The position numbers and the translations under genes were made by a program. Positions 1-64,000 of a DNA stretch of 64,000 nt are shown here, one piece after another. Each line of letters starts with the position of its first letter. Position 1 is the first letter of the stretch. The DNA is from Flavobacteriales bacterium (GTDB lineage Bacteria; Bacteroidota; Bacteroidia; Flavobacteriales_F; PHOS-HE28), in NCBI GenBank assembly GCA_047601855.1, contig JASGIM010000003.1:576797-640796 (forward strand). Direction: 5' to 3'. The notes below the pieces were generated by a model. That model had not been told where the DNA came from. It ran no database searches and saw only the letters and a program-made list of their open reading frames with translations.

Positions 1-1340
1 ACAACGCCGGTCCGCCTGCCGGTGGCAAACGCCCGATCCGTGCCTTGGTGCTCACGCCCACCCGTGAGCTGGCCATCCAGATCGAGGAAAGCTTCCGTGC
101 CTACGGCCACCATACCGGGCTGCGCTACACCGTGATCTTCGGCGGCGTGGGCCAGAAACCGCAGACCGACGCCCTACGCGCCGGTGTGGACGTGCTTATT
201 GCCACCCCCGGCCGCCTGCTGGACCTCATGGGCCAGGGCTACGTCCACCTGAAGGACCTGGAGTACTTCGTGCTGGACGAGGCCGACCGCATGCTCGACA
301 TGGGTTTCGTGCATGACGTGAAGCGCGTGATCGCCGCCTTGCCGCCCAAGCGCCAGAGCCTGTTCTTCAGCGCCACCATGCCGCCGGAGATCCAGCGGCT
401 GGCCGCCACCATCCTCACCAACCCCGTGAAGGTGGAAGTGACGCCCGTTTCCAGCACGGCCGAGACCGTGCAACAGCAGGTCTATTTCGTGGAACGGGCC
501 GACAAGGGCGCCCTGCTCACCCACCTGGTCAAGAGCATGGACATCCAGCAGACGCTGGTGTTCACCCGTACCAAGCATGGCGCGGACAAGCTGGCGCGGA
601 TCCTAATCAAGAACGGCATCAGCGCGGAGGCCATCCACGGCAACAAGGCCCAGAACGCCAGGCAACGCGCCCTGAACAACTTCAAGGAGCGCAGGACGCG
701 CGCCCTCGTGGCCACGGACATCGCCGCGCGCGGCATCGACATCGACCTGCTCGGCCACGTGGTGAACTACGACATCCCGAACATCCCGGAAACCTACGTG
801 CACCGCATCGGCCGTACCGGGCGTGCCGGCGCCAGCGGCCTGGCCCTCTCGCTCTGCGACCGCGAGGAGGTCGAATTCCTGCGCGACATCCAGAAGCTGA
901 TCAAGCGTGACGTGCCCGTGGTGGAGGATCATCCGTTCCCCTTCAGTGATGGCACGCCCGTGGTGGATCCGGGCCGGAAGCAACAGCAGCGCGGCCAGCA
1001 GCAACGCGGACGGCAACAGTGCCCAGCCCCCCGCCCCCAGCAGAACGAGCAACGCCGGAGCGACAACAGCCAGCGCCCCGCGCGGGAAGAGCGGACGGAG
1101 CGCCCACGCGGCGAACACCGCGGCCAAGGCCGGCCCCAGCAACAGCCGGATCGGCAGGGCGACCGCGGCGAACAACAGCCATCCGCCGGTAAGGACTATG
1201 CCGCCCTTACCCGTGAGCTGATCGCTGACGTGGATGCCTTCCTGGAGGGAAAACCTTCCCCGTCCACTCCACAACAGCCTGGCCAGCAGCGACCCGAAGG
1301 CCAGCGTAACCGCCGCCGTTGGCGTGGTGGCCAGCGCTGA
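1..1340 (+). CDS. rhlE: DEAD-box ATP-dependent RNA helicase, RhlE-like (5' end outside the window)
   Basis: [33 protein letters not shown] and [10 protein letters not shown] motifs; Q/R-rich C-terminal tail. Confidence 0.9.
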
Positions 1341-1365
1341 TCGGCAACGGACCCTGATGATGCAA

Positions 1366-1391
1366 GAAAGGCGGCCTTCGGGCCGCCTTTC
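1366..1391. terminator. Probable bidirectional intrinsic terminator
   Basis: GAAAGGCGGCC-TTCG-GGCCGCCTTTC hairpin between convergent genes. Confidence 0.7.
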
Positions 1392-1438
1392 GCATGCTGT
1401 TGCCAGCCGGTGTCGTTCCGGCCGGTGCGAATGCCGGA

Positions 1439-2431
1439 TCAGTTCGAGCGGATGAACTCGTGCTGCGGCACCTCCCGGCCTTGTGCCTTGGCGAGGTCCA
1501 GTTCGGCCTGTAGTTGCTTGCTCGTCATGCTGCTGCCGTCGTGGCTCCAGCCCGGAGGGCCGAAGATGTACATCAGCTTGTTCTTCAGGCCGGGCGCCTT
1601 TTTCACGTCCTTCCAGATCTCCTGGAACTCGAAGATGTTGTGCGTGATCGGGTTGTGCGTATCGGGGTCATGGCTGATGCCGAACTTCGGTTCGATGCCC
1701 TTGATGGGCTCCTGCCAGGTGCCGTACAGGCGGTCCCAGATGGTGAGGATGCCACCGTGGTTGCGGTCCAGGTATTCCGTGTTGCTGCTGTGGTGCACCA
1801 CGTGGATATAGGGCGTGTTGAAGACCTTCTCGTACCAGCCGAGCGACGGCACCAACTGGCTGTGCAGGAAGAACTGGTAGAACGCGTTCGCGATGAGGCA
1901 GGTGGCGATCATGATCGGCTCGAAGCCCAGGATGGGCATCCACAGCCAGTAGATGGGCTTCACCAGGGTGATGAACCAGCCGTTGCGGATGCTGATGGTG
2001 AGGTTGAACTTCCGGCCACTGTGGTGCGGCAGGTGTGCGGCCCAGAGCACGCGCACGTTGTGCGCCAGCCGGTGGTGCCAGTAGAAGTTGTGGTCGTCCG
2101 CGATGGCGCAGAGGATCCAGATGTACCATTTGAAACCCAGCGTGGTGTAGCCCAGGTATTCCTCCCGAAGACCGGCGGTCTTCCAGAACAGCCACATGTA
2201 GAGGGAGATCTCCAGCACGTTGGTGACCACCCGGATGAGCGTGGCCCCGACGCCGATCACGAAACCGGACAGGCTTTCCTTCAGGTCGAAGTAATCCTTC
2301 GCCTTCAGGTATTCGATGATGATGAGCGCCAGAAAGACCGGATAGACGTAGAACAGGCCGAAGTGCTCGATCTCGAGCTTGGGCAACTGGCTGCGCATGT
2401 GCAGCCAGCTGTCGATGAGGTTGAAGTGCAT
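1439..2431 (-). CDS. Sterol desaturase / fatty acid hydroxylase family membrane protein
   Basis: His boxes YWHHRLAH, HLPHHS, FFLH and HVVHHS; NHGGILTIWDRLYGT; GPPGW. Confidence 0.85.
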   Translation of the reverse strand: MHFNLIDSWLHMRSQLPKLEIEHFGLFYVYPVFLALIIIEYLKAKDYFDLKESLSGFVIGVGATLIRVVTNVLEISLYMWLFWKTAGLREEYLGYTTLGFKWYIWILCAIADDHNFYWHHRLAHNVRVLWAAHLPHHSGRKFNLTISIRNGWFITLVKPIYWLWMPILGFEPIMIATCLIANAFYQFFLHSQLVPSLGWYEKVFNTPYIHVVHHSSNTEYLDRNHGGILTIWDRLYGTWQEPIKGIEPKFGISHDPDTHNPITHNIFEFQEIWKDVKKAPGLKNKLMYIFGPPGWSHDGSSMTSKQLQAELDLAKAQGREVPQHEFIRSN

Positions 2432-2477
2432 CCGGTAGGAGGTGCCGACCGGGATGGAAAGGCCGGAGCGGGCGTCG

Positions 2478-2485
2478 CAAATGTA
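2478..2485 (-). promoter_or_regulatory. Bacteroidota sigma-70 -7 promoter element
   Basis: TACATTTG on the minus strand (matches TAnnTTTG), 47 nt upstream of the desaturase start. Confidence 0.55.
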
Positions 2486-2568
2486 TCCGGAACGTCACCT
2501 CATCCTGTAGCTGATATCAGGGCGTTGAGGAACAGGTACTTCGGCAGTGTCATGTCCCCTACAAAGAC

Positions 2569-2596
2569 GGAGAGCCGGGCTCCACCCCGGCTCTCC
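2569..2596 (-). terminator. Intrinsic terminator after the gyrA-TPR operon
   Basis: GGAGAGCCGGG...CCCGGCTCTCC stem followed by a T-rich tract on the minus strand. Confidence 0.6.
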
Positions 2597-2620
2597 TCCC
2601 TTAACACTCCACGGTAGGAT

Positions 2621-3799
2621 CTACTCGCCGAGGAGTTTTTTCATCTCTTCGAACTTGGCCGTGTTCTGCATCATGGCATACAGCTTCTTCAGCTGTTGCA
2701 TGGTCGGCTTATCGTCGGCCTTCATCGCGTGGGCCTTCTCGAAGAAGGGAACGGCCTTGGTGTAGATCTCGTCCGCCGTCTTCTTGCACTTCAGGTAGGC
2801 GGCGTCATCCTTGAGCTTCCCGCACTTCTCGTACTCGTATGCAGCGCGGTTGTTGTAGAGCACGCCCACGTTGTAGGCGGCGTCGAAGTTGTTAGCGTCC
2901 AGTTCCAGGGCCTTCTTGTAGGCGCCTTCAGCCAGGTCGTAGTACTTCAGCATGTCGGCCTCGGCCGCGGTACCCTCCTTCGGGTTCGCCTTGGCGTCGT
3001 ATAGACTGCCGAGCACGCTGTAGAGCGAGGGATTGTTCGGGTCCTTCTCGATGGCGGCCTTCACGCTGGTCTCGGCCTGGTCGGCGTGTCCCGCGTCGAG
3101 CAGGTAGGCCACTTCGTCCAGCATCAGCTCCTTGTTGCCAGGGTGCGCTTTCAGGCCGTCCCGGGTGGTGGCGATGGCGCCCTCCTGGTCGTTGGTCTGC
3201 TTCTGCATGTGGGCCAGGTAGCGGTACACGTCGGCCTTGTTGTAGCCGATCTTGATGCACTCCTTGTAGCGCTCGATGGCGTGCGGCAGGTCGCCCTTGC
3301 TCTCATAGGCCAGCGCGCTGTTGAACACGGCGTTGCTGTCCACCTGCCCGAAGGCCTTGGCGATGCGCTCGCTCTCGCCATAGAGAGTGATGGCCTTGTC
3401 GTAATCCTTGGTGTTGAAGGCATCATTGCCCCCGTTCAAGGCGGCCACCTGCAGGTTGCCCAGTGAACGCATGTTCTCCTCTTTGTAGGAGCCCTTGGCA
3501 TCCAGCTCGTTGGCCTTGGTGTAGCTCTCGATGGCCTTTTGGAGCGCATCGGGGAACTTGGCCTTCAGGGCCGCATCGTCGCTCAGCGCGATTTGGCGGT
3601 AGATGTCGCCGCGGTAGCGCCAGGTCTTCTCCTTCCCCATCGACGCCTCGTTGGTCGTTGCGGGCTCGATGTATTCAATGGCCTTCTCGTAGTTCTTGTC
3701 CGAGAGGTAGTTGAACGCGCTCACCACGTTGCTGTTCTGCGCATGGGCCGCGAGCGTTCCGGTGATGGACAGGATCAGCAGCTTGCTCTTCATCGTCAT
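2621..3799 (-). CDS. Secreted tetratricopeptide repeat protein
   Basis: Signal peptide MKSKLLILSITGTLAAHA-Q; repeated TPR-like helices; directly downstream of gyrA as usual in Bacteroidota. Confidence 0.8.
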   Translation of the reverse strand: MTMKSKLLILSITGTLAAHAQNSNVVSAFNYLSDKNYEKAIEYIEPATTNEASMGKEKTWRYRGDIYRQIALSDDAALKAKFPDALQKAIESYTKANELDAKGSYKEENMRSLGNLQVAALNGGNDAFNTKDYDKAITLYGESERIAKAFGQVDSNAVFNSALAYESKGDLPHAIERYKECIKIGYNKADVYRYLAHMQKQTNDQEGAIATTRDGLKAHPGNKELMLDEVAYLLDAGHADQAETSVKAAIEKDPNNPSLYSVLGSLYDAKANPKEGTAAEADMLKYYDLAEGAYKKALELDANNFDAAYNVGVLYNNRAAYEYEKCGKLKDDAAYLKCKKTADEIYTKAVPFFEKAHAMKADDKPTMQQLKKLYAMMQNTAKFEEMKKLLGE

Positions 3800-3821
3800 C
3801 GGTTCCGTATCGGTTCTAGGT

Positions 3822-6422
3822 TCAGGCTTCGCCGCCCGCGTTATCAACTTCAGTGCCACCCGCATTGTTCGCGCCGTCGGTGCCGTTCTCCGGGGCGGGG
3901 CCGGCTTCGCCGGTGTTCCCTTCCAGCTCGTCCCCTTCGTGGAGGGCGCTGTCCACCTTGGCCACGGCCGCGATCCGGTCGTTGCCGCGCAGTTCGATCA
4001 GGCGCACGCCCTGGGTGGCGCGGCCCAGTATGCGCATCTCGCTCAGTGCCATGCGGATGGTGATGCCGTTCCGGGTGATGATCATCAACTGATCGTCCTC
4101 CTTCACGTCCTTGATGGCCACCAGGTCGCCGGTCTTGTCCGTTACCTGCAGGGTCTTCACCCCTTTGCCACCGCGGTTCACCATGCGGTACTCGTATTCG
4201 CCGTTCTCGTCGAGGATGGCCGAACGTTTCCCGTAGCCGTTCTCGCTGACCACCAGCACCTGGCGCGAGGCGAGCTCCGACCGGTCGATGGCAATCATGC
4301 CGATCACCCGGTTGCCCTTGGAGCCGCCTTCGAGGTTCATGCCCCGCACACCGCTGGCGTTGCGGCCCATGGGGCGCACGTCGCTTTCCTCGAAATGCAC
4401 GGCGCGGCCGTCGCGGCTGGCCAGGATGATGTGGCTGCTCCCGTTCGTCAGGCGGGCCTCGAGCAGTTCATCGCCCTCGCGGATCGCCACGGCGATGATG
4501 CCGTTGGCGCGCGGACGGCTGTAGGCTTCCAACGTGGTCTTCTTGATGATGCCGTTCGTGGTGCAGAGCACAACGAAATGATTGTCCAGGTATTCCTGGT
4601 CCTTGAGGTCCTTCACGTTGATGTAGGCCAGCACCTTGTCGTCGCCTTCGATCTGCACCAGGTTCTGGATAGCGCGGCCCTTGCTCTGGCGGGTGCCTTC
4701 GGGGATATCGAACACGCGCATCCAGTAACACCGGCCTTTCTTGGTGAAGATGAGCAGGTAGTTGTGGTTCGTCGCAACGAACAGGTGCTCGAGGAAATCC
4801 TCGTCGCGCGTGGTCGAGCCGCGGCTGCCCACCCCGCCCCGGCCCTGCGTGCGGAACTCGCTGAGGCTGGTACGCTTGATGTAGCCCAGGTGGCTGATGG
4901 TGACCACCACCGCCTCGTCGGCGATCAGGTCCTCCATGTTCAGGTCGCCCGTGGCGGCCACGATCTGCGTGCGGCGTTCGTCGCCGTACTTGTCGCGCAC
5001 CTCCACCAGTTCGGTCTTGATGATGTCGTAGCGCATGCCCTCATTGGCCAGCACGGCGCGCAGGTGGTCGATCAGCTTCATCAGTTCCGCGTGCTCCTGG
5101 CGGATCTTGTCGCGCTCCAGGCCGGTGAGGCGCTGCAGGCGCATGTCCAGGATGGCACGGGCCTGGATCTCGGTGAGGCCGAACTGTTGCATCAGGCCAT
5201 CGCGGGCCTCGTCGGGCGTCTGGCTGGCGCGGATCAGGGCGATCACGGCGTCCAGGTGGTCCAGGGCGATGAGCAGGCCTTCCAGGATGTGCGCCCGCTC
5301 TTCGGCCTTGCGCAGGTCGAACTTCGTGCGGCGGACCACCACGTCGTGGCGGTGCTCCACGAAGTTCACGATCATGTCCTTCAGGCCCAGCAGCATCGGC
5401 CGGCCCTTCACCAGCGCGATGTTGTTCACGCTGAAGCTGGTCTGCAGCGCGCTGTACTTGTACAACTGGTTCAGCACCACGGTGCCCATGGCCTCGCGCT
5501 TCACGTCATACGCCAAGCGGATGCCGTTGCGATCGCTGTAGTCGTTCACGTCGCTGATGCCCTCGATCTTCTTGTCGGTCACCAGCTCGGCCACGCCCTT
5601 GTAGAGCTGTACGGCCTTGTTCACCTGGTAGGGGATCTCGGTGACGATGATCGTCTCACGCCCCGTCTTCGGATCCTCCTCGATATGGCTCTTGGCGCGC
5701 AGCACCACTTTGCCGCGCCCCGTTTCGTAGGCCTCGCGCACACCGTCCGTGCCGTAGATGGTGCCGCCCGTGGGGAAATCGGGCCCCTTGATGTGCTCCA
5801 TCAGGCCCGCCACGTCGATGTCCCTGTTGTCGATGTAGGCGATGATGCCGTTGCACACCTCGGTGAGGTTGTGCGGGGGCATGTTCGTGGCCATCCCCAC
5901 CGCGATGCCGGCCGCGCCGTTCACGAGCAGCTGCGGGATTTTGGTGGGCATCACCGTCGGCTCCTCCAGCGTATCGTCGAAGTTGGGTCGCATGTCCACG
6001 GTCTCCTTCTCCAGGTCGGCCATCACCTCCTCGGCGATCTTCCGCATCCGGGCCTCGGTGTACCGCATGGCTGCCGGACTGTCACCATCGATGCTGCCGA
6101 AGTTGCCCTGGCCGTCCACCAGCGGGTAGCGCAGGCTCCAGTCCTGTGCCATGCGCACCATCGCGTCGTACACGCTGCCGTCGCCGTGCGGGTGGTATTT
6201 ACCGAGCACCTCGCCCACCAGACGGGCGCTCTTCTTGTAAGGCCGGTTGCTCTGCATGCCCAGGCCCTCCATGCCAAAGAGCACGCGGCGGTGCACCGGC
6301 TTGAACCCGTCACGCACGTCGGGCAGGGCCCGGCTCACGATCACCGACATCGAATAATCGATGTAGGCGGTGCGCATCTCGTTCTCGATGTTGATCGGGA
6401 CGATCTTCTCTCCTTCTGCCAT
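3822..6422 (-). CDS. gyrA: DNA gyrase subunit A
   Basis: [31 protein letters not shown] (catalytic Tyr), GyrA-box QGRGGVG. Confidence 0.98.
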
Positions 6423-6659
6423 GGTCAATGTTCAAGGGCCGATCCGCAAGGTTCCAGTTGATAAGGACGATGCTTCCGTTGGTCGCCTGGCCTCTTGAGG
6501 CCTAGGCTTTTTGACCTGGAACTGGGGACCGGGCACTGCCACCTTGTCCTTTTCCACGGTCCCGCACCATTCTTGCCGACACCCTCGCGAAAGGGAGCCC
6601 GAAAGTACCGGTAATGCCAGCTTCACGGACCCCCTTTTTTCCACAACCCCACACTCCGG

Positions 6660-6668
6660 TGTGGATAA
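6660..6668 (-). promoter_or_regulatory. DnaA box
   Basis: TGTGGATAA is the reverse complement of the consensus TTATCCACA; a second box TTTTCCACA lies at 6637-6645. Confidence 0.45.
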
Positions 6669-6798
6669 AAGAACCGCTGCTGAAAAGGGCCGCGCCGTAG
6701 CCCTTGGATAGCTTGCCCCCGTTGGTCCGGCGTGTATCTTGCAAGAGGCAATGCGCGAAGGAACGGTCCAACGAAGGCAACAGCCCCCGAAGAACCAC

Positions 6799-9405
<2,607 letters not shown>

Positions 9406-9420
9406 TCACCTTTGGGATAT

Positions 9421-9460
9421 AGAAGAAGAAGCCCCGGCCAATGGCCGGGGCTTCTTCTTT
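9421..9460 (+). terminator. Intrinsic terminator of clpC
   Basis: AAGAAGAAGCCCCGGCCA-A-TGGCCGGGGCTTCTTCTTT long inverted repeat. Confidence 0.8.
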
Positions 9461-9572
9461 GGCATTGTAAGAGGACCTGGCGATCGGCACACATCCGCCT
9501 GTTGATCGTCCGTGCGAGGGGGCTGTTGGATGGGCCGGGCCTGCGAGCACTTTTGAGGTCCAGCATCGCCCC

Positions 9573-9947
9573 ATGCAAGACCGCCGCACCACGCTCCTGA
9601 TCGAACGGCTGAAAAGCCTCGCCGCCCGCAAGAACCGCTTCTCCTATGATGTGCGCGGCGATGCCTTCGTCACCAGCGACATCATTGCTCCCTACAGCCC
9701 CGGCGCAGCGGGCCGCACCGACCTCGTGAGCGTGCTGGAACATGCCTTGGCGCACGACGCCATCGTTTCCGGGGTGAAGGACCCGGAGAGCGGACAGGTA
9801 CGGTTCACCAGTTGCCGCCTGTTCACGGACATGGCCAATGCCCTGCGTTTCGCCCGTGACCAGCACCAGACCGCCGTGTACAACTGGAACCGCCAGGAGG
9901 AAGTGCTGGTGCCGGTAGCCAGCGTGGAGAAGGTGCAGGAGAACTAG
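9573..9947 (+). CDS. Hypothetical protein (124 aa)
   Basis: ATG start, host-like codon usage, fills the gap between the clpC terminator and the convergent operon. Confidence 0.7.
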   Translation: MQDRRTTLLIERLKSLAARKNRFSYDVRGDAFVTSDIIAPYSPGAAGRTDLVSVLEHALAHDAIVSGVKDPESGQVRFTSCRLFTDMANALRFARDQHQTAVYNWNRQEEVLVPVASVEKVQEN

Positions 9948-9962
9948 ATCCTTCCGCCGGAC

Positions 9963-10610
9963 CTACCACATCCCGTCCTCGTTGGACTTGATGAACCGGG
10001 TGCTGAACCCGAGGCCCACCGTGAGGAAACGGTAGGGTGCGTCCCGGTCCTTGCGTCCAGGGAACGACTCCAGTCCGATGACCCCGGGTCCGAACGAGGC
10101 GGCATCCGCCTCGTATCCCAGCGTTATGCCGAAGGCCAGGTTGTCCGATGTATGCACGAAGTAGCTCGCGGAAATGCCCCAATGGAAGGCGTTCTGCTTC
10201 GCGTTGTCCGCGCAGGTGGTGCAATCCCACGTCCAGCGGGCCTGCCCGGCCTTGGCGTTCAGCTCGTAATAGGTGATCGGGCCCGTGTAATGCTCGTACT
10301 GCAACTTGCCGAAGAGCACCATCCGCCGCACTTCGCCATTGGTGATCAGCTGGGCCAGGCCATGTTCCTCCAGTCCGTACCAGTTGAACTTCGCCCCCAC
10401 GCCTACTCCCAGGCCCTTGAAAAGTGGCACCTGGAAAGCTCCTTCGACCTGTCCGAGCACTTCGGTGAGATCCCCGAACACCGGGTTCCTCAGTGGAACG
10501 GGCAGCAGCAGCAGCCCTTGGAACGACGGTTTCGGCTCCGGAAGGGTTTGGGCCTGCAGTGCGCCGTGCAGGGCGCAGGCCAGCAGCGCGGTGGCGAGTT
10601 GCCGCTTCAT
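9963..10610 (-). CDS. Probable outer-membrane beta-barrel protein
   Basis: Signal peptide ending ALQA-Q; alternating hydrophobic strands rich in G/Y/F; C-terminal LTVGLGFSTRF. Confidence 0.65.
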   Translation of the reverse strand: MKRQLATALLACALHGALQAQTLPEPKPSFQGLLLLPVPLRNPVFGDLTEVLGQVEGAFQVPLFKGLGVGVGAKFNWYGLEEHGLAQLITNGEVRRMVLFGKLQYEHYTGPITYYELNAKAGQARWTWDCTTCADNAKQNAFHWGISASYFVHTSDNLAFGITLGYEADAASFGPGVIGLESFPGRKDRDAPYRFLTVGLGFSTRFIKSNEDGMW

Positions 10611-10981
10611 GCCTGCCGCAGGATGAACTTGCGCTCGGTGCGTTGGCTTTCCGTGGCGAGCTCGAAGAAGTAGACGCCGTCCGTCCGTCCGGGGAGCTCG
10701 AGTTCGAGCACCTGCTGGCCTTGCGCCACCAGGCGGGAAGGCCAGCCATGCACCGGCGCATGGGTTTCCGACAGCACGGCGGGCATCACTTCCTGGTCCT
10801 TCGGCGCGATAAGCTCAACGCGCAAGCGCGTGGGGTGGTACATCACCTCCACGCGGACCAGTTCCGCATGCAGCGGGGCCGGCAGGTCGCGGACCATCAC
10901 GTACTGCTTGAAGCGCTTGTACAGCACCGCCACCAGCAGGATGCTGAGCGAGATCAGCAGGGCGATCCGGATGTTGTCCAT
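10607..10981 (-). CDS. Hypothetical membrane-anchored protein
   Basis: N-terminal TM helix; C-terminal DGVYFFEL...RKFIL Ig/T9SS-CTD-like strands; ATGA-type overlap with the next gene. Confidence 0.65.
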   Translation of the reverse strand: MDNIRIALLISLSILLVAVLYKRFKQYVMVRDLPAPLHAELVRVEVMYHPTRLRVELIAPKDQEVMPAVLSETHAPVHGWPSRLVAQGQQVLELELPGRTDGVYFFELATESQRTERKFILRQA

Positions 10982-11257
10982 CTAGAGCACGATCACGCCC
11001 TCGATCTCCGAAGCCTTGTCGTAGCGGGCCACCACGTCGTCCGCGTTCAGCATCACCTCCCGTACCGTGATGCTCACGTACTTGCCCCCTGCGCTGTACT
11101 TGCGCAGCACCTCCGCCTCCGGCGGGAAAAGCGCCAGCACACGGTCCAGCCGCTGCTGGTCGGGCTCGAAGATCATCTTGAACAGATATACCGACGGCCA
11201 TTCGTGCACCTGGTCCAGGCGTTCGCGCAGCCGTTGCTTGGTCTCTTCGTTCAACAT
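10982..11257 (-). CDS. DUF493 (YbeD-like) family protein
   Basis: WPSVYLFKMI, SAGGKYVSIT, IEGVIVL. Confidence 0.85.
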   Translation of the reverse strand: MLNEETKQRLRERLDQVHEWPSVYLFKMIFEPDQQRLDRVLALFPPEAEVLRKYSAGGKYVSITVREVMLNADDVVARYDKASEIEGVIVL

Positions 11258-11390
11258 GGGAACGGCACGAAGGTAACCCTGCTGCCGGCGATGGGCTTCA
11301 TGACCTATCCAATGAACGATCCTTCAGGTGAGGTCTGAGGACTTCGTGGCCAGCCACAGATGGAACGTTCGGACAACTTCCATAAAAAGC

Positions 11391-11417
11391 GAAAGCCCCG
11401 GAAGATCCGGGGCTTTC
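11391..11417 (-). terminator. Intrinsic terminator
   Basis: GAAAGCCCCGGA-AGA-TCCGGGGCTTTC with a T-run on the minus strand, just after the 11435 stop. Confidence 0.75.
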
Positions 11418-11434
11418 CACGAGCAGAAGGGAGC

Positions 11435-12448
11435 TTAGTGGCTCACCACCAATTTCTTGGTGATGGGGCTGCCATCGGCATACAGCGACACGAGGTAGGT
11501 GCCGTTCGCCCAGTCGGCCACGTTGAGCGTGGTCTGGCCGCGGCCCGTGCTGAGGCGGCCCAGCTGGCGGTCCACCACCTTGGCGCCTTTGGCGTCCATC
11601 ACCACCAGGTGGGTGTTGGCGCTCTGCGTCATGTCGTAGGCCACGATCACGTCCGTGTTGGCGGGGTTGGCGCCTTGGATGCTCATGCGCATGCCGTTCA
11701 CGGTAGCCACGTCGTCGATCCCGGCCGAGCCGTCACCGATCACCACGGCGATGGCGAAGTCGAAGTTGGCGAAGCCAGCATCGGTCTGCCAGCTATAGCT
11801 CACGGTACCCCATGAACCGTCGCTCCACTGCTCCCAGTTCTGATCGACCTGGCTGCCAGGGCCATCCACTGAAGAAGTGACCAGACCCAATTCCACATGA
11901 TCCCCTAGGTCCGATACATCGAACCCGACACCGAAATCGCCGTTCACGGCCACCGCAGGGTTGATCGTGAGGACCATGAAACCTGTCGTATCGATGTTGC
12001 CGATGGGAACGTCCCCGCTGCCAAGGACCGTACTGGGGGCATTGTTCACGGTCTCCTCCGTGCTGATAACCCCCTCGCCATCCAAGGCGTACATCCGGAA
12101 ATGCACGAGGTCATTAGGCCTGCCGTTCACATCCTTCGCGCCGAAGAGGAAAGCGATAGCTTCCACATGCACGTTGCCTGTGCTGTGGAACACCTGGACC
12201 TTGGCCCTATCAGCGTAGTTGTTGGAGCCCACGATATATCCCCATTCGTCAGAGAGGTACATGGTAAGAGGTGAAGCGGAGTTGCTTGCCGCGACGCCAG
12301 GGGGGATCAGCGTATCCATCGGAGTACGCAGAGAAGAGGCCGGGAGGAAGAATCCGGTGAAGTGACGGGCAGGTCCCACTTGGCGTTGGGCCATTGCGGC
12401 ACTGCTGACCAGGCCCAATGCCAAGAGCGTGAGTTGAAGTTTTTTCAT
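11435..12448 (-). CDS. T9SS type A sorting-domain secreted protein
   Basis: Signal peptide; C-terminal ANPAN...GTYLVSL...TKKLVV CTD signature. Confidence 0.85.
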   Translation of the reverse strand: MKKLQLTLLALGLVSSAAMAQRQVGPARHFTGFFLPASSLRTPMDTLIPPGVAASNSASPLTMYLSDEWGYIVGSNNYADRAKVQVFHSTGNVHVEAIAFLFGAKDVNGRPNDLVHFRMYALDGEGVISTEETVNNAPSTVLGSGDVPIGNIDTTGFMVLTINPAVAVNGDFGVGFDVSDLGDHVELGLVTSSVDGPGSQVDQNWEQWSDGSWGTVSYSWQTDAGFANFDFAIAVVIGDGSAGIDDVATVNGMRMSIQGANPANTDVIVAYDMTQSANTHLVVMDAKGAKVVDRQLGRLSTGRGQTTLNVADWANGTYLVSLYADGSPITKKLVVSH

Positions 12449-12615
12449 GGTTCAAGCTTCGTTTGAAGGGGCTAAGATCATACACCCGGACGGTTCCTCC
12501 TAACCTCCCGTCCCGTTAACATTGCGCATCGGCCCCGGACCATGCCACAGCTCCACCCTATCCCTGAACATTACAGGTCCCAGCGATGGCCGCCCCCCTT
12601 CTCTTCCCCACTGAT

Positions 12616-13524
12616 ATGATCACCGGCATCGACATCGGAGGCACCACCAGCAAGATCGGCCTGGTGCATGAAGGGCGTGTGGTCGCCCGCGCGCGCATTG
12701 CCACCGTGGGCCATGCGGACGATCACGCCTTTGCGGATGCGCTCGCTGCGGCGGTACGTGCGCTCGCCGCCGGTAACGGCCTGCCCATGCCCACCGCGGC
12801 CGGCCTCGGTGCGCCCAACGCCAACCAGCACACGGGTATCATCGAGATGGCGCCCAACCTGCCGTGGAGGTATGATGTGCCGCTGGCCCGCATGGTGCAG
12901 GACCGGCTCAGCGTACCCTGCGTGCTCGGCAACGATGCCAATGCGGCGGCCCTGGGCGAATGGCGCTACGGCGCGGGCCAGGGCTACCGCGACCTGCTGG
13001 TGGTCACATTGGGTACGGGTGTGGGCAGCGGTTTCATCGTGAACGATGCGCTGTTGCTGGGCAGCCACGGCAACGCGGGCGAGCTGGGTCACATGACGCT
13101 GGTGATGGACGGCCGCCCCTGCACGTGCGGCCGCAAGGGCTGCCTGGAGGCCTATGTGAGCATCCGCGGGCTGCGCCAGACGTATGCGGAGCTGGATGGC
13201 GATCCGGCCGTGTTGCGCGAGGAAGGCGTGAAGGCCATCGCCGACGCCGCGCATCGCGGGGACACAGCCGCGCTGCAGACCTTCATCCATGCGGTCCGCT
13301 GGCTGGCGGTGGGGCTGGCGAACGCCGTGGCGATCTCCGGCCCGCAGCGGATCGTGCTGTTCGGTGGTATCGCCCGCAACGGGGACCTGCTGATGGCTCC
13401 GCTGCGCGAGCGTTTCCAGGAAGCCTTGCTCAGCATCTACAGCGGGCGCGTGGACCTGACGGTTTCCGCTCTTCCGGATGATGACGCAGCGATCCTCGGG
13501 GCCGCGGCCCTGACCACGCTATAG
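12616..13524 (+). CDS. ROK family sugar kinase (glucokinase-like)
   Basis: GIDIGGT, NDANAAALGE, TLGTGVGSG, GELGH, CTCGRKGCLE. Confidence 0.9.
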   Translation: MITGIDIGGTTSKIGLVHEGRVVARARIATVGHADDHAFADALAAAVRALAAGNGLPMPTAAGLGAPNANQHTGIIEMAPNLPWRYDVPLARMVQDRLSVPCVLGNDANAAALGEWRYGAGQGYRDLLVVTLGTGVGSGFIVNDALLLGSHGNAGELGHMTLVMDGRPCTCGRKGCLEAYVSIRGLRQTYAELDGDPAVLREEGVKAIADAAHRGDTAALQTFIHAVRWLAVGLANAVAISGPQRIVLFGGIARNGDLLMAPLRERFQEALLSIYSGRVDLTVSALPDDDAAILGAAALTTL

Positions 13525-13681
13525 CGGGACCGACGGCAGATGTCACGGTTCGGGCGCCTGCGCCAAAGCGCATCGGTCTCTTGCGCCATAGCTTCAGCGA
13601 CGGAGCGCGTCGGCGCACAGGCTCACCGTGACATCTATAAACGTAACCACCGGGTGCTCTTCCGCGTAGGAACGCGCTCCG

Positions 13682-15580
13682 ATGAAAGGTCCGATCCTGC
13701 TGGCACGCTGCATCCTCGTGGGTGGTCTGTTGATCGCCACGTGGCCGGTGCAGGCAGGTCCGTACCGCTTGCCGGCCCGCAGGGACAGCCTCAGCCGCAC
13801 GGCCGAACGGTTGATCGATCAGGCCGTTGCCCGCGTGACCGCCGAGGCCGGCCAAAGCCTGGCGGACCTCAAGATGGCGGCCGGTATCGCCGGTTCGGCC
13901 GGCAACAAGGAATTGCAGATGCGCGCCCTGCGCGCCCAGCGTGACCTGGAAATGGCCAATGGTGCCTGTGATGCCGCCGTGACCACCGGCGCGCGGGTGC
14001 TGCAATTGAGCACCAGCGCCGGCGATCGCTCCGCCATGGCGAACGACCTATGGGCGCTGGCCCGGGGCTATGAGCGCATCGGCGCGCTGGATGAGGCCAT
14101 GGCATCCACCAAGCGGGCCCTGTTCCTCTCGCGCACGATGAACGACACGGCCGCGGTCGGGCAAGGCATGCTCGCCCTGGCCGATCTGCTGCTGATAACC
14201 CGCCGCACGGACGAGGCGAAACAAGCCACCGAGGATGCCCTCGATCTGTTCACGGAACGGCGCGATACGCTGGGCATGGCCCGTGCGCGGGCCCGCCAGG
14301 GGGCGCTGTTCATCCAGCAGGATCGCTGCTCGGAAGCCTTGAGCGTGCTGCACCACGCCTACCGGGTGCTGGGCGCATCGAGCGTGCCGGAGGACCGCGT
14401 ATCGGTGCTGTTACACCTGGCGGAGGCGAACATCGGTTGTTCCCGTTGGAGCGATGCCCGCGCCGACCTGCTTGCCGCCGAGCGCGAGCTGCGCACGAAC
14501 GGCCGCCTGCTGGCGACCCCTGCGTTGTTCGCGCTGCGCGCCCGCGTGGAGGAAGGCGTCGGCGATGCGAAGGCCGCTCTGGCCGCACAGAAACGCTACA
14601 ACGCCTTGCGCGACTCGCTGTTCAACGACCGCTTCGCGGATCGCGTGGCCGGGTTGCGCACCCTCTACCAACTGGCCGAGCAGGAGAACGAACTGAGCAC
14701 CCTGCACGAAGCGGACAAGGCCCGCTCGCAGGAATGGCCCCAAGGCCGGACCCTCTGGCTGCTGGCCCTGCTTGCGGTGACGATCGCGGCCCTCATCGCG
14801 CTGGCAGGCATGTACCGCCGGATGCACCGGGCCATTGTGCGGACACGCAGGAAAGGCCAGCTCGTGGGCAAGCAGGCGGAAGAGATACGCGCCAAGAACC
14901 TGGAACTGGAGCGCCAGAACATGCGCCTGATGGAAACGCTGCTGCACGAAGAGGAGAAGGACGTGATCCTGAAGGAGATCCACCACCGGGTGAAGAACAA
15001 CCTCCAGATCGCCGGGATGCTGCTGCGGATGCAGGCCACCTTCATCAAGGACCAGCGGCTGGAGGAACTGCTGCACGACTGCCAGGCGCGCATCCTCTCG
15101 ATGGCCCTGGTGCATGAGCACATCTACAAATGCGGCGACCTGAGCCGCGTGAACGTGAAGGCGCACCTGATGGCCCTGGCCACGAGCGTGCTGCGCAACC
15201 ACGGCCTGGACGGCCGGGTGGCGCTGGACCTGAACGTGACCTACGACCGCGCCACGCTGGACGACCTGATCCCGTTGAGCCTGCTGCTGAACGAGCTGCT
15301 CACCAACGCCGCGAAGCATGCCTTCACCGGTGAACGCCCGGGACGCATCAACATCGCGCTGCGCCGGTTGAGCGAGGACCGCTGCGAGCTCACCTTCAGC
15401 GACAACGGTGTGGGCCTGGACCAGGACCTGTTCTTCAGCACCGCATCGTTCGGGCTTGAACTGGTGCGCACGCTGGCCGCCCAGCTGAACGGTACCATCC
15501 GCCTGTTGAAGGGCGATGGCACCACGTTCCAGCTCACCTTCGCGGTGAAGCCGGAGCGGCTGCTCCGCAAGGCCTCCTGA
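13682..15580 (+). CDS. Membrane sensor histidine kinase (HisKA_2 type) with periplasmic TPR-like region
   Basis: EIHHRVKNNLQ H-box, NELLTNAAKHAF, DNGVG; signal peptide plus one TM helix. Confidence 0.9.
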   Translation: MKGPILLARCILVGGLLIATWPVQAGPYRLPARRDSLSRTAERLIDQAVARVTAEAGQSLADLKMAAGIAGSAGNKELQMRALRAQRDLEMANGACDAAVTTGARVLQLSTSAGDRSAMANDLWALARGYERIGALDEAMASTKRALFLSRTMNDTAAVGQGMLALADLLLITRRTDEAKQATEDALDLFTERRDTLGMARARARQGALFIQQDRCSEALSVLHHAYRVLGASSVPEDRVSVLLHLAEANIGCSRWSDARADLLAAERELRTNGRLLATPALFALRARVEEGVGDAKAALAAQKRYNALRDSLFNDRFADRVAGLRTLYQLAEQENELSTLHEADKARSQEWPQGRTLWLLALLAVTIAALIALAGMYRRMHRAIVRTRRKGQLVGKQAEEIRAKNLELERQNMRLMETLLHEEEKDVILKEIHHRVKNNLQIAGMLLRMQATFIKDQRLEELLHDCQARILSMALVHEHIYKCGDLSRVNVKAHLMALATSVLRNHGLDGRVALDLNVTYDRATLDDLIPLSLLLNELLTNAAKHAFTGERPGRINIALRRLSEDRCELTFSDNGVGLDQDLFFSTASFGLELVRTLAAQLNGTIRLLKGDGTTFQLTFAVKPERLLRKAS

Positions 15581-15635
15581 GCACCGGACCGTCCCTTTGG
15601 CCTATTTTCGCGGGCCCTGTAAGGGCATCCCCGTA

Positions 15636-16913
15636 TTGGAAGCTACCGACACCTCCGTCATCGATTTCCGCTCGTTCGGTCTCGATCCAGGCCTCATCGA
15701 AGGGCTGGAATCCATGGGCATCCGGAAGCCCACCCCCATCCAGGCCCAAGCCATCCCCGCCGCGCTGGACGGGCGCGACCTGATCGCCTGCGCACAGACC
15801 GGCACCGGCAAGACCGCTGCCTTCCTGCTGCCGCTGATCGACGTGATCCACTCCTACCGGCCCAAGGCCGAGGGGTCCATCCGCGCCCTGATCGTGGTGC
15901 CCACGCGGGAGCTGGCCCTGCAGATCGATCAGCAGATGCAGGCCATCGCCTACTTCACCCCCATCATGTCCATGCCGGTGTACGGCGGCAGCGATGGGGC
16001 CTCCTTCGATCAGCAGAAGGCCGCGCTCAGCGGTGGCACGGAGGTGATCGTGGCCACGCCCGGCAAGCTCCTGAGCCACCTCAACCTGGGCTACGTGCAG
16101 ACCGGAGGTCTGGAATTCCTCGTGCTCGATGAGGCCGACCGCATGTTGGACATGGGCTTCATCGACGACATCAAGCGCATCATCAAGTTCCTGCCCGCCG
16201 ACCGGCAAACGCTGATGTTCAGCGCCACGATGCCCCCCGCGATCCGCGACCTGGCCAAGCAGGTGCTGCACGATCCGGTGGAGATCACCATCGCGCTGAG
16301 CAAGCCCGCCGAGGGCGTGGACCAGCAGGCCTACGTGATCCACGAGCCGCAGAAGGCGCCCATCCTGGAGCACATCCTGAAGACCAGCGAGGCGCAGAGC
16401 ATCATCATCTTCGCCGGCAAGAAGGTGGAGGTGAAGAACCTCGCCCGCCACCTGCACAAGCGCGGGTTCAACGCGCAGGGCATGCACAGCGACCTGGAGC
16501 AGGCCGAGCGCGAGCAGGTGATGCTCGATTTCCGCAATCGTAAACTGCGCATCCTGGTGGCCACCAACGTGGTGAGCCGCGGCATCGACATCGACGACAT
16601 CGACCTGGTGATCAACTACGACGTGCCCTCCGATCCGGAGGACTACGTGCACCGCGTGGGCCGTACCGCCCGCGCCGCGCGCAAGGGCACGGCCGTCACC
16701 TTCGTGAACACGATGCAGATGCGCGAGTTCGGCCGCATCGAACAGCTCATCGGCTACGAGGTGCGCAAGATGCCGCTGCCCGAAGGCTTCGAGCCCGGCC
16801 CGGCCTATGAGCCGAACGCGAAGCGCGCGAAAGGCCCCGGCCAGAAACACGACCGCCGCGGCGGTGGTCGTCACGGCGGTCGCCCGGGAGGTGGCGGCCG
16901 TGGCCGCCGTTGA
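15636..16913 (+). CDS. DEAD-box RNA helicase (second paralog; start uncertain, TTG chosen)
   Basis: PTPIQ, AQTGTGKT, PTRELA, DEAD, SAT, HRVGRTARA; RGG-rich tail. Confidence 0.92.
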   Translation: MEATDTSVIDFRSFGLDPGLIEGLESMGIRKPTPIQAQAIPAALDGRDLIACAQTGTGKTAAFLLPLIDVIHSYRPKAEGSIRALIVVPTRELALQIDQQMQAIAYFTPIMSMPVYGGSDGASFDQQKAALSGGTEVIVATPGKLLSHLNLGYVQTGGLEFLVLDEADRMLDMGFIDDIKRIIKFLPADRQTLMFSATMPPAIRDLAKQVLHDPVEITIALSKPAEGVDQQAYVIHEPQKAPILEHILKTSEAQSIIIFAGKKVEVKNLARHLHKRGFNAQGMHSDLEQAEREQVMLDFRNRKLRILVATNVVSRGIDIDDIDLVINYDVPSDPEDYVHRVGRTARAARKGTAVTFVNTMQMREFGRIEQLIGYEVRKMPLPEGFEPGPAYEPNAKRAKGPGQKHDRRGGGRHGGRPGGGGRGRR

Positions 16914-17468
16914 TCAGCGCTTGAACTGGGCCTTGTTGGCCTCGATCACGGCCACGGCGTCGAACTGCTGTGCGTCCGGCCCTACGGCTTCGATCTTCAC
17001 GGTCTCGATCCGGTCGCCCTGCTGGATGGCATCCACCACTTCTTGGCCGCTCACCACATGACCGAACACGGTGTGCTTGCCGTCGAGCCACGGAGTGTCT
17101 TTGTGTGTGATGAAGAACTGGCTGCCGTTGGTGGCGGGGCCGCGGTTGGCCATGCTCAGGATGCCGGGCTTGTCATGCCGCAGCGCGCGGTCGAACTCAT
17201 CGGGAAAGGTGTATCCCGGACCGCCGGTGCCATTGCCGGAGGGGTCGCCCCCTTGGATCATGAAGTCGGCGATAACGCGGTGGAAGGACAGGCCGTCGAG
17301 ATAGGGCTGCCCTTCGGGCTTGGCCGAATTCTTCATCTTCCCTTCCGCCAGCGCCACGAAGTTCGCCACGGTGAGGGGCGTCCGCTGGTGTTCAAGCTGG
17401 CATACGATGGTGCCCTTGTTGGTCTTGATCGTGGCGAAGAGGCCGTCGCCGAATGTGGATGGTTGCAC
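16914..17468 (-). CDS. Cyclophilin-type peptidyl-prolyl isomerase
   Basis: [40 protein letters not shown]. Confidence 0.93.
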
Positions 17469-17488
17469 GTGTTCCTGTGTTTGAGCGG

Positions 17489-18181
17489 TCAGTTCGCTTT
17501 GAACTTGTCCTTGTTCGTGGTGAGCACCTTCACGGCATCGAAGGCCTTGGCCTCCTTCCCGCGGGCTTCGATCGTCACGGACTCGATCTTATCCCCCTGC
17601 TGGATGGCGTTCACCACGTCCTGGCCGCTCACCACGTGGCCGAACACCGTGTAGTTCCCGTCAAGCGCCGGCGTGGCCGTATGCGTGATGTAGAACTGGC
17701 TGGCGTTGGTGCCGCGCTCCGGCCTTCTCGCCATCGCCAGGGTGCCCGCCTTGTCGTGTTTCAGCGAAGGCACGATCTCCTCCGGGAACGTGTACCCCGG
17801 TCCTCCTGCGCCGGTGCCGGTGGGGTCGCCCGCCTGGATCACGAAGTTGGGAACGACGCGGTGGAAGAGGATGCCGTTATAGAACGGCTTCGTCTTGTCG
17901 ACCGTGGTCACGTAGGGATGCTTGCCTTCGGCCAGGGCCACGAAATTGGCCACCGTCATCGGCGTTGCGGCGTATTCCAACTGGCACACGATGCTGCCCC
18001 TGGCGGTCTTGATGGTGGCGTAGAGCCCATCACCGAGCCCGGGCTTTTGCGGTGGTTCCGATGCCTGCTGTTGCACAACAGGCGCGGAAGCGACCGTGCT
18101 GTTCTCCGAAGCCGACGTGTTCCCGCAGGCGAACATCACCGCGAAGGAGGCGGCGACAAGGGTTCCTTGGATCTGTCTCAT
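17489..18181 (-). CDS. Cyclophilin-type peptidyl-prolyl isomerase, lipoprotein
   Basis: Lipobox MFAC; [32 protein letters not shown]. Confidence 0.9.
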
Positions 18182-18263
18182 GGTTGTTTGGAGCGAGGTT
18201 GCGAAAGTATCGGTTCGGCTTCAGCCGCTACGTTGATGAGCGGGGAAGCTGGGTGAGGATCGG

Positions 18264-18791
18264 TCACTGCAGGAGCACTTCCTCGATGGCATCGAGCTTG
18301 TCCACGCTGAACGCACCCTGGGTGCGGTGTACGATGCGGCCGTCCGCATCCACCACGAAGAAGTACGGGACATCCTTGTTCTTCAGGCCCAGCGCGGTGA
18401 TCACCAGATCCGCGTCGCCCTTGAAGAAGACCACGCGCTTCGCCACGTCCGGGTCGCTGCCCTTGCGCAGCTTCTTCATGCTGGGTTCGTACGCGGCCTT
18501 GTTCAACCCCACGAAGACCGGTACGAACCAGAGGTCGGCCTCATAGGTACCGGCGAAGAGGCCATGCTTGTTGACGAAGCGCAGGTAGGCCGGCTCGTAC
18601 CATTCCGCCAGCAACGGCTCCGCCTTGGTCCCATAGGCCACGGCGATGATGGCGTACTTCCCCTTGCTGGCCGTGGGCAGTTCCACCGTGGTGTTGGCGG
18701 TGGTCTCCCCTTCGATGCGTGGGAAGGCCGTCTGGGCCTGGACCGTGGCGAAGGTGGCCATCACGGCCAAGGTGGCGAGGAAATGCTGCAT
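18264..18791 (-). CDS. Secreted protein with a probable thioredoxin-like fold (no CxxC)
   Basis: Signal peptide VQA-Q; FPRIEGET...VELP and PYFFVVDADGRIV...G redoxin-like strands. Confidence 0.6.
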   Translation of the reverse strand: MQHFLATLAVMATFATVQAQTAFPRIEGETTANTTVELPTASKGKYAIIAVAYGTKAEPLLAEWYEPAYLRFVNKHGLFAGTYEADLWFVPVFVGLNKAAYEPSMKKLRKGSDPDVAKRVVFFKGDADLVITALGLKNKDVPYFFVVDADGRIVHRTQGAFSVDKLDAIEEVLLQ

Positions 18792-18825
18792 TGAAGGATG
18801 CGTTCCCAAAGATGATGCCGTGCGT

Positions 18826-19374
18826 TCACCGCACGCCATGCTCGGCGCGCCGGCCTTTGAACTGCTTGAAGAACGCCATCAATGCGGCGATGTCCTGCTC
18901 CATGTCCGGACCTACGGGGCGCGGTGCATGCAGGGTGATCTCCTTGCGGGCGTAATCGAACGAAGTGGGCACCAGCGGCACACCGGCGGCCTGGGCGATG
19001 CGCCAGAAGCCGGTCTTCCACTGCGTCACGTGCTTGCGCGTGCCTTCCGGTGTGATGGCGATGCTGAAATCGGGGATGCTGCGGAAATAGCCCGCCACCT
19101 GGTCCGTGATGTGGGTGCTCTTGGACCGGTCCACCGGGTATCCGCCAAGGGCGTAGAAGATCCAGCCGAAAGGCGGCTTGAAGAGCGAGCTTTTCGCCAG
19201 GTAGCGGGCGTTGCCCAGCCGCGCGATGCTGCGGGCGAACACGCCCACGAGGAAATCCCAGTTGCTGGTGTGCGGGGCCACCACGTAGATGGCCTGCTTG
19301 AGCCCGGCCGGACGGTGGTCCACCACGCGCCAGCCGATGAGCTTGAACACGAGCAACGATAGCGCCCTGAACAT
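18826..19374 (-). CDS. 1-acyl-sn-glycerol-3-phosphate acyltransferase family protein
   Basis: PHTSNWD (HxxxxD), PVDR, TPEGTR, WKTGF. Confidence 0.88.
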   Translation of the reverse strand: MFRALSLLVFKLIGWRVVDHRPAGLKQAIYVVAPHTSNWDFLVGVFARSIARLGNARYLAKSSLFKPPFGWIFYALGGYPVDRSKSTHITDQVAGYFRSIPDFSIAITPEGTRKHVTQWKTGFWRIAQAAGVPLVPTSFDYARKEITLHAPRPVGPDMEQDIAALMAFFKQFKGRRAEHGVR

Positions 19375-19458
19375 GTGGTGCAAGGTAGGTCCCGGCCCCG
19401 TTCAGCCCTCCTTGCCTGGCGGAACCAACCCGGGCGCCTTCTCGTAAGACGGGCCCGC

Positions 19459-20022
19459 ATGCAGCATACCGCCTTTGCCGTGATGGACGTGGAAACGACC
19501 CACGGCGACCCTCTCCAAGGACGCATCATCGAAATGGCCTGCGTGGTGCATGACGGCATCCGCGAGCTGGACCGTTGGAACACCTTGGTGCGTCCGGTGG
19601 ATGCGGAGGTCCCGGCGTTCGTTCAGCGGCTCACGGGCATAACGCCCGGCATGCTGGTGCATGCCCCCCGGTTCGACCAAGTGGCCCGGAGCGTGCTGCA
19701 CGCGGTGGAGGGCCGCATCCTGGTGGCCCACAACATCCGCTACGACCTCACCGCCCTCCAGCGGGAATGCGAGCGCGCCGGCCTGGCCTTCCTGCCGGAT
19801 ACGCTCTGCACGGAACAGCTCTCCCGCCGCCTCCTGCCCCACCTCGCGTACTACAACCTGACCAGCCTGTGCCGGTACCTGGGCATCGCCAAGGGCCACC
19901 AGCACCGCGCCGCGCACGACACGCAGGCGACGTTGTCCCTCTTGCTCCACTTGCTGGAGGAGCATGGCCTGGAACAGGTGATGAGCGCTGTGGTGCGCCA
20001 GCCGCGCGAAATGCGGGCGTGA
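19459..20022 (+). CDS. DEDDh 3'-5' exonuclease (DnaQ/epsilon-like)
   Basis: ExoI DVETT, ExoII AHNIRYD, ExoIII HRAAHD; LTGIT. Confidence 0.88.
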   Translation: MQHTAFAVMDVETTHGDPLQGRIIEMACVVHDGIRELDRWNTLVRPVDAEVPAFVQRLTGITPGMLVHAPRFDQVARSVLHAVEGRILVAHNIRYDLTALQRECERAGLAFLPDTLCTEQLSRRLLPHLAYYNLTSLCRYLGIAKGHQHRAAHDTQATLSLLLHLLEEHGLEQVMSAVVRQPREMRA

Positions 20023-20077
20023 CCCTTCGGCTACGTTCAGGGTGACACGCCTTGTTACCCTGAGCGTAGCCAACGGG
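20023..20077. repeat. Inverted pair of REP-like palindromic elements
   Basis: CCCTTCGGCTACGTTCAGGGTGACA (20023-20047) and its near reverse complement TGTTACCCTGAGCGTAGCCAACGGG (20053-20077). Confidence 0.75.
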
Positions 20078-20102
20078 TGGCAGCGCCCACTTGTAAAAGC
20101 AA

Positions 20103-20131
20103 AGCGGGGGCGGCCATTGGCCGCCCCCGCT
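20103..20131 (-). terminator. Intrinsic terminator of rpsA
   Basis: AGCGGGGGCGGCCA-T-TGGCCGCCCCCGCT with a T-rich tail on the minus strand. Confidence 0.75.
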
Positions 20132-20154
20132 GCTTATCCGGTACCGATCAAGGA

Positions 20155-22014
20155 TCACTCCTCGCCTTCTTCTTCGCTCTTCTTGCCCTTGGTGGCGCGC
20201 TCCTTGTTCTCCATGGCGCTCTTCAGGTCGCTGAGCACGCTGAGGTCGCCGAGCGTGGATTTCTCCACCTTCTCGTTCACGCTCTTCACGCTCGGGCTCT
20301 GGCCACCGCCGTCCTCGCTCTTGCGGCCGCCGCGCTTGGCGGGTGCTGCTGCTTCCACCACGTCATCACCCTCTTCGAAGGTGCGGGTGTGGCTGAGCAC
20401 GATGCGGCGGGCCTCGCCGTTGAACTCGAGCACCTTGAAGGGGAGCTTGTCCTCGAGGTTGGCCTTGCTGCCGTCCTCCTTCTTCAGGTGTTTCAGCGCC
20501 ACGGTGCCTTCCACGCCGTAGGGCAGGGCAACGGTGAAGTTGCTGCCGTTGCGGGCGGTGATGGTGCCTTCGTGCACGCTGCCCGGGGTGAACACACCGG
20601 CGAACACGTCCCACGGGTTCTCCTCCACTTGCTTGTGGCCAAGGCTGAGGCGGCGGTTGTCCTTGTCCACCTCCAGCACCTGCACCTCGATCTCGTCACC
20701 GATCTTGCAGAAGTCGCTCGGATGCTTGATGCGCTTGGTCCAGCTCAGGTCGCTGATGTGGATCAGGCCGTCCACGCCTTCCTCCAGTTCAGCGAAGATG
20801 CCGAAGTGGGTGAAGTTGCGCACCTTGGCCGTGTGGCGCGAGTTCACGGGGTACTTGAACTCGATGTCGGCCCAGGGATCGGCGGCGAGCTGCTTCATGC
20901 CGAGGCTCATCTTGCGCTCTTCGCGGTCGATGTTCAGGATCTGCACCTCGATCTCCTGGCCTTCCTTCAGGAAGTCCTTCGGGCTGCGCAGGTGCTGGCT
21001 CCAGCTCATCTCGCTCACGTGCAGTAGGCCCTCCACGCCGGGGGCCACTTCCACGAACGCGCCGTAGTCGGTGATCACCATCACCTTGCCTTTCACCTTG
21101 TCACCCACGTTCAGGTTCGGGTCGAGGGCATCCCACGGGTGGGCGCTCAGCTGCTTCAGACCCAGCGCGATGCGGCGCTTCTCGTCGTCGAAATCGAGGA
21201 TCACCACGTTGATCTTCTCGTCCAGCTTCACCACCTCTTCGGGGTGGCTTACGCGGCCCCAGCTCAGGTCGGTGATGTGGATCAGGCCGTCCACGCCGCC
21301 CAGGTCCACGAACACGCCGTAGCTGGTAATGTTCTTGACGGTGCCTTCCAGCACCTGGCCTTTCTCCAGGCCGCCGATGATCTGCTTCTTCTGCGCTTCG
21401 ATCTCGGCTTCGATCAGGGCCTTGTGGCTCACCACCACGTTCTTGAACTCCTGGTTGATCTTCACGACCTTGAACTCCATGTTCTTGCCCACGAACTGGT
21501 CGTAGTCACGGATGGGTTTCACGTCGATCTGGCTGCCGGGCAGGAACGCTTCGATGCCGAACACGTCCACGATGAGGCCGCCCTTGGTGCGGCACTTCAC
21601 GTAGCCCGTGATGATCTCGTTGGTCTCCATGGCGTGGTTCACCTTGCCCCACGCGTTGTGTACACGGGCCGTCTTGTGGCTGATGATCATCTGCCCGGCC
21701 TTGTCCTCCTGCTTCTCGATGTAGACCTCCACCTGGTCGCCCACCTTCAGGTCGGGCTTGTAGCGGAACTCGCTCAGGGGCACGACACCTTCGGACTTGT
21801 AGCCGATGTTGATGACGACCTCCTTCTTGTTCATGCCCACCACGGTGCCCATCAGCACTTCCTTCTCGGCGATGCTGGTGAGGCTGTCCTCGTAGGCTTT
21901 TTCCATCTTCTCGCGGTCACCGGCGGAGATGGCCTTCTTGTCATCCTCCAAAGCGGCCCAATCGAAATCGGCGGGCGGTTCGGCGAAGGTGACCTTGTTC
22001 TGTTCTACTGACAT
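20155..22014 (-). CDS. rpsA: 30S ribosomal protein S1
   Basis: Six S1 repeats (AFLPGSQID, DGLIHITDLSW, EGLLHVSEMSW, DGLIHISDLSW); C-terminal EKSTLGDL. Confidence 0.97.
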   Translation of the reverse strand: MSVEQNKVTFAEPPADFDWAALEDDKKAISAGDREKMEKAYEDSLTSIAEKEVLMGTVVGMNKKEVVINIGYKSEGVVPLSEFRYKPDLKVGDQVEVYIEKQEDKAGQMIISHKTARVHNAWGKVNHAMETNEIITGYVKCRTKGGLIVDVFGIEAFLPGSQIDVKPIRDYDQFVGKNMEFKVVKINQEFKNVVVSHKALIEAEIEAQKKQIIGGLEKGQVLEGTVKNITSYGVFVDLGGVDGLIHITDLSWGRVSHPEEVVKLDEKINVVILDFDDEKRRIALGLKQLSAHPWDALDPNLNVGDKVKGKVMVITDYGAFVEVAPGVEGLLHVSEMSWSQHLRSPKDFLKEGQEIEVQILNIDREERKMSLGMKQLAADPWADIEFKYPVNSRHTAKVRNFTHFGIFAELEEGVDGLIHISDLSWTKRIKHPSDFCKIGDEIEVQVLEVDKDNRRLSLGHKQVEENPWDVFAGVFTPGSVHEGTITARNGSNFTVALPYGVEGTVALKHLKKEDGSKANLEDKLPFKVLEFNGEARRIVLSHTRTFEEGDDVVEAAAPAKRGGRKSEDGGGQSPSVKSVNEKVEKSTLGDLSVLSDLKSAMENKERATKGKKSEEEGEE

Positions 22015-22207
22015 GTACTTCCTACTTGTATCCCGGGTCGAGGCGGCACTGCCCGGAAGGTGTTGGGTCGGCCCATGGTGCCGCTGCATGGGTATTCCCC
22101 TGAATTGGGGCCGCGAATATACACCGATCGCCTGATAATTAGATAATTAGAGGATCAGATGATCAGATGATGCCTTCGCCCCCACGGGCGGAACAACGTA
22201 ACGCCGG

Positions 22208-22215
22208 TACCTTTG
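22208..22215 (+). promoter_or_regulatory. Bacteroidota -7 promoter element for ispH
   Basis: TACCTTTG ending 32 nt upstream of the GTG start. Confidence 0.6.
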
Positions 22216-22246
22216 TGGCTCTGTCCGATCATCTGATCGTTGAGCC

Positions 22247-23497
22247 GTGCGCAGTTTCGACATCCCCACCCACTACCGCAGCGAGCTCGTCGGCCGCCTG
22301 AAGGCTTGGCGCAAGGCGCAGGACCCCAAGAAGAAGGACCTCACCCCTACCCTGTTGGACCTGGGCCCGGTGCGCTTCGTCTTCGCCCGGCATTTCGGCT
22401 TCTGCTACGGCGTGGAGAACGCCATCGAGATCAGCTACCAGGCCATCGAACAGAACCCCGGCAAACGCATCTTCCTGCTGAGCCAGATGATCCACAACCC
22501 CGAGGTGAACGCCGACCTCGAAAGCCACGGGCTGCGCTTCATCCAGGACACGCACGGCCGCATGCTGATGGACTGGAACGAGCTGAACGCCGACGACATC
22601 GTGATCATCCCCGCGTTCGGCACCACGCTGGAAACGGAGGAACGCCTGAAGGCCATCGGCATCGACCCGCTGCGCCACAATACCACCTGCCCCTTCGTGG
22701 AAAAGGTGTGGAAACGCAGCGCGCAGCTGGGCGAGAAGGACTACACCGTGGTGATCCACGGCAAGGCCGCGCACGAGGAGACGCGCGCCACCTTCAGCCA
22801 TACCGCGCAGGGCGCACCGGCGGTGATCGTGAAGGACATGGACGAGGCGCAGCTGCTGGGCCGCATCATTCTGGGTGAAGAACCGATCGCGCGTTTCACC
22901 GAGGTGTTCGGCGCGCGCTGCACGCCCGGTTTCGATCCCGCCCGCAATCTGCAACGCATCGGCGTGGTGAACCAGACCACCATGCTCGCCACCGAGACAC
23001 AGGCCATCGCCGACCACCTCAAGCAGGTGATGGTCCGCAAGTACGGCGCCGGTCCCGGGCCTGACCCGGGAAAAGCTCATTTTGCCGACACGCGCGATAC
23101 GCTCTGCTACGCCACTAACGACAACCAGGACGCCACCAACGAATTGCTGAAGGCCGATGCCGACCTCGCGCTCGTGGTGGGCGGCTACAACAGCAGCAAC
23201 ACCAGCCACTTGGTGGAGCTGCTGGAACACCGCTTCCTCACCTACTTCATCAATGGCGAGAAGGAGTTGCTGAGCGCCGATGAGATCGAGCATTTCAACT
23301 ACCCGGCGCAGAAGCTGGAACGCACCACGGGCTGGCTGCCCCTCGGATCTGCTCAGGGCCACAAGCCCGTGACGATCATCCTCACCAGCGGGGCGAGCTG
23401 CCCGGATACGCTGCTGGATAGGGTGATGCTGAAGGTGCTGGGCTTCGTGGATGGGGTGAAGGATCCGGTGGAGACGGTTGGAGGAATGACCGGATGA
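22247..23497 (+). CDS. ispH: 4-hydroxy-3-methylbut-2-enyl diphosphate reductase
   Basis: FGFCYGV, IHNP, TTCPFV, HEET, NQTT, DTLCYAT, SSNT, GASCP. Confidence 0.95.
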   Translation: MRSFDIPTHYRSELVGRLKAWRKAQDPKKKDLTPTLLDLGPVRFVFARHFGFCYGVENAIEISYQAIEQNPGKRIFLLSQMIHNPEVNADLESHGLRFIQDTHGRMLMDWNELNADDIVIIPAFGTTLETEERLKAIGIDPLRHNTTCPFVEKVWKRSAQLGEKDYTVVIHGKAAHEETRATFSHTAQGAPAVIVKDMDEAQLLGRIILGEEPIARFTEVFGARCTPGFDPARNLQRIGVVNQTTMLATETQAIADHLKQVMVRKYGAGPGPDPGKAHFADTRDTLCYATNDNQDATNELLKADADLALVVGGYNSSNTSHLVELLEHRFLTYFINGEKELLSADEIEHFNYPAQKLERTTGWLPLGSAQGHKPVTIILTSGASCPDTLLDRVMLKVLGFVDGVKDPVETVGGMTG

Positions 23498-23506
23498 GCC
23501 GTGGTC

Positions 23507-24013
23507 ATGAGAAAGCTACTTCTTCTGATCGGCATCCTTGCCTCCGGCCTGCGCGTCACAGCATACTCTAATTATAACCAGATGAAAGACACCGTCCCAT
23601 CCGCCAAGGAGGAATGTGAAGCCCTTCTGAACTACGTACTCCCCTTTGCTGAAAAATTCCTACAGGAACAGGGAGAGTTCTTTCCGTTCGGGGCCGTGAT
23701 GAAGACCAACAGAGAAATGGTCTCCGTTGCCGGTCACGATGGAAGGGAGCAACCTCCTTCTGATGATGTGATCCGAATCCTGAAGGAAGGCTTCATCGAG
23801 GGCGCGAAGAACGGCTCATATCGGGCGACCGCACTTGCTTATGACGTACGGATCACCGCCCCGGCCGGTGAAAAGCAGGATGCCATCGCGATCGCCCTCG
23901 ACCACCCAAGGGAATACTCGGTGATCGTCTACTTCCCATATCGAATGGTTGATGGGATACTGTCGATAGGAGAGCCGATGGCGAACAATGGTACCGGTGG
24001 GATTTTTCATTGA
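23507..24013 (+). CDS. Hypothetical protein with a possible signal peptide
   Basis: Clean ORF right after ispH, lower GC than flanks; GEFFPFGA motif. Confidence 0.65.
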   Translation: MRKLLLLIGILASGLRVTAYSNYNQMKDTVPSAKEECEALLNYVLPFAEKFLQEQGEFFPFGAVMKTNREMVSVAGHDGREQPPSDDVIRILKEGFIEGAKNGSYRATALAYDVRITAPAGEKQDAIAIALDHPREYSVIVYFPYRMVDGILSIGEPMANNGTGGIFH

Positions 24014-24086
24014 TACAGACACCTTGCCCCAAGAGAAGTTCGGAATGTGTACCGGAGTAGCTTGGTGGGGTAGGCCTGGCCGCAAC

Positions 24087-24989
24087 ATGAAGGCATTCCT
24101 CTTCTGCATCGCCTGGCTCATTGTCAGCTTCGCTTCATCTGGACAAGCGGGAACCAAGCTCCGTGCCTCCCTCCTGTTCGATCGAGCATCGACCCATGCC
24201 GCACGGCAAGAGTGGAAGGACGCCCTTCGATGCTTCGATGAAGCTTTCACGCTGGACCCGTGGCAGGCTCCCTATTACTACGAGGCGTTCTCCGCCGCCC
24301 TTGCCATGGGCGATACGGCCCGCGCCAATGAAATGCTGCGGGCCGGTGTACACCATGGGTTCAACCCGGAAGTTTGGACAGGAGACAAAAAACTGGTCGG
24401 GTTCCTTGCAGGCCCTTCTTCCACGCCGTTCAGGGCGCATTGGGACGAGGATAAGCGAGCGTTCACCGTATTGGTGGATACCACTTTCATCAGCGAGTTG
24501 GATTCCATGGTGATCGAAGACCAGCGCTTCCGGGCAGAAGAATGGGGCCCCCAGATGCATCTGGTCGATTCGCTCAACTTCGAGGGCCTCATCCATCACT
24601 TCGATCATTACGGCCTTCCCGACCCGCCCACCCTGAGGGCAGCCTATGGTAACCTGTTCCTCCTCCTTTGGCACCATCGCGGTCCAGAATATCCGGGCTC
24701 CCCGCAATGGCAACGGGTACTTCCACACATCCGTAAAGCCATCGATGAAGGACTGCTGGAGCCCTCCTTCCTCTGCATGTTCGACGACTTCAGCGACCAT
24801 GAACGCGGGCTACCCATGCGCTACGGCGCTTTGCTCTATTACTTCAGCGCGCTTCCCGAGAGCCTCTACTTCGTGGATTGGGATACGTTGACCAGCAACC
24901 GGGCATCGGTGGGCTGGGGGCCTATCGAAGACTTCGCCATCCAAATGGGCGTAAGCCTTTCCAACGTGCGATTCGCGCCCAAGCCTTGA
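24087..24989 (+). CDS. Secreted TPR-like protein with a DUF6624-like C-terminal domain
   Basis: Signal peptide; LDSMVIEDQRFR, DSLNFE, LLLWHH, YG and NRASVGWGPIE motifs. Confidence 0.6.
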   Translation: MKAFLFCIAWLIVSFASSGQAGTKLRASLLFDRASTHAARQEWKDALRCFDEAFTLDPWQAPYYYEAFSAALAMGDTARANEMLRAGVHHGFNPEVWTGDKKLVGFLAGPSSTPFRAHWDEDKRAFTVLVDTTFISELDSMVIEDQRFRAEEWGPQMHLVDSLNFEGLIHHFDHYGLPDPPTLRAAYGNLFLLLWHHRGPEYPGSPQWQRVLPHIRKAIDEGLLEPSFLCMFDDFSDHERGLPMRYGALLYYFSALPESLYFVDWDTLTSNRASVGWGPIEDFAIQMGVSLSNVRFAPKP

Positions 24990-25060
24990 TCGGGCGCATT
25001 CTCTGAAAGGCGCGCCTTTCCATTGACCATGCAGCGATGGATGCGAGGAAGCGAACAGAT

Positions 25061-25068
25061 TATCTTTG
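25061..25068 (+). promoter_or_regulatory. -7 promoter element of the vapBC operon
   Basis: TATCTTTG, with 5 nt between it and ATG 25074. Confidence 0.6.
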
Positions 25069-25073
25069 CTTGT

Positions 25074-25343
25074 ATGAAAGCCAGGCGCCTTGAACTCAAT
25101 ATCGTTGACGACCACGTGGCTGCGATCGAGCGTCATGGTGTGGAGGCCATGAAGAAGGCCATCGCCGCCCTCAACGCCCGGCTGAAGCGTTCAACGCGGA
25201 AAGGATCCAAGTCGCAGGAGGAACGAGAGAACGAACTCTTCTGGAAGTCGTTCGGTGGTTGGCAGGGCGATGGCACAGCCGAAGAACTGATTGAAAAGAT
25301 CCGCAAAGCGCGCACCTTCACACGGGTCCGTGAGAAGTTGTAG
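25074..25343 (+). CDS. Putative VapB-type antitoxin
   Basis: Small gene directly upstream of a PIN toxin; C-terminal FGGWQGDGTAEELIEKIRKAR resembles Bacteroidota antitoxins. Confidence 0.7.
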   Translation: MKARRLELNIVDDHVAAIERHGVEAMKKAIAALNARLKRSTRKGSKSQEERENELFWKSFGGWQGDGTAEELIEKIRKARTFTRVREKL

Positions 25344-25345
25344 CC

Positions 25346-25738
25346 ATGTACTTGCTTGACACGAACGCGTGTATCCATTTCATGCGCGGCATGCATGGGA
25401 TGGAGAACGCCGTGGCTCGTGTCGGACCTACGAGCTGCCGCATTTCCGAGATCACATACGCCGAGTTGCTCTTTGGTGTGGAGAACAGCGACCGCCGAAA
25501 ACACAACTTGGAGAATCTGGAGCGGTTCCTGCTCCGCATATCCATCCTTCCGGTTTGGCCTGCCATTCCTGTGTATGCCAAAGAACGCGCCCGCTTGGAG
25601 CGCATCGGTCGCCGTGTTGACGACTTCGACCTCCTGATCGGCGCCACCGCCGTCCACCACGGTCTTACGCTGGTCACCAACAACACGAAGCACTTCCAGC
25701 GACTGAACGACATCAAGTTGGAGGACTGGACCCGCTGA
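25346..25738 (+). CDS. vapC: VapC PIN-domain toxin
   Basis: YLLDTN, ITYAEL, DFDLLIGATA, LVTNNTKHF...LEDW. Confidence 0.93.
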   Translation: MYLLDTNACIHFMRGMHGMENAVARVGPTSCRISEITYAELLFGVENSDRRKHNLENLERFLLRISILPVWPAIPVYAKERARLERIGRRVDDFDLLIGATAVHHGLTLVTNNTKHFQRLNDIKLEDWTR

Positions 25739-25740
25739 CC

Positions 25741-26664
25741 ATGGGGCGTTCCCGTTCGCACCACTTCGTTCGTACCATCGGCCACGCCACGGCCTTTGCC
25801 GTGGCAGCATATGTGTCCTGCACGCCTGCGGCCGCGCAATCACCGGAGTGCATCGCGAACCACCGCCGGTTGAGCAGGGCTCTGGCGCTGACGCAGCAGG
25901 GGGATCATGTGGCTGCGCTGGCCGTATGGGATACCGCGTTTGCCCGGTGCCGGTACGTGCTATGGGACCGGCTCATGGCCACCGAGGTCGCGTTCGATCC
26001 ACGGCGATACGGCCCATGCTATCGCCTATCTGCGCGGCTTGTACGCCAGTGGGGACGCGCCGATGGTCGCCTACTCCGATCCGATCAAGGGCCTGCTCGC
26101 ACGCGGCTTCCACGAACCGGACCTGGGCAACCTGCGCTCGGCCATGGATGAATGGGCCGCCAAAGCCGACTCCACGTGGATCAAGGCCCTGCTGGAGATG
26201 AAGGAACTGGACCAGAGCCACCGGAACGATGACGCCCTGATGCGCCACAACGACAGCCTGGACCTGGAGCGGCTCATCACCCTTACCGAACAGCGTGGCT
26301 TTCCCGCGCCAGGATGACCGGCAATTCGTTCGGCATCGTGGAGCTGTTGCTGTGGCACCACCGTGATGAACTGGGGAGGAACGCTCGTCTTCAGTACTAC
26401 TGCGATCTGGCGCGCAAGGAGATGGCCGACTGCCGGATCCCTCCGGACTTCCTCACCGGTCTGTTCGACTACGATGCGTGGCAGGAACGGAAGCCCCTAC
26501 CTTACGGCACACTGATCTACTACTTCCGCAACAACCTCGGCGAAATGCATCTACCGGACCTTGCCACCCTGGACCGGGACCGCGCAAGCGTTGGCTTGGG
26601 GCCGATCGAGGAGTTCGCGCGGAGGATGGAGGTGCCGTTCGAGGCGCTGCCGATCGGGAGGTGA
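25741..26664 (+). pseudogene. Paralog of 24087-24989 broken by two frameshifts (pseudogene or sequencing error)
   Basis: Three overlapping ORFs (25741, 25907, 26314) join into one protein with GDTAHA, ELDQSHR, DSLDLE, LLLWHH and RASVGLGPIE, colinear with the paralog. Confidence 0.7.
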
Positions 26665-26666
26665 TC

Positions 26667-27367
26667 TTACGCCTCCGCCACCTCGCCGATCACCTTCACC
26701 ACGTGGCCGAGGGCGAGGTTGAACTGTTCTTCCGAGGAGAGGTCGCTGTTGTCGATCTCGATGGCGTCCGGCGCTTTCATCAGGGGATCGGCGGCGCGCT
26801 TGGTGTCGTCCTCGTCGCGGCGCTCGATGTTCTCCAGCACGCTGGCATAGTCCACCTCCACCCCGCGGCCTTTCAGTTCCAGGTAGCGGCGCGTGGCGCG
26901 CACGTCGGGGCGGGCGGTCATGTACAGCTTCACCTCGGCATCCGGGAAGACCACGGTGCCGATGTCGCGGCCGTCCATCACCACGCCATGGGCCTTCCCC
27001 ATCTCCTGCTGGAGCCTCACGAGCTTGGCGCGGACCTCGGGCACGGGGCTCACGAGCGTTACATGCCGGCTCACCTCCATGCCGCGGATCTTGTGCTCCA
27101 CGTTGCGGCCGTTCAGCCAGGTCTCGCTGCGTTGGGTGTGGTCGTCGTGCCGGAAGTTGATGTCGATGCCGTCCAGCACCCGCAGCAGGTTCGGACCGTC
27201 CAGCTTCCCCCGATCACCAGCCCGTTCTCGATCACGTACAGTGCGATGGCGCGGTACATGGCCCCGCTGTCGATGTACGTGTAGTGGAGGTGGTGCGCCA
27301 GCTGTTTCGCCAACGTGCTCTTGCCGCAGCTGCTGAACCCGTCGATGGCGATGTTGATGCGGCGCAT
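26667..27367 (-). CDS. cmk: Cytidylate kinase (one frameshift near 27207, probably a sequencing error)
   Basis: [13 protein letters not shown] and DSGAMYR in ORF 27113-27367; [14 protein letters not shown] in ORF 26667-27179; break in a C5/G5 run. Confidence 0.9.
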
Positions 27368-27418
27368 GGCGGTCGTGGACCGCGCGCTAAAGTAGGGTGC
27401 CGTCCCCGTCCGGGCCGG

Positions 27419-28483
27419 TCAGCCCTTTTCCTTCGGCGCAAGATCCGCGAAGCGCAGGGCCAGGGTGATGGTATTGCTGGCCCCGGCCGGATTGAACTGC
27501 GCATAGCTGTAGCTCACGTGCAGCTTGCTCACCTTCAGGCCGATACCCAGCGAGAAGCCGGTGAGACCGGGCTTGGCATCGATGCGCAGCTCCTGGCGGC
27601 GGCGATAGTTGTAGCCCACGCGCAGCATGAAGTTCTTTCCGAACAGGATCTCCACGTTCGGCACCACGTGCAACAGGGCGCGGTCCGCGCTGGTCACCTT
27701 GTCCACGATGGCCTCCCCCGTGGTCGGGTCGATCGTGGCCTGCTTGTTCGGGTCCGCGTAGGTGAGGTCCCATTGTTGGAGGTTGTCCACGCCCAGCCCC
27801 AAGCGGAAGGGGGCATGGCGGAACTTGTAGGATGCCGCGAACTGCACTTGGAACGGCAGCTTCTCCTTGGTCGCGGTGTAGCCGCTGGTGACCATGCCCA
27901 TGTTGCGCAAGGTGGCGGCGAGGGTGAGGCCCATGCTCCGCTTCACGAACACGCCGCCCACGTCGAAGGCGAAGCCCGTGGCCGTATAGCTCTCCAGGCT
28001 GGAGCTGATGAACTTGACGTTGGCGCCGATGCTGAACAGGCTGTCGATGGCGCGGCCTGCCCCCACCTGTACCACGTATTCGCCGGCGTGGAAGGTGCCT
28101 TGGTCCGCCCCTGTCTCGTCGCGGCGCGTCATGGTGCCGTAGTCCACGTACTGCACCGATCCGCCCAGGGTGATGCCCACGCTGTCGAAGCTGTGGCCAT
28201 AGGCGGCGTAGCCGATGTTCACCTTGTCGACGTACGGCAGGTAGCTCAGGGCCACTTGGCGCGCCATGGAGGCATTGAGCAACGCGGGATTGAACAGGCC
28301 CAGGTTCAGGTCGTTGTCATACACGGCCACCGGCGATCCCCCCAGTGCGGAAATGCGCGCCGAGCTGGGGATGTCGAGCACGCGGAACACGGCCTTGCCA
28401 CCCAGCTGTGCCTGTAGCAACTGCCCCAGGACCAGGGCAGGAACGATCAACAAGGAACGGAGGCGTGCGGAATGGTGCGGCAT
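27419..28483 (-). CDS. porQ: Type IX secretion system protein PorQ
   Basis: SARISALGG, NPALL, LRVGYNYRRRQEL; adjacent to cmk as in the usual lon-porQ-cmk order. Confidence 0.85.
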   Translation of the reverse strand: MPHHSARLRSLLIVPALVLGQLLQAQLGGKAVFRVLDIPSSARISALGGSPVAVYDNDLNLGLFNPALLNASMARQVALSYLPYVDKVNIGYAAYGHSFDSVGITLGGSVQYVDYGTMTRRDETGADQGTFHAGEYVVQVGAGRAIDSLFSIGANVKFISSSLESYTATGFAFDVGGVFVKRSMGLTLAATLRNMGMVTSGYTATKEKLPFQVQFAASYKFRHAPFRLGLGVDNLQQWDLTYADPNKQATIDPTTGEAIVDKVTSADRALLHVVPNVEILFGKNFMLRVGYNYRRRQELRIDAKPGLTGFSLGIGLKVSKLHVSYSYAQFNPAGASNTITLALRFADLAPKEKG

Positions 28484-28542
28484 ACAGGGATCCTCGGCGC
28501 GAAGGGAACGCAAGATAGCGGCGGGTAGTATCCCCCGATCGC

Positions 28543-30114
28543 TCAGTGGAAGGAGACGATGCCGAAGCGGTAGGACGAGCCGTCCTGCAAGCAGACCAGC
28601 AGGCGGCTGCCGGATAGCGTTGCGCAATACGTGGGTGCGAGAAGCTTCCCATTGTGGTCCGCGCCAAGCAGTGGCGCTTCTTGCTTCTGTCCATCCGGGC
28701 CGATCGTCATCAGCATGGTGGCGGAGCCGTTATCAGGCCCATCGAAGGTGGAGGGACGCTTGCCCGCCTCCAGGCCGAGGTTGTTGAGCCGATCATTGAA
28801 CACGACGTAGAGGTTCTCCTTGTCGGTCACCAGCCGGTAGCTGCCGTACAGGTCGTTCTTCGGTCCGCGCAGATGCTGCCGCTTGGGCACTTTCACGGCC
28901 TGTGCGATGTGGCCGTTGGCATCCACGGTGGCGAAGACGGCATCGTTGTAGATGTGGTGGTCGGAACAGATGGTGCCGTACCGCCCTTCCGTGCAGATCT
29001 GGTAGGACCTTCCCGCTTCCCCGGAGAACGCCCATCCACCGCCCGGACGTTCCAGGATGGGATCCATGCGCAGGCCCGGCATCTCCAGTTCCTCATCCCG
29101 CCGATCGGCCTTGCGCTCCGCCTGCCTGGCTGCGGACCCGCTCAATCCTTCGGTGATGAAGGCATCCGAAAAGTCGTGGTGGTCCTCCGTTCTTACCCTC
29201 AGGTCCGCGGGATCGAGGCGCAGGAAGAACACGCCCCCTACGCCGGTCCCATCGGAGCCGCCGTACGAGCCGCTGCACAGGATGTCGCCGTTCGCATCCT
29301 CCCGGAAAGCAGCGTCCTGCAGGTTGTGGCCTCCCAGCGCGATCGGGTACTTGTGCCATTCGCCGTCCGCATCCGCTCGCGCCAGCCAGAACCCGGCCTC
29401 ATCCGGGCGCAGTTGCACCGGAGGCTCCCCTTTTTTCGTGGGTTGCCGCTGCACCAGGTACAACAGGGCCCCTCCTTTGGTGCGGAAATGCTTGACGATG
29501 GTCATGCCTTCGCCGGGAGCGGGTTCGCCAAGTGCGTCCCCATCGGGCTCTGCGGCAGGCACTTCGTTCAGGTCCAGGTCGAGGTGAACGGTGCCCGTGG
29601 TCGCCTCCCCCCTTCTCCCCGGAGCGTATGTGCCGATGCGGATTCCCTTCCGGCCGGGCAGCAGGTCGATGTTGAAACGTCCGATGTCCCGGGCATCCTC
29701 CACGTTGATCGCGGCCACCCGGCGGCGCTCGCCCATGGGCGTGTAGTCCGCTTCCGCGTAGATGCGCGCGAACAGTTCGTTCTTGTCCGCCCGCTTGTCG
29801 TATTTGGTGGTGAAGACGATGAAGCGATCGTCCAACGGGAGGATCCGGGCCAACCGGCGATCATCCGCCTGCATGCCTTGATCGACCTCCTTGGCATACA
29901 CCAAGGCCAGATCGGGACCCAGCTTCGCGATCAACTGTTCCTCCTTCCGTTGCAGCCAGAGGTAGGATGCATCGTTATGGACGCTCATGACCATGCGGAA
30001 CTCCCCATCCGTTCGTTCCTGGTATTCCCGGCCCCATTGGATCTCCGCGTGTTGGGCGGATGAGGTCAGCGCGGCAACGATGCCGAGGATGGAAAGGGTC
30101 TGACGTGTACGCAT
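28543..30114 (-). CDS. Secreted hypothetical protein (beta-rich)
   Basis: Signal peptide SSA-Q; long ORF with beta-propeller-like short strands; no recognised motif. Confidence 0.65.
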   Translation of the reverse strand: MRTRQTLSILGIVAALTSSAQHAEIQWGREYQERTDGEFRMVMSVHNDASYLWLQRKEEQLIAKLGPDLALVYAKEVDQGMQADDRRLARILPLDDRFIVFTTKYDKRADKNELFARIYAEADYTPMGERRRVAAINVEDARDIGRFNIDLLPGRKGIRIGTYAPGRRGEATTGTVHLDLDLNEVPAAEPDGDALGEPAPGEGMTIVKHFRTKGGALLYLVQRQPTKKGEPPVQLRPDEAGFWLARADADGEWHKYPIALGGHNLQDAAFREDANGDILCSGSYGGSDGTGVGGVFFLRLDPADLRVRTEDHHDFSDAFITEGLSGSAARQAERKADRRDEELEMPGLRMDPILERPGGGWAFSGEAGRSYQICTEGRYGTICSDHHIYNDAVFATVDANGHIAQAVKVPKRQHLRGPKNDLYGSYRLVTDKENLYVVFNDRLNNLGLEAGKRPSTFDGPDNGSATMLMTIGPDGQKQEAPLLGADHNGKLLAPTYCATLSGSRLLVCLQDGSSYRFGIVSFH

Positions 30115-30137
30115 GGCCGTGGATCGGGGCGGACAAA

Positions 30138-31346
30138 TTACGGTCCTGCACGCCACAGCAACGATCCATCCCCGTAGCTCAGGAACCGGTAATCGTTCGC
30201 TAGGGCATGGTCGTAGATGCGCCGCCACTCCGGCCCGGCCATTGCGGCGACCAACAGCAGCAGCGTGCTCTGAGGTTGATGGAAGTTGGTGATCAGCCCA
30301 TCGGCCAGCCGGAAGCGGTAGCCGGGAGTGATCAACAGGTGCGTGGTGCCGATCAGCGGGTCGTGATCCAGCGTGTCCATCCACACCAGGACCGCTTCCA
30401 GGGCCTCGGCCGTGGAAGGTTCGCCGCTCCCTTCATAGGGGCGCCATTGCCCGATGGACATCGTCCTGTGCGAGCTGCCCGCCAGCAGATCGGCGCCGTG
30501 CCAATAGAGGCTTTCGATGGTGCGCAAGGCCGTGGTGCCCACCGGCACGACCGGTCCCTTTCCGAGGTGGGCCGCCAGGGAAGCCACGGTGCTGCGTTCA
30601 ATGCGGACCTGTTCGCCATGCATCGCGTGACCGGCCATGGTGGCGCTCTTCACGGGCAGGAAGGTGCCCGCACCCACGTGCAGCGTTACCGGTGCGGTGG
30701 TCATGCCGCGGGAACGCAGGGCTTCCATGAGCGCCGGTGTGAAGTGCAGGCTCGCCGTGGGAGCGGCCACCGATCCGGGCCGCACGCCGAACACGGTATT
30801 GTAGCGGACGTCATCGTCGGCGTCGGCCGCGCGGCGCATGTAAGGGGGCAACGGCACGTCCCCGAAACGCTCCAGCAGCAGCAGGAACGGCGTGGTCCCC
30901 TCCCACCGGAACTCGATCAAGTGCTCCCCGTCGCGCTGATCCACGCGCGCCATCCGCAGGACGTGGCCGTCCTTTTCAGCCGTAAGCTCCTCGCCTTTCC
31001 AGCGCTTCGCATTGCCCACCATGCACCACCACCGGGTGACGCCCCGGTCCTGTAGCGCCGGTTCGATGGCGCGGCCGTCCGCAGGTGAGAGCACCATGCA
31101 TTCGATGAGCGCGCCTGTTGCACGATGGAACGCCAGCCGGGCATGCACCACCCGGGTATCGTTGAGCACGAGCAGGGTGTTGGAGGGAAGCTCTTCGGGC
31201 AGGTCGCGGAAATGCCGGTCGCGGATGGTCCCCTCCTTCCACACGAGGAGCTTGGTGCCGTCGCGCTCCAGCAGCGGACGCTGCGCGATGCGCTCGGGCG
31301 GCAGCGCGTAGATGAAGTCGGCGATGGCGATGTTGCGCGGGTCCAT
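30138..31346 (-). CDS. queA: S-adenosylmethionine:tRNA ribosyltransferase-isomerase
   Basis: LNDTRV, PLPPY, GSVAAPTASLHF, LHVGAGTF, TNFHQPQSTL, YRFLSYGD. Confidence 0.95.
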   Translation of the reverse strand: MDPRNIAIADFIYALPPERIAQRPLLERDGTKLLVWKEGTIRDRHFRDLPEELPSNTLLVLNDTRVVHARLAFHRATGALIECMVLSPADGRAIEPALQDRGVTRWWCMVGNAKRWKGEELTAEKDGHVLRMARVDQRDGEHLIEFRWEGTTPFLLLLERFGDVPLPPYMRRAADADDDVRYNTVFGVRPGSVAAPTASLHFTPALMEALRSRGMTTAPVTLHVGAGTFLPVKSATMAGHAMHGEQVRIERSTVASLAAHLGKGPVVPVGTTALRTIESLYWHGADLLAGSSHRTMSIGQWRPYEGSGEPSTAEALEAVLVWMDTLDHDPLIGTTHLLITPGYRFRLADGLITNFHQPQSTLLLLVAAMAGPEWRRIYDHALANDYRFLSYGDGSLLWRAGP

Positions 31347-31431
31347 GGGACCTGGAGTGAGGGCGCGAAGATCGTTCGAGGCTTCGCTCCTGCCGTGATG
31401 TGACCGCGCGGCCTCTCTATGGTCCGGACGA

Positions 31432-33881
<2,450 letters not shown>

Positions 33882-34023
33882 CTCAGGTCAGGTCGATGCC
33901 AAAGTGGCGCTCTTCAAAGTTACCGGGTATGGCGAATGGCCGCTGCATGCGGCTTTTCAACACGGAGGGCCCACTTCCCAAGGATCGTGCCCAGCGTGTG
34001 GAACGGCAAGGATGGCAGTCCGG

Positions 34024-35217
34024 CTAGCCGCGGTCGTCCGCGGTGGCGTTGAAGACGTGCTCCAGGATGGCCTTGTCCTCCGCCATCAGCGTGATGTGAC
34101 GGCGTTCCATCACTCGCTCGCAGGTGGCATAGGCCTTCTCCAGTTCGTAGGTGTCGAAACCGTCCGCGCCGCCCCAGGCGAAGCTGGGCACGTGCTTGGG
34201 CGGGAAGCCACCTCCGAACACGTTGGCGCATACGCCCACCACCGTGCCCGTGTTGAACATGGTGTTGATGCCGCTCTTGCCGTGGTCGCCCATGAGCAGG
34301 CCGCAGAATTGCAGCCCAGTGCCCACCGGACCACCGGCGGCATAGCTCCACATCTTCACCTCGCCGTAGGTGTTCTTCAGGTTGCTGTTGTTGGTGTCGG
34401 CGCCCAGGTTGCACCATTCGCCCAGCACGCTGTTGCCGAGGAAGCCGTCGTGGCCCTTGTTGCTGTAGCCCAGCAACACGCTGTTGTTCACCTCGCCGCC
34501 CACGCGGCATTCGGGGCCGAAGGACGAGGGGCCATAGACCTTCGCGCCCATCTTCAGTTGGGCATGGTCGCCCAGGGCGAAGGGGCCGCGCACCATGCAG
34601 CCCTCCATCACTTCCGCGCCCTTGCCGATGTAGATGGGGCCGTTGGTGGTGTTGAGGATGCTCGCCTGCACCACCGCACCTTCCTCCAGGAAGATCAGGT
34701 TGGGGTCGCCGATCACGGTGTTCAAAGCGTCCACGCGCTGGCTGCGGCGGCCTTCGGTGAGCAGGGCGAAGTCGTTCACGATGGCCTTGCCGCAATGCTG
34801 GAACAGGTGCCACGGCCGGTGGAAGGCGACCACCTCCCCTTGGTAGGGGCGTGGCTTCCAATAGGGCGGCAGGGCGGTCCAGGCCTGCGCTTCCATGTGT
34901 TCGATGCCCGGACGGCAGAAGGCCAGTGTGCGGCCGTCGTGGACCAGGGCCTCGCCCACCTCCAGATCGAGCACTGCGCTCACCAGGTCCGGGAGCGGCA
35001 GCAGGGAGCCGTCCACTTCGCGCACCACGTCGGCCTTCACGCCGGCGAACTTGCCTGCGAGGTAGGCTTCGGTGGCGTATCCCACGGGCAGTTCGGTCAT
35101 GCGCCACCACGCATCGGCGATGGTGAGGATGCCCGGGCGCAGCGCGCCTACCGGGCGGGTGAAGGTGAGCGGGAGCAGGTGGCGATGATGCCCCGCATCG
35201 GACAGGAGGATGGCCAT
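34024..35217 (-). CDS. GlmU-related putative sugar nucleotidyltransferase (Bacteroidota family)
   Basis: LLPLTFTRPV...LRPGILTI, hexapeptide repeats, NKGHDGFLGNS, GADTNNSNLKN. Confidence 0.85.
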   Translation of the reverse strand: MAILLSDAGHHRHLLPLTFTRPVGALRPGILTIADAWWRMTELPVGYATEAYLAGKFAGVKADVVREVDGSLLPLPDLVSAVLDLEVGEALVHDGRTLAFCRPGIEHMEAQAWTALPPYWKPRPYQGEVVAFHRPWHLFQHCGKAIVNDFALLTEGRRSQRVDALNTVIGDPNLIFLEEGAVVQASILNTTNGPIYIGKGAEVMEGCMVRGPFALGDHAQLKMGAKVYGPSSFGPECRVGGEVNNSVLLGYSNKGHDGFLGNSVLGEWCNLGADTNNSNLKNTYGEVKMWSYAAGGPVGTGLQFCGLLMGDHGKSGINTMFNTGTVVGVCANVFGGGFPPKHVPSFAWGGADGFDTYELEKAYATCERVMERRHITLMAEDKAILEHVFNATADDRG

Positions 35218-35299
35218 TGTCCCGCGAAGATCGCCATCAAAGGCGTTCCGGCCCCCTGAACGACCGTTCTTGTGAGAACATCCGCAGATGGCAGAACCA

Positions 35300-35327
35300 C
35301 GAAGGCCCCGGGATCCCGGGGCCTTCG
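35300..35327 (-). terminator. Hairpin/terminator after carbonic anhydrase
   Basis: CGAAGGCCCCGG-GATC-CCGGGGCCTTCG perfect palindrome. Confidence 0.6.
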
Positions 35328-35353
35328 CTTGGCCGATCATCGCAAGCGGGGTG

Positions 35354-36013
35354 CTATCCCACCGCCACCTGGGCGGGCACGAGGTGATCCAGTTGCGCAC
35401 AGGCACAGCAGAGGGTCACGTGGCCGCTGCCCACGTCGTACATGCCACCGGCGATGCCTATTTCACCGGCCTTCACCCGGTCCGCGACCACGCTGCTCCT
35501 GGAGAGGATGTGGCCGACCGTCAGGCGCACGTTGGTCTCGGCCACGCGGTCGGCGAAGGGGCGGCCGCTGCCGTCCTCCGCCGGGGTGGCGGCCACCGCG
35601 GGTTTCAGGTTGCTCAGGGTCTCGGTGAGATGGCCCAGGCGTATGTCGTCCACGGCCCCGTTGATGGCGCCGCATGCCGTGTGGCCCAGCACAAGCACCA
35701 GTTTCACGCCGGCCACGGCCACCGCGTACTCGATGCTGCCGAGGATGTTGTTGCTGGCGAAGTTGCCCGCGATGCGGATGCTGAAGATGTCGCCCAGCCC
35801 CTGATCGAAGATCAGCTCCGCGCTGGTACGGGAATCCATGCAGCTCAGGATCACGGCGAAGGGGTGCTGCCCTTCCTTGGTCTCGTTCACCTGCTGCAGC
35901 AGGTTGCGGTTCGCCTTCAGGTTGTTCACGAACCGTTCGTTGCCCTTGATGAGGATGTTCAGCGCATCCGTGGGCGTCAGGTGTTGTTGGGTCTCTTTCG
36001 TTTGCGTTCTCAT
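35354..36013 (-). CDS. Beta-class carbonic anhydrase
   Basis: GNERF, CMDSR, GDIFSIRIAGN, GHTACGA zinc ligands. Confidence 0.93.
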   Translation of the reverse strand: MRTQTKETQQHLTPTDALNILIKGNERFVNNLKANRNLLQQVNETKEGQHPFAVILSCMDSRTSAELIFDQGLGDIFSIRIAGNFASNNILGSIEYAVAVAGVKLVLVLGHTACGAINGAVDDIRLGHLTETLSNLKPAVAATPAEDGSGRPFADRVAETNVRLTVGHILSRSSVVADRVKAGEIGIAGGMYDVGSGHVTLCCACAQLDHLVPAQVAVG

Positions 36014-37656
36014 CGGTCGGATGCTTGGGGGTTCTTTTTGGAAGTGGCCTTGACGGTGGCCTCCGTTCGGCCCGCAAGGGCGCTGAGCATGCGCTTGCGG
36101 CTCAAGGCGGCGCGCACGCGGGTCCGGCGGCGCTCGCTCAGGCCGCGCAGTTCGATCACCGAGCCTTTCTCCTTGGCCCGCACGGTCTCATCCTGCAGGA
36201 TCTCCAGCACGTCCGGGTCCAGTTCCACCGAACGCGTGGAGTCGATGATGATGTGGCTTCCGGGAGGCAGCCCGGCGAGCATCTGCTGGATGCTCGCCTT
36301 GTTCAGGAAGCTCACGTCCTCGCTCAGCTCCACGAGGATCGGCTCGCCCGGCACGTGCTTCCGGCCCCGGAAGTGGAAGGGCACGCGGAAGTTGTTGCGC
36401 AGGATGATGAAGGCCGCCACGGCCATGCCCATCGCCACGCCCTTCAGCAAGTCGGTGAGGACCACGCCGAGGATGGTGACGATGAAGGGCACGAACTGCG
36501 TCCAGCCGCCCGCCCAGAGCTGCGCGAAGAGCTTGGGCTTGGCCAGCTTGAAGCCCACCTGGATCAGGATCGCGGCCAGCGCCGCGAGCGGGATGGCTTC
36601 CAGCACGCCGGGGATCAGGACCACCGACAGCAGGATCAGTGTGCCGTGCAGCATGGTGGACAATTTCGTGCGGCCACCGGCCTGCACGTTCGCGGAGCTG
36701 CGCACGATCACCTGCGTGATGGGCAGTCCGCCGAGCAGCGCCGATGCCATGTTGCCGATGCCCTGCGCCCGCAGTTCGCGGTCCGTGGGCGTTACCCGCT
36801 TGTGCGGGTCCAGCTTGTCGATGGCCTCCACGGACAGCAGCGTTTCCAGGCTCGCCACCAGCGCGATGGTGAGCGCGATGGTCCACACCCGGGGATCGGT
36901 GATGGCGCTCCACTGCGGCGTGGGGAACAGGTCGCCGAACGTGGTGCCGCGCAGGTCCGGCAACTGCACGAAGTGCTCCGGCGCCAGCGTGAACAGCGGG
37001 AAGATGCCGCTGGCCTGCCCCAGCGCGATGCCCGCGAGCACCGCCAGCAGCGGTCCCGGCACCAGCCCGAGCACCTTCGAGCCCTTGATGAAGGGCCGTT
37101 CCCACAGCACCAGCACCGCTATGCACACCAGGGCGATCGCCACGGCGCCGGGGTTGATCAGGTGCAGCACGTTGCCCAGCTCGGAGAAGGTGTTCTGGTG
37201 GTCGGGCTGTTGGAACACCATGTCCCCTTCCGGGTCGCTGTCGTAGCCCACGGCATGGGGCAGCTGCTTCAGGATGATGATGATGCCGATGCCCGCGAGC
37301 ATGCCTTTGATCACCGCCGAGGGGAAGTAGTAGGCGATGACGCCCGCCCGGAGCACGCCCATCAGCACCTGGATGGCGCCGGCGAGCAGCACGGTGAGCA
37401 GGAAGGCCTCGAACGAGCCCAGGTCGGCGATGCTCGTCAGTACGATGGCGGCCAGCCCCGCCGCGGGGCCGGATACGCCCAAGGGGGAGCCGCTGACGGC
37501 CCCCACGAGGATGCCGCCGATGATGCCGGCCACCAGACCGGACATGAGGGGCGCGCCCGATGCAAGGGCCACGCCCAGGCACAGGGGCACGGCCACCAGG
37601 AAGACCACGACGGCGGCAGGGCCATCATGGCGGATGGAACCGAACAAGTTCCGCAT
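36010..37656 (-). CDS. SulP family inorganic anion (probably bicarbonate) transporter
   Basis: VVFLVAVPLCLGVALAS, SGPAAGL, VIVRSSAN, STAS-like tail; translationally coupled to carbonic anhydrase. Confidence 0.92.
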   Translation of the reverse strand: MRNLFGSIRHDGPAAVVVFLVAVPLCLGVALASGAPLMSGLVAGIIGGILVGAVSGSPLGVSGPAAGLAAIVLTSIADLGSFEAFLLTVLLAGAIQVLMGVLRAGVIAYYFPSAVIKGMLAGIGIIIILKQLPHAVGYDSDPEGDMVFQQPDHQNTFSELGNVLHLINPGAVAIALVCIAVLVLWERPFIKGSKVLGLVPGPLLAVLAGIALGQASGIFPLFTLAPEHFVQLPDLRGTTFGDLFPTPQWSAITDPRVWTIALTIALVASLETLLSVEAIDKLDPHKRVTPTDRELRAQGIGNMASALLGGLPITQVIVRSSANVQAGGRTKLSTMLHGTLILLSVVLIPGVLEAIPLAALAAILIQVGFKLAKPKLFAQLWAGGWTQFVPFIVTILGVVLTDLLKGVAMGMAVAAFIILRNNFRVPFHFRGRKHVPGEPILVELSEDVSFLNKASIQQMLAGLPPGSHIIIDSTRSVELDPDVLEILQDETVRAKEKGSVIELRGLSERRRTRVRAALSRKRMLSALAGRTEATVKATSKKNPQASDR

Positions 37657-37939
37657 GAGGAAAGGGGGATAGGAAGTGAGGGTCCGGCACTATGGATGGT
37701 CACACGCGAGCGGGCCGGACCCTCTCAGGCGCATGCACATGACCAATGGGATGAGCCGAAGGGGCTCCGAGCCGGTCCAGGACTCCTTCGCAGGTGCCGC
37801 CGCGCCGGACCTTCTTCATTCGCTCCAGCTTCTGCGGAACATGTTCCCGTAAGCATCATCGCTACGCGAACACGTTCCGGCATCGCCTGAACAGAAAGGC
37901 GGTCCCGGGGACGCTCCTGCAAGGGAGCCCGAACAGCGC

Positions 37940-38233
37940 TCAGCAGGCCGCCTTGGGCGGCTGGTGGGGCACATCGCTGATGGGCCCGTTCGGCACCGCC
38001 ACGTCCTGATCGCGGAACGCGGCGCGCAGCCGCTGGTCCATCAGGAACGTCATGCAGCACCATGCGCGGTCCGGCACGGTGCTGAGCTTGTGCACGTCAC
38101 GTCCGTGCGAATGCTCCTCTTCGTTGGGCACCGGGCTGGTGACGGCGTTCGTGCTGCCATCGTAGGTCAGCAGCGTGGGCGCAACGGCCAGCGACAGCAG
38201 CAATCCGCTGAAGACGATGGCGAGGGCCATCAT
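37940..38233 (-). CDS. Small hypothetical exported/membrane peptide upstream of sulP
   Basis: Hydrophobic N-terminus, EEEHSH, C-terminal PHQPPK; TACTTTCG promoter-like motif at 38281-38274. Confidence 0.55.
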   Translation of the reverse strand: MMALAIVFSGLLLSLAVAPTLLTYDGSTNAVTSPVPNEEEHSHGRDVHKLSTVPDRAWCCMTFLMDQRLRAAFRDQDVAVPNGPISDVPHQPPKAAC

Positions 38234-38352
38234 CCAAGCTTGGGGCGGATCGTGCGTGCGGAAGGCATCGGTACGAAAGTACGCCGATACGCAGCTGGCA
38301 GGCGAAGAAGTTGGGAAGATTTAACGCGCTCCCCTATCGTTCCATCGCTGCC

Positions 38353-39759
38353 CTATTGCGGACCGGCGATGGCCGCATAGATCCAGTAGGTGATCGCGGC
38401 GACCAGGGCGCTCACGGGAATGGTGATGATCCAGGCCCACAACAACCGGACGGTGACGCCCCAGCGCACGGCGCTCGCCCGCTTGGTGGCCCCCACCCCG
38501 ATGATGCTGCCGGTGATGGTGTGGGTAGTGCTCACCGGGATGCCCATCTGCTCGGTCACGTACAGCGTCATGGCGCCTGCACTCTCCGCGCACACCCCTT
38601 CCAGCGGTGTCACCTTGGTGATGCGCGACCCCATCGTCTTCACGATCTTCCAACCGCCGCTCAGCGTGCCCAGGCCGATGGCCGTGTAGCAGGCGAAGGG
38701 CACCCACCACGGCATCTTGCTGATGTCGGGGATGTCGCCGTTGGCCACCAGGGCGGCCGCGATGATGCCCATCACCTTCTGCGCATCGTTGCCGCCATGG
38801 CCGATGCTGAACGCCGCGGAGGAGACCAGCTGCAGCCGCTTGAACATCTTGGCCATGCTGAAGGCGTTCGGCGTCTTGGCCTTCTCCACGTAGAGGTACA
38901 CCAGGCAGAAGAGCAGCGCCACGCCCATGATGCCCAGGCGCAGGTTCGTGTTGTCCGCTTTCCCCAGGATGTCGCCGAGCTTCTTCGGGTCCACCTGCGG
39001 GTCCACTTCCGCCTGGATCCGCGCGGCCACACGCGGCGCATCCATCATGCCGTAGCCGGCGACCAGGGGCTTGGCCTGCTCCAGCTTCCGTTGGGCGGCC
39101 ACGTAGTCGGCGGCCTTCGCTGGATCGGCGATGGAGGCCTGCTTCAGCTCGTCCACCTTCCAGTACTTCGCCAGGTTCTCGTTCATCTTCCCCTGCTGCA
39201 GGTAGCCGAAGAGCAGCCACGTGAAGACGGAGGTGAGCACGATGAGGCCCACGCGGTACCAGGTGTTGCGCACCAGCGTCACCAAAGTGATGAACATGCT
39301 CACCGCCATGCCCACCAGCGGGGCCAGGAAGATGAAAAGCACCGTCTTGGTGATCTTGTCCATCTCCACCACCGCGCCGAAGGTGATGCCATCGTTCACG
39401 GCGAAGGCATGTGCCAAGGCCGCCCCAGCGAACCCGCCGATCAGGGTGTGTGACGAGCTGCTGGGGATGCCGTACCACCAGGTGAGCAGGTTCCAGATGA
39501 TGGCCGCCACCAGGCCACTGAGGATCACCGGCAGGGTGATGAACTCGCGGTGGACCGTTTTGCTGATGGTGTTGGCCACCGCATGGTCCTTGAAGATGAA
39601 GAAGGCCACGAAGTTGAAGAGCGCCGCCCACAGCACCGCCTGGAAGGGCGTGAGCACCTTGGTGCTCACCACGGTGGCGATGGAGTTGGCCGCGTCGTGG
39701 AACCCGTTGATGTAGTCGAACACCAACGCCAGCACGATGATGACCGCGAGGAGCGTCAT
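38353..39759 (-). CDS. PiT family inorganic phosphate transporter with an internal insertion
   Basis: NGFHDAANS, PSSSSH, HGGNDAQK, GIPVSTTH. Confidence 0.92.
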   Translation of the reverse strand: MTLLAVIIVLALVFDYINGFHDAANSIATVVSTKVLTPFQAVLWAALFNFVAFFIFKDHAVANTISKTVHREFITLPVILSGLVAAIIWNLLTWWYGIPSSSSHTLIGGFAGAALAHAFAVNDGITFGAVVEMDKITKTVLFIFLAPLVGMAVSMFITLVTLVRNTWYRVGLIVLTSVFTWLLFGYLQQGKMNENLAKYWKVDELKQASIADPAKAADYVAAQRKLEQAKPLVAGYGMMDAPRVAARIQAEVDPQVDPKKLGDILGKADNTNLRLGIMGVALLFCLVYLYVEKAKTPNAFSMAKMFKRLQLVSSAAFSIGHGGNDAQKVMGIIAAALVANGDIPDISKMPWWVPFACYTAIGLGTLSGGWKIVKTMGSRITKVTPLEGVCAESAGAMTLYVTEQMGIPVSTTHTITGSIIGVGATKRASAVRWGVTVRLLWAWIITIPVSALVAAITYWIYAAIAGPQ

Positions 39760-39763
39760 GCGG

Positions 39764-40411
39764 TCAGGCGTACTTCAGCATGATGGATTCGATCACGTTG
39801 GCCACGTCCTCGCATTTGTCGGTGGCCAGCTCCAGCGTGGTGTAGAGGTCGCGGTACTTGATCAGGCGGATGGGGTCCTTCTCGTTGGCGAAGAGGTTCT
39901 CGATGGCACGGTCGTACACTTCGTCCGCTTCGTTCTCCATGCTGTTCACGTCCACCACGAACTGGTGGTGGGCGTTGGCCTTTTGGAGGTCGCGCAGGTG
40001 CTGCACGGCCATCTGCACGATCTGGGCACCTTGGTTCACCAGGCGGGCCAGCTCCACGCAGGTCTCGTCCGGCCGGTCGATGTGGAACAGTTCCAGGCTC
40101 TTCGCGCTGGCGAGGATGAAGTCCGCCACGTCGTCCAGGCTGCTGGCCAGGGAGTGGATGTCCTCCCGATCGATCGGCGTGATGAAGTTCCGCGCGAGGT
40201 CGGTGAAGATGGTGTGCGTGAGGTCGTCGTTCGCGTTCTCCTGCAATTCCAGCCGCTCCAGCAGGGCCGTGCGGTGCGCACCGGGCTCGCTGTCCATGAT
40301 GGCGATAAGGTCCTCGCTCATCTTCAGCACGTTGGCGGCCGACGCTTCGAAATGGAAGAAGAAGATGCGGTCGCGGGGCTTGAAGAGACGGAAGAACGCT
40401 CCCAGGATCAT
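39764..40411 (-). CDS. DUF47 phosphate transport regulator
   Basis: FITPIDREDI, LDDVAD, ENEAD, DKCEDVA; upstream of PiT. Confidence 0.92.
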   Translation of the reverse strand: MILGAFFRLFKPRDRIFFFHFEASAANVLKMSEDLIAIMDSEPGAHRTALLERLELQENANDDLTHTIFTDLARNFITPIDREDIHSLASSLDDVADFILASAKSLELFHIDRPDETCVELARLVNQGAQIVQMAVQHLRDLQKANAHHQFVVDVNSMENEADEVYDRAIENLFANEKDPIRLIKYRDLYTTLELATDKCEDVANVIESIMLKYA

Positions 40412-40432
40412 GCGGGCGTGATTTAACGGCGG

Positions 40433-40440
40433 CAAAAGTA
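40433..40440 (-). promoter_or_regulatory. -7 promoter element for DUF47-PiT
   Basis: TACTTTTG on the minus strand, 22 nt upstream of ATG 40411. Confidence 0.55.
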
Positions 40441-40547
40441 GACGGCTCCCTTCAGGAAGCGCATGCGGTGCCCATCCTTAACGCAGGGATAACATGCCAG
40501 GGAACAGGACGCCCATGCAGCGGTGGCCGCTGGGTAGCTTCGCGCCG

Positions 40548-41141
40548 ATGATCTACGAGTTCAATGGCTACCGGCCGGTGGTGGATCCGTCGGCCTTCGT
40601 GCATCCGCAGGCGGCGGTCACCGGCAACGTCATCATCGGCAGGCACGTGTATATCGGCCCTGGCGCGGCGCTGCGCGGCGATTGGGGCGGGATCATCGTG
40701 GCCGACGGCTGCAACGTGCAGGAGAACTGCACCGTCCACATGTTCCCCGGCGTCACCGTGCGGCTGGAGGAAGGGGCGCACATCGGCCACGGGGCCATCA
40801 TCCACGGGGCTTCCGTCGGCAGGAACTGCCTGGTGGGCATGAACGCCGTGCTGATGGACCGCGTGGTGCTGGGCGAGGGCTGCATCGTGGGTGCCTTGGC
40901 TTTCCTCCCCGCTGATTCGGTATGGGAGCCGCGCAAGGTGATCGTAGGCAACCCGGCCAAGGCCGTGAAGGACGTGAGCGATGAGATGCTGGCCTGGAAG
41001 ACCGAAGGCACGCGGCTCTACCAACGCCTGCCCGCTGAACTGCATGCCACGCTGAAGCCGTGCGAGCCGCTGCGCGAGGTGCCGGCCGATCGCCCGCCGA
41101 TCACGGTGGACTATCGGACCTGGAACGAGACGAAGGGATAG
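40548..41141 (+). CDS. paaY: PaaY-like gamma-carbonic anhydrase / hexapeptide repeat protein
   Basis: IYEFNGYRPVV, LRGDWG, NVQENC, IGHGAIIHG, WKTEGTRLYQ. Confidence 0.75.
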   Translation: MIYEFNGYRPVVDPSAFVHPQAAVTGNVIIGRHVYIGPGAALRGDWGGIIVADGCNVQENCTVHMFPGVTVRLEEGAHIGHGAIIHGASVGRNCLVGMNAVLMDRVVLGEGCIVGALAFLPADSVWEPRKVIVGNPAKAVKDVSDEMLAWKTEGTRLYQRLPAELHATLKPCEPLREVPADRPPITVDYRTWNETKG

Positions 41142-41228
41142 CGTGCTCGTGCGCGCGGAAAGGGGCCATGTCCTGGGCCCACGCGATGCCTCCTGTGATG
41201 TGACGGTCGTGGCACGTGGCTCGACCGG

Positions 41229-41588
41229 TCAATGCCACTTGCTCACGTCCCGCTCGTCCAGATGGAACTTATGCAGGAAGCGGTGCACCGTGGGCGCGAG
41301 CATGGTGGCCACGATGGTGAGCAGGGCCACACCGCTGTAGAGCGCATAGAACGAGGCGAACCACTTGGAGGCGTCGTTCGGCAGGTCGCCGATGGGGCCC
41401 ATGCCGCCGAGGATCATGCTGGCGTTCAGGAAGGCGTCCACCAGCCGCATGTGGGCCAGGCCCATATAGCCGGCCGTGCCGATGGCCAGACTGATCGCGA
41501 TGAAGCCCACGGCGGCCAGCACGAAACGGAACTGCCGCTGGATGTAGACCTGCCGCCGAGTGAGCGGCGCACGCAAGGGGTCGAACAT
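41229..41588 (-). CDS. Small two-TM ion-channel-like membrane protein
   Basis: TM-(DAFLNASMILGGMGP)-TM layout resembling a K+ channel pore domain. Confidence 0.6.
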   Translation of the reverse strand: MFDPLRAPLTRRQVYIQRQFRFVLAAVGFIAISLAIGTAGYMGLAHMRLVDAFLNASMILGGMGPIGDLPNDASKWFASFYALYSGVALLTIVATMLAPTVHRFLHKFHLDERDVSKWH

Positions 41589-41695
41589 GCGCTAAATATC
41601 GGTGCGATCCGGAGATCGCTCGATCAACACCGGAGCGTTGACCATCGATCCCCGTGCGCGTTCCGTGCGCTCCGTGCCGCCCGCACCTTCGCGCC

Positions 41696-42064
41696 ATGCG
41701 TGGCCTCTACAGCATCGCCCTGCTCGTACTGAGCAACACCTTCATGACCCTGGCGTGGTATGGCCACCTCAAGTTCAAGGAACACCCCACGCTGGCGAAG
41801 CTGGGCCTGTTCAGCGTGGTGCTCATCAGCTGGGGCATCGCCTTCTTCGAGTACTGCCTGCAGGTGCCCGCCAACCGCCTCGGTCACGTGGACTACGGCG
41901 GTCCGTTCTCGCTGGTGCAGCTCAAGGTCGTCCAGGAAGTGATCACGCTGGTGGTCTTCGTCCTTTTTACGCTGGTCGCGTTCAAGAACGAGGCCTTCCG
42001 CTGGAACCACGCGCTGGCAGGCGTGCTGCTGGTGGCCGCCGTATGGCTCGTGTTCAAGAAGTAG
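41696..42064 (+). CDS. DMT family protein (DUF486/DMT_6-like)
   Basis: SNTFMTLAWYGHLK, SWGIAFFEY, QVPANRLG, QLKVVQEVITL. Confidence 0.88.
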   Translation: MRGLYSIALLVLSNTFMTLAWYGHLKFKEHPTLAKLGLFSVVLISWGIAFFEYCLQVPANRLGHVDYGGPFSLVQLKVVQEVITLVVFVLFTLVAFKNEAFRWNHALAGVLLVAAVWLVFKK

Positions 42065-42065
42065 C

Positions 42066-44060
42066 ATGGAAGGCGGGCTGTTCCAGGAGTTGATCGTGGT
42101 GCTGGCCCTGGCGGTCGGCATTATCCTGCTGTTCCGCCGCATGAAGCTGCCCGCCGTGCTGGGCTTCATCATCGCCGGCATGCTCGCCGGTCCGCACCTG
42201 CTGGGCTGGGTGGACAGCGTGCATACCGTGGAACTGCTCGCGGAAATGGGCGTCATCTTCCTGTTGTTCGTCATCGGCATGGAGTTCAGCCTGAAGAAGC
42301 TGGCCTCCATCGGCGTCACCGTGTTCGTGGGCGGCTCGTTGCAGGCGCTCATCACCATCGCGCTCACGGCCGGGCTCGGCCGCCTGCTGGGCCTCTCCTT
42401 CCCTGCCGCCGTGTTCACGGGCTTTCTGGTCACGCTCAGCAGCACGGCCATCGTGCTGCGCATCCTCCAGGAAAAAGGCCGCATGGACGCGCCCTTCGGC
42501 CGCATCAGCGCCGCCATCCTCATCTTCCAGGACATCCTCGTGGTGCCCATGATGCTGGTGACGCCGATGCTCGCGGGCAAGAGCGGCGACATCGCCGGTG
42601 ACCTGTTGCTGCTGCTGGGCAAGATGCTGCTGTTGCTGGTGGCCGTGTATGTGGGCGGGCGGTTCGCCGTGCCCCGCCTGCTGCGCGTGGTATCCAAGGG
42701 CCGCAACAAGGAGCTGTTCATCATCACCATCGTGGTGCTGTGCTTCGCGGCGGCCTGGGCCACCTCCGCCCTGGGCCTTTCGCTCGCGTTGGGTGCCTTC
42801 TTCGCGGGGCTCATCATCAGCGGCACGGACCAGGCCTATCACGCCACGGGCATCGTGCAGCCCTTCCACGAGCTGTTCATGAGCTTCTTCTTCGTGAGCA
42901 TCGGCATGCTGGTGGATCCCGCCTTGTTCATCACGCGGCCGTTCACCATCATCGGCCTTACCCTGCTGGTGATCGTGGTGAAGATGATCGCGGGCTTCCT
43001 CGCCGTGTGGGTGCTGCGGCATCCCGTGCGCACGGCGCTGCAATGCGGCATCGCGCTCTTCCAGGTGGGCGAGTTCGCCTTCGTCCTCGCCGTTACCGGC
43101 CTTTCCAGCGGCCTTCTCTCCCCCGCCCACCACCAGGTCTTCCTCGCCGTATCGATCCTCACCATGGGCATCACGCCCTTCGCGCTGGGCAACGTGGACC
43201 GCATCGTGCGCCGCGTGTTCACCGTGTTCCTGCCCCGCTCGGTGGCCGACCGCCTCGATGCCCTCATGCGCGTGCGCCGCGAAGTGGAGCGCACCGACCA
43301 ACTCCTGCTGAAGGACCACGTGGTGATCATCGGCTTCGGCCTCAACGGGCAGAACGTGGCCCTGGCCGCGCAGAGCGCCAGGATCCGCTGTGCGGTGATC
43401 GAGGAGGATCCCGACCTGGCCGACCTGGCCGCCAAGCGCGGCATGCACGTGGTGCACGGCGATGCCACGAACGGCCACGTGCTGGAGAAGGCCCACGTTG
43501 AGGCCGCCCGCGTGGTGGTGGTGGCCATCGCCGACGCGAGCGCCACGCGGCGCATCGTGGCCGGGGTGCGCGCGCACTCCACCGCCTACCTGATCGTGCG
43601 GACGCGTTACGTGCGCGAGATCGAGGCCAACCTGGCCGCGGGCGCCAGCGAGGTGATCCCCGAGGAGTTCGAGACCAGCATCGAGATCTTCCACCGCGTG
43701 CTGCGGAAGTACCTGGTGCCCGAGCGCACCATCCAGGAGATGGTGGGCCACATCCGCGGCCAGCATTACGGTGTGCTGCGGGACATGCCGGGCACGGCAC
43801 CGCTGGCGCAGGGGAAACTGGACATCCCCGGCTCGGAGATCGCCGCGCTGCCCATCGACCTGGGCCGCTCGCGCATCGTCGGGCGCACCATCGCGGAGGT
43901 GGATCCCCGGGGGCGCTTCGGCATCACCGTGCTGGCGATCCGGCGTGCGGGGCGCGTGGTCACGGGCATCGGCGGCCGGGAGCGCATCCTGCAGAACGAC
44001 GTGCTCTACGTGCTCGGCGCACCGGCGAGCATCGTGCGGCTGGGCCAGGAACTGCGCTGA
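42066..44060 (+). CDS. CPA2 cation:proton antiporter (Kef-like) with TrkA-N and TrkA-C domains
   Basis: LSSTAIV, FQD, QVGEFAF, IIGFGLNG, GDAT, C-terminal RCK_C. Confidence 0.9.
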   Translation: MEGGLFQELIVVLALAVGIILLFRRMKLPAVLGFIIAGMLAGPHLLGWVDSVHTVELLAEMGVIFLLFVIGMEFSLKKLASIGVTVFVGGSLQALITIALTAGLGRLLGLSFPAAVFTGFLVTLSSTAIVLRILQEKGRMDAPFGRISAAILIFQDILVVPMMLVTPMLAGKSGDIAGDLLLLLGKMLLLLVAVYVGGRFAVPRLLRVVSKGRNKELFIITIVVLCFAAAWATSALGLSLALGAFFAGLIISGTDQAYHATGIVQPFHELFMSFFFVSIGMLVDPALFITRPFTIIGLTLLVIVVKMIAGFLAVWVLRHPVRTALQCGIALFQVGEFAFVLAVTGLSSGLLSPAHHQVFLAVSILTMGITPFALGNVDRIVRRVFTVFLPRSVADRLDALMRVRREVERTDQLLLKDHVVIIGFGLNGQNVALAAQSARIRCAVIEEDPDLADLAAKRGMHVVHGDATNGHVLEKAHVEAARVVVVAIADASATRRIVAGVRAHSTAYLIVRTRYVREIEANLAAGASEVIPEEFETSIEIFHRVLRKYLVPERTIQEMVGHIRGQHYGVLRDMPGTAPLAQGKLDIPGSEIAALPIDLGRSRIVGRTIAEVDPRGRFGITVLAIRRAGRVVTGIGGRERILQNDVLYVLGAPASIVRLGQELR

Positions 44061-44132
44061 GCCGAGAACGGATAACCGTTCGCCCGTTGTTCCCGTACAC
44101 AGGGCCACTTTCACGAACGCCAACTATCCGAT

Positions 44133-44540
44133 ATGGAAGGGAATATCGACCACATCATGATGGTGGACGACGAGGACGATTACCACCTGATCGTCCGGAT
44201 GATGCTGAAACGGGCCGGGTACGCCGGGCGCCTCACGGCGTTCCACAGTGCCGAGGACGCCATCGGGCACCTGGATGTGCGCACCGACATGCCCGACCTG
44301 CTGCTGGTGGACATCAACATGCCCGGCATGGACGGCTTCGAGTTCATCACCACCTGCGAAGAGCGCAGGCTCCTCCCCGCGCATGGCACCACGGTGATCA
44401 TGTGCTCCAGCAGCAACCGGCCCCTGGACATGGATGCGGCGAAGCGGTTCAACAGTGTGAACGGCTACGTGGAAAAGACCCTGACCGTGGAACGTTTCGA
44501 GCGCATCCGGCAGGAACATGCCGAACGCCTGCGTGCTTGA
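44133..44540 (+). CDS. Single-domain response regulator
   Basis: VDDE, DINMPGMDG, SSS, K; no output domain. Confidence 0.9.
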   Translation: MEGNIDHIMMVDDEDDYHLIVRMMLKRAGYAGRLTAFHSAEDAIGHLDVRTDMPDLLLVDINMPGMDGFEFITTCEERRLLPAHGTTVIMCSSSNRPLDMDAAKRFNSVNGYVEKTLTVERFERIRQEHAERLRA

Positions 44541-44561
44541 CCAAGTAAAGACCTCTCCAAC

Positions 44562-44933
44562 ATGAAGAAGATCCTGATCATCGAGGACGAAATGATCATC
44601 TCGTTCGGCTACCGGCTGCAACTGGAACAAATGGGGTTCGAGGTGATCGGCACGGCGCGCAGCACCGAAGAAGCCGAAGAGCTGCTGGCCCAGGGCCTGC
44701 CGGACGTGATCATCATGGACGTGTACCTGAGCGGGCAGAAGAACGGGCTGGAACTGGCCCGCGAGATCCATGCGAAGGACGCGGCGATCCCCATCGTGTT
44801 CCTCACCGCCAGCACCAAGCCCGACATCGTGGACGGCATCCACGCCCTGAAGGACTGCCATTACCTGCTGAAGCCCATCGACCCGGATGCGCTCACCCGC
44901 ATCCTGCACCGCATAGCCGTAAGCCATGCTTGA
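44562..44933 (+). CDS. Single-domain response regulator
   Basis: IEDE, IMDVYL, FLTA, KP; no output domain. Confidence 0.9.
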   Translation: MKKILIIEDEMIISFGYRLQLEQMGFEVIGTARSTEEAEELLAQGLPDVIIMDVYLSGQKNGLELAREIHAKDAAIPIVFLTASTKPDIVDGIHALKDCHYLLKPIDPDALTRILHRIAVSHA

Positions 44934-45621
44934 GCACGTCGCCAGCGGCCGCCACGAGCGGTTGCACGCCTTTTCGCACGACCTGAAGAACCGGCTCGGG
45001 GGCCTCTGGGAAGCTTTCCTGATGGCCCGCGACATGCCGCCCGGTCCCGAGCGCGATGAGGTGATGGGCATGGCCGAACGCAGCTTCTTCGGCGGCCTCC
45101 GCCAGGTCGAAGTGCTCATGGACGACATGGGGGTGCCGCGCACGCCCGCCCGGATCGAGCACAAGCCGCTCGACCTGTCCGCGCTGGTCCAGCGCTGCGC
45201 CACGCACATCGCCTTCCTGCTGGACAAGAAGCAGCAGCGCTTGGAATTGACCACCGCCGGTCCGCTCATGGTGTCCGGCGATGCCCACCTGTTGGAACAG
45301 CTGCTCGATGCCCTGCTGTCGAACGCCGTGAAGTTCTCACCACGCGGCTCCGTGCTGCGGGTGGACGTGGCGCAGGCCGACGGCCTGGCCGTGCTCCGCG
45401 TGAGCGATCCCGGCGCGGGCCTTTCCGCGCAGGACCTCGATCGCGTATTCGAGCGCTATCTCATCCTAGGCTCGCGCACCACCGACGGGGAACGCCAGGC
45501 GCGCGGAACGCTCGCCCGTGCCCGTGGATGGGCTGCCATGCATGGCGGCAGCCTGGAGGCCGCTAGCCCGGGCCCCGGCAAAGGCTGCACCTTCACCGTG
45601 CGCCTGCCGCTTTCCGCCTGA
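44926..45621 (+). CDS. Sensor-less histidine-kinase-like protein (HisKA plus degenerate HATPase_c)
   Basis: SHDLKN H-box, LLSNAVKFS, DPGAG, MHGG, GKGCTF; G2 box reads ARGTL rather than GxGLGL. Confidence 0.8.
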   Translation: MLEHVASGRHERLHAFSHDLKNRLGGLWEAFLMARDMPPGPERDEVMGMAERSFFGGLRQVEVLMDDMGVPRTPARIEHKPLDLSALVQRCATHIAFLLDKKQQRLELTTAGPLMVSGDAHLLEQLLDALLSNAVKFSPRGSVLRVDVAQADGLAVLRVSDPGAGLSAQDLDRVFERYLILGSRTTDGERQARGTLARARGWAAMHGGSLEAASPGPGKGCTFTVRLPLSA

Positions 45622-45797
45622 TATCCTTCTCCCAGTGGATTCGGCAAGTCACGGTCCGGCAGGCTCACCGTGACATGGTTTCGGTAAGCTTTCCGTGACA
45701 AAGGAGGGCGTCAAGGAGCGCATTAGCTGATCCGCTCATCATCTGATCTTCTGATCCCCAGGGTCCGCGTGGCGGCCACCGGTATGGAAAAGCGAAC

Positions 45798-45817
45798 GCC
45801 CGTCGGGTGACGGGCGC
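45798..45817 (-). terminator. Intrinsic terminator
   Basis: CGCCCGTC-GGGT-GACGGGCG followed by TTCGCTTTT on the minus strand, after the NYN gene. Confidence 0.6.
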
Positions 45818-45842
45818 TGCCTTGTTCCATATCCGATCGGTC

Positions 45843-46781
45843 CTAGTCGATCACGCGCTTGATCTGCTTCGCCACGCGCTGTCCGCGTGAGTTGACCGAT
45901 ATGTTGAACTCCAGTTTTTCTCCCACGGACAACGAGCTGAACTCGATGTCGATGAGGTCATCGTGCAGGAAGAACACGTTGTTATCCGGGAAGCGGATGA
46001 AACCGTAGCCGTTCATCAGGCTCATCACCTCGCCGGTGTACCGCTCCTCGCTACTGTAGTCCGAGATGCTCACCAGTGGCCGATCGCCGTCCGGCGGATA
46101 ACTATCGCGCGGGGTGGATTCCTTCACCACGAACATGTCGCGCACCACCTCATCGTTCTCGCGCAGGCCCTCTTCCACGAGGTCGGCCATTTCCAGGGGG
46201 TAGGTCACGATGTTCCAGAGGTCCGTGCTGGTCTTGGTGGTCTGCACCTCGCCGCTGGCCTCATCGGTGTACTCGAAATCCCAGCCGAGCAGCATCGTCT
46301 TGCAGCCCAGCGCGTGGATCTTGCGCGCCAGCGGCACATGGTCGCCGTCGCTGGCGATCAGCGCCACCACGTCGTAGCGGCGCATCAGGCAGAGCTCGTA
46401 GGTCTCCAGCGCCATCAGCACGTCGATGCCCTTCTCCCGCTTGCGGCCCATCAGGTCCTTCACGGGCAGGTAGTGCGTTTGCACGCCGTTGTACATCAGC
46501 ACGTCGTCGAACACGCGGTCATAGTAGAGCTGGTTCGTCTTCTCGTTGGCCTCCTTCGCGCTGAAACGGCCGCGGAAGAAGTGCGCGTCGATGATGTGGC
46601 ACCGGTTCGGGGTCGTGCCTTCTTGTTCGGCGACGTGGTGTTTGATGAAATCGTGCAATCCCCCGATGTGCAGCCTCCGGCGATGCGGATGCACATAGTT
46701 GTAGTAGTTGCTGACGTGCGTGAAATAGCTTCCGTCATAGAACACCCCCACTTTCAATGCGGGGTTCGTTTGTTGGCCCAT
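45843..46781 (-). CDS. NYN (LabA/DUF88, PIN-like) domain protein with C-terminal cold-shock domain
   Basis: VFYDGSY, EKGIDV, ASDGDHVPL; C-terminal GYGFI...NNVFF RNP motifs; TACATTTG promoter at 46819-46812. Confidence 0.88.
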   Translation of the reverse strand: MGQQTNPALKVGVFYDGSYFTHVSNYYNYVHPHRRRLHIGGLHDFIKHHVAEQEGTTPNRCHIIDAHFFRGRFSAKEANEKTNQLYYDRVFDDVLMYNGVQTHYLPVKDLMGRKREKGIDVLMALETYELCLMRRYDVVALIASDGDHVPLARKIHALGCKTMLLGWDFEYTDEASGEVQTTKTSTDLWNIVTYPLEMADLVEEGLRENDEVVRDMFVVKESTPRDSYPPDGDRPLVSISDYSSEERYTGEVMSLMNGYGFIRFPDNNVFFLHDDLIDIEFSSLSVGEKLEFNISVNSRGQRVAKQIKRVID

Positions 46782-46897
46782 AGTGCTTGTGTAGGTTGAA
46801 GTGACAGGGCGCAAATGTACCCGGCGTCCAGGGGGGCATCCTCCCCGCATTCACGATCTTTAGCAAGCCTGCCCGGCACCGCCTATATTTCCGCATC

Positions 46898-47449
46898 ATG
46901 CGTCTCGTCCTGAGCCTCCTGCTGGCCTCCGTCGTGGCCGTGGCCTGCGCGCAGGACGAAGCGCCCACCGGCACGCTCTCGTTCAGCAGTGTGATCGGGC
47001 TCGACCTGTCGCGTGCGCAGATCTTCGATGCCGCCCTGGACGCCTGGACCTACACCTTCGGCCAGGAGCCGGGCGCCCGCCTGGACCATCAGGACCGGGC
47101 CACCGGCGTGGCCGAGGGACAGGCCCGCATCAACTTTCGCAGCAAGCAGCTCACCGCCCGCGAGGAGAGCATGGGCCCCATCTCCTACCAGGTGGTCATC
47201 CATGCGGATAACGGCCGTTGCAGTCTGCTGGTGCTGCGCCTCGTGCATACTGGCGATCACAACGCCTTACATGGCGGGCTGGACATCGGTCCCATCCGCA
47301 CGGGCGACGTGTCCGACCTGTGGGTACCGGGCTACAGCCGCAAGCTAGTGCAGGGCCTGCACACGGAGATCCGCGGGCTGGCCTCCGAACGGATCGAAAA
47401 GCTCATGCGCGCGTTCGAAGCGCGGATGCGCAAGGCAGGCACGCCCTGA
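46898..47449 (+). CDS. Secreted DUF4468-like (TBP-like fold) protein
   Basis: Signal peptide; FSSVI...SRAQIF...W and GPISYQVVI...GR pattern. Confidence 0.55.
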   Translation: MRLVLSLLLASVVAVACAQDEAPTGTLSFSSVIGLDLSRAQIFDAALDAWTYTFGQEPGARLDHQDRATGVAEGQARINFRSKQLTAREESMGPISYQVVIHADNGRCSLLVLRLVHTGDHNALHGGLDIGPIRTGDVSDLWVPGYSRKLVQGLHTEIRGLASERIEKLMRAFEARMRKAGTP

Positions 47450-47499
47450 CCATCGTGTAACCCTCCCCCTCCCCGCTGCGTTCAAGCCGGGCAATACCC

Positions 47500-48816
47500 A
47501 TGCCCGTGAACGCTTCCAGTTGGCGCATCTGGCCGATCATCGCCGCCCTGTTGGCCCTGCTTTTCATCGCTTGGGACATCACCTTGATGTCCAACGCCCG
47601 CGCGGTGCAAGGCCGCATCGGTGAGCAGGTGGACCTGCTGGACGGACTGAGCCAGTTGAACGGCTCACTGGACCAGCTCGGGCTGGTGCACCGGGTGGAC
47701 GTGAACGCCCATCAGCACGGCTGGGCCGGCGAGCTGGAGCAAGTGGACCAGCGCATCACCAAGCTGGCCGCCCGCCACGGCCAGGAACCCGGCATGGCCG
47801 AACTGCCCGCCACGCTGCGCACCCTGCTGCATGCCTGCGATTCATTGCACCACGAGGCGATGGTGGCGCAACCGACCGTGGCCCAGTCCCGCATGCACGA
47901 GGCCGTCTTCCACCTGATGCTGGAGCGCACCAAGGACCGCGTGGAGCGCACCGTGCGCGGCCTGCATGAACAGGGCCTCGGCGCGCAGACCGCCCGCTTG
48001 AGCAAGCGGTGGGACGAAGCCCAGGCGCTGCTCTTCCTCGCCTGCATGTTCGCCGTGGTGCTGGCCCTGCTGGTGGGCATGACGCGCCGCCTGCTCGTAT
48101 ACAGCCGCCAGCGCGGCGCCGAGCTGAGCGTGACCTCGCAGCGCCTCGAAGCCTCTAACCGGGAGCTGCGCGAGACCATGCTGAGCAAGGAGGAAAAGGA
48201 GGTCATGATCAAGGAGATCCACCACCGCGTGAAGAACAACCTGCAGATCGTGCGCAGCCTGATCCGCTTCCAGGTGGACCAGGTGGATGACGCCCGCACA
48301 AAGGAGCTCTTCAACGAATGCATCAACCGTGTGGGGGCCATGGCGCTGGTGCATGAGCAGACCTATCTGAGCAAGGACCTGGCGAACATCGACGTGAGCA
48401 CCTACATGGACCGCCTGGTGCGCGACCTGATCATGGCGTACAACATCCGGCTGGAGCTGGACATGGACGTGGATATCCAGGTGCGCACGCTCGGCGTGGA
48501 TACGCTGGTGCCGCTGGGCCTGTTGATCAATGAGGTGGTGAGCAACAGCTTCAAGCACGCCTTCAAGGGGCGTGACAAGGGTCGGATCACCGTACACCTG
48601 AGCGGCACGGAAGAAGGCGGCCTGCACCTGCGCGTGGGCGATGACGGCGTGGGCCTGCCCAACAGCGCCAATGGCTGGAGGAAACCGAACAGCCTGGGCA
48701 TGGAGCTCATCCACACCCTAGCCGACCAACTGAACGCCTCCGTCGAGCTGCTGCCGCTGCCCGGCACGCAGTATGAGCTGCGTTCGATCCCCATGCAGGT
48801 CCGCCGCCGCGCCTGA
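47500..48816 (+). CDS. Membrane sensor histidine kinase (HisKA_2 type)
   Basis: Two TM helices; EIHHRVKNNLQ, NEVVSNSFKHAF, DDGVG, SLGMEL. Confidence 0.9.
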   Translation: MPVNASSWRIWPIIAALLALLFIAWDITLMSNARAVQGRIGEQVDLLDGLSQLNGSLDQLGLVHRVDVNAHQHGWAGELEQVDQRITKLAARHGQEPGMAELPATLRTLLHACDSLHHEAMVAQPTVAQSRMHEAVFHLMLERTKDRVERTVRGLHEQGLGAQTARLSKRWDEAQALLFLACMFAVVLALLVGMTRRLLVYSRQRGAELSVTSQRLEASNRELRETMLSKEEKEVMIKEIHHRVKNNLQIVRSLIRFQVDQVDDARTKELFNECINRVGAMALVHEQTYLSKDLANIDVSTYMDRLVRDLIMAYNIRLELDMDVDIQVRTLGVDTLVPLGLLINEVVSNSFKHAFKGRDKGRITVHLSGTEEGGLHLRVGDDGVGLPNSANGWRKPNSLGMELIHTLADQLNASVELLPLPGTQYELRSIPMQVRRRA

Positions 48817-48911
48817 GCGCACTGTTCATCCCGGCGTTCCCTTTCCGTTGTCGCCGCTCGCCGTCGGCGCCGTGCGACGAGGTAAGTTCGTACCCTCAGC
48901 TTGAGCCATCC

Positions 48912-51090
48912 ATGAGAACGCGATACCTGATCGCCTGCACCGTGCTTGCCGCCTGTGGCGCGCCGGACACCACCGAGAAAAAGACCGTGGAGAAGATCGA
49001 CCTACCCCGAGACCCGCAAGGACAGCACCGTGGCCGATGACCACTTCGGCACCAGGATCGCCGATCCCTACCGCTGGCTGGAGAACGACACCAGCGCAGA
49101 GACCGCCGACTGGGTGAAGCGCCAGAACGCCGTGACCACGGCCTACCTGGAGAAGATCCCCTTCCGCAAGGACATCGCCAGGCGTTACGAGGAACTGTTC
49201 AACTTCCCGAAGGAGAGCGCGCCGATCAAGGTGAGCGACCTCTTCTTCAGCTACAAGAACAGCGGCCTGCAGAACCAGAGCGTGATCTATGTGCGCCAAG
49301 GTCTGAACGGCAAGGATAAGCTCTTCATCGACCCCAACGCGGTGGACCCCGCGGGCACCACGGACATCGGCCTGATGGGCGCCAGCAACGACGACCGCTA
49401 CATGGCCGTGAGCACGCAGAAGGCCGGCAGCGATTGGCAGGACATCACCGTGTGGGACCTGAAAGCGATGAAGCCCCTGCCCGATCTGCTGAACTGGGCC
49501 AAGTTCAGCGGCGTGGCGTGGTACAAGGACGGCTTCTTCTACAGCCGCTACCCCACCCCGGCCAAGGGCACCGAACTGAGCGCCGCCAGCGAATGGCAGA
49601 AGGTCTACTACCACAAGGTGGGCGATCCGCAGGAGAAGGACGTGCTGGTGTATGAGAACAAGACCAATCCGAGGCTGTACATCAGCGTGGGCGTCACCGA
49701 AGGCGAAGAGTTCGCCACGCTCTACGTGAGCACAGGCACGGACGGCTTCGAGATGTACTACCACGACCTGCGCAAGGGCGGCATCCCGGCACCGGCCACG
49801 AAATGGGTGGCGTTGCAGCAAGGGTTCGACCACAAGACGAGCGTGCTGGACTATGACCCGGCCACGGACCGCCTGCTGGTGATGACCGAAGTGGACGCGC
49901 CGAACTATCGCCTGGTGGCGGTGGACCCCGACCACCCCGAGGCCAGCGCCTGGAAGGACATCATCCCCACCAAGAAGGAACTGCTGCAAAACGTGAACAC
50001 GGGTGGCGGCAACCTCTTCGCCACCTACCTGAAGGACGCCACCAGCCGCATCTACCGCTACAAGAGCGATGGTTCCGGCGAACAGGAGATCGCCCTGCCG
50101 GACATCGGCACCGCCGGTGGTTTCGGAAGCAAACGCAAGGACACCTACTCCTTCTATTCGTTCACCTCGTTCACCGATCCGGGCAGCACGTACAAGTACG
50201 ACTATGCCACCGGCAAGAGCGAGCTCTACCACCGCCCCGAGCTGAAGTTCGATCCGTCACAGTACGTCACCGAACAGGTGTTCTACCCCAGCAAGGACGA
50301 CACCCAGGTGCCCCTGTTCATCGTACACCGGAAGGGGCTGGAGAAGAACGGGAAGAACCCCACGATGCTCTATGCCTACGGTGGGTTCAACGTCAGCCTC
50401 ACGCCCAGCTTCGGTACCAGCCGCATCATCCTGCTGGAGCAAGGCGGGGTGTTCGCGCTGGCCAACCTCCGCGGTGGCGGCGAATACGGGGAGGATTGGC
50501 ACAAGGCCGGCATGAAGGAGAAGAAGCAGAACGTGTTCGATGACTTCATCGCCGCGGCCGAATACCTCAAGCGCGAAAAGTGGACCGACACCGGCCACCT
50601 CGCCATCAACGGCGGCAGCAATGGCGGCCTGTTGATCGGTGCGGTGGAAACGCAACGTCCGGACCTCTGCGCCGTGGCCTTCCCCGAAGTGGGCGTGCTG
50701 GACATGCTGCGCTTCCAGAAGTTCACTGCGGGTTTCGGCTGGGTGCCCGAATACGGAAGCGCGGACAATAGCAAGGAGGAGTTCGAATACCTGCGGAAAT
50801 ACTCGCCGCTGCACAACATCAAACCGGCCAGCTACCCGGCCACCCTGGTGATGACCGCCGACCACGACGACCGCGTAGTGCCCGCGCACAGCTTCAAGTT
50901 CATCAGCACGCTGCAACCCGCCCAGCAAGGCGACGCTCCCGTATTGATCCGCGTGGAAACGAACGCCGGGCACGGTGCGGGCAAGCCCACCAGCAAGATC
51001 ATCGAGGAGCAGGCCGACAAGTGGGCCTTCTTCTTCGCCAACGTGGGCGTGACGCCGAAGTATGGCGCGCCGGAGCCCGCGAAGAAGTAA
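48912..51090 (+). CDS. Prolyl oligopeptidase (S9A) lipoprotein; frameshift near 48997 separates the signal peptide
   Basis: DPYRWLE, YGGFN, GGSNGG, DDRV, AGHG; upstream ATG 48912 gives MRTRYLIACTVLAAC lipobox in another frame. Confidence 0.92.
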
Positions 51091-51111
51091 TTATCGGCAA
51101 CATACCATGCG

Positions 51112-51160
51112 AAGCCCCGGCCTCCCTGAGCATGTCGAAGGGAGGCGGGACTTTTGCTTT
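51112..51160 (+). terminator. Terminator-like hairpin containing a REP-like core
   Basis: GCCTCCC-TGAGCATGTCGAA-GGGAGGC followed by CTTTTGCTTT. Confidence 0.55.
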
Positions 51161-51235
51161 GGATCGGACTTCAGGGCAGAGGCTCTTATTCGCTTGTACT
51201 CAAGGTGAAGTGCTACCATACGGGTCACTTCGACG

Positions 51236-51281
51236 GGTGGACACGGCGGACAGGGAACGCGCTCTGTCCGCCGTGTCCACC
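51236..51281. repeat. Perfect 18-bp inverted repeat
   Basis: GGTGGACACGGCGGACAG-N10-CTGTCCGCCGTGTCCACC. Confidence 0.8.
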
Positions 51282-51376
51282 TGGGCCGAATGCCACCGTT
51301 CACTTCGCCACTCCTGAAGAACAACACTGTCGGCCAATGGGGTTCGTGAAACTGGCGGCCATGTACATTTATGATC

Positions 51377-51985
51377 ATGAAATGCGCTCACCAACTTTGT
51401 GTGGGGGCTCTCTCGCTCCTCTTCGTTCCCATACTGCTCATCTCTTGCCATAAAGGGTTGTCGTCACCTTCAACCTGCAATGATCTTACGGTCCAGCAGT
51501 TCGATCCCGTACGGATCCTCTTTGTGCCCTGCAACAACATGAATGCACCTGTGACCGTAGCGGTTGATTCCATCGACGTGAATGCGGATGGGGTTGCCGA
51601 CCTGAAGGTGAACTATTCATCGAACGTGGAATTCCCAGGTGGTGGTGGGGCCTATTGGACCTGCTACACAACAGGCTCGGTGTTTGGTCTTGATTCCACG
51701 GAGATCGTCTATCGTCGACCCTGTCACGTGCTCTGCCAAAGTCCATTGAACCCGACCGATACGGTCAAGCCAGACGCCCATACGACCTCGTCAGCCTATC
51801 TGCACATGGTCTTCCAATATCTATGCAATTGCTATGCTTCCCCCGGAAGCATCGGCTTCATCAAACATATTGACGGCCATGCCTATTGCGGATACCTGGT
51901 CGTCACCGACACGTGGGATAAGATCCAGGTGATGCGATCAGTGATCAGCAATTGTCCAGATCAACCGGTCGCCATCTCTGAATAG
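51377..51985 (+). CDS. Cys-rich hypothetical lipoprotein (lower GC)
   Basis: Lipobox LISC; DVNADGVADL Dx[DN]xDG-like motif; many cysteines. Confidence 0.65.
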   Translation: MKCAHQLCVGALSLLFVPILLISCHKGLSSPSTCNDLTVQQFDPVRILFVPCNNMNAPVTVAVDSIDVNADGVADLKVNYSSNVEFPGGGGAYWTCYTTGSVFGLDSTEIVYRRPCHVLCQSPLNPTDTVKPDAHTTSSAYLHMVFQYLCNCYASPGSIGFIKHIDGHAYCGYLVVTDTWDKIQVMRSVISNCPDQPVAISE

Positions 51986-52150
51986 CCTGATATTGCATCC
52001 AGGCGGTCCTTTTGGCGTAATCGAACTGCACGCAGGGTCGGAAACCCTTCATTGGCGGCAATCGATCGTATCCCATCGCAGTCACCCTATGCATGCAGCG
52101 GCGCCATCGGCGACCTCTGTGGACAGACCCGTAGTACCGAACTTCGCCGC

Positions 52151-54196
52151 ATGCAACTGAAGAACTACATCGCCGGCCAATGGGTGGCCGGTTCCGGCAA
52201 GCAGGCCGAACTCGTTGACGCCAGCACGGGTGACTTGGTAGCAACCACATCAAGTGGCGGCCTGGACTTCGGCCGGATGCTTTCTTATGCGAGAGAAGTC
52301 GGCGGGCCGCCCCTGCGCAAGATGACCTTCCCCGAGCGCGGCCGCATGCTCAAAGCCCTTGCCCTGCACCTCATGGAGCGCAAGGACAAGTACTACGCCA
52401 TCAGCTACAAGACCGGCGCCACCAAGGCCGACAGCTGGGTGGACATCGAGGGCGGCATCGGCAACCTCTTCGCCAACGCCAGCCTGCGCCGCACGCTCGG
52501 CAACATGCCCTTCTACGTGGACGGCGACGCCATCAAGACCAGCAAGGAGGGCACCTTCATCGGCCACCACATCATGGTGCCCAAGGAAGGCGTGGCCGTG
52601 CATATCAACGCCTTCAACTTCCCCATCTGGGGCATGCTGGAGAAGGTGGCCGTCAACTGGATGGCCGGGGTGCCCGCCGTGGTCAAGCCCGCCACCGTTA
52701 CCAGCTACCTCACCGCCGCCATGGTGGAGGACATCATCGCCAGCGGCATCCTCCCCGAAGGCGCCCTGCAACTCATCTGCGGCGGCGCGGGCGATCTGCT
52801 GGACCACGTCACGCATCAGGACGTGGTCACCTTCACCGGCAGCGCCAGCACGGGCCGCATGCTCAAGCGCCACCACCGCATCATCGACGAAAGCGTGCCC
52901 TTCAACATGGAGGCCGACAGCCTCAACGCCATCGTCCTCGGCCCCGATGCCGTGCCCGGCACGCCCGAATTCGACCTCTTCATCAAGGAAGTGGGCCGCG
53001 AAATGACGCTCAAGGCCGGGCAGCGCTGCACCGGCGCGCGGCGGATCCTCGTGCCGCAGAACGTGATCGAGGACGTGCGGATCGCCCTCGGCAAACGCCT
53101 CGGCGGCACCGTAATCGGCGATCCCCGCGCGGAAGGCGTGCGGATGGGCGCGCTCGCGGGCCAAGCCCAACGCGATGAAGTGAAACGCGCGCTGGACGAA
53201 CTCCTCACCGGCAGCGAGATCGTCTACGGCAGCCGCGACAGCGTGGACGTGACCGGCGCCGATGCCGCCAAGGGCGCCTTCATGGGCCCCATCCTGCTGC
53301 TCAATCCCGATCCGTGGAAACAGCAGGTAAGCCACAACGTGGAAGCCTTCGGTCCGGTAAGCACGCTGATGCCGTACCGCGACCTCGACGATGCCGTGGC
53401 CCTCACCAAGTTGGGCAAGGGCTCGCTGGTGGCCACCATCGCCACGTACAACAAGGCCGCCGCGCAGCAGTTCGTGTGGGGGGCAGCCAGCCACCACGGC
53501 CGCATGCTCGTGCTGGACCGCGACATGGCCAAGGAGAACACCGGCCATGGCAGTCCGCTCGCAACGCTGGTGCATGGCGGCCCCGGCCGCGCGGGCGGCG
53601 GCGAGGAAATGGGCGGCAAGCGCGGCGTGCTGCACTACCTGCAACGCACCGCCATCCAAGGCCACCCCAGCGCCATCACCGCCATCACCCAGCAGTACCA
53701 GCAGGGCGCGGCCTTCCGCGAGACCGAGCGGCACCCCTTCCGCATGCACTTCGAGGAACTGCACGTGGGCGACACCGTCATCACCGCCAAGCACACCGTC
53801 ACCGAGGCCGACATCCACAACTTCGCCAACGTCAGCGGCGACAACTTCTACGCCCACATGGACGCCACCAGCCTCGAAGGCACCATCTTCACCGGGCGCG
53901 TGGCCCACGGCTACTTCGTGCTCAGCAAGGCCGCCGGGCTGTTCGTGGACCCCAAGAAAGGCCCCGTGCTGCTCAACTACGGGCTGGACGAGGCCCGCTT
54001 CGTAAAGCCCGTGTACCCCGGCATGACCATCGGCGTCAAGTTCACCGTGAAGGAGAAGGTGAATCAGGAGAAACGCAGCCCCGAGGATGTCGCCAAGGGC
54101 ATCGTCAAGTTCTTGGTCGATGTATACGACGAGACCGGGGAAACGGTGGCGATCGCGACGATATTGACGATGGTGAAGAAGTTGGATCAAGCATGA
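52151..54196 (+). CDS. paaZ: Bifunctional phenylacetate degradation protein PaaZ (ALDH + MaoC)
   Basis: HINAFNFP, FTGSASTG, EADSLN, KAGQRCT, EAFGPV, HGGPGRAGGGEE; MaoC SGDNFYAHMD, AHGYF. Confidence 0.95.
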   Translation: MQLKNYIAGQWVAGSGKQAELVDASTGDLVATTSSGGLDFGRMLSYAREVGGPPLRKMTFPERGRMLKALALHLMERKDKYYAISYKTGATKADSWVDIEGGIGNLFANASLRRTLGNMPFYVDGDAIKTSKEGTFIGHHIMVPKEGVAVHINAFNFPIWGMLEKVAVNWMAGVPAVVKPATVTSYLTAAMVEDIIASGILPEGALQLICGGAGDLLDHVTHQDVVTFTGSASTGRMLKRHHRIIDESVPFNMEADSLNAIVLGPDAVPGTPEFDLFIKEVGREMTLKAGQRCTGARRILVPQNVIEDVRIALGKRLGGTVIGDPRAEGVRMGALAGQAQRDEVKRALDELLTGSEIVYGSRDSVDVTGADAAKGAFMGPILLLNPDPWKQQVSHNVEAFGPVSTLMPYRDLDDAVALTKLGKGSLVATIATYNKAAAQQFVWGAASHHGRMLVLDRDMAKENTGHGSPLATLVHGGPGRAGGGEEMGGKRGVLHYLQRTAIQGHPSAITAITQQYQQGAAFRETERHPFRMHFEELHVGDTVITAKHTVTEADIHNFANVSGDNFYAHMDATSLEGTIFTGRVAHGYFVLSKAAGLFVDPKKGPVLLNYGLDEARFVKPVYPGMTIGVKFTVKEKVNQEKRSPEDVAKGIVKFLVDVYDETGETVAIATILTMVKKLDQA

Positions 54197-54204
54197 AGCA
54201 CGCT

Positions 54205-54230
54205 TGTCACATCGAGCGTAGTCGAGATGT
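54205..54230. repeat. REP-like palindrome
   Basis: TGTCACATCGAGCGTAGTCGAGATGT, same family as 20023-20077. Confidence 0.65.
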
Positions 54231-54236
54231 GGGCGT

Positions 54237-54338
54237 GCCTCCGCCTCAAATGCAGGCGGGGTTGCGCTTTCCGCTGCAAGTCCTCGGCGGCTTCGTTCCT
54301 CATCCACCTGTGGACTTTCCGCTTCAATCGCTCACGCG
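54237..54338. repeat. Structured intergenic element with an internal direct repeat
   Basis: CTTTCCGCTGCAA (54267-54279) and CTTTCCGCTTCAA (54315-54327); CCGCCT...AGGCGG and AGTCC...GGACT stems. Confidence 0.55.
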
Positions 54339-54404
54339 AACTTCAAGACGCGCGTCATACCAAAGCGAATGCCCATCTTTAACGCAACAAGGCCGATACC
54401 ACCA

Positions 54405-55460
54405 ATGACAAGCACCGCTTCAGGCATAGAGATAGGCACCATACAGATTTTCCGTATGGACTTGGCTACCAGTCAAATGGAATCCATCTCCCACACCAAA
54501 TTTGGAGACGACTTTCATCAGTATCTCACAGGGCTCATTTCTATCATCACAAATGGAAGCAGTGGACGTTCTTTCGTCTTTAGAAGTCAAACAACCGAGG
54601 TGCGTAGTCAGATACCGCTTCTCGGATCAACAGAGGATTTTGAGAGGGCTTCAACTACCATCGCTAATCGCTTGCTGAAAACTGAACAAGAGACGCAAGA
54701 CAGAATGGCTCACATGAAAGTGGAGATTCAAAAAGGAATCGTCATTCAAGCCATGGTCAATGACAATGGAATGCGACGCTACGTTTTGTGCAAGGCGGAC
54801 CATAACGAATTTCTCGACGAGAAGGAGTTCAAGAAAGGTAAAGGATTGCCGATTAAGAAGCGTGTGTATAAGGCCTTTTCCTGCATCTTGACCGAGAACG
54901 TCGACGTGAGCGATGTCATGGTCTTTGATACAAACCCGAACTTGTCTAAGTACTGGTGGAATGACTTCCTCGAGTTAGATAAGGTACATTCCGATGAAGA
55001 CAACACAGAGAATGCCTTCGAAGCAATCGATAAGGGTGTAATGAACAAGCTCAAGAAAGAACACCCACAGGACTATCTCCCGCTCAGAAACAGTCTGGTC
55101 CGTTATTTCAGGTCTAAGGACAGCTTCGATATGAACGAGTTCCTCGATGAAGCGATTGGCAACTATACACCCTATGACGAGCGCCTTGATATCGGCGCAT
55201 TGAAAAACGTTATTAGGAGTCTACCGAAGAAGAATCCCAAGAAGGTGTTCGATGAGAAGTTCACCATCGCAAAAGAACGGGTTAGGGCCCGCTTCCTCAA
55301 TACTATTAGCCTTACCCCCGACATTGATCTGAAGCTACACCGGGATATTCCTGATCTCGAGAACGTCGTCTCCGCAGTTCAAGACAGTGATGGATCGAAG
55401 TACGTAAGGATCCGTTCCGATCAGGGCTACAAGTACTTCCACGAGAGAGCCAAGAAATAA
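54405..55460 (+). CDS. Hypothetical soluble protein, possibly related to NdpA/YejK (NA37) nucleoid-associated proteins; low GC
   Basis: 350 aa, no TM; IANRLLKTE, GIVIQAM, LCKADHNEFLD, SKYWWNDFLEL pattern recalls that family (recognition by eye). Confidence 0.6.
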   Translation: MTSTASGIEIGTIQIFRMDLATSQMESISHTKFGDDFHQYLTGLISIITNGSSGRSFVFRSQTTEVRSQIPLLGSTEDFERASTTIANRLLKTEQETQDRMAHMKVEIQKGIVIQAMVNDNGMRRYVLCKADHNEFLDEKEFKKGKGLPIKKRVYKAFSCILTENVDVSDVMVFDTNPNLSKYWWNDFLELDKVHSDEDNTENAFEAIDKGVMNKLKKEHPQDYLPLRNSLVRYFRSKDSFDMNEFLDEAIGNYTPYDERLDIGALKNVIRSLPKKNPKKVFDEKFTIAKERVRARFLNTISLTPDIDLKLHRDIPDLENVVSAVQDSDGSKYVRIRSDQGYKYFHERAKK

Positions 55461-55464
55461 GGGC

Positions 55465-56982
55465 ATGGGCTACATGCTACGACTTCTGGCCCCTTGCTTC
55501 CAAAACCTTGAGTTAATCGAAGCCTCCGAGAACGATATCACACATACATCGCGCTTCAGAGCGTCCGGCCTTCAAGCAATAGCACCTAGTCATGACGGAG
55601 CCCCGGTTCTTCTTCAGGAGTCCGATTCCATAACAGTATCCGCGCAGTTCGAGAACTCTGACCCCGAGGTGTATTCTTCAATTGGTGTGAATCCAAATTG
55701 GACCGAGTTCATAACTGCTCTATCAAACGATGCGTCTTTTCACCCAGAAGGGTCGTTGTCGATTGAGGTTCGAATCCAGAAGACACAAAATACTGATGAA
55801 TTATCTCTCTATGACTTGTCAGTATTTTCAGAAACCATCTTCAACTTGACCCTTTCCCAATCGTTGAGCGTATTCAATCGAGTTCTGTCTAAATCAGGTT
55901 TCCGGTGTTTCCGAGTCGTTGACCTAAACGCAGCGTTCGCGACATCAAGTATGCGCTATCTCCCCAACGGAGTGTTGAGAGAAATTAATCCGCCCAAAGA
56001 CAGATCCAAACGTATAGATAGTGTTTCTGGAGTCAGCTACTTCCAGAAGGACGACGAATGCCGGCTTCTTCCGAGTGATTTTCAGGTCATTGAGGGGCTA
56101 TGTCCAGATCAGAAACTTGTGCAGGCGTTCAGCAGCCTTGAACTCCTTCTTTCCCTTGCCCAGATTGTCGACATCAGTTCCTTGAAAGATGACATGTTCG
56201 CCTTCAAGTTGAACGGCCTGAGAACTACGAAGGGAAATATTGACGTTAAGAGTGCTCCTCCACGACATCAAGGCCAGTACGCTCGCATACATGAATGGAT
56301 TTATAGTGGAGGGGTTACCATCGATAAGATTGGCTTGGCCCGCAACATCATATCGCTCCATTTAGAACGACCCGATGGATTGGACCTCAAAGGCCGTCCG
56401 TATGACGCAATTCTGTCAGGGTACAAAATCTACGAAAAGCAGAACATCAAGACTTACATTGAACTGCGGAATAAAGTCTCTGAGCAACTGATTGACTTCA
56501 ACAATCGAGCGAGCAAGGTTGTCCAAGACTTCGCTTCTGGCTTTCAGCGGAGTGCATTGGCATTATTGAGTTTCTATACGACCGCAATCGTGGTAAAAGT
56601 TGTGTCCAAGGACTTGAGTCACTTGTTCAATACTGATATCACATTGCTCTCAATCGCATTCCTAGCAGCATCAATGATGTACTACTGCGTGTGTAAATGG
56701 GAAGTAAGACAGCAACGCGTACGGTTCATATCCAGCTATGAACAAATGAAAGAACGTCAGTCTGACATTCTTGATGACGAGGACGTTCGCCGCATTCTTA
56801 ACGATGATAAAGAGCATAATCTTAATGTGAAATACATCGATGAGAAGATTCGCGTCTATCAGAACTTATGGCTCGGTCTAGTGACTCTGCTCTTCTGCGC
56901 AACGCTTGCATTGTATGTGGTATTCATGATTGATGTACTGGTGGGACATCCAATCATTCGCTTCATCATAGGAAACCCGTGA
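55465..56982 (+). CDS. Hypothetical membrane protein with C-terminal coiled coil and 3 or more TM segments; low GC
   Basis: 505 aa, 4 nt after the previous stop; hydrophobic segments ALALLSFYTTAIVVKVV, ITLLSIAFLAASMMYYCVC, LWLGLVTLLFCATLALYVVFMI. Confidence 0.75.
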   Translation: MGYMLRLLAPCFQNLELIEASENDITHTSRFRASGLQAIAPSHDGAPVLLQESDSITVSAQFENSDPEVYSSIGVNPNWTEFITALSNDASFHPEGSLSIEVRIQKTQNTDELSLYDLSVFSETIFNLTLSQSLSVFNRVLSKSGFRCFRVVDLNAAFATSSMRYLPNGVLREINPPKDRSKRIDSVSGVSYFQKDDECRLLPSDFQVIEGLCPDQKLVQAFSSLELLLSLAQIVDISSLKDDMFAFKLNGLRTTKGNIDVKSAPPRHQGQYARIHEWIYSGGVTIDKIGLARNIISLHLERPDGLDLKGRPYDAILSGYKIYEKQNIKTYIELRNKVSEQLIDFNNRASKVVQDFASGFQRSALALLSFYTTAIVVKVVSKDLSHLFNTDITLLSIAFLAASMMYYCVCKWEVRQQRVRFISSYEQMKERQSDILDDEDVRRILNDDKEHNLNVKYIDEKIRVYQNLWLGLVTLLFCATLALYVVFMIDVLVGHPIIRFIIGNP

Positions 56983-57684
56983 TTTGAGTCTCTGCTAGGC
57001 ATCAGGCTCCGTACACGCTTCACAGATTAGCGCCAGCTTGCACCATTCGGCAAGTGGGGTCTACAGAACACAAGGAAGAGCCTACTCCTTTACGACGTGC
57101 CCGTCATGCGGGTACCACCCTATACACCGGAGCCAGCAGCAGCCCGCGCCCATGAGAGCGCACACTGTGCGTAGTCCTTCACTTTTGTCCTGAGGAAGTG
57201 TGGTAGTTTCCCTTGAGGAAGGACCGGCGGCATGGCCGCCTGTATGTATGTGGGAACGAAAGTACGTGGTCGGGCGGCCCCTGCAAGCAGTGCTGTGGCA
57301 TGCATGCTGGCCTCGGGTGGACAGGATACGGTCACCCGGTCCACCTGAACGACGAGTGGCACATCGGCTTGCCGAGCATATGGAGCGGCAGCACTACCCT
57401 CCGCTCCCGATCACCGGCCGATCTTTCAACATCCCTCTCCTCCTATCCCTCCGTTCGTGGGCGCGGGAACGCTGCGGCCGCCTGCCGTTCGCGGACACGC
57501 GATCGTTCAAAAGTCGTTGGGTCAACGCTCCGCGGCGTAGCAGGACACCCCTCTACCTTCGCCGCCATCGTACCCGTTGGACCAACGGAACGAACGCTTG
57601 GAGGAACGGCCTGATGACCGCGCTGGGCGTGGGAAGCAGGTCCGGACGAAGGGAACGAACAAGGAACTAGAAACACCACCACAC

Positions 57685-58500
57685 ATGGCCAAGATCATCG
57701 CCATCGTGAACCAGAAAGGCGGCGTGGGCAAGACCACGTCGGCCATCAACCTGGCGGCCTGCTTCGGGGTGCTGGAGCGCCGCACCCTGCTGGTGGACGC
57801 CGACCCCCAGGCCAACGCCACCAGCGGCACGGGCTTCGACCCGCGCAACGTGAAGGCCAGCATCTACGAGAGCATCATCAACGGCGCGCCCGCCACCGAC
57901 GTGGTGATCCCCACCGACAATCCGAACCTCGACCTGCTGCCCGGCCACATCGACCTGGTGGGCGCCGAGATCGAGATGATCGACATGCCCGAGCGCGAGA
58001 AGCAGATGAAGAAGGTGCTGGACCCGCTGCGCGACCAGTACGACTTCATCATCATCGACTGCTCCCCTTCCCTGGGGCTGGTGACGGTGAACGCCCTCAC
58101 CGCCGCGGACAGCGTGATCGTGCCCGTGCAGTGCGAGTACTTCGCGCTGGAAGGCCTGGGCAAGCTCCTCAACACGATCAAGATCGTGCAGCAGCGCCTG
58201 AACCCGGAGCTGGTGATCGAGGGCATGCTGCTGACCATGTACGACAGCCGCCTGCGCCTGGCCAACCAGGTGGTGGAGGAAGTGAAGACGCATTTCCAGC
58301 AGCTCGTGTTCGACACGGTGATCCACCGCAACGTGGCCCTGGGTGAAGCCCCCAGCCATGGGCAGACGATCATCATGCACGACGCCAGCAGCAAGGGTGC
58401 CACGAATTACCTGAACCTGGCGCGCGAGATCCTGCAGAAGAACGACATGACGCGCATCCCCGAACACGAGCGCACCATCCCCATCGCTGAGGAGCAATGA
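57685..58500 (+). CDS. parA: Chromosome partitioning ATPase ParA/Soj
   Basis: NQKGGVGKTT, DADPQANAT, IDCSPSLG, QCEYFALEG, EAPSHG. Confidence 0.95.
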   Translation: MAKIIAIVNQKGGVGKTTSAINLAACFGVLERRTLLVDADPQANATSGTGFDPRNVKASIYESIINGAPATDVVIPTDNPNLDLLPGHIDLVGAEIEMIDMPEREKQMKKVLDPLRDQYDFIIIDCSPSLGLVTVNALTAADSVIVPVQCEYFALEGLGKLLNTIKIVQQRLNPELVIEGMLLTMYDSRLRLANQVVEEVKTHFQQLVFDTVIHRNVALGEAPSHGQTIIMHDASSKGATNYLNLAREILQKNDMTRIPEHERTIPIAEEQ

Positions 58501-59396
58501 CGATGAAGAAGAAAGGACTGGGCCGTGGATTGAGCGCCCTGCTGGAGGATTCGAACACGGACATCACGGAACGCGCGCCGGCGCAGGCCGACCTGGGCAG
58601 CGCCCGCGTGGCCGGAGGCGTGGCCACCATCCCCGTGGCGCAGATCGAGCCCAACCCGTTCCAGCCCCGCACGCACTTCAGCAAGGAAGCCCTGGTGGAA
58701 TTGGCCCAGAGCATCAAAGAATTGGGCATCATCCAGCCGGTGACCGTGCGCAAGCTGGGCTACGACAAGTACCAGCTGATCAGCGGCGAGCGCCGCTTCC
58801 GCGCCTCGCAGCTCGCCGGCCTTACGGACATCCCCGCCTACATCCGCATCGCCAACGACGAAGGCATGCTTGAGATGGCGCTGGTGGAGAACATCCAGCG
58901 GGAGGAGCTCGACGCCGTCGAGGTGGCCATCAGCTTCCAGCGCCTGGTGGACGAGGTGAACCTGACCCAGGAGCAGCTGAGCGAAAAGGTGGGCAAGGAC
59001 CGCGCGACGGTGGCCAACTACCTGCGCCTGCTGAAGCTGCCCCCCGAGATCCAGCTGGGCCTGCGCCAGCGGCAGATTGGCATGGGCCATGCCCGCGCGC
59101 TGATCACCATCGGCGACCCGCAGAAGCAGGTGGAGCTGTTCCACCGCATCGTGGAAAGCCAGATGAGCGTGCGCCAGGTGGAGGAACTTTCCCGCGAGAC
59201 CACGCGCCTGAAGAACTTCCCGAAAGGCCCCAAGATGACCAGCGCCCAGCACCGGCAGTTGAGCAAGCAGCTGGCCAACATGTACGGCACCCGCGTCACC
59301 GTGAAGCAGAGCGATGCCGGCAAGGGCCGCATCGAGATCACCTTCAAGAACGACGAGGAGCTGCTGCGCATCACGCGCCTGCTGGAGAGCCGGTAA
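58497..59396 (+). CDS. parB: Chromosome partitioning protein ParB/Spo0J
   Basis: GLGRGLSALL, QPRTHF, GERRFRA, ENIQRE, HTH. Confidence 0.95.
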   Translation: MTMKKKGLGRGLSALLEDSNTDITERAPAQADLGSARVAGGVATIPVAQIEPNPFQPRTHFSKEALVELAQSIKELGIIQPVTVRKLGYDKYQLISGERRFRASQLAGLTDIPAYIRIANDEGMLEMALVENIQREELDAVEVAISFQRLVDEVNLTQEQLSEKVGKDRATVANYLRLLKLPPEIQLGLRQRQIGMGHARALITIGDPQKQVELFHRIVESQMSVRQVEELSRETTRLKNFPKGPKMTSAQHRQLSKQLANMYGTRVTVKQSDAGKGRIEITFKNDEELLRITRLLESR

Positions 59397-59413
59397 CGCG
59401 CACATCTCCCCAT

Positions 59414-59521
59414 TGTCACGCTGAGCCCGCCGAAGCGTGACCACTCCTGAGCGGCGTCCCCGGATCTTCGGAGGTCATGCTTCGGCATGCTCAGCATGCC
59501 AGATAACAGCTCGGCATGACA
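59414..59521. repeat. Cluster of REP-like palindromes (inverted pair plus a partial copy)
   Basis: TGTCACGCTGAGCCCGCCGAAGCGT (59414-59438); ATGCTTCGGCATGCTCAGCATGCCA (59477-59501); partial GCTCGGCATGACA. Confidence 0.7.
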
Positions 59522-59562
59522 GATGATCGGCCGGAGCGATCTTTGCGCTTGCCTGCTCCCGA

Positions 59563-60168
59563 ATGTCCACCGCCCGTTCTCTCGCGTTCCTGCTGCTGAC
59601 CGGCCCGGCCCTGATGGCCGCGGCGCAGGCCGACGGCCTGCGGGCGGATACGAACGCCCTCCGGGTGCAACAGACCGTTGCCCCCGTTCCCACCGATACC
59701 GCCGTGCATCTGGATTGGCGGGCCCGCCACCAACCATCCCGCGCAACGATCTATTCCGCGATCCTGCCCGGGGCCGGGCAGGCGTACAACCGGAAGTATT
59801 GGAAGGTGCCCATCGTGCTCGGCGGACTGGGCGTGTGCTACTACTTCATCCACGACAACAACCAGCAGTTCCAGCGGTACAAGCGCGCCTACCTCGCTTC
59901 CGTCGATGGCGACCCGAACACGGTGGACGAGTTCAACGGCGCCTATTCCGCGGATGCCCTGCGCAACGTGGCGGATACCTATCACCGCTGGCGCGACCTG
60001 AGCTACGTTGCGATCGGGCTGGTCTACATCCTCAACGTGGTGGACGCTTCCGTGGACGCGCATTTCGTGCGCTTCAACGTGGGGCCGGACCTTACCCTGG
60101 ACCTGCGCCCGTCCATTCCCCTGGCCGCCCAGGGCGCGCTGGGCCTTTCGTTGGACCTCCGCCTCTAA
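59563..60168 (+). CDS. DUF5683 domain protein
   Basis: SAILPGAGQAYNRKYWKVPIV, LNVVDASVDAH; between parB and dapB. Confidence 0.85.
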   Translation: MSTARSLAFLLLTGPALMAAAQADGLRADTNALRVQQTVAPVPTDTAVHLDWRARHQPSRATIYSAILPGAGQAYNRKYWKVPIVLGGLGVCYYFIHDNNQQFQRYKRAYLASVDGDPNTVDEFNGAYSADALRNVADTYHRWRDLSYVAIGLVYILNVVDASVDAHFVRFNVGPDLTLDLRPSIPLAAQGALGLSLDLRL

Positions 60169-60190
60169 CTTGGCGGCCTACGCTTCCACC

Positions 60191-61093
60191 ATGGACATTG
60201 CGCTGTACGGTTATGGGAAAATGGGCCGCGCCATCGAGCAGGTGGCATTGGCGCGCGGGCACCGGATCATCCTGAAAGTGGACCACGCGAACGTCGGCAC
60301 CCCACCCACGGGCGCGGACGTGGCCATCGAGTTCAGCCGGCCGGACCAGGCGTTGGCGAACATGCGCCTCTGCCTGGAGCACGGCGTGCCGGTGGTGGTG
60401 GGCACCACCGGATGGTACGATCGCCTGAACGAGGTGAAGGCCCTGGTGAACGGCACGAAAGGCGGGCTGCTCTGGGCCAGCAACTTCAGCATCGGCGTGA
60501 ACCTGTTCTTCCGCCTGAACCGCTACCTGGCCGGGCTGATGGACACGCAGCCGGGCTACGCCGCCCACCTCCACGAGATCCACCACGTGCATAAGCTGGA
60601 CGCGCCGAGCGGAACGGCCATCACCCTGGCGCGCGACATCGACCTGAAGACGCAGCGGTACTCCGGTTGGCAGTTATGCAGCTCGCAGGAGCAGGAGGCA
60701 GGAGGCAGGAGCAGTAGCTCGCCCCTGCCACCTGTTCCTGCTCCTGCTGCTCCTGCCCCTGGCCCCATCCCCATCACAAGCGAACGCACCGATGAAGTGC
60801 CGGGCACGCACAGCATCGCGTGGACCAGCGCGGAGGACCGCATCGTTATCTCCCACGAGGCCTTCGGCCGGCAGGGCTTCGCCACCGGCGCCGTGGTGGC
60901 CGCCGAATGGCTGAAGGGGCGCACCGGCCTGTTCACCATGGACGACGTGCTCGAATCTGCCGCGATGACCGCTCCCTGCCCACCGGACGGCCGTTCACGC
61001 ATTTTCACATCGCCCTCCCGCTCCTATTCCGCACTTTCGTGCCCCAACGCCTCCGGTGATCCCGGACGGCCCCATCCATCGCTCCCCGCATGA
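60191..61093 (+). CDS. dapB: 4-hydroxy-tetrahydrodipicolinate reductase (true stop may be TGA 60966-60968)
   Basis: GYGKMG, GTTGW, SNFSIGVN, EIHHVHKLDAPSGTA, GFATGAVVAAEW. Confidence 0.93.
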   Translation: MDIALYGYGKMGRAIEQVALARGHRIILKVDHANVGTPPTGADVAIEFSRPDQALANMRLCLEHGVPVVVGTTGWYDRLNEVKALVNGTKGGLLWASNFSIGVNLFFRLNRYLAGLMDTQPGYAAHLHEIHHVHKLDAPSGTAITLARDIDLKTQRYSGWQLCSSQEQEAGGRSSSSPLPPVPAPAAPAPGPIPITSERTDEVPGTHSIAWTSAEDRIVISHEAFGRQGFATGAVVAAEWLKGRTGLFTMDDVLESAAMTAPCPPDGRSRIFTSPSRSYSALSCPNASGDPGRPHPSLPA

Positions 61094-62655
61094 TCGCCTG
61101 GGTCCTCTTCGCCGCCTACATCGCGCTGCTGTTCATCTGCCTGCCGAAGCTCTTCGCCAAGGCTGGCATCCCCGCTTGGAAAGGCGCCGTGCCCTTCTAC
61201 AACCTGTTCGTGTGGAACAGGATGCTGGGCAAACCTTGGTACTGGCTGCTGTTGCTGCTGGTGCCGGGCATCAACCTGCTCATGTTCATCGTGTACAACG
61301 TGAACACCAGCATCTGCTTCGGTGAGCGGAAGTTCAGCCAGCACGTGGGCATGGTGCTGCTGCCGTGGTACCACCTGCCGCGCCTGGCCTTCGGCGCCCC
61401 CTACAAGCACGTTGGCCCCATCCCGGTGAACGAGCGCAAGCGCACCACGCTGGGCCAGTGGGGCGACGCCATCCTCTTCGCGGTGATCGTGGCCACCACC
61501 TTCCGCATCCTCACGTTCGAGGCCTTCACCATCCCCACGGAATCCATGGAGAAATCGCTGCTGGTGGGCGATTACCTCTTCGTGAGCAAGTTGAGCTACG
61601 GCCCACGTATGCCGATGACGCCGGTGACCTTCCCCTTCACGCACCACACGCTGCCGCTCACCAAGAGCACGCCCAGTTTCACCAACTGGTTCGCCCTGCC
61701 CTACAAGCGGCTGCCCGGCTTCGGAAAGCCCGAACGCGGAGATGCGGTGGTGTTCAACTTCCCGGAGGGCGACACGGTGGTGGCGAACTACCAGAACATG
61801 AGCTACTACCAGCTCGCGCGCATGTGCAGCCGGAAGGACCTGCTGGAACGGGAGCGCGTGGTCTTCACCCTGCCCGATGGCCGCCGTGGCAGCGCGCCGA
61901 CCGGAGGCATCCTCGTGCGCCCGGTGGACAAGCAGGAGAACTACATCAAGCGGTGCGTGGGCGTGCCGGATGACACGATCGAAGTGCGCGACGGCACCGT
62001 GTACGTGAACGGCGAAGTGCAACCCTTGCCGCCTATGGGTCAATATGCTTACGACTTCCAGTTGAAGGATGCCTTCAACGTGAAGACGCTGAAAGCGCAG
62101 TACGACATCACCACCACCGACGTGCAACAGGAAGGCGATCGCGCCGAGATCCCGCTCACCGCCGCTGCCGCCGAGGCGCTGAAGAAGTTCAGCAACGTGG
62201 TGGGCATGGAGCGCCAGAACAAGCCACGCGGCTACTACAAGAAAGGCGACAACAACTTCTGGCCCATCTTCCCCAACGATCCGCGCTTCGATTGGAGCGA
62301 GGACAATTTCGGGCCTCTTTGGGTGCCGAAGGCCGGTGCCACGATCAAGCTCACCGTGGACAACCTGCCGCTCTATCGCCGGGCGATCCAGGTGTACGAA
62401 GGGAATGCCTTGGAGGTGAAGGGCAACGACATCCTCATCAACGGCGCGAAGGCCGACAGCTACACCTTCAAGCAGGACTACTACTGGATGATGGGCGACA
62501 ACCGCCACCGCTCCCAGGACGCGCGGTTCTGGGGCTTCGTGCCCTTCGACCACGTGGTGGGCAAGGCCGTGCTGGTGTGGCTCACCGCCGATCCCGAGAG
62601 CGGTGGCTTCCCCGGCGGCATCCGCTGGAAGCGGCTGTTCTCACTGGTGCGCTGA
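61090..62655 (+). CDS. lepB: Signal peptidase I with N-terminal DUF5684-like membrane domain
   Basis: IPTESMEKSL (Ser), YIKRCVG (Lys), MMGDNRHRSQDARFWG. Confidence 0.93.
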   Translation: MIAWVLFAAYIALLFICLPKLFAKAGIPAWKGAVPFYNLFVWNRMLGKPWYWLLLLLVPGINLLMFIVYNVNTSICFGERKFSQHVGMVLLPWYHLPRLAFGAPYKHVGPIPVNERKRTTLGQWGDAILFAVIVATTFRILTFEAFTIPTESMEKSLLVGDYLFVSKLSYGPRMPMTPVTFPFTHHTLPLTKSTPSFTNWFALPYKRLPGFGKPERGDAVVFNFPEGDTVVANYQNMSYYQLARMCSRKDLLERERVVFTLPDGRRGSAPTGGILVRPVDKQENYIKRCVGVPDDTIEVRDGTVYVNGEVQPLPPMGQYAYDFQLKDAFNVKTLKAQYDITTTDVQQEGDRAEIPLTAAAAEALKKFSNVVGMERQNKPRGYYKKGDNNFWPIFPNDPRFDWSEDNFGPLWVPKAGATIKLTVDNLPLYRRAIQVYEGNALEVKGNDILINGAKADSYTFKQDYYWMMGDNRHRSQDARFWGFVPFDHVVGKAVLVWLTADPESGGFPGGIRWKRLFSLVR

Positions 62656-62664
62656 TCCCGGCCG

Positions 62665-63636
62665 ATGGAGGAGGCCACACCCCCGCCCGCGCCGCGACGA
62701 CGTACGGTCCGTGAGCGTTGGAGCGGCCTGAACGAGTGGATCAAGGCCGCGTTCATCGCAGTGCTGGCGCTGCTCTTCCTCCACTTCTTCGTGCTCCGTT
62801 GGGTCACCGTGCGCAGCACCAGCATGTACGCCACCCTCCTGCCCGGCGATGTGCTCGGCGTGGAACGCTGGCCGGTGTGGACGGGCTTCCATCGCGGGGA
62901 CATCGCCGTGTTCCGCGATCCCTTGCAGGACCGCAGCGTGATGGGCGGCCGCCAGTTGCTGGTGAAGCGCATCATGGGCCTTCCCGGCGACAAGGTGGAG
63001 CTGCGCGATGGGGCGCTTTACGTGAACGGCGAACGGCAGGCGGACGTGCCCGGCGGCACGCGCAGCTACCTGGTCCGGTTGAAGAAGGGCACCGATCCCG
63101 CCGCCATGCTGCGCGGGATCGGCCTTCCCCCCTCCTATGTGCCGATGGACCGTACCATGATCGAGCTGCCCTTGAACAAGGCCATGGCCGAAACGATCGA
63201 GCAGCGCCCGGACGTGGTGAGCGCCGAGCCGATGAGCGGCGCCCATGGCTCTCCCGGCCACATCTTCCCGTTCAGCCCGTACTTCAAATGGAACAGCGAT
63301 GACTACGGCCCGGTCATCGTTCCGGCCAAGGGCGATACCGTGACGATCAACGCTGCCACCATCCCGCTGTACGACCGCCTCATCAGCCGCTATGAGGGCA
63401 ACAAGCTCGAAGCCGTGGGGAACGAGCTGTACATCAACGGCCAAGAGACCGATGACTACGTGGTGCGGCAGAACTACTACTTCGTGCTCGGCGACAGCCG
63501 TCATTACAGCGCCGACAGCCGCTACTGGGGCTTCGTGCCGGCCGACCACCTGGTGGGCCGTGCGGGCTTCGTGCTGCTGAGCGTCGATTCCGAGGAGGGC
63601 GGTATCCGCAGCGGCCGCTGGGCCAAAGGCCTGTAG
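62665..63636 (+). CDS. Signal peptidase I, second tandem paralog
   Basis: STSMYATL, VKRIMGLPGD, LGDSRHYSADSRYWG. Confidence 0.88.
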   Translation: MEEATPPPAPRRRTVRERWSGLNEWIKAAFIAVLALLFLHFFVLRWVTVRSTSMYATLLPGDVLGVERWPVWTGFHRGDIAVFRDPLQDRSVMGGRQLLVKRIMGLPGDKVELRDGALYVNGERQADVPGGTRSYLVRLKKGTDPAAMLRGIGLPPSYVPMDRTMIELPLNKAMAETIEQRPDVVSAEPMSGAHGSPGHIFPFSPYFKWNSDDYGPVIVPAKGDTVTINAATIPLYDRLISRYEGNKLEAVGNELYINGQETDDYVVRQNYYFVLGDSRHYSADSRYWGFVPADHLVGRAGFVLLSVDSEEGGIRSGRWAKGL

Positions 63637-63659
63637 CGATGCGCCCGTACTTTCGCGCC

Positions 63660-64000
63660 ATGCGTGGATGGGGCCTTGGGCTGTTGCTGGCGATCGTGTT
63701 GGTGGCGTGCGGAACGTCGGATAAGGACCTGTGTACCCGCTTCTACAAGCCGTACCCGGACTACGTCAGTGGCCGGCCTTCCACGCTTCGCAACCGCATG
63801 CTGGGCGCCGCGATGGCGCATTACAACCAGGGCGATTACAAGCAGGCCGCAGAAGGGTTCCGCGCAGTGGTGGACCTGGACGAGCACGACCTGACGGCGC
63901 GCCTGTACCTCGTGAGCGCATTGCTGGGCGCCGGTGAACCCTACAAGGCCGAAATGCACCTGGACCGGATGGAGACCGCCTCGGACCAGAGCTTCCGCGA
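63660..64000 (+). CDS. TPR lipoprotein (runs off the window end)
   Basis: Not in the ORF track; reads MRGWGLGLLLAIVLVAC (lipobox) ...YNQGDYKQAAEGF...ARLYLVSALL with no stop; TACTTTCG just upstream. Confidence 0.7.
   Translation, partial: MRGWGLGLLLAIVLVACGTSDKDLCTRFYKPYPDYVSGRPSTLRNRMLGAAMAHYNQGDYKQAAEGFRAVVDLDEHDLTARLYLVSALLGAGEPYKAEMHLDRMETASDQSFR

Follow-up and report, generated by a model that had tools for sequence, protein, structure and literature searches.

The two-gene, low-GC cassette described here, located in a window of 64,000 nucleotides (the whole stretch of DNA that was analyzed) from a Flavobacteriales bacterium, appears to be a divergent, candidate example of a defense architecture already known from two 2026 studies. 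With a probability that we place at about 60%, it constitutes an abortive-infection system in which a nucleoid-associated protein (NAP) serves as sensor and a membrane protein as effector, similar to type II PANGU (Li et al., bioRxiv 10.64898/2026.04.06.716658) and to DS-1 (DeWeirdt et al., Science 2026, PMC13092281). An earlier note on this DNA regarded the pair as uncharacterized and could assign it to no named system, a view that is out of date since the same architecture was described in the April 2026 preprint and in the Science paper.

The cassette is formed by two abutting ORFs on the plus strand, ORF1 (54405..55460) and ORF2 (55465..56982), which are separated by 4 nt, with the junction TAA-GGGC-ATG. 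Both the tight coupling of the two genes and their low GC content, pointed out in the earlier note, were reproduced: ORF1 and ORF2 display GC contents of 0.461 and 0.459, respectively, against 0.653 in the upstream gene and 0.641 in parA, and their GC3 values of 0.58 and 0.51 compare with 0.88 and 0.95 in the same two neighbors. In the sliding profile the GC content dips to 0.43-0.49 at about 54400-57000. The upstream neighbor (52052..54196) is a PaaZ-like gene with Aldedh and MaoC Pfam domains and the downstream neighbor is parA (ParA, AAA_31; match at 1.3e-67), the cassette being placed between the paaZ-like gene and parAB, outside any defense island, and with no defense-model neighbor among the genes scanned at this locus. 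In agreement with the previous remark that neither an enzyme motif nor a mobility gene is present, searches of both ORFs against Pfam, PADLOC, NCBIfam and PHROG yielded no enzyme or mobility family. No Rfam family reached its gathering score anywhere in the window, and a promoter and terminator scan gave counts no higher than those of shuffled sequence.

Strict operon linkage and co-evolution of both genes are observed in the loci examined. In 46 of 46 distinct loci, comprising 40 genome-contig loci, the window, two proteobacterial loci and three viral contigs, an ORF1 homolog is found directly upstream of an ORF2 homolog, on the same strand and in the same order. The intergenic gaps, taken from crude ORF calls, range from -101 to +14 nt and are mostly -4, -1 or +11. 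The pairwise distances among ORF1 homologs correlate with those among their ORF2 partners (r 0.925 in 41 intact pairs, a value inflated by kinship), and none of 2000 Mantel permutations reached a coefficient that high. Among 607 flanking ORFs, no third gene recurs at a constant position. In 38 of 41 loci the GC content of the pair is lower than that of the flanking DNA, and broken copies were detected in five of the 40 genome-contig loci (L001, L013, L029, L030 and L040), the disruption affecting either gene or both.

According to its predicted structure, ORF1 is a divergent YejK/NdpA (NA37)-type nucleoid-associated protein of 351 aa, with a two-domain fold extending over the whole protein, and it is presumed to act as a DNA-bound sensor (PagA-like). 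An alternative start at 54369 would give a product of 363 aa (54369..55460); the internal ATG at 54405 is preferred because the homologs are 337-346 aa long. The resemblance of gene 1 to the NdpA/YejK family, formerly recognized by eye, proved to be clear by structure and marginal by sequence. In fact, the ORF1 model (pLDDT 80.6) has YejK 9be2 as its best Foldseek match (E 1.4e-6, probability 1.00), and in the VIA comparison with the same structure 290 of 335 residues were aligned with a Z of 14.8 (rmsd 11.7), the next match having a Z of 5.1. On the other hand, ORF1 matches the Pfam family NA37 (PF04245) with an E-value of 8.2e-5 and 22.6-22.7 bits, below the 24.6-bit cut-off, and the identity in the structural alignment with YejK is about 10%. 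Five of 24 members of the ORF1 family match NA37 at E<=1e-3, the best of them at 8e-7. No match was obtained when the ORF1 profile was compared by sequence with solved structures, and an hhalign comparison of the family with the single E. coli YejK sequence returned a non-significant probability of 0.3, although a lone-sequence template makes this a weak test. ORF1 also belongs to phrog_30064 (3.5e-39).

YejK has been described as a dimer that clamps DNA and has an electropositive pore, and proteins of this type are reported to bind DNA irrespective of its sequence (Schumacher et al. 2024, PMC11229321). In the ORF1 alignment, 14 columns contain at least 90% K/R, and one further listed column holds H in the window; the whole protein is not basic overall, with a pI of 6.7 in the window and a family median of 5.9. 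The likeness between ORF1 and the E. coli YejK/NdpA protein covers the fold of the whole protein and a similar length, whereas the E. coli counterpart is a stand-alone housekeeping gene located beside rplY and yejL, and forms no operon with a membrane protein.

The second gene encodes a protein of 505 aa without a named family, probably anchored in the membrane and presumed to be the effector (PagB-like). No Pfam, PADLOC or NCBIfam match was found for ORF2, which is a member of phrog_32650 (2.4e-46). Its family is large: at least 1,166 entries of a library clustered at 50% identity belong to it at E<=1e-3, and it ranges over Bacteroidota, Bacillota, Pseudomonadota, Thermodesulfobacteriota and Verrucomicrobiota. 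Residues 1-175 (55465..55989) make up an acidic N-terminal region, with a net charge of -9 and a pI of 4.67 in the window, and a candidate 'DNA-mimicking' domain for clamp binding on the basis of its charge; this acidity is shared by all 32 aligned members, in which the pI lies between 4.18 and 5.16 and the median net charge is -11. Conservation within the family peaks at residues 278-299 (56296..56361), where W278, G283, D287, K288, G290, L291, R293, N294 and I295-L298 are invariant in the 32-sequence alignment, and the W, D, K, G, R and N of this core are still invariant in an alignment of 17 divergent relatives.

The C-terminal part of ORF2 (residues 363-503; 56551..56973) is predicted to be a membrane region, in which two hydrophobic helices lie close together and a third one follows after a charged, helical loop about 55 residues long. 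The hydrophobic segments 363-381, 391-410 and 467-503 were delimited by Kyte-Doolittle hydropathy (19-residue window, >=1.6), and the model (pLDDT 83.2) displays long helices at 312-380, 390-435 and 446-494, consistent with the three or more C-terminal TM segments claimed for gene 2 in the past. Three membrane helices are thus the best count, which is not certain because a laxer hydrophobicity scan also flags residues 221-237, which are helical in the model and part of its N-terminal region. A basic stretch after the second hydrophobic segment fits a cytoplasmic location of the loop and of the N-terminus.

The full-length ORF2 model gave no Foldseek match to the PDB at E<=1e-3. The VIA matches, in both runs, were generic helical bundles aligned to residues of about 307-505 (best Z 13.0-13.2), among them designed bundles, a designed nanopore and ClyA, the last at 11.0, and they were set aside, given that this score range is uninformative for long helices according to the notes of the tool. 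Likewise, the comparison of the ORF2 profile with solved structures by sequence produced only chance myosin rows (E about 0.5), and a faint SLATT_4 match in one of the 17 divergent relatives (E 0.064) was too weak to be used.

As described in the preprint, type II PANGU comprises Pag2A, a YejK-like NAP sensor, and Pag2B, an effector anchored in the membrane by its C-terminus; it is defined as bicistronic, with genes less than 40 bp apart and an effector having an N-terminal acidic DMK and a C-terminal TM domain. The system PANGU-Ecu, from E. coli, is reported to protect this host against phage with an abortive phenotype for which both genes are required, its sensor leaving the nucleoid upon T4 infection, and this sensor is reported to bind the effector domain with nanomolar affinity (bioRxiv 10.64898/2026.04.06.716658). 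The present cassette shares with the published description the YejK-like gene in first position and the effector in second, the short distance between them (4 nt here, against the limit of 40 bp), and an effector with an acidic N-terminal and a C-terminal transmembrane region, so that ORF2 fits the account given of Pag2B. A link to defense islands and a distribution over several phyla, with sporadic occurrence in Bacteroidota and Desulfobacterota, are further points in common with type II PANGU. Nevertheless, the likeness is one of architecture, and the ORF2 family may correspond to Cluster 2, to another cluster, or to none of the ten clusters in the preprint. In addition, binding, release from the nucleoid and protection are reported there for the E. 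coli system only, while the present copy, in a Bacteroidota genome of high GC content, is a candidate. Type I PANGU, formed by the NAP Pag1A and the GRel toxSAS Pag1B, likewise combines a YejK-like sensor with an effector whose acidic 'DNA-mimicking' domain is bound by the sensor; its effector, however, is described as a soluble nucleotide pyrophosphokinase, and ORF2 contains no such domain.

DS-1 (working id D390), found with DefensePredictor and reported as validated in E. coli with replication, pairs an NA37 protein of 391 aa with a hypothetical protein of 404 aa (PMC13092281). Here too the NAP gene comes first, the partner starting 3 nt later, and residues 269-404 of this partner are marked as transmembrane by the authors. 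By eye only, the DS-1 partner is laid out in the same way, its first two hydrophobic helices lying close together and being separated from the third by a charged loop about 60 residues long, and loosely similar short motifs precede the membrane helices. In contrast to ORF1, the NAP of DS-1 carries an N-terminal zinc ribbon, and its partner is about 100 residues shorter than ORF2. The NCBIfam model NF053868 (DS1_1_antiphage, cut-off 330 bits) did not match ORF1 at E<=1 and had no match in the genome of the window, and NF053869 (DS1_2_antiphage, cut-off 315 bits) matched neither ORF2 nor any of its 17 divergent relatives at E<=1; the DS-1 models also gave no match at the pair in the genome of the window or in four other genomes with the family, and no PADLOC (2023) model matched ORF1 or ORF2. 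The earlier note had taken a match to an already described system as an argument against its proposal; such a match exists at the level of architecture, but not at the level of sequence families, because the DS-1 models do not match.

Based on these comparisons, we hypothesize that in healthy cells ORF1, as a YejK-like DNA clamp, would reside on the chromosome, and that an infecting phage which degrades or displaces host DNA would set the clamp free. The freed ORF1 could then bind the acidic N-terminal region of ORF2, itself tethered to the inner membrane by the three putative C-terminal helices, and this binding would switch ORF2 on, leading to loss of membrane integrity or energization and to an infected cell that no longer supports phage growth. 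Every functional step at the present locus, including the action of ORF2 on the membrane, is inferred by analogy; the earlier idea of a soluble DNA sensor that triggers a membrane effector in abortive infection holds for the PANGU/DS-1 architecture, as reported in those studies, and would apply to this locus by the same analogy. If active, the cassette would extend immunity by NAP sensor and membrane effector to Bacteroidota, with protein families that are missed by the PADLOC 2023 and the NCBIfam DS-1 models. Since the ORF2 family is large and crosses phyla, a profile built from it would annotate many gene pairs now labeled 'hypothetical', and the invariant core, together with the confident model, offers concrete residues to mutate in order to address how the effector is switched and how it acts.

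The genomic surroundings of the homologous pairs are in line with a defensive role, as an enrichment in defense islands had been expected. A PADLOC-model match (E<=1e-15) lies within four genes on either side in 24 of the 40 loci as a raw count, or in 21 if the generic or partial matches in L010, L031 and L039 are set aside; the other 16 loci have no PADLOC-model neighbor within that distance. These neighbors include Gabija GajA/B, AbiE, Hachiman HamA/B, type I, II and IIG R-M, GmrSD-type and bSEFIR genes, in addition to retron/DRT-type RT and PDC candidates, and the Pfam families found next to the pairs comprise integrases, relaxases and coupling proteins. The pair occurs on three viral contigs; phage records searched by tblastn with both ORFs contained no match, nor did a plasmid collection searched with ORF2. 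In the class around a betaproteobacterial match, the ORF2 family was present in 3 of 400 sampled genomes. Blastn searches of 5,426 complete E. coli genomes with the two new proteobacterial loci found nothing, E. coli K-12 showed no match, and a yejK DNA probe picked out no enterobacterial genome in the genome sample.

The same surroundings may be read differently, the pair being then an accessory module of mobile elements in which a membrane-tethered DNA-binding complex anchors, partitions or excludes incoming or resident DNA, for instance in the maintenance of ICEs or prophages or in entry exclusion. Many loci (L009, L011, L017, L018, L020, L022, L024-L026, L030, L033, L034, L038 and L039) are in fact part of conjugative or integrative elements, and a relaxase, a coupling protein, DUF3945/DUF4099, integrases or a serine recombinase are encoded close by; the occurrence on three viral contigs, the membership of both proteins in PHROG families and the DNA binding without sequence preference reported for YejK-type proteins (PMC11229321) point the same way. 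We consider this explanation unlikely, as such elements typically carry defense genes as cargo, pairs are also found away from mobility genes (L003-L005, L013, L031, L037, L040 and the window), and the same architecture, cloned alone, is reported to have protected E. coli from phage. A tight operon of two overlapping or abutting genes, carried as mobile, low-GC cargo and broken in five of 40 loci, as is common for costly modules, would also suit a toxin-antitoxin-like addiction module, with ORF2 as a membrane toxin restrained by ORF1 and the carrier DNA stabilized without dedicated phage sensing. This seems to us quite improbable, for in the PANGU systems tested neither gene is reported to be toxic alone and the partner is activated, not neutralized, by the NAP (bioRxiv 10.64898/2026.04.06.716658), and the broken loci display no bias towards keeping an 'antitoxin'.

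A further possibility, kinship with Kiwa after a rearrangement, would make ORF1 the counterpart of KwaB and ORF2 that of KwaA, the membrane sensor; it had been rejected in the earlier note and is regarded here as highly improbable. The membrane protein of Kiwa is small and encoded first, and both its size and the gene order differ from those of the cassette. The two systems (KwaA and KwaB; PDB 9mrx, 9mtn, 9nyu) have in common the pairing of a membrane with a soluble protein, and KwaB chains come next after YejK in the Foldseek ranking of ORF1 (E 5.7e-3 to 3.1e-2), with a weak structural echo over the N-terminal half of the ORF1 model (residues 5-191; Z 3.8-4.3). A Z of about 4, however, is within the stated noise range of the tool, the match to YejK is much stronger (Z 14.8) and extends along the entire protein, and no PADLOC match to KwaA or KwaB (DUF4868) was found at E<=1 for either ORF.

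Returning to the sensor-effector pair that we favor, its presence in this genome is the result of a recent horizontal acquisition from a foreign source. The ORF2 family was found in none of 24 genomes of the same genus and in none of 16 genomes of the same class searched, and the acquisition is considered recent because the pair was not found in the 24 congeneric genomes. For the host genome the cassette is thus a clear and self-contained gain. An empty site could not be demonstrated, the 9-12 kb upstream of parAB in five congeners having no homologs of paaZ, of the peptidase or of the 204-aa ORF.

More tentatively, and as a proposal that we would not favor as a whole, ORF2 may represent a large effector lineage of its own, sharing no ancestry with DS-1B and perhaps none with Pag2B, that converged independently on an acidic bait plus a three-helix membrane anchor, with the W-x4-G-x3-DK-x-GL-x-RN core as switch or active site; in the same proposal, cargo of this kind might also be captured, in this genome, at specific GC-rich intergenic repeats. 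The latter element is suggested by the finding that, of eight low-GC islets of at least 2 kb in the genome, two islets of about 3.5 kb each are flanked by the same pair of repeat types. The repeat elements mentioned in the earlier note are indeed dispersed and stand on both sides of the cassette, in plus orientation: a GC-rich intergenic repeat of 'up' type at its left edge (54205..54350) and one of 'down' type at its right edge (57125..57300). The former recurs elsewhere in the genome in five weaker copies, which show 72-93% identity and one of which is only 28 nt long, and it overlaps a sub-threshold Flavo-1 RNA-like match on the minus strand (54256-54346), scored at 28.3 bits where the gathering score is 42; the latter has two further copies (79-82% identity). 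At the second islet, the 'up' repeat aligns with a copy and the 'down' repeat with an inverted copy.

We hypothesize that the two genes, which encode a YejK-like nucleoid-associated protein (NAP) and a membrane partner, constitute a type II PANGU-like abortive-infection system (probability about 0.6), because the architecture, the fold of the first product, the charge and membrane layout of the second, and the linkage, mobility and neighborhoods of the pair fit this reading. PANGU systems, as described in a preprint (Li et al., bioRxiv 10.64898/2026.04.06.716658), are two-gene operons combining a YejK-like NAP with an effector, and in type II the NAP Pag2A is accompanied by a transmembrane (TM) effector, Pag2B, predicted to begin with an acidic 'DNA-mimicking' domain and to end in a TM region. 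According to the same source, the type II system of E. coli reduces plaque formation of T4 or Bas34 by 3-4 logs, requires both genes and shows abortive-infection behavior; upon T4 infection Pag2A leaves the nucleoid, it binds the isolated acidic domain with a KD of 19 nM, and effector activation 'remains to be determined'. The preprint reports only sporadic cases in Bacteroidota. DS-1 of DefensePredictor was independently validated in E. coli; its first gene encodes a 391-aa NA37 protein, and the second, starting 3 nt further on, a protein of 404 aa in which residues 269-404 are marked as TM (DeWeirdt et al., Science 2026, PMC13092281). Systems of this kind are thus already published and experimentally validated, and the label of uncharacterized given to the pair in an earlier note on this DNA has to be dropped; on our analysis the pair is a sequence-divergent candidate member from Bacteroidota. 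The locus remains of interest because the ORF2 family is large and apparently independent, because its core motif is invariant, and because this genome contains low-GC islets bounded by repeats.

Both ORFs lie on the forward strand, ORF1 at 54405..55460 (351 aa, with an alternative start at 54369) and ORF2 at 55465..56982, and are separated by four bases (TAA-GGGC-ATG). The start of ORF1 was placed at 54405 because its homologs, 337-346 aa long, align from the residues just past that ATG. The tight coupling, the low GC content and the adjoining repeat elements, all pointed out in the earlier note, were confirmed: GC is 0.461 in ORF1 and 0.459 in ORF2 against 0.653 in the upstream gene, 0.641 in parA and 0.639 in the genome, GC3 is 0.58 and 0.51 against 0.88 and 0.95 in the same two neighbors, the sliding GC profile is consistent with a low-GC cassette, and GC-rich dispersed repeats are present in both intergenic flanks. 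By Pfam, the upstream neighbor carries Aldedh and MaoC domains and is PaaZ-like; a ParA ATPase is encoded downstream, followed by a gene whose product reads like ParB.

By sequence, ORF1 belongs to a borderline, divergent branch of NA37, since its Pfam match (E 8.2e-5, 22.6 bits) is slightly under the 24.6-bit cut-off, an NA37 match at E<=1e-3 is obtained for only five of the 24 relatives aligned, and hhalign of the ORF1 family with the E. coli YejK sequence as sole template gave a non-significant probability of 0.3. The resemblance to NdpA/YejK that had been proposed by eye is therefore marginal in Pfam, but the predicted structure makes the kinship clear. The best Foldseek match of the AlphaFold model (pLDDT 80.6) was E. 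coli YejK (9be2; E 1.4e-6, probability 1.00), and structural re-alignment, which covered 290 of 335 residues, gave Z 14.8 against 5.1 for the next match; the rmsd of 11.7 reflects a domain movement. YejK is described as a dimeric DNA clamp devoid of sequence specificity and with an electropositive pore (PMC11229321). In the ORF1-family alignment 14 columns hold Lys/Arg in at least 90% of members, and one more listed column is His in the window. A match to phrog_30064 (3.5e-39) was also obtained.

For ORF2, searches of Pfam, PADLOC and NCBIfam returned no family at E<=1, and the sole family match was an unnamed PHROG, phrog_32650 (2.4e-46). Its model (pLDDT 83.2) is alpha/beta up to about residue 310, followed by very long helices at 312-380, 390-435 and 446-494, and hydrophobic segments occur at 363-381, 391-410 and 467-503; a looser scan adds 221-237, which the model shows as a buried helix within the N-terminal region. 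The basic stretch that comes after the second segment fits a cytoplasmic N-terminus and loop. Residues 1-175 are acidic in every one of the 32 proteins aligned, with a pI of 4.18-5.16 and a median net charge of -11. Conservation in this alignment peaks at residues 278-299, with invariant W, G, DK, GL, RN and IISL; most of this stretch stays invariant across 17 far more divergent members. Fold searches with the full model led to no solved structure that was informative, as the matches were generic helical bundles aligned to the C-terminal helices. Compared by eye, ORF2 and the DS-1 partner both display two hydrophobic helices, a charged loop (about 60 residues in the DS-1 partner) and a third hydrophobic helix. 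The likeness to type II PANGU is one of architecture. The NCBIfam models NF053868 (DS1_1_antiphage) and NF053869 (DS1_2_antiphage) matched neither ORF1 nor ORF2, nor the pair in four other family-carrying genomes, nor the 17 divergent ORF2 relatives, which rules out membership in the DS-1 sequence families.

A word-indexed search retrieved 78 gene 2 relatives and 47 gene 1 relatives, predominantly from Bacteroidota. For gene 2 this count falls far short of the real family size, since an exhaustive profile search found 1,166 representatives at E<=1e-3 and 748 at E<=1e-30; nearly all were full length (480-550 aa) among the 150 matches listed. Named members include Desulfosporosinus, Pseudomonas and Prevotellaceae, and full-length structural twins of ORF2 in the ESM Atlas (TM 0.83-0.87) belong to clusters in which Bacillota and Pseudomonadota are the most frequent phyla. 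An ORF1 homolog lies directly upstream of the ORF2 homolog, on the same strand, in all 46 distinct loci (40 species-representative genome loci, the window, two proteobacterial loci from a class-level sampling with matches in 3 of 400 genomes, and three viral contigs), so the expected co-occurrence of the pair holds. In a mirror-tree analysis of 41 intact pairs, excluding five broken loci and L053, a duplicate of L040, the distances of the two proteins correlate with r 0.925, a value inflated by shared descent and reached in 0 of 2000 permutations. The correlation nevertheless fits a single co-inherited unit. The 607 flanking ORFs include no third gene that keeps a conserved position. Broken copies were found in five of the 40 genome loci (L001, L013, L029, L030 and L040). 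In L013 (Dyadobacter luteus, 7877-10004) about 1.1 kb of inserted DNA splits the gene 1 homolog; in L001, a Flavobacteriales MAG with the nearest relative of ORF2 (64% identity), both genes are broken and the pair adjoins a type IIG restriction-modification (R-M) enzyme. A gammaproteobacterial genome (G422) carries the pair on contig C16 and a second NAP gene at C87:59472-60269 (-) with a partial match to the DS-1 NAP model (90.8 bits, under the 330 cut-off), so two NAP-type modules are able to coexist. An intact pair on a 4.4-kb contig of a 'Promethearchaeota' MAG (L027) sits among basal bacterial rows of the gene 2 tree, and mis-binning into this Asgard bin seems more likely than transfer to archaea.

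The neighborhoods were scanned over four genes on each side in the 40 loci (295 of the 607 flanking ORFs, crude longest-ORF calls). At least one PADLOC-model match at E<=1e-15 was present in 24 loci, or 21 without generic or partial matches, including a complete-looking Gabija plus AbiE (L011), a complete-looking Hachiman (L030), type I, II and IIG R-M, GmrSD-type enzymes, bSEFIR, retron/DRT-type RT and several PDC candidates. As a yardstick, rough because obtained by another method, the preprint gives the share with a DefenseFinder system no more than 10 kb away as 8.2% for NAP operons and 4.2% for stand-alone NAPs (bioRxiv 10.64898/2026.04.06.716658). Placement near defense genes, as expected in the earlier note, is frequent in the family, but the window's own cassette is placed in a housekeeping neighborhood, not in a defense island.

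Integrases, relaxases, coupling proteins and conjugative-transposon markers (Pfam) lie near the pair in many loci, pair GC is under flank GC in 38 of 41, and plainly metabolic neighbors occur in seven (L003-L005, L013, L031, L037 and L040). A role as an accessory function of mobile elements, with which the mobility genes would agree, is weaker than the PANGU-like reading, as is that of an addiction module. Kinship with Kiwa is likewise the weaker explanation: KwaB (PDB 9mrx_D, 9mtn, 9nyu) ranks next after YejK in Foldseek (E 5.7e-3 to 3.1e-2), but its alignment to the N-terminal half of the ORF1 model, residues 5-191, is at noise level (Z 3.8-4.3). This ranking hints at a possible remote N-terminal fold common to KwaB and NA37 proteins.

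In the gene 2 tree the window copy, a long and compositionally deviant branch, falls within a ten-row Bacteroidota clade of mixed orders (support 100/99). Searches of 24 other species of the genus and 16 other genomes of the class returned no member of the ORF2 family, and the cassette is therefore a recent import. The 'up' (54205-54350) and 'down' (57125-57300) repeats also bound a second low-GC islet (GC 0.44-0.52) about 100 kb away in the same genome, at G000:C3:~733000-735900 (L059 2387-5557), with 'up' in the same orientation as at the cassette and 'down' inverted. It holds 582-aa and 314-aa ORFs without Pfam family and with only a faint ZorE/HNH-like match (2.6e-4). The genome has only eight low-GC islets of at least 2 kb, these two being among the three largest (about 3.5 kb each). 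The 'up' copies at C3:1258849 and C2:1012820 likewise lie directly left of lower-GC sequence, whereas that at C4:76888 does not, and the repeats may mark an insertion hotspot or a cassette boundary. A Flavo-1 RNA match inside the 'up' repeat (54256-54346, -) scored 28.3 bits (E 0.0082), under the gathering score of 42, and no Rfam family reached its own gathering score anywhere in the window. A smaller GC dip (GC 0.52, GC3 0.62) coincides with a 204-aa ORF at 51371-51985 (+), which matched nothing in Pfam, PADLOC, NCBIfam or PHROGs and had no homolog upstream of parAB in five congeners; its N-terminus, a hydrophobic stretch followed by Cys, is lipoprotein-like by eye, and it may be another small foreign insert.
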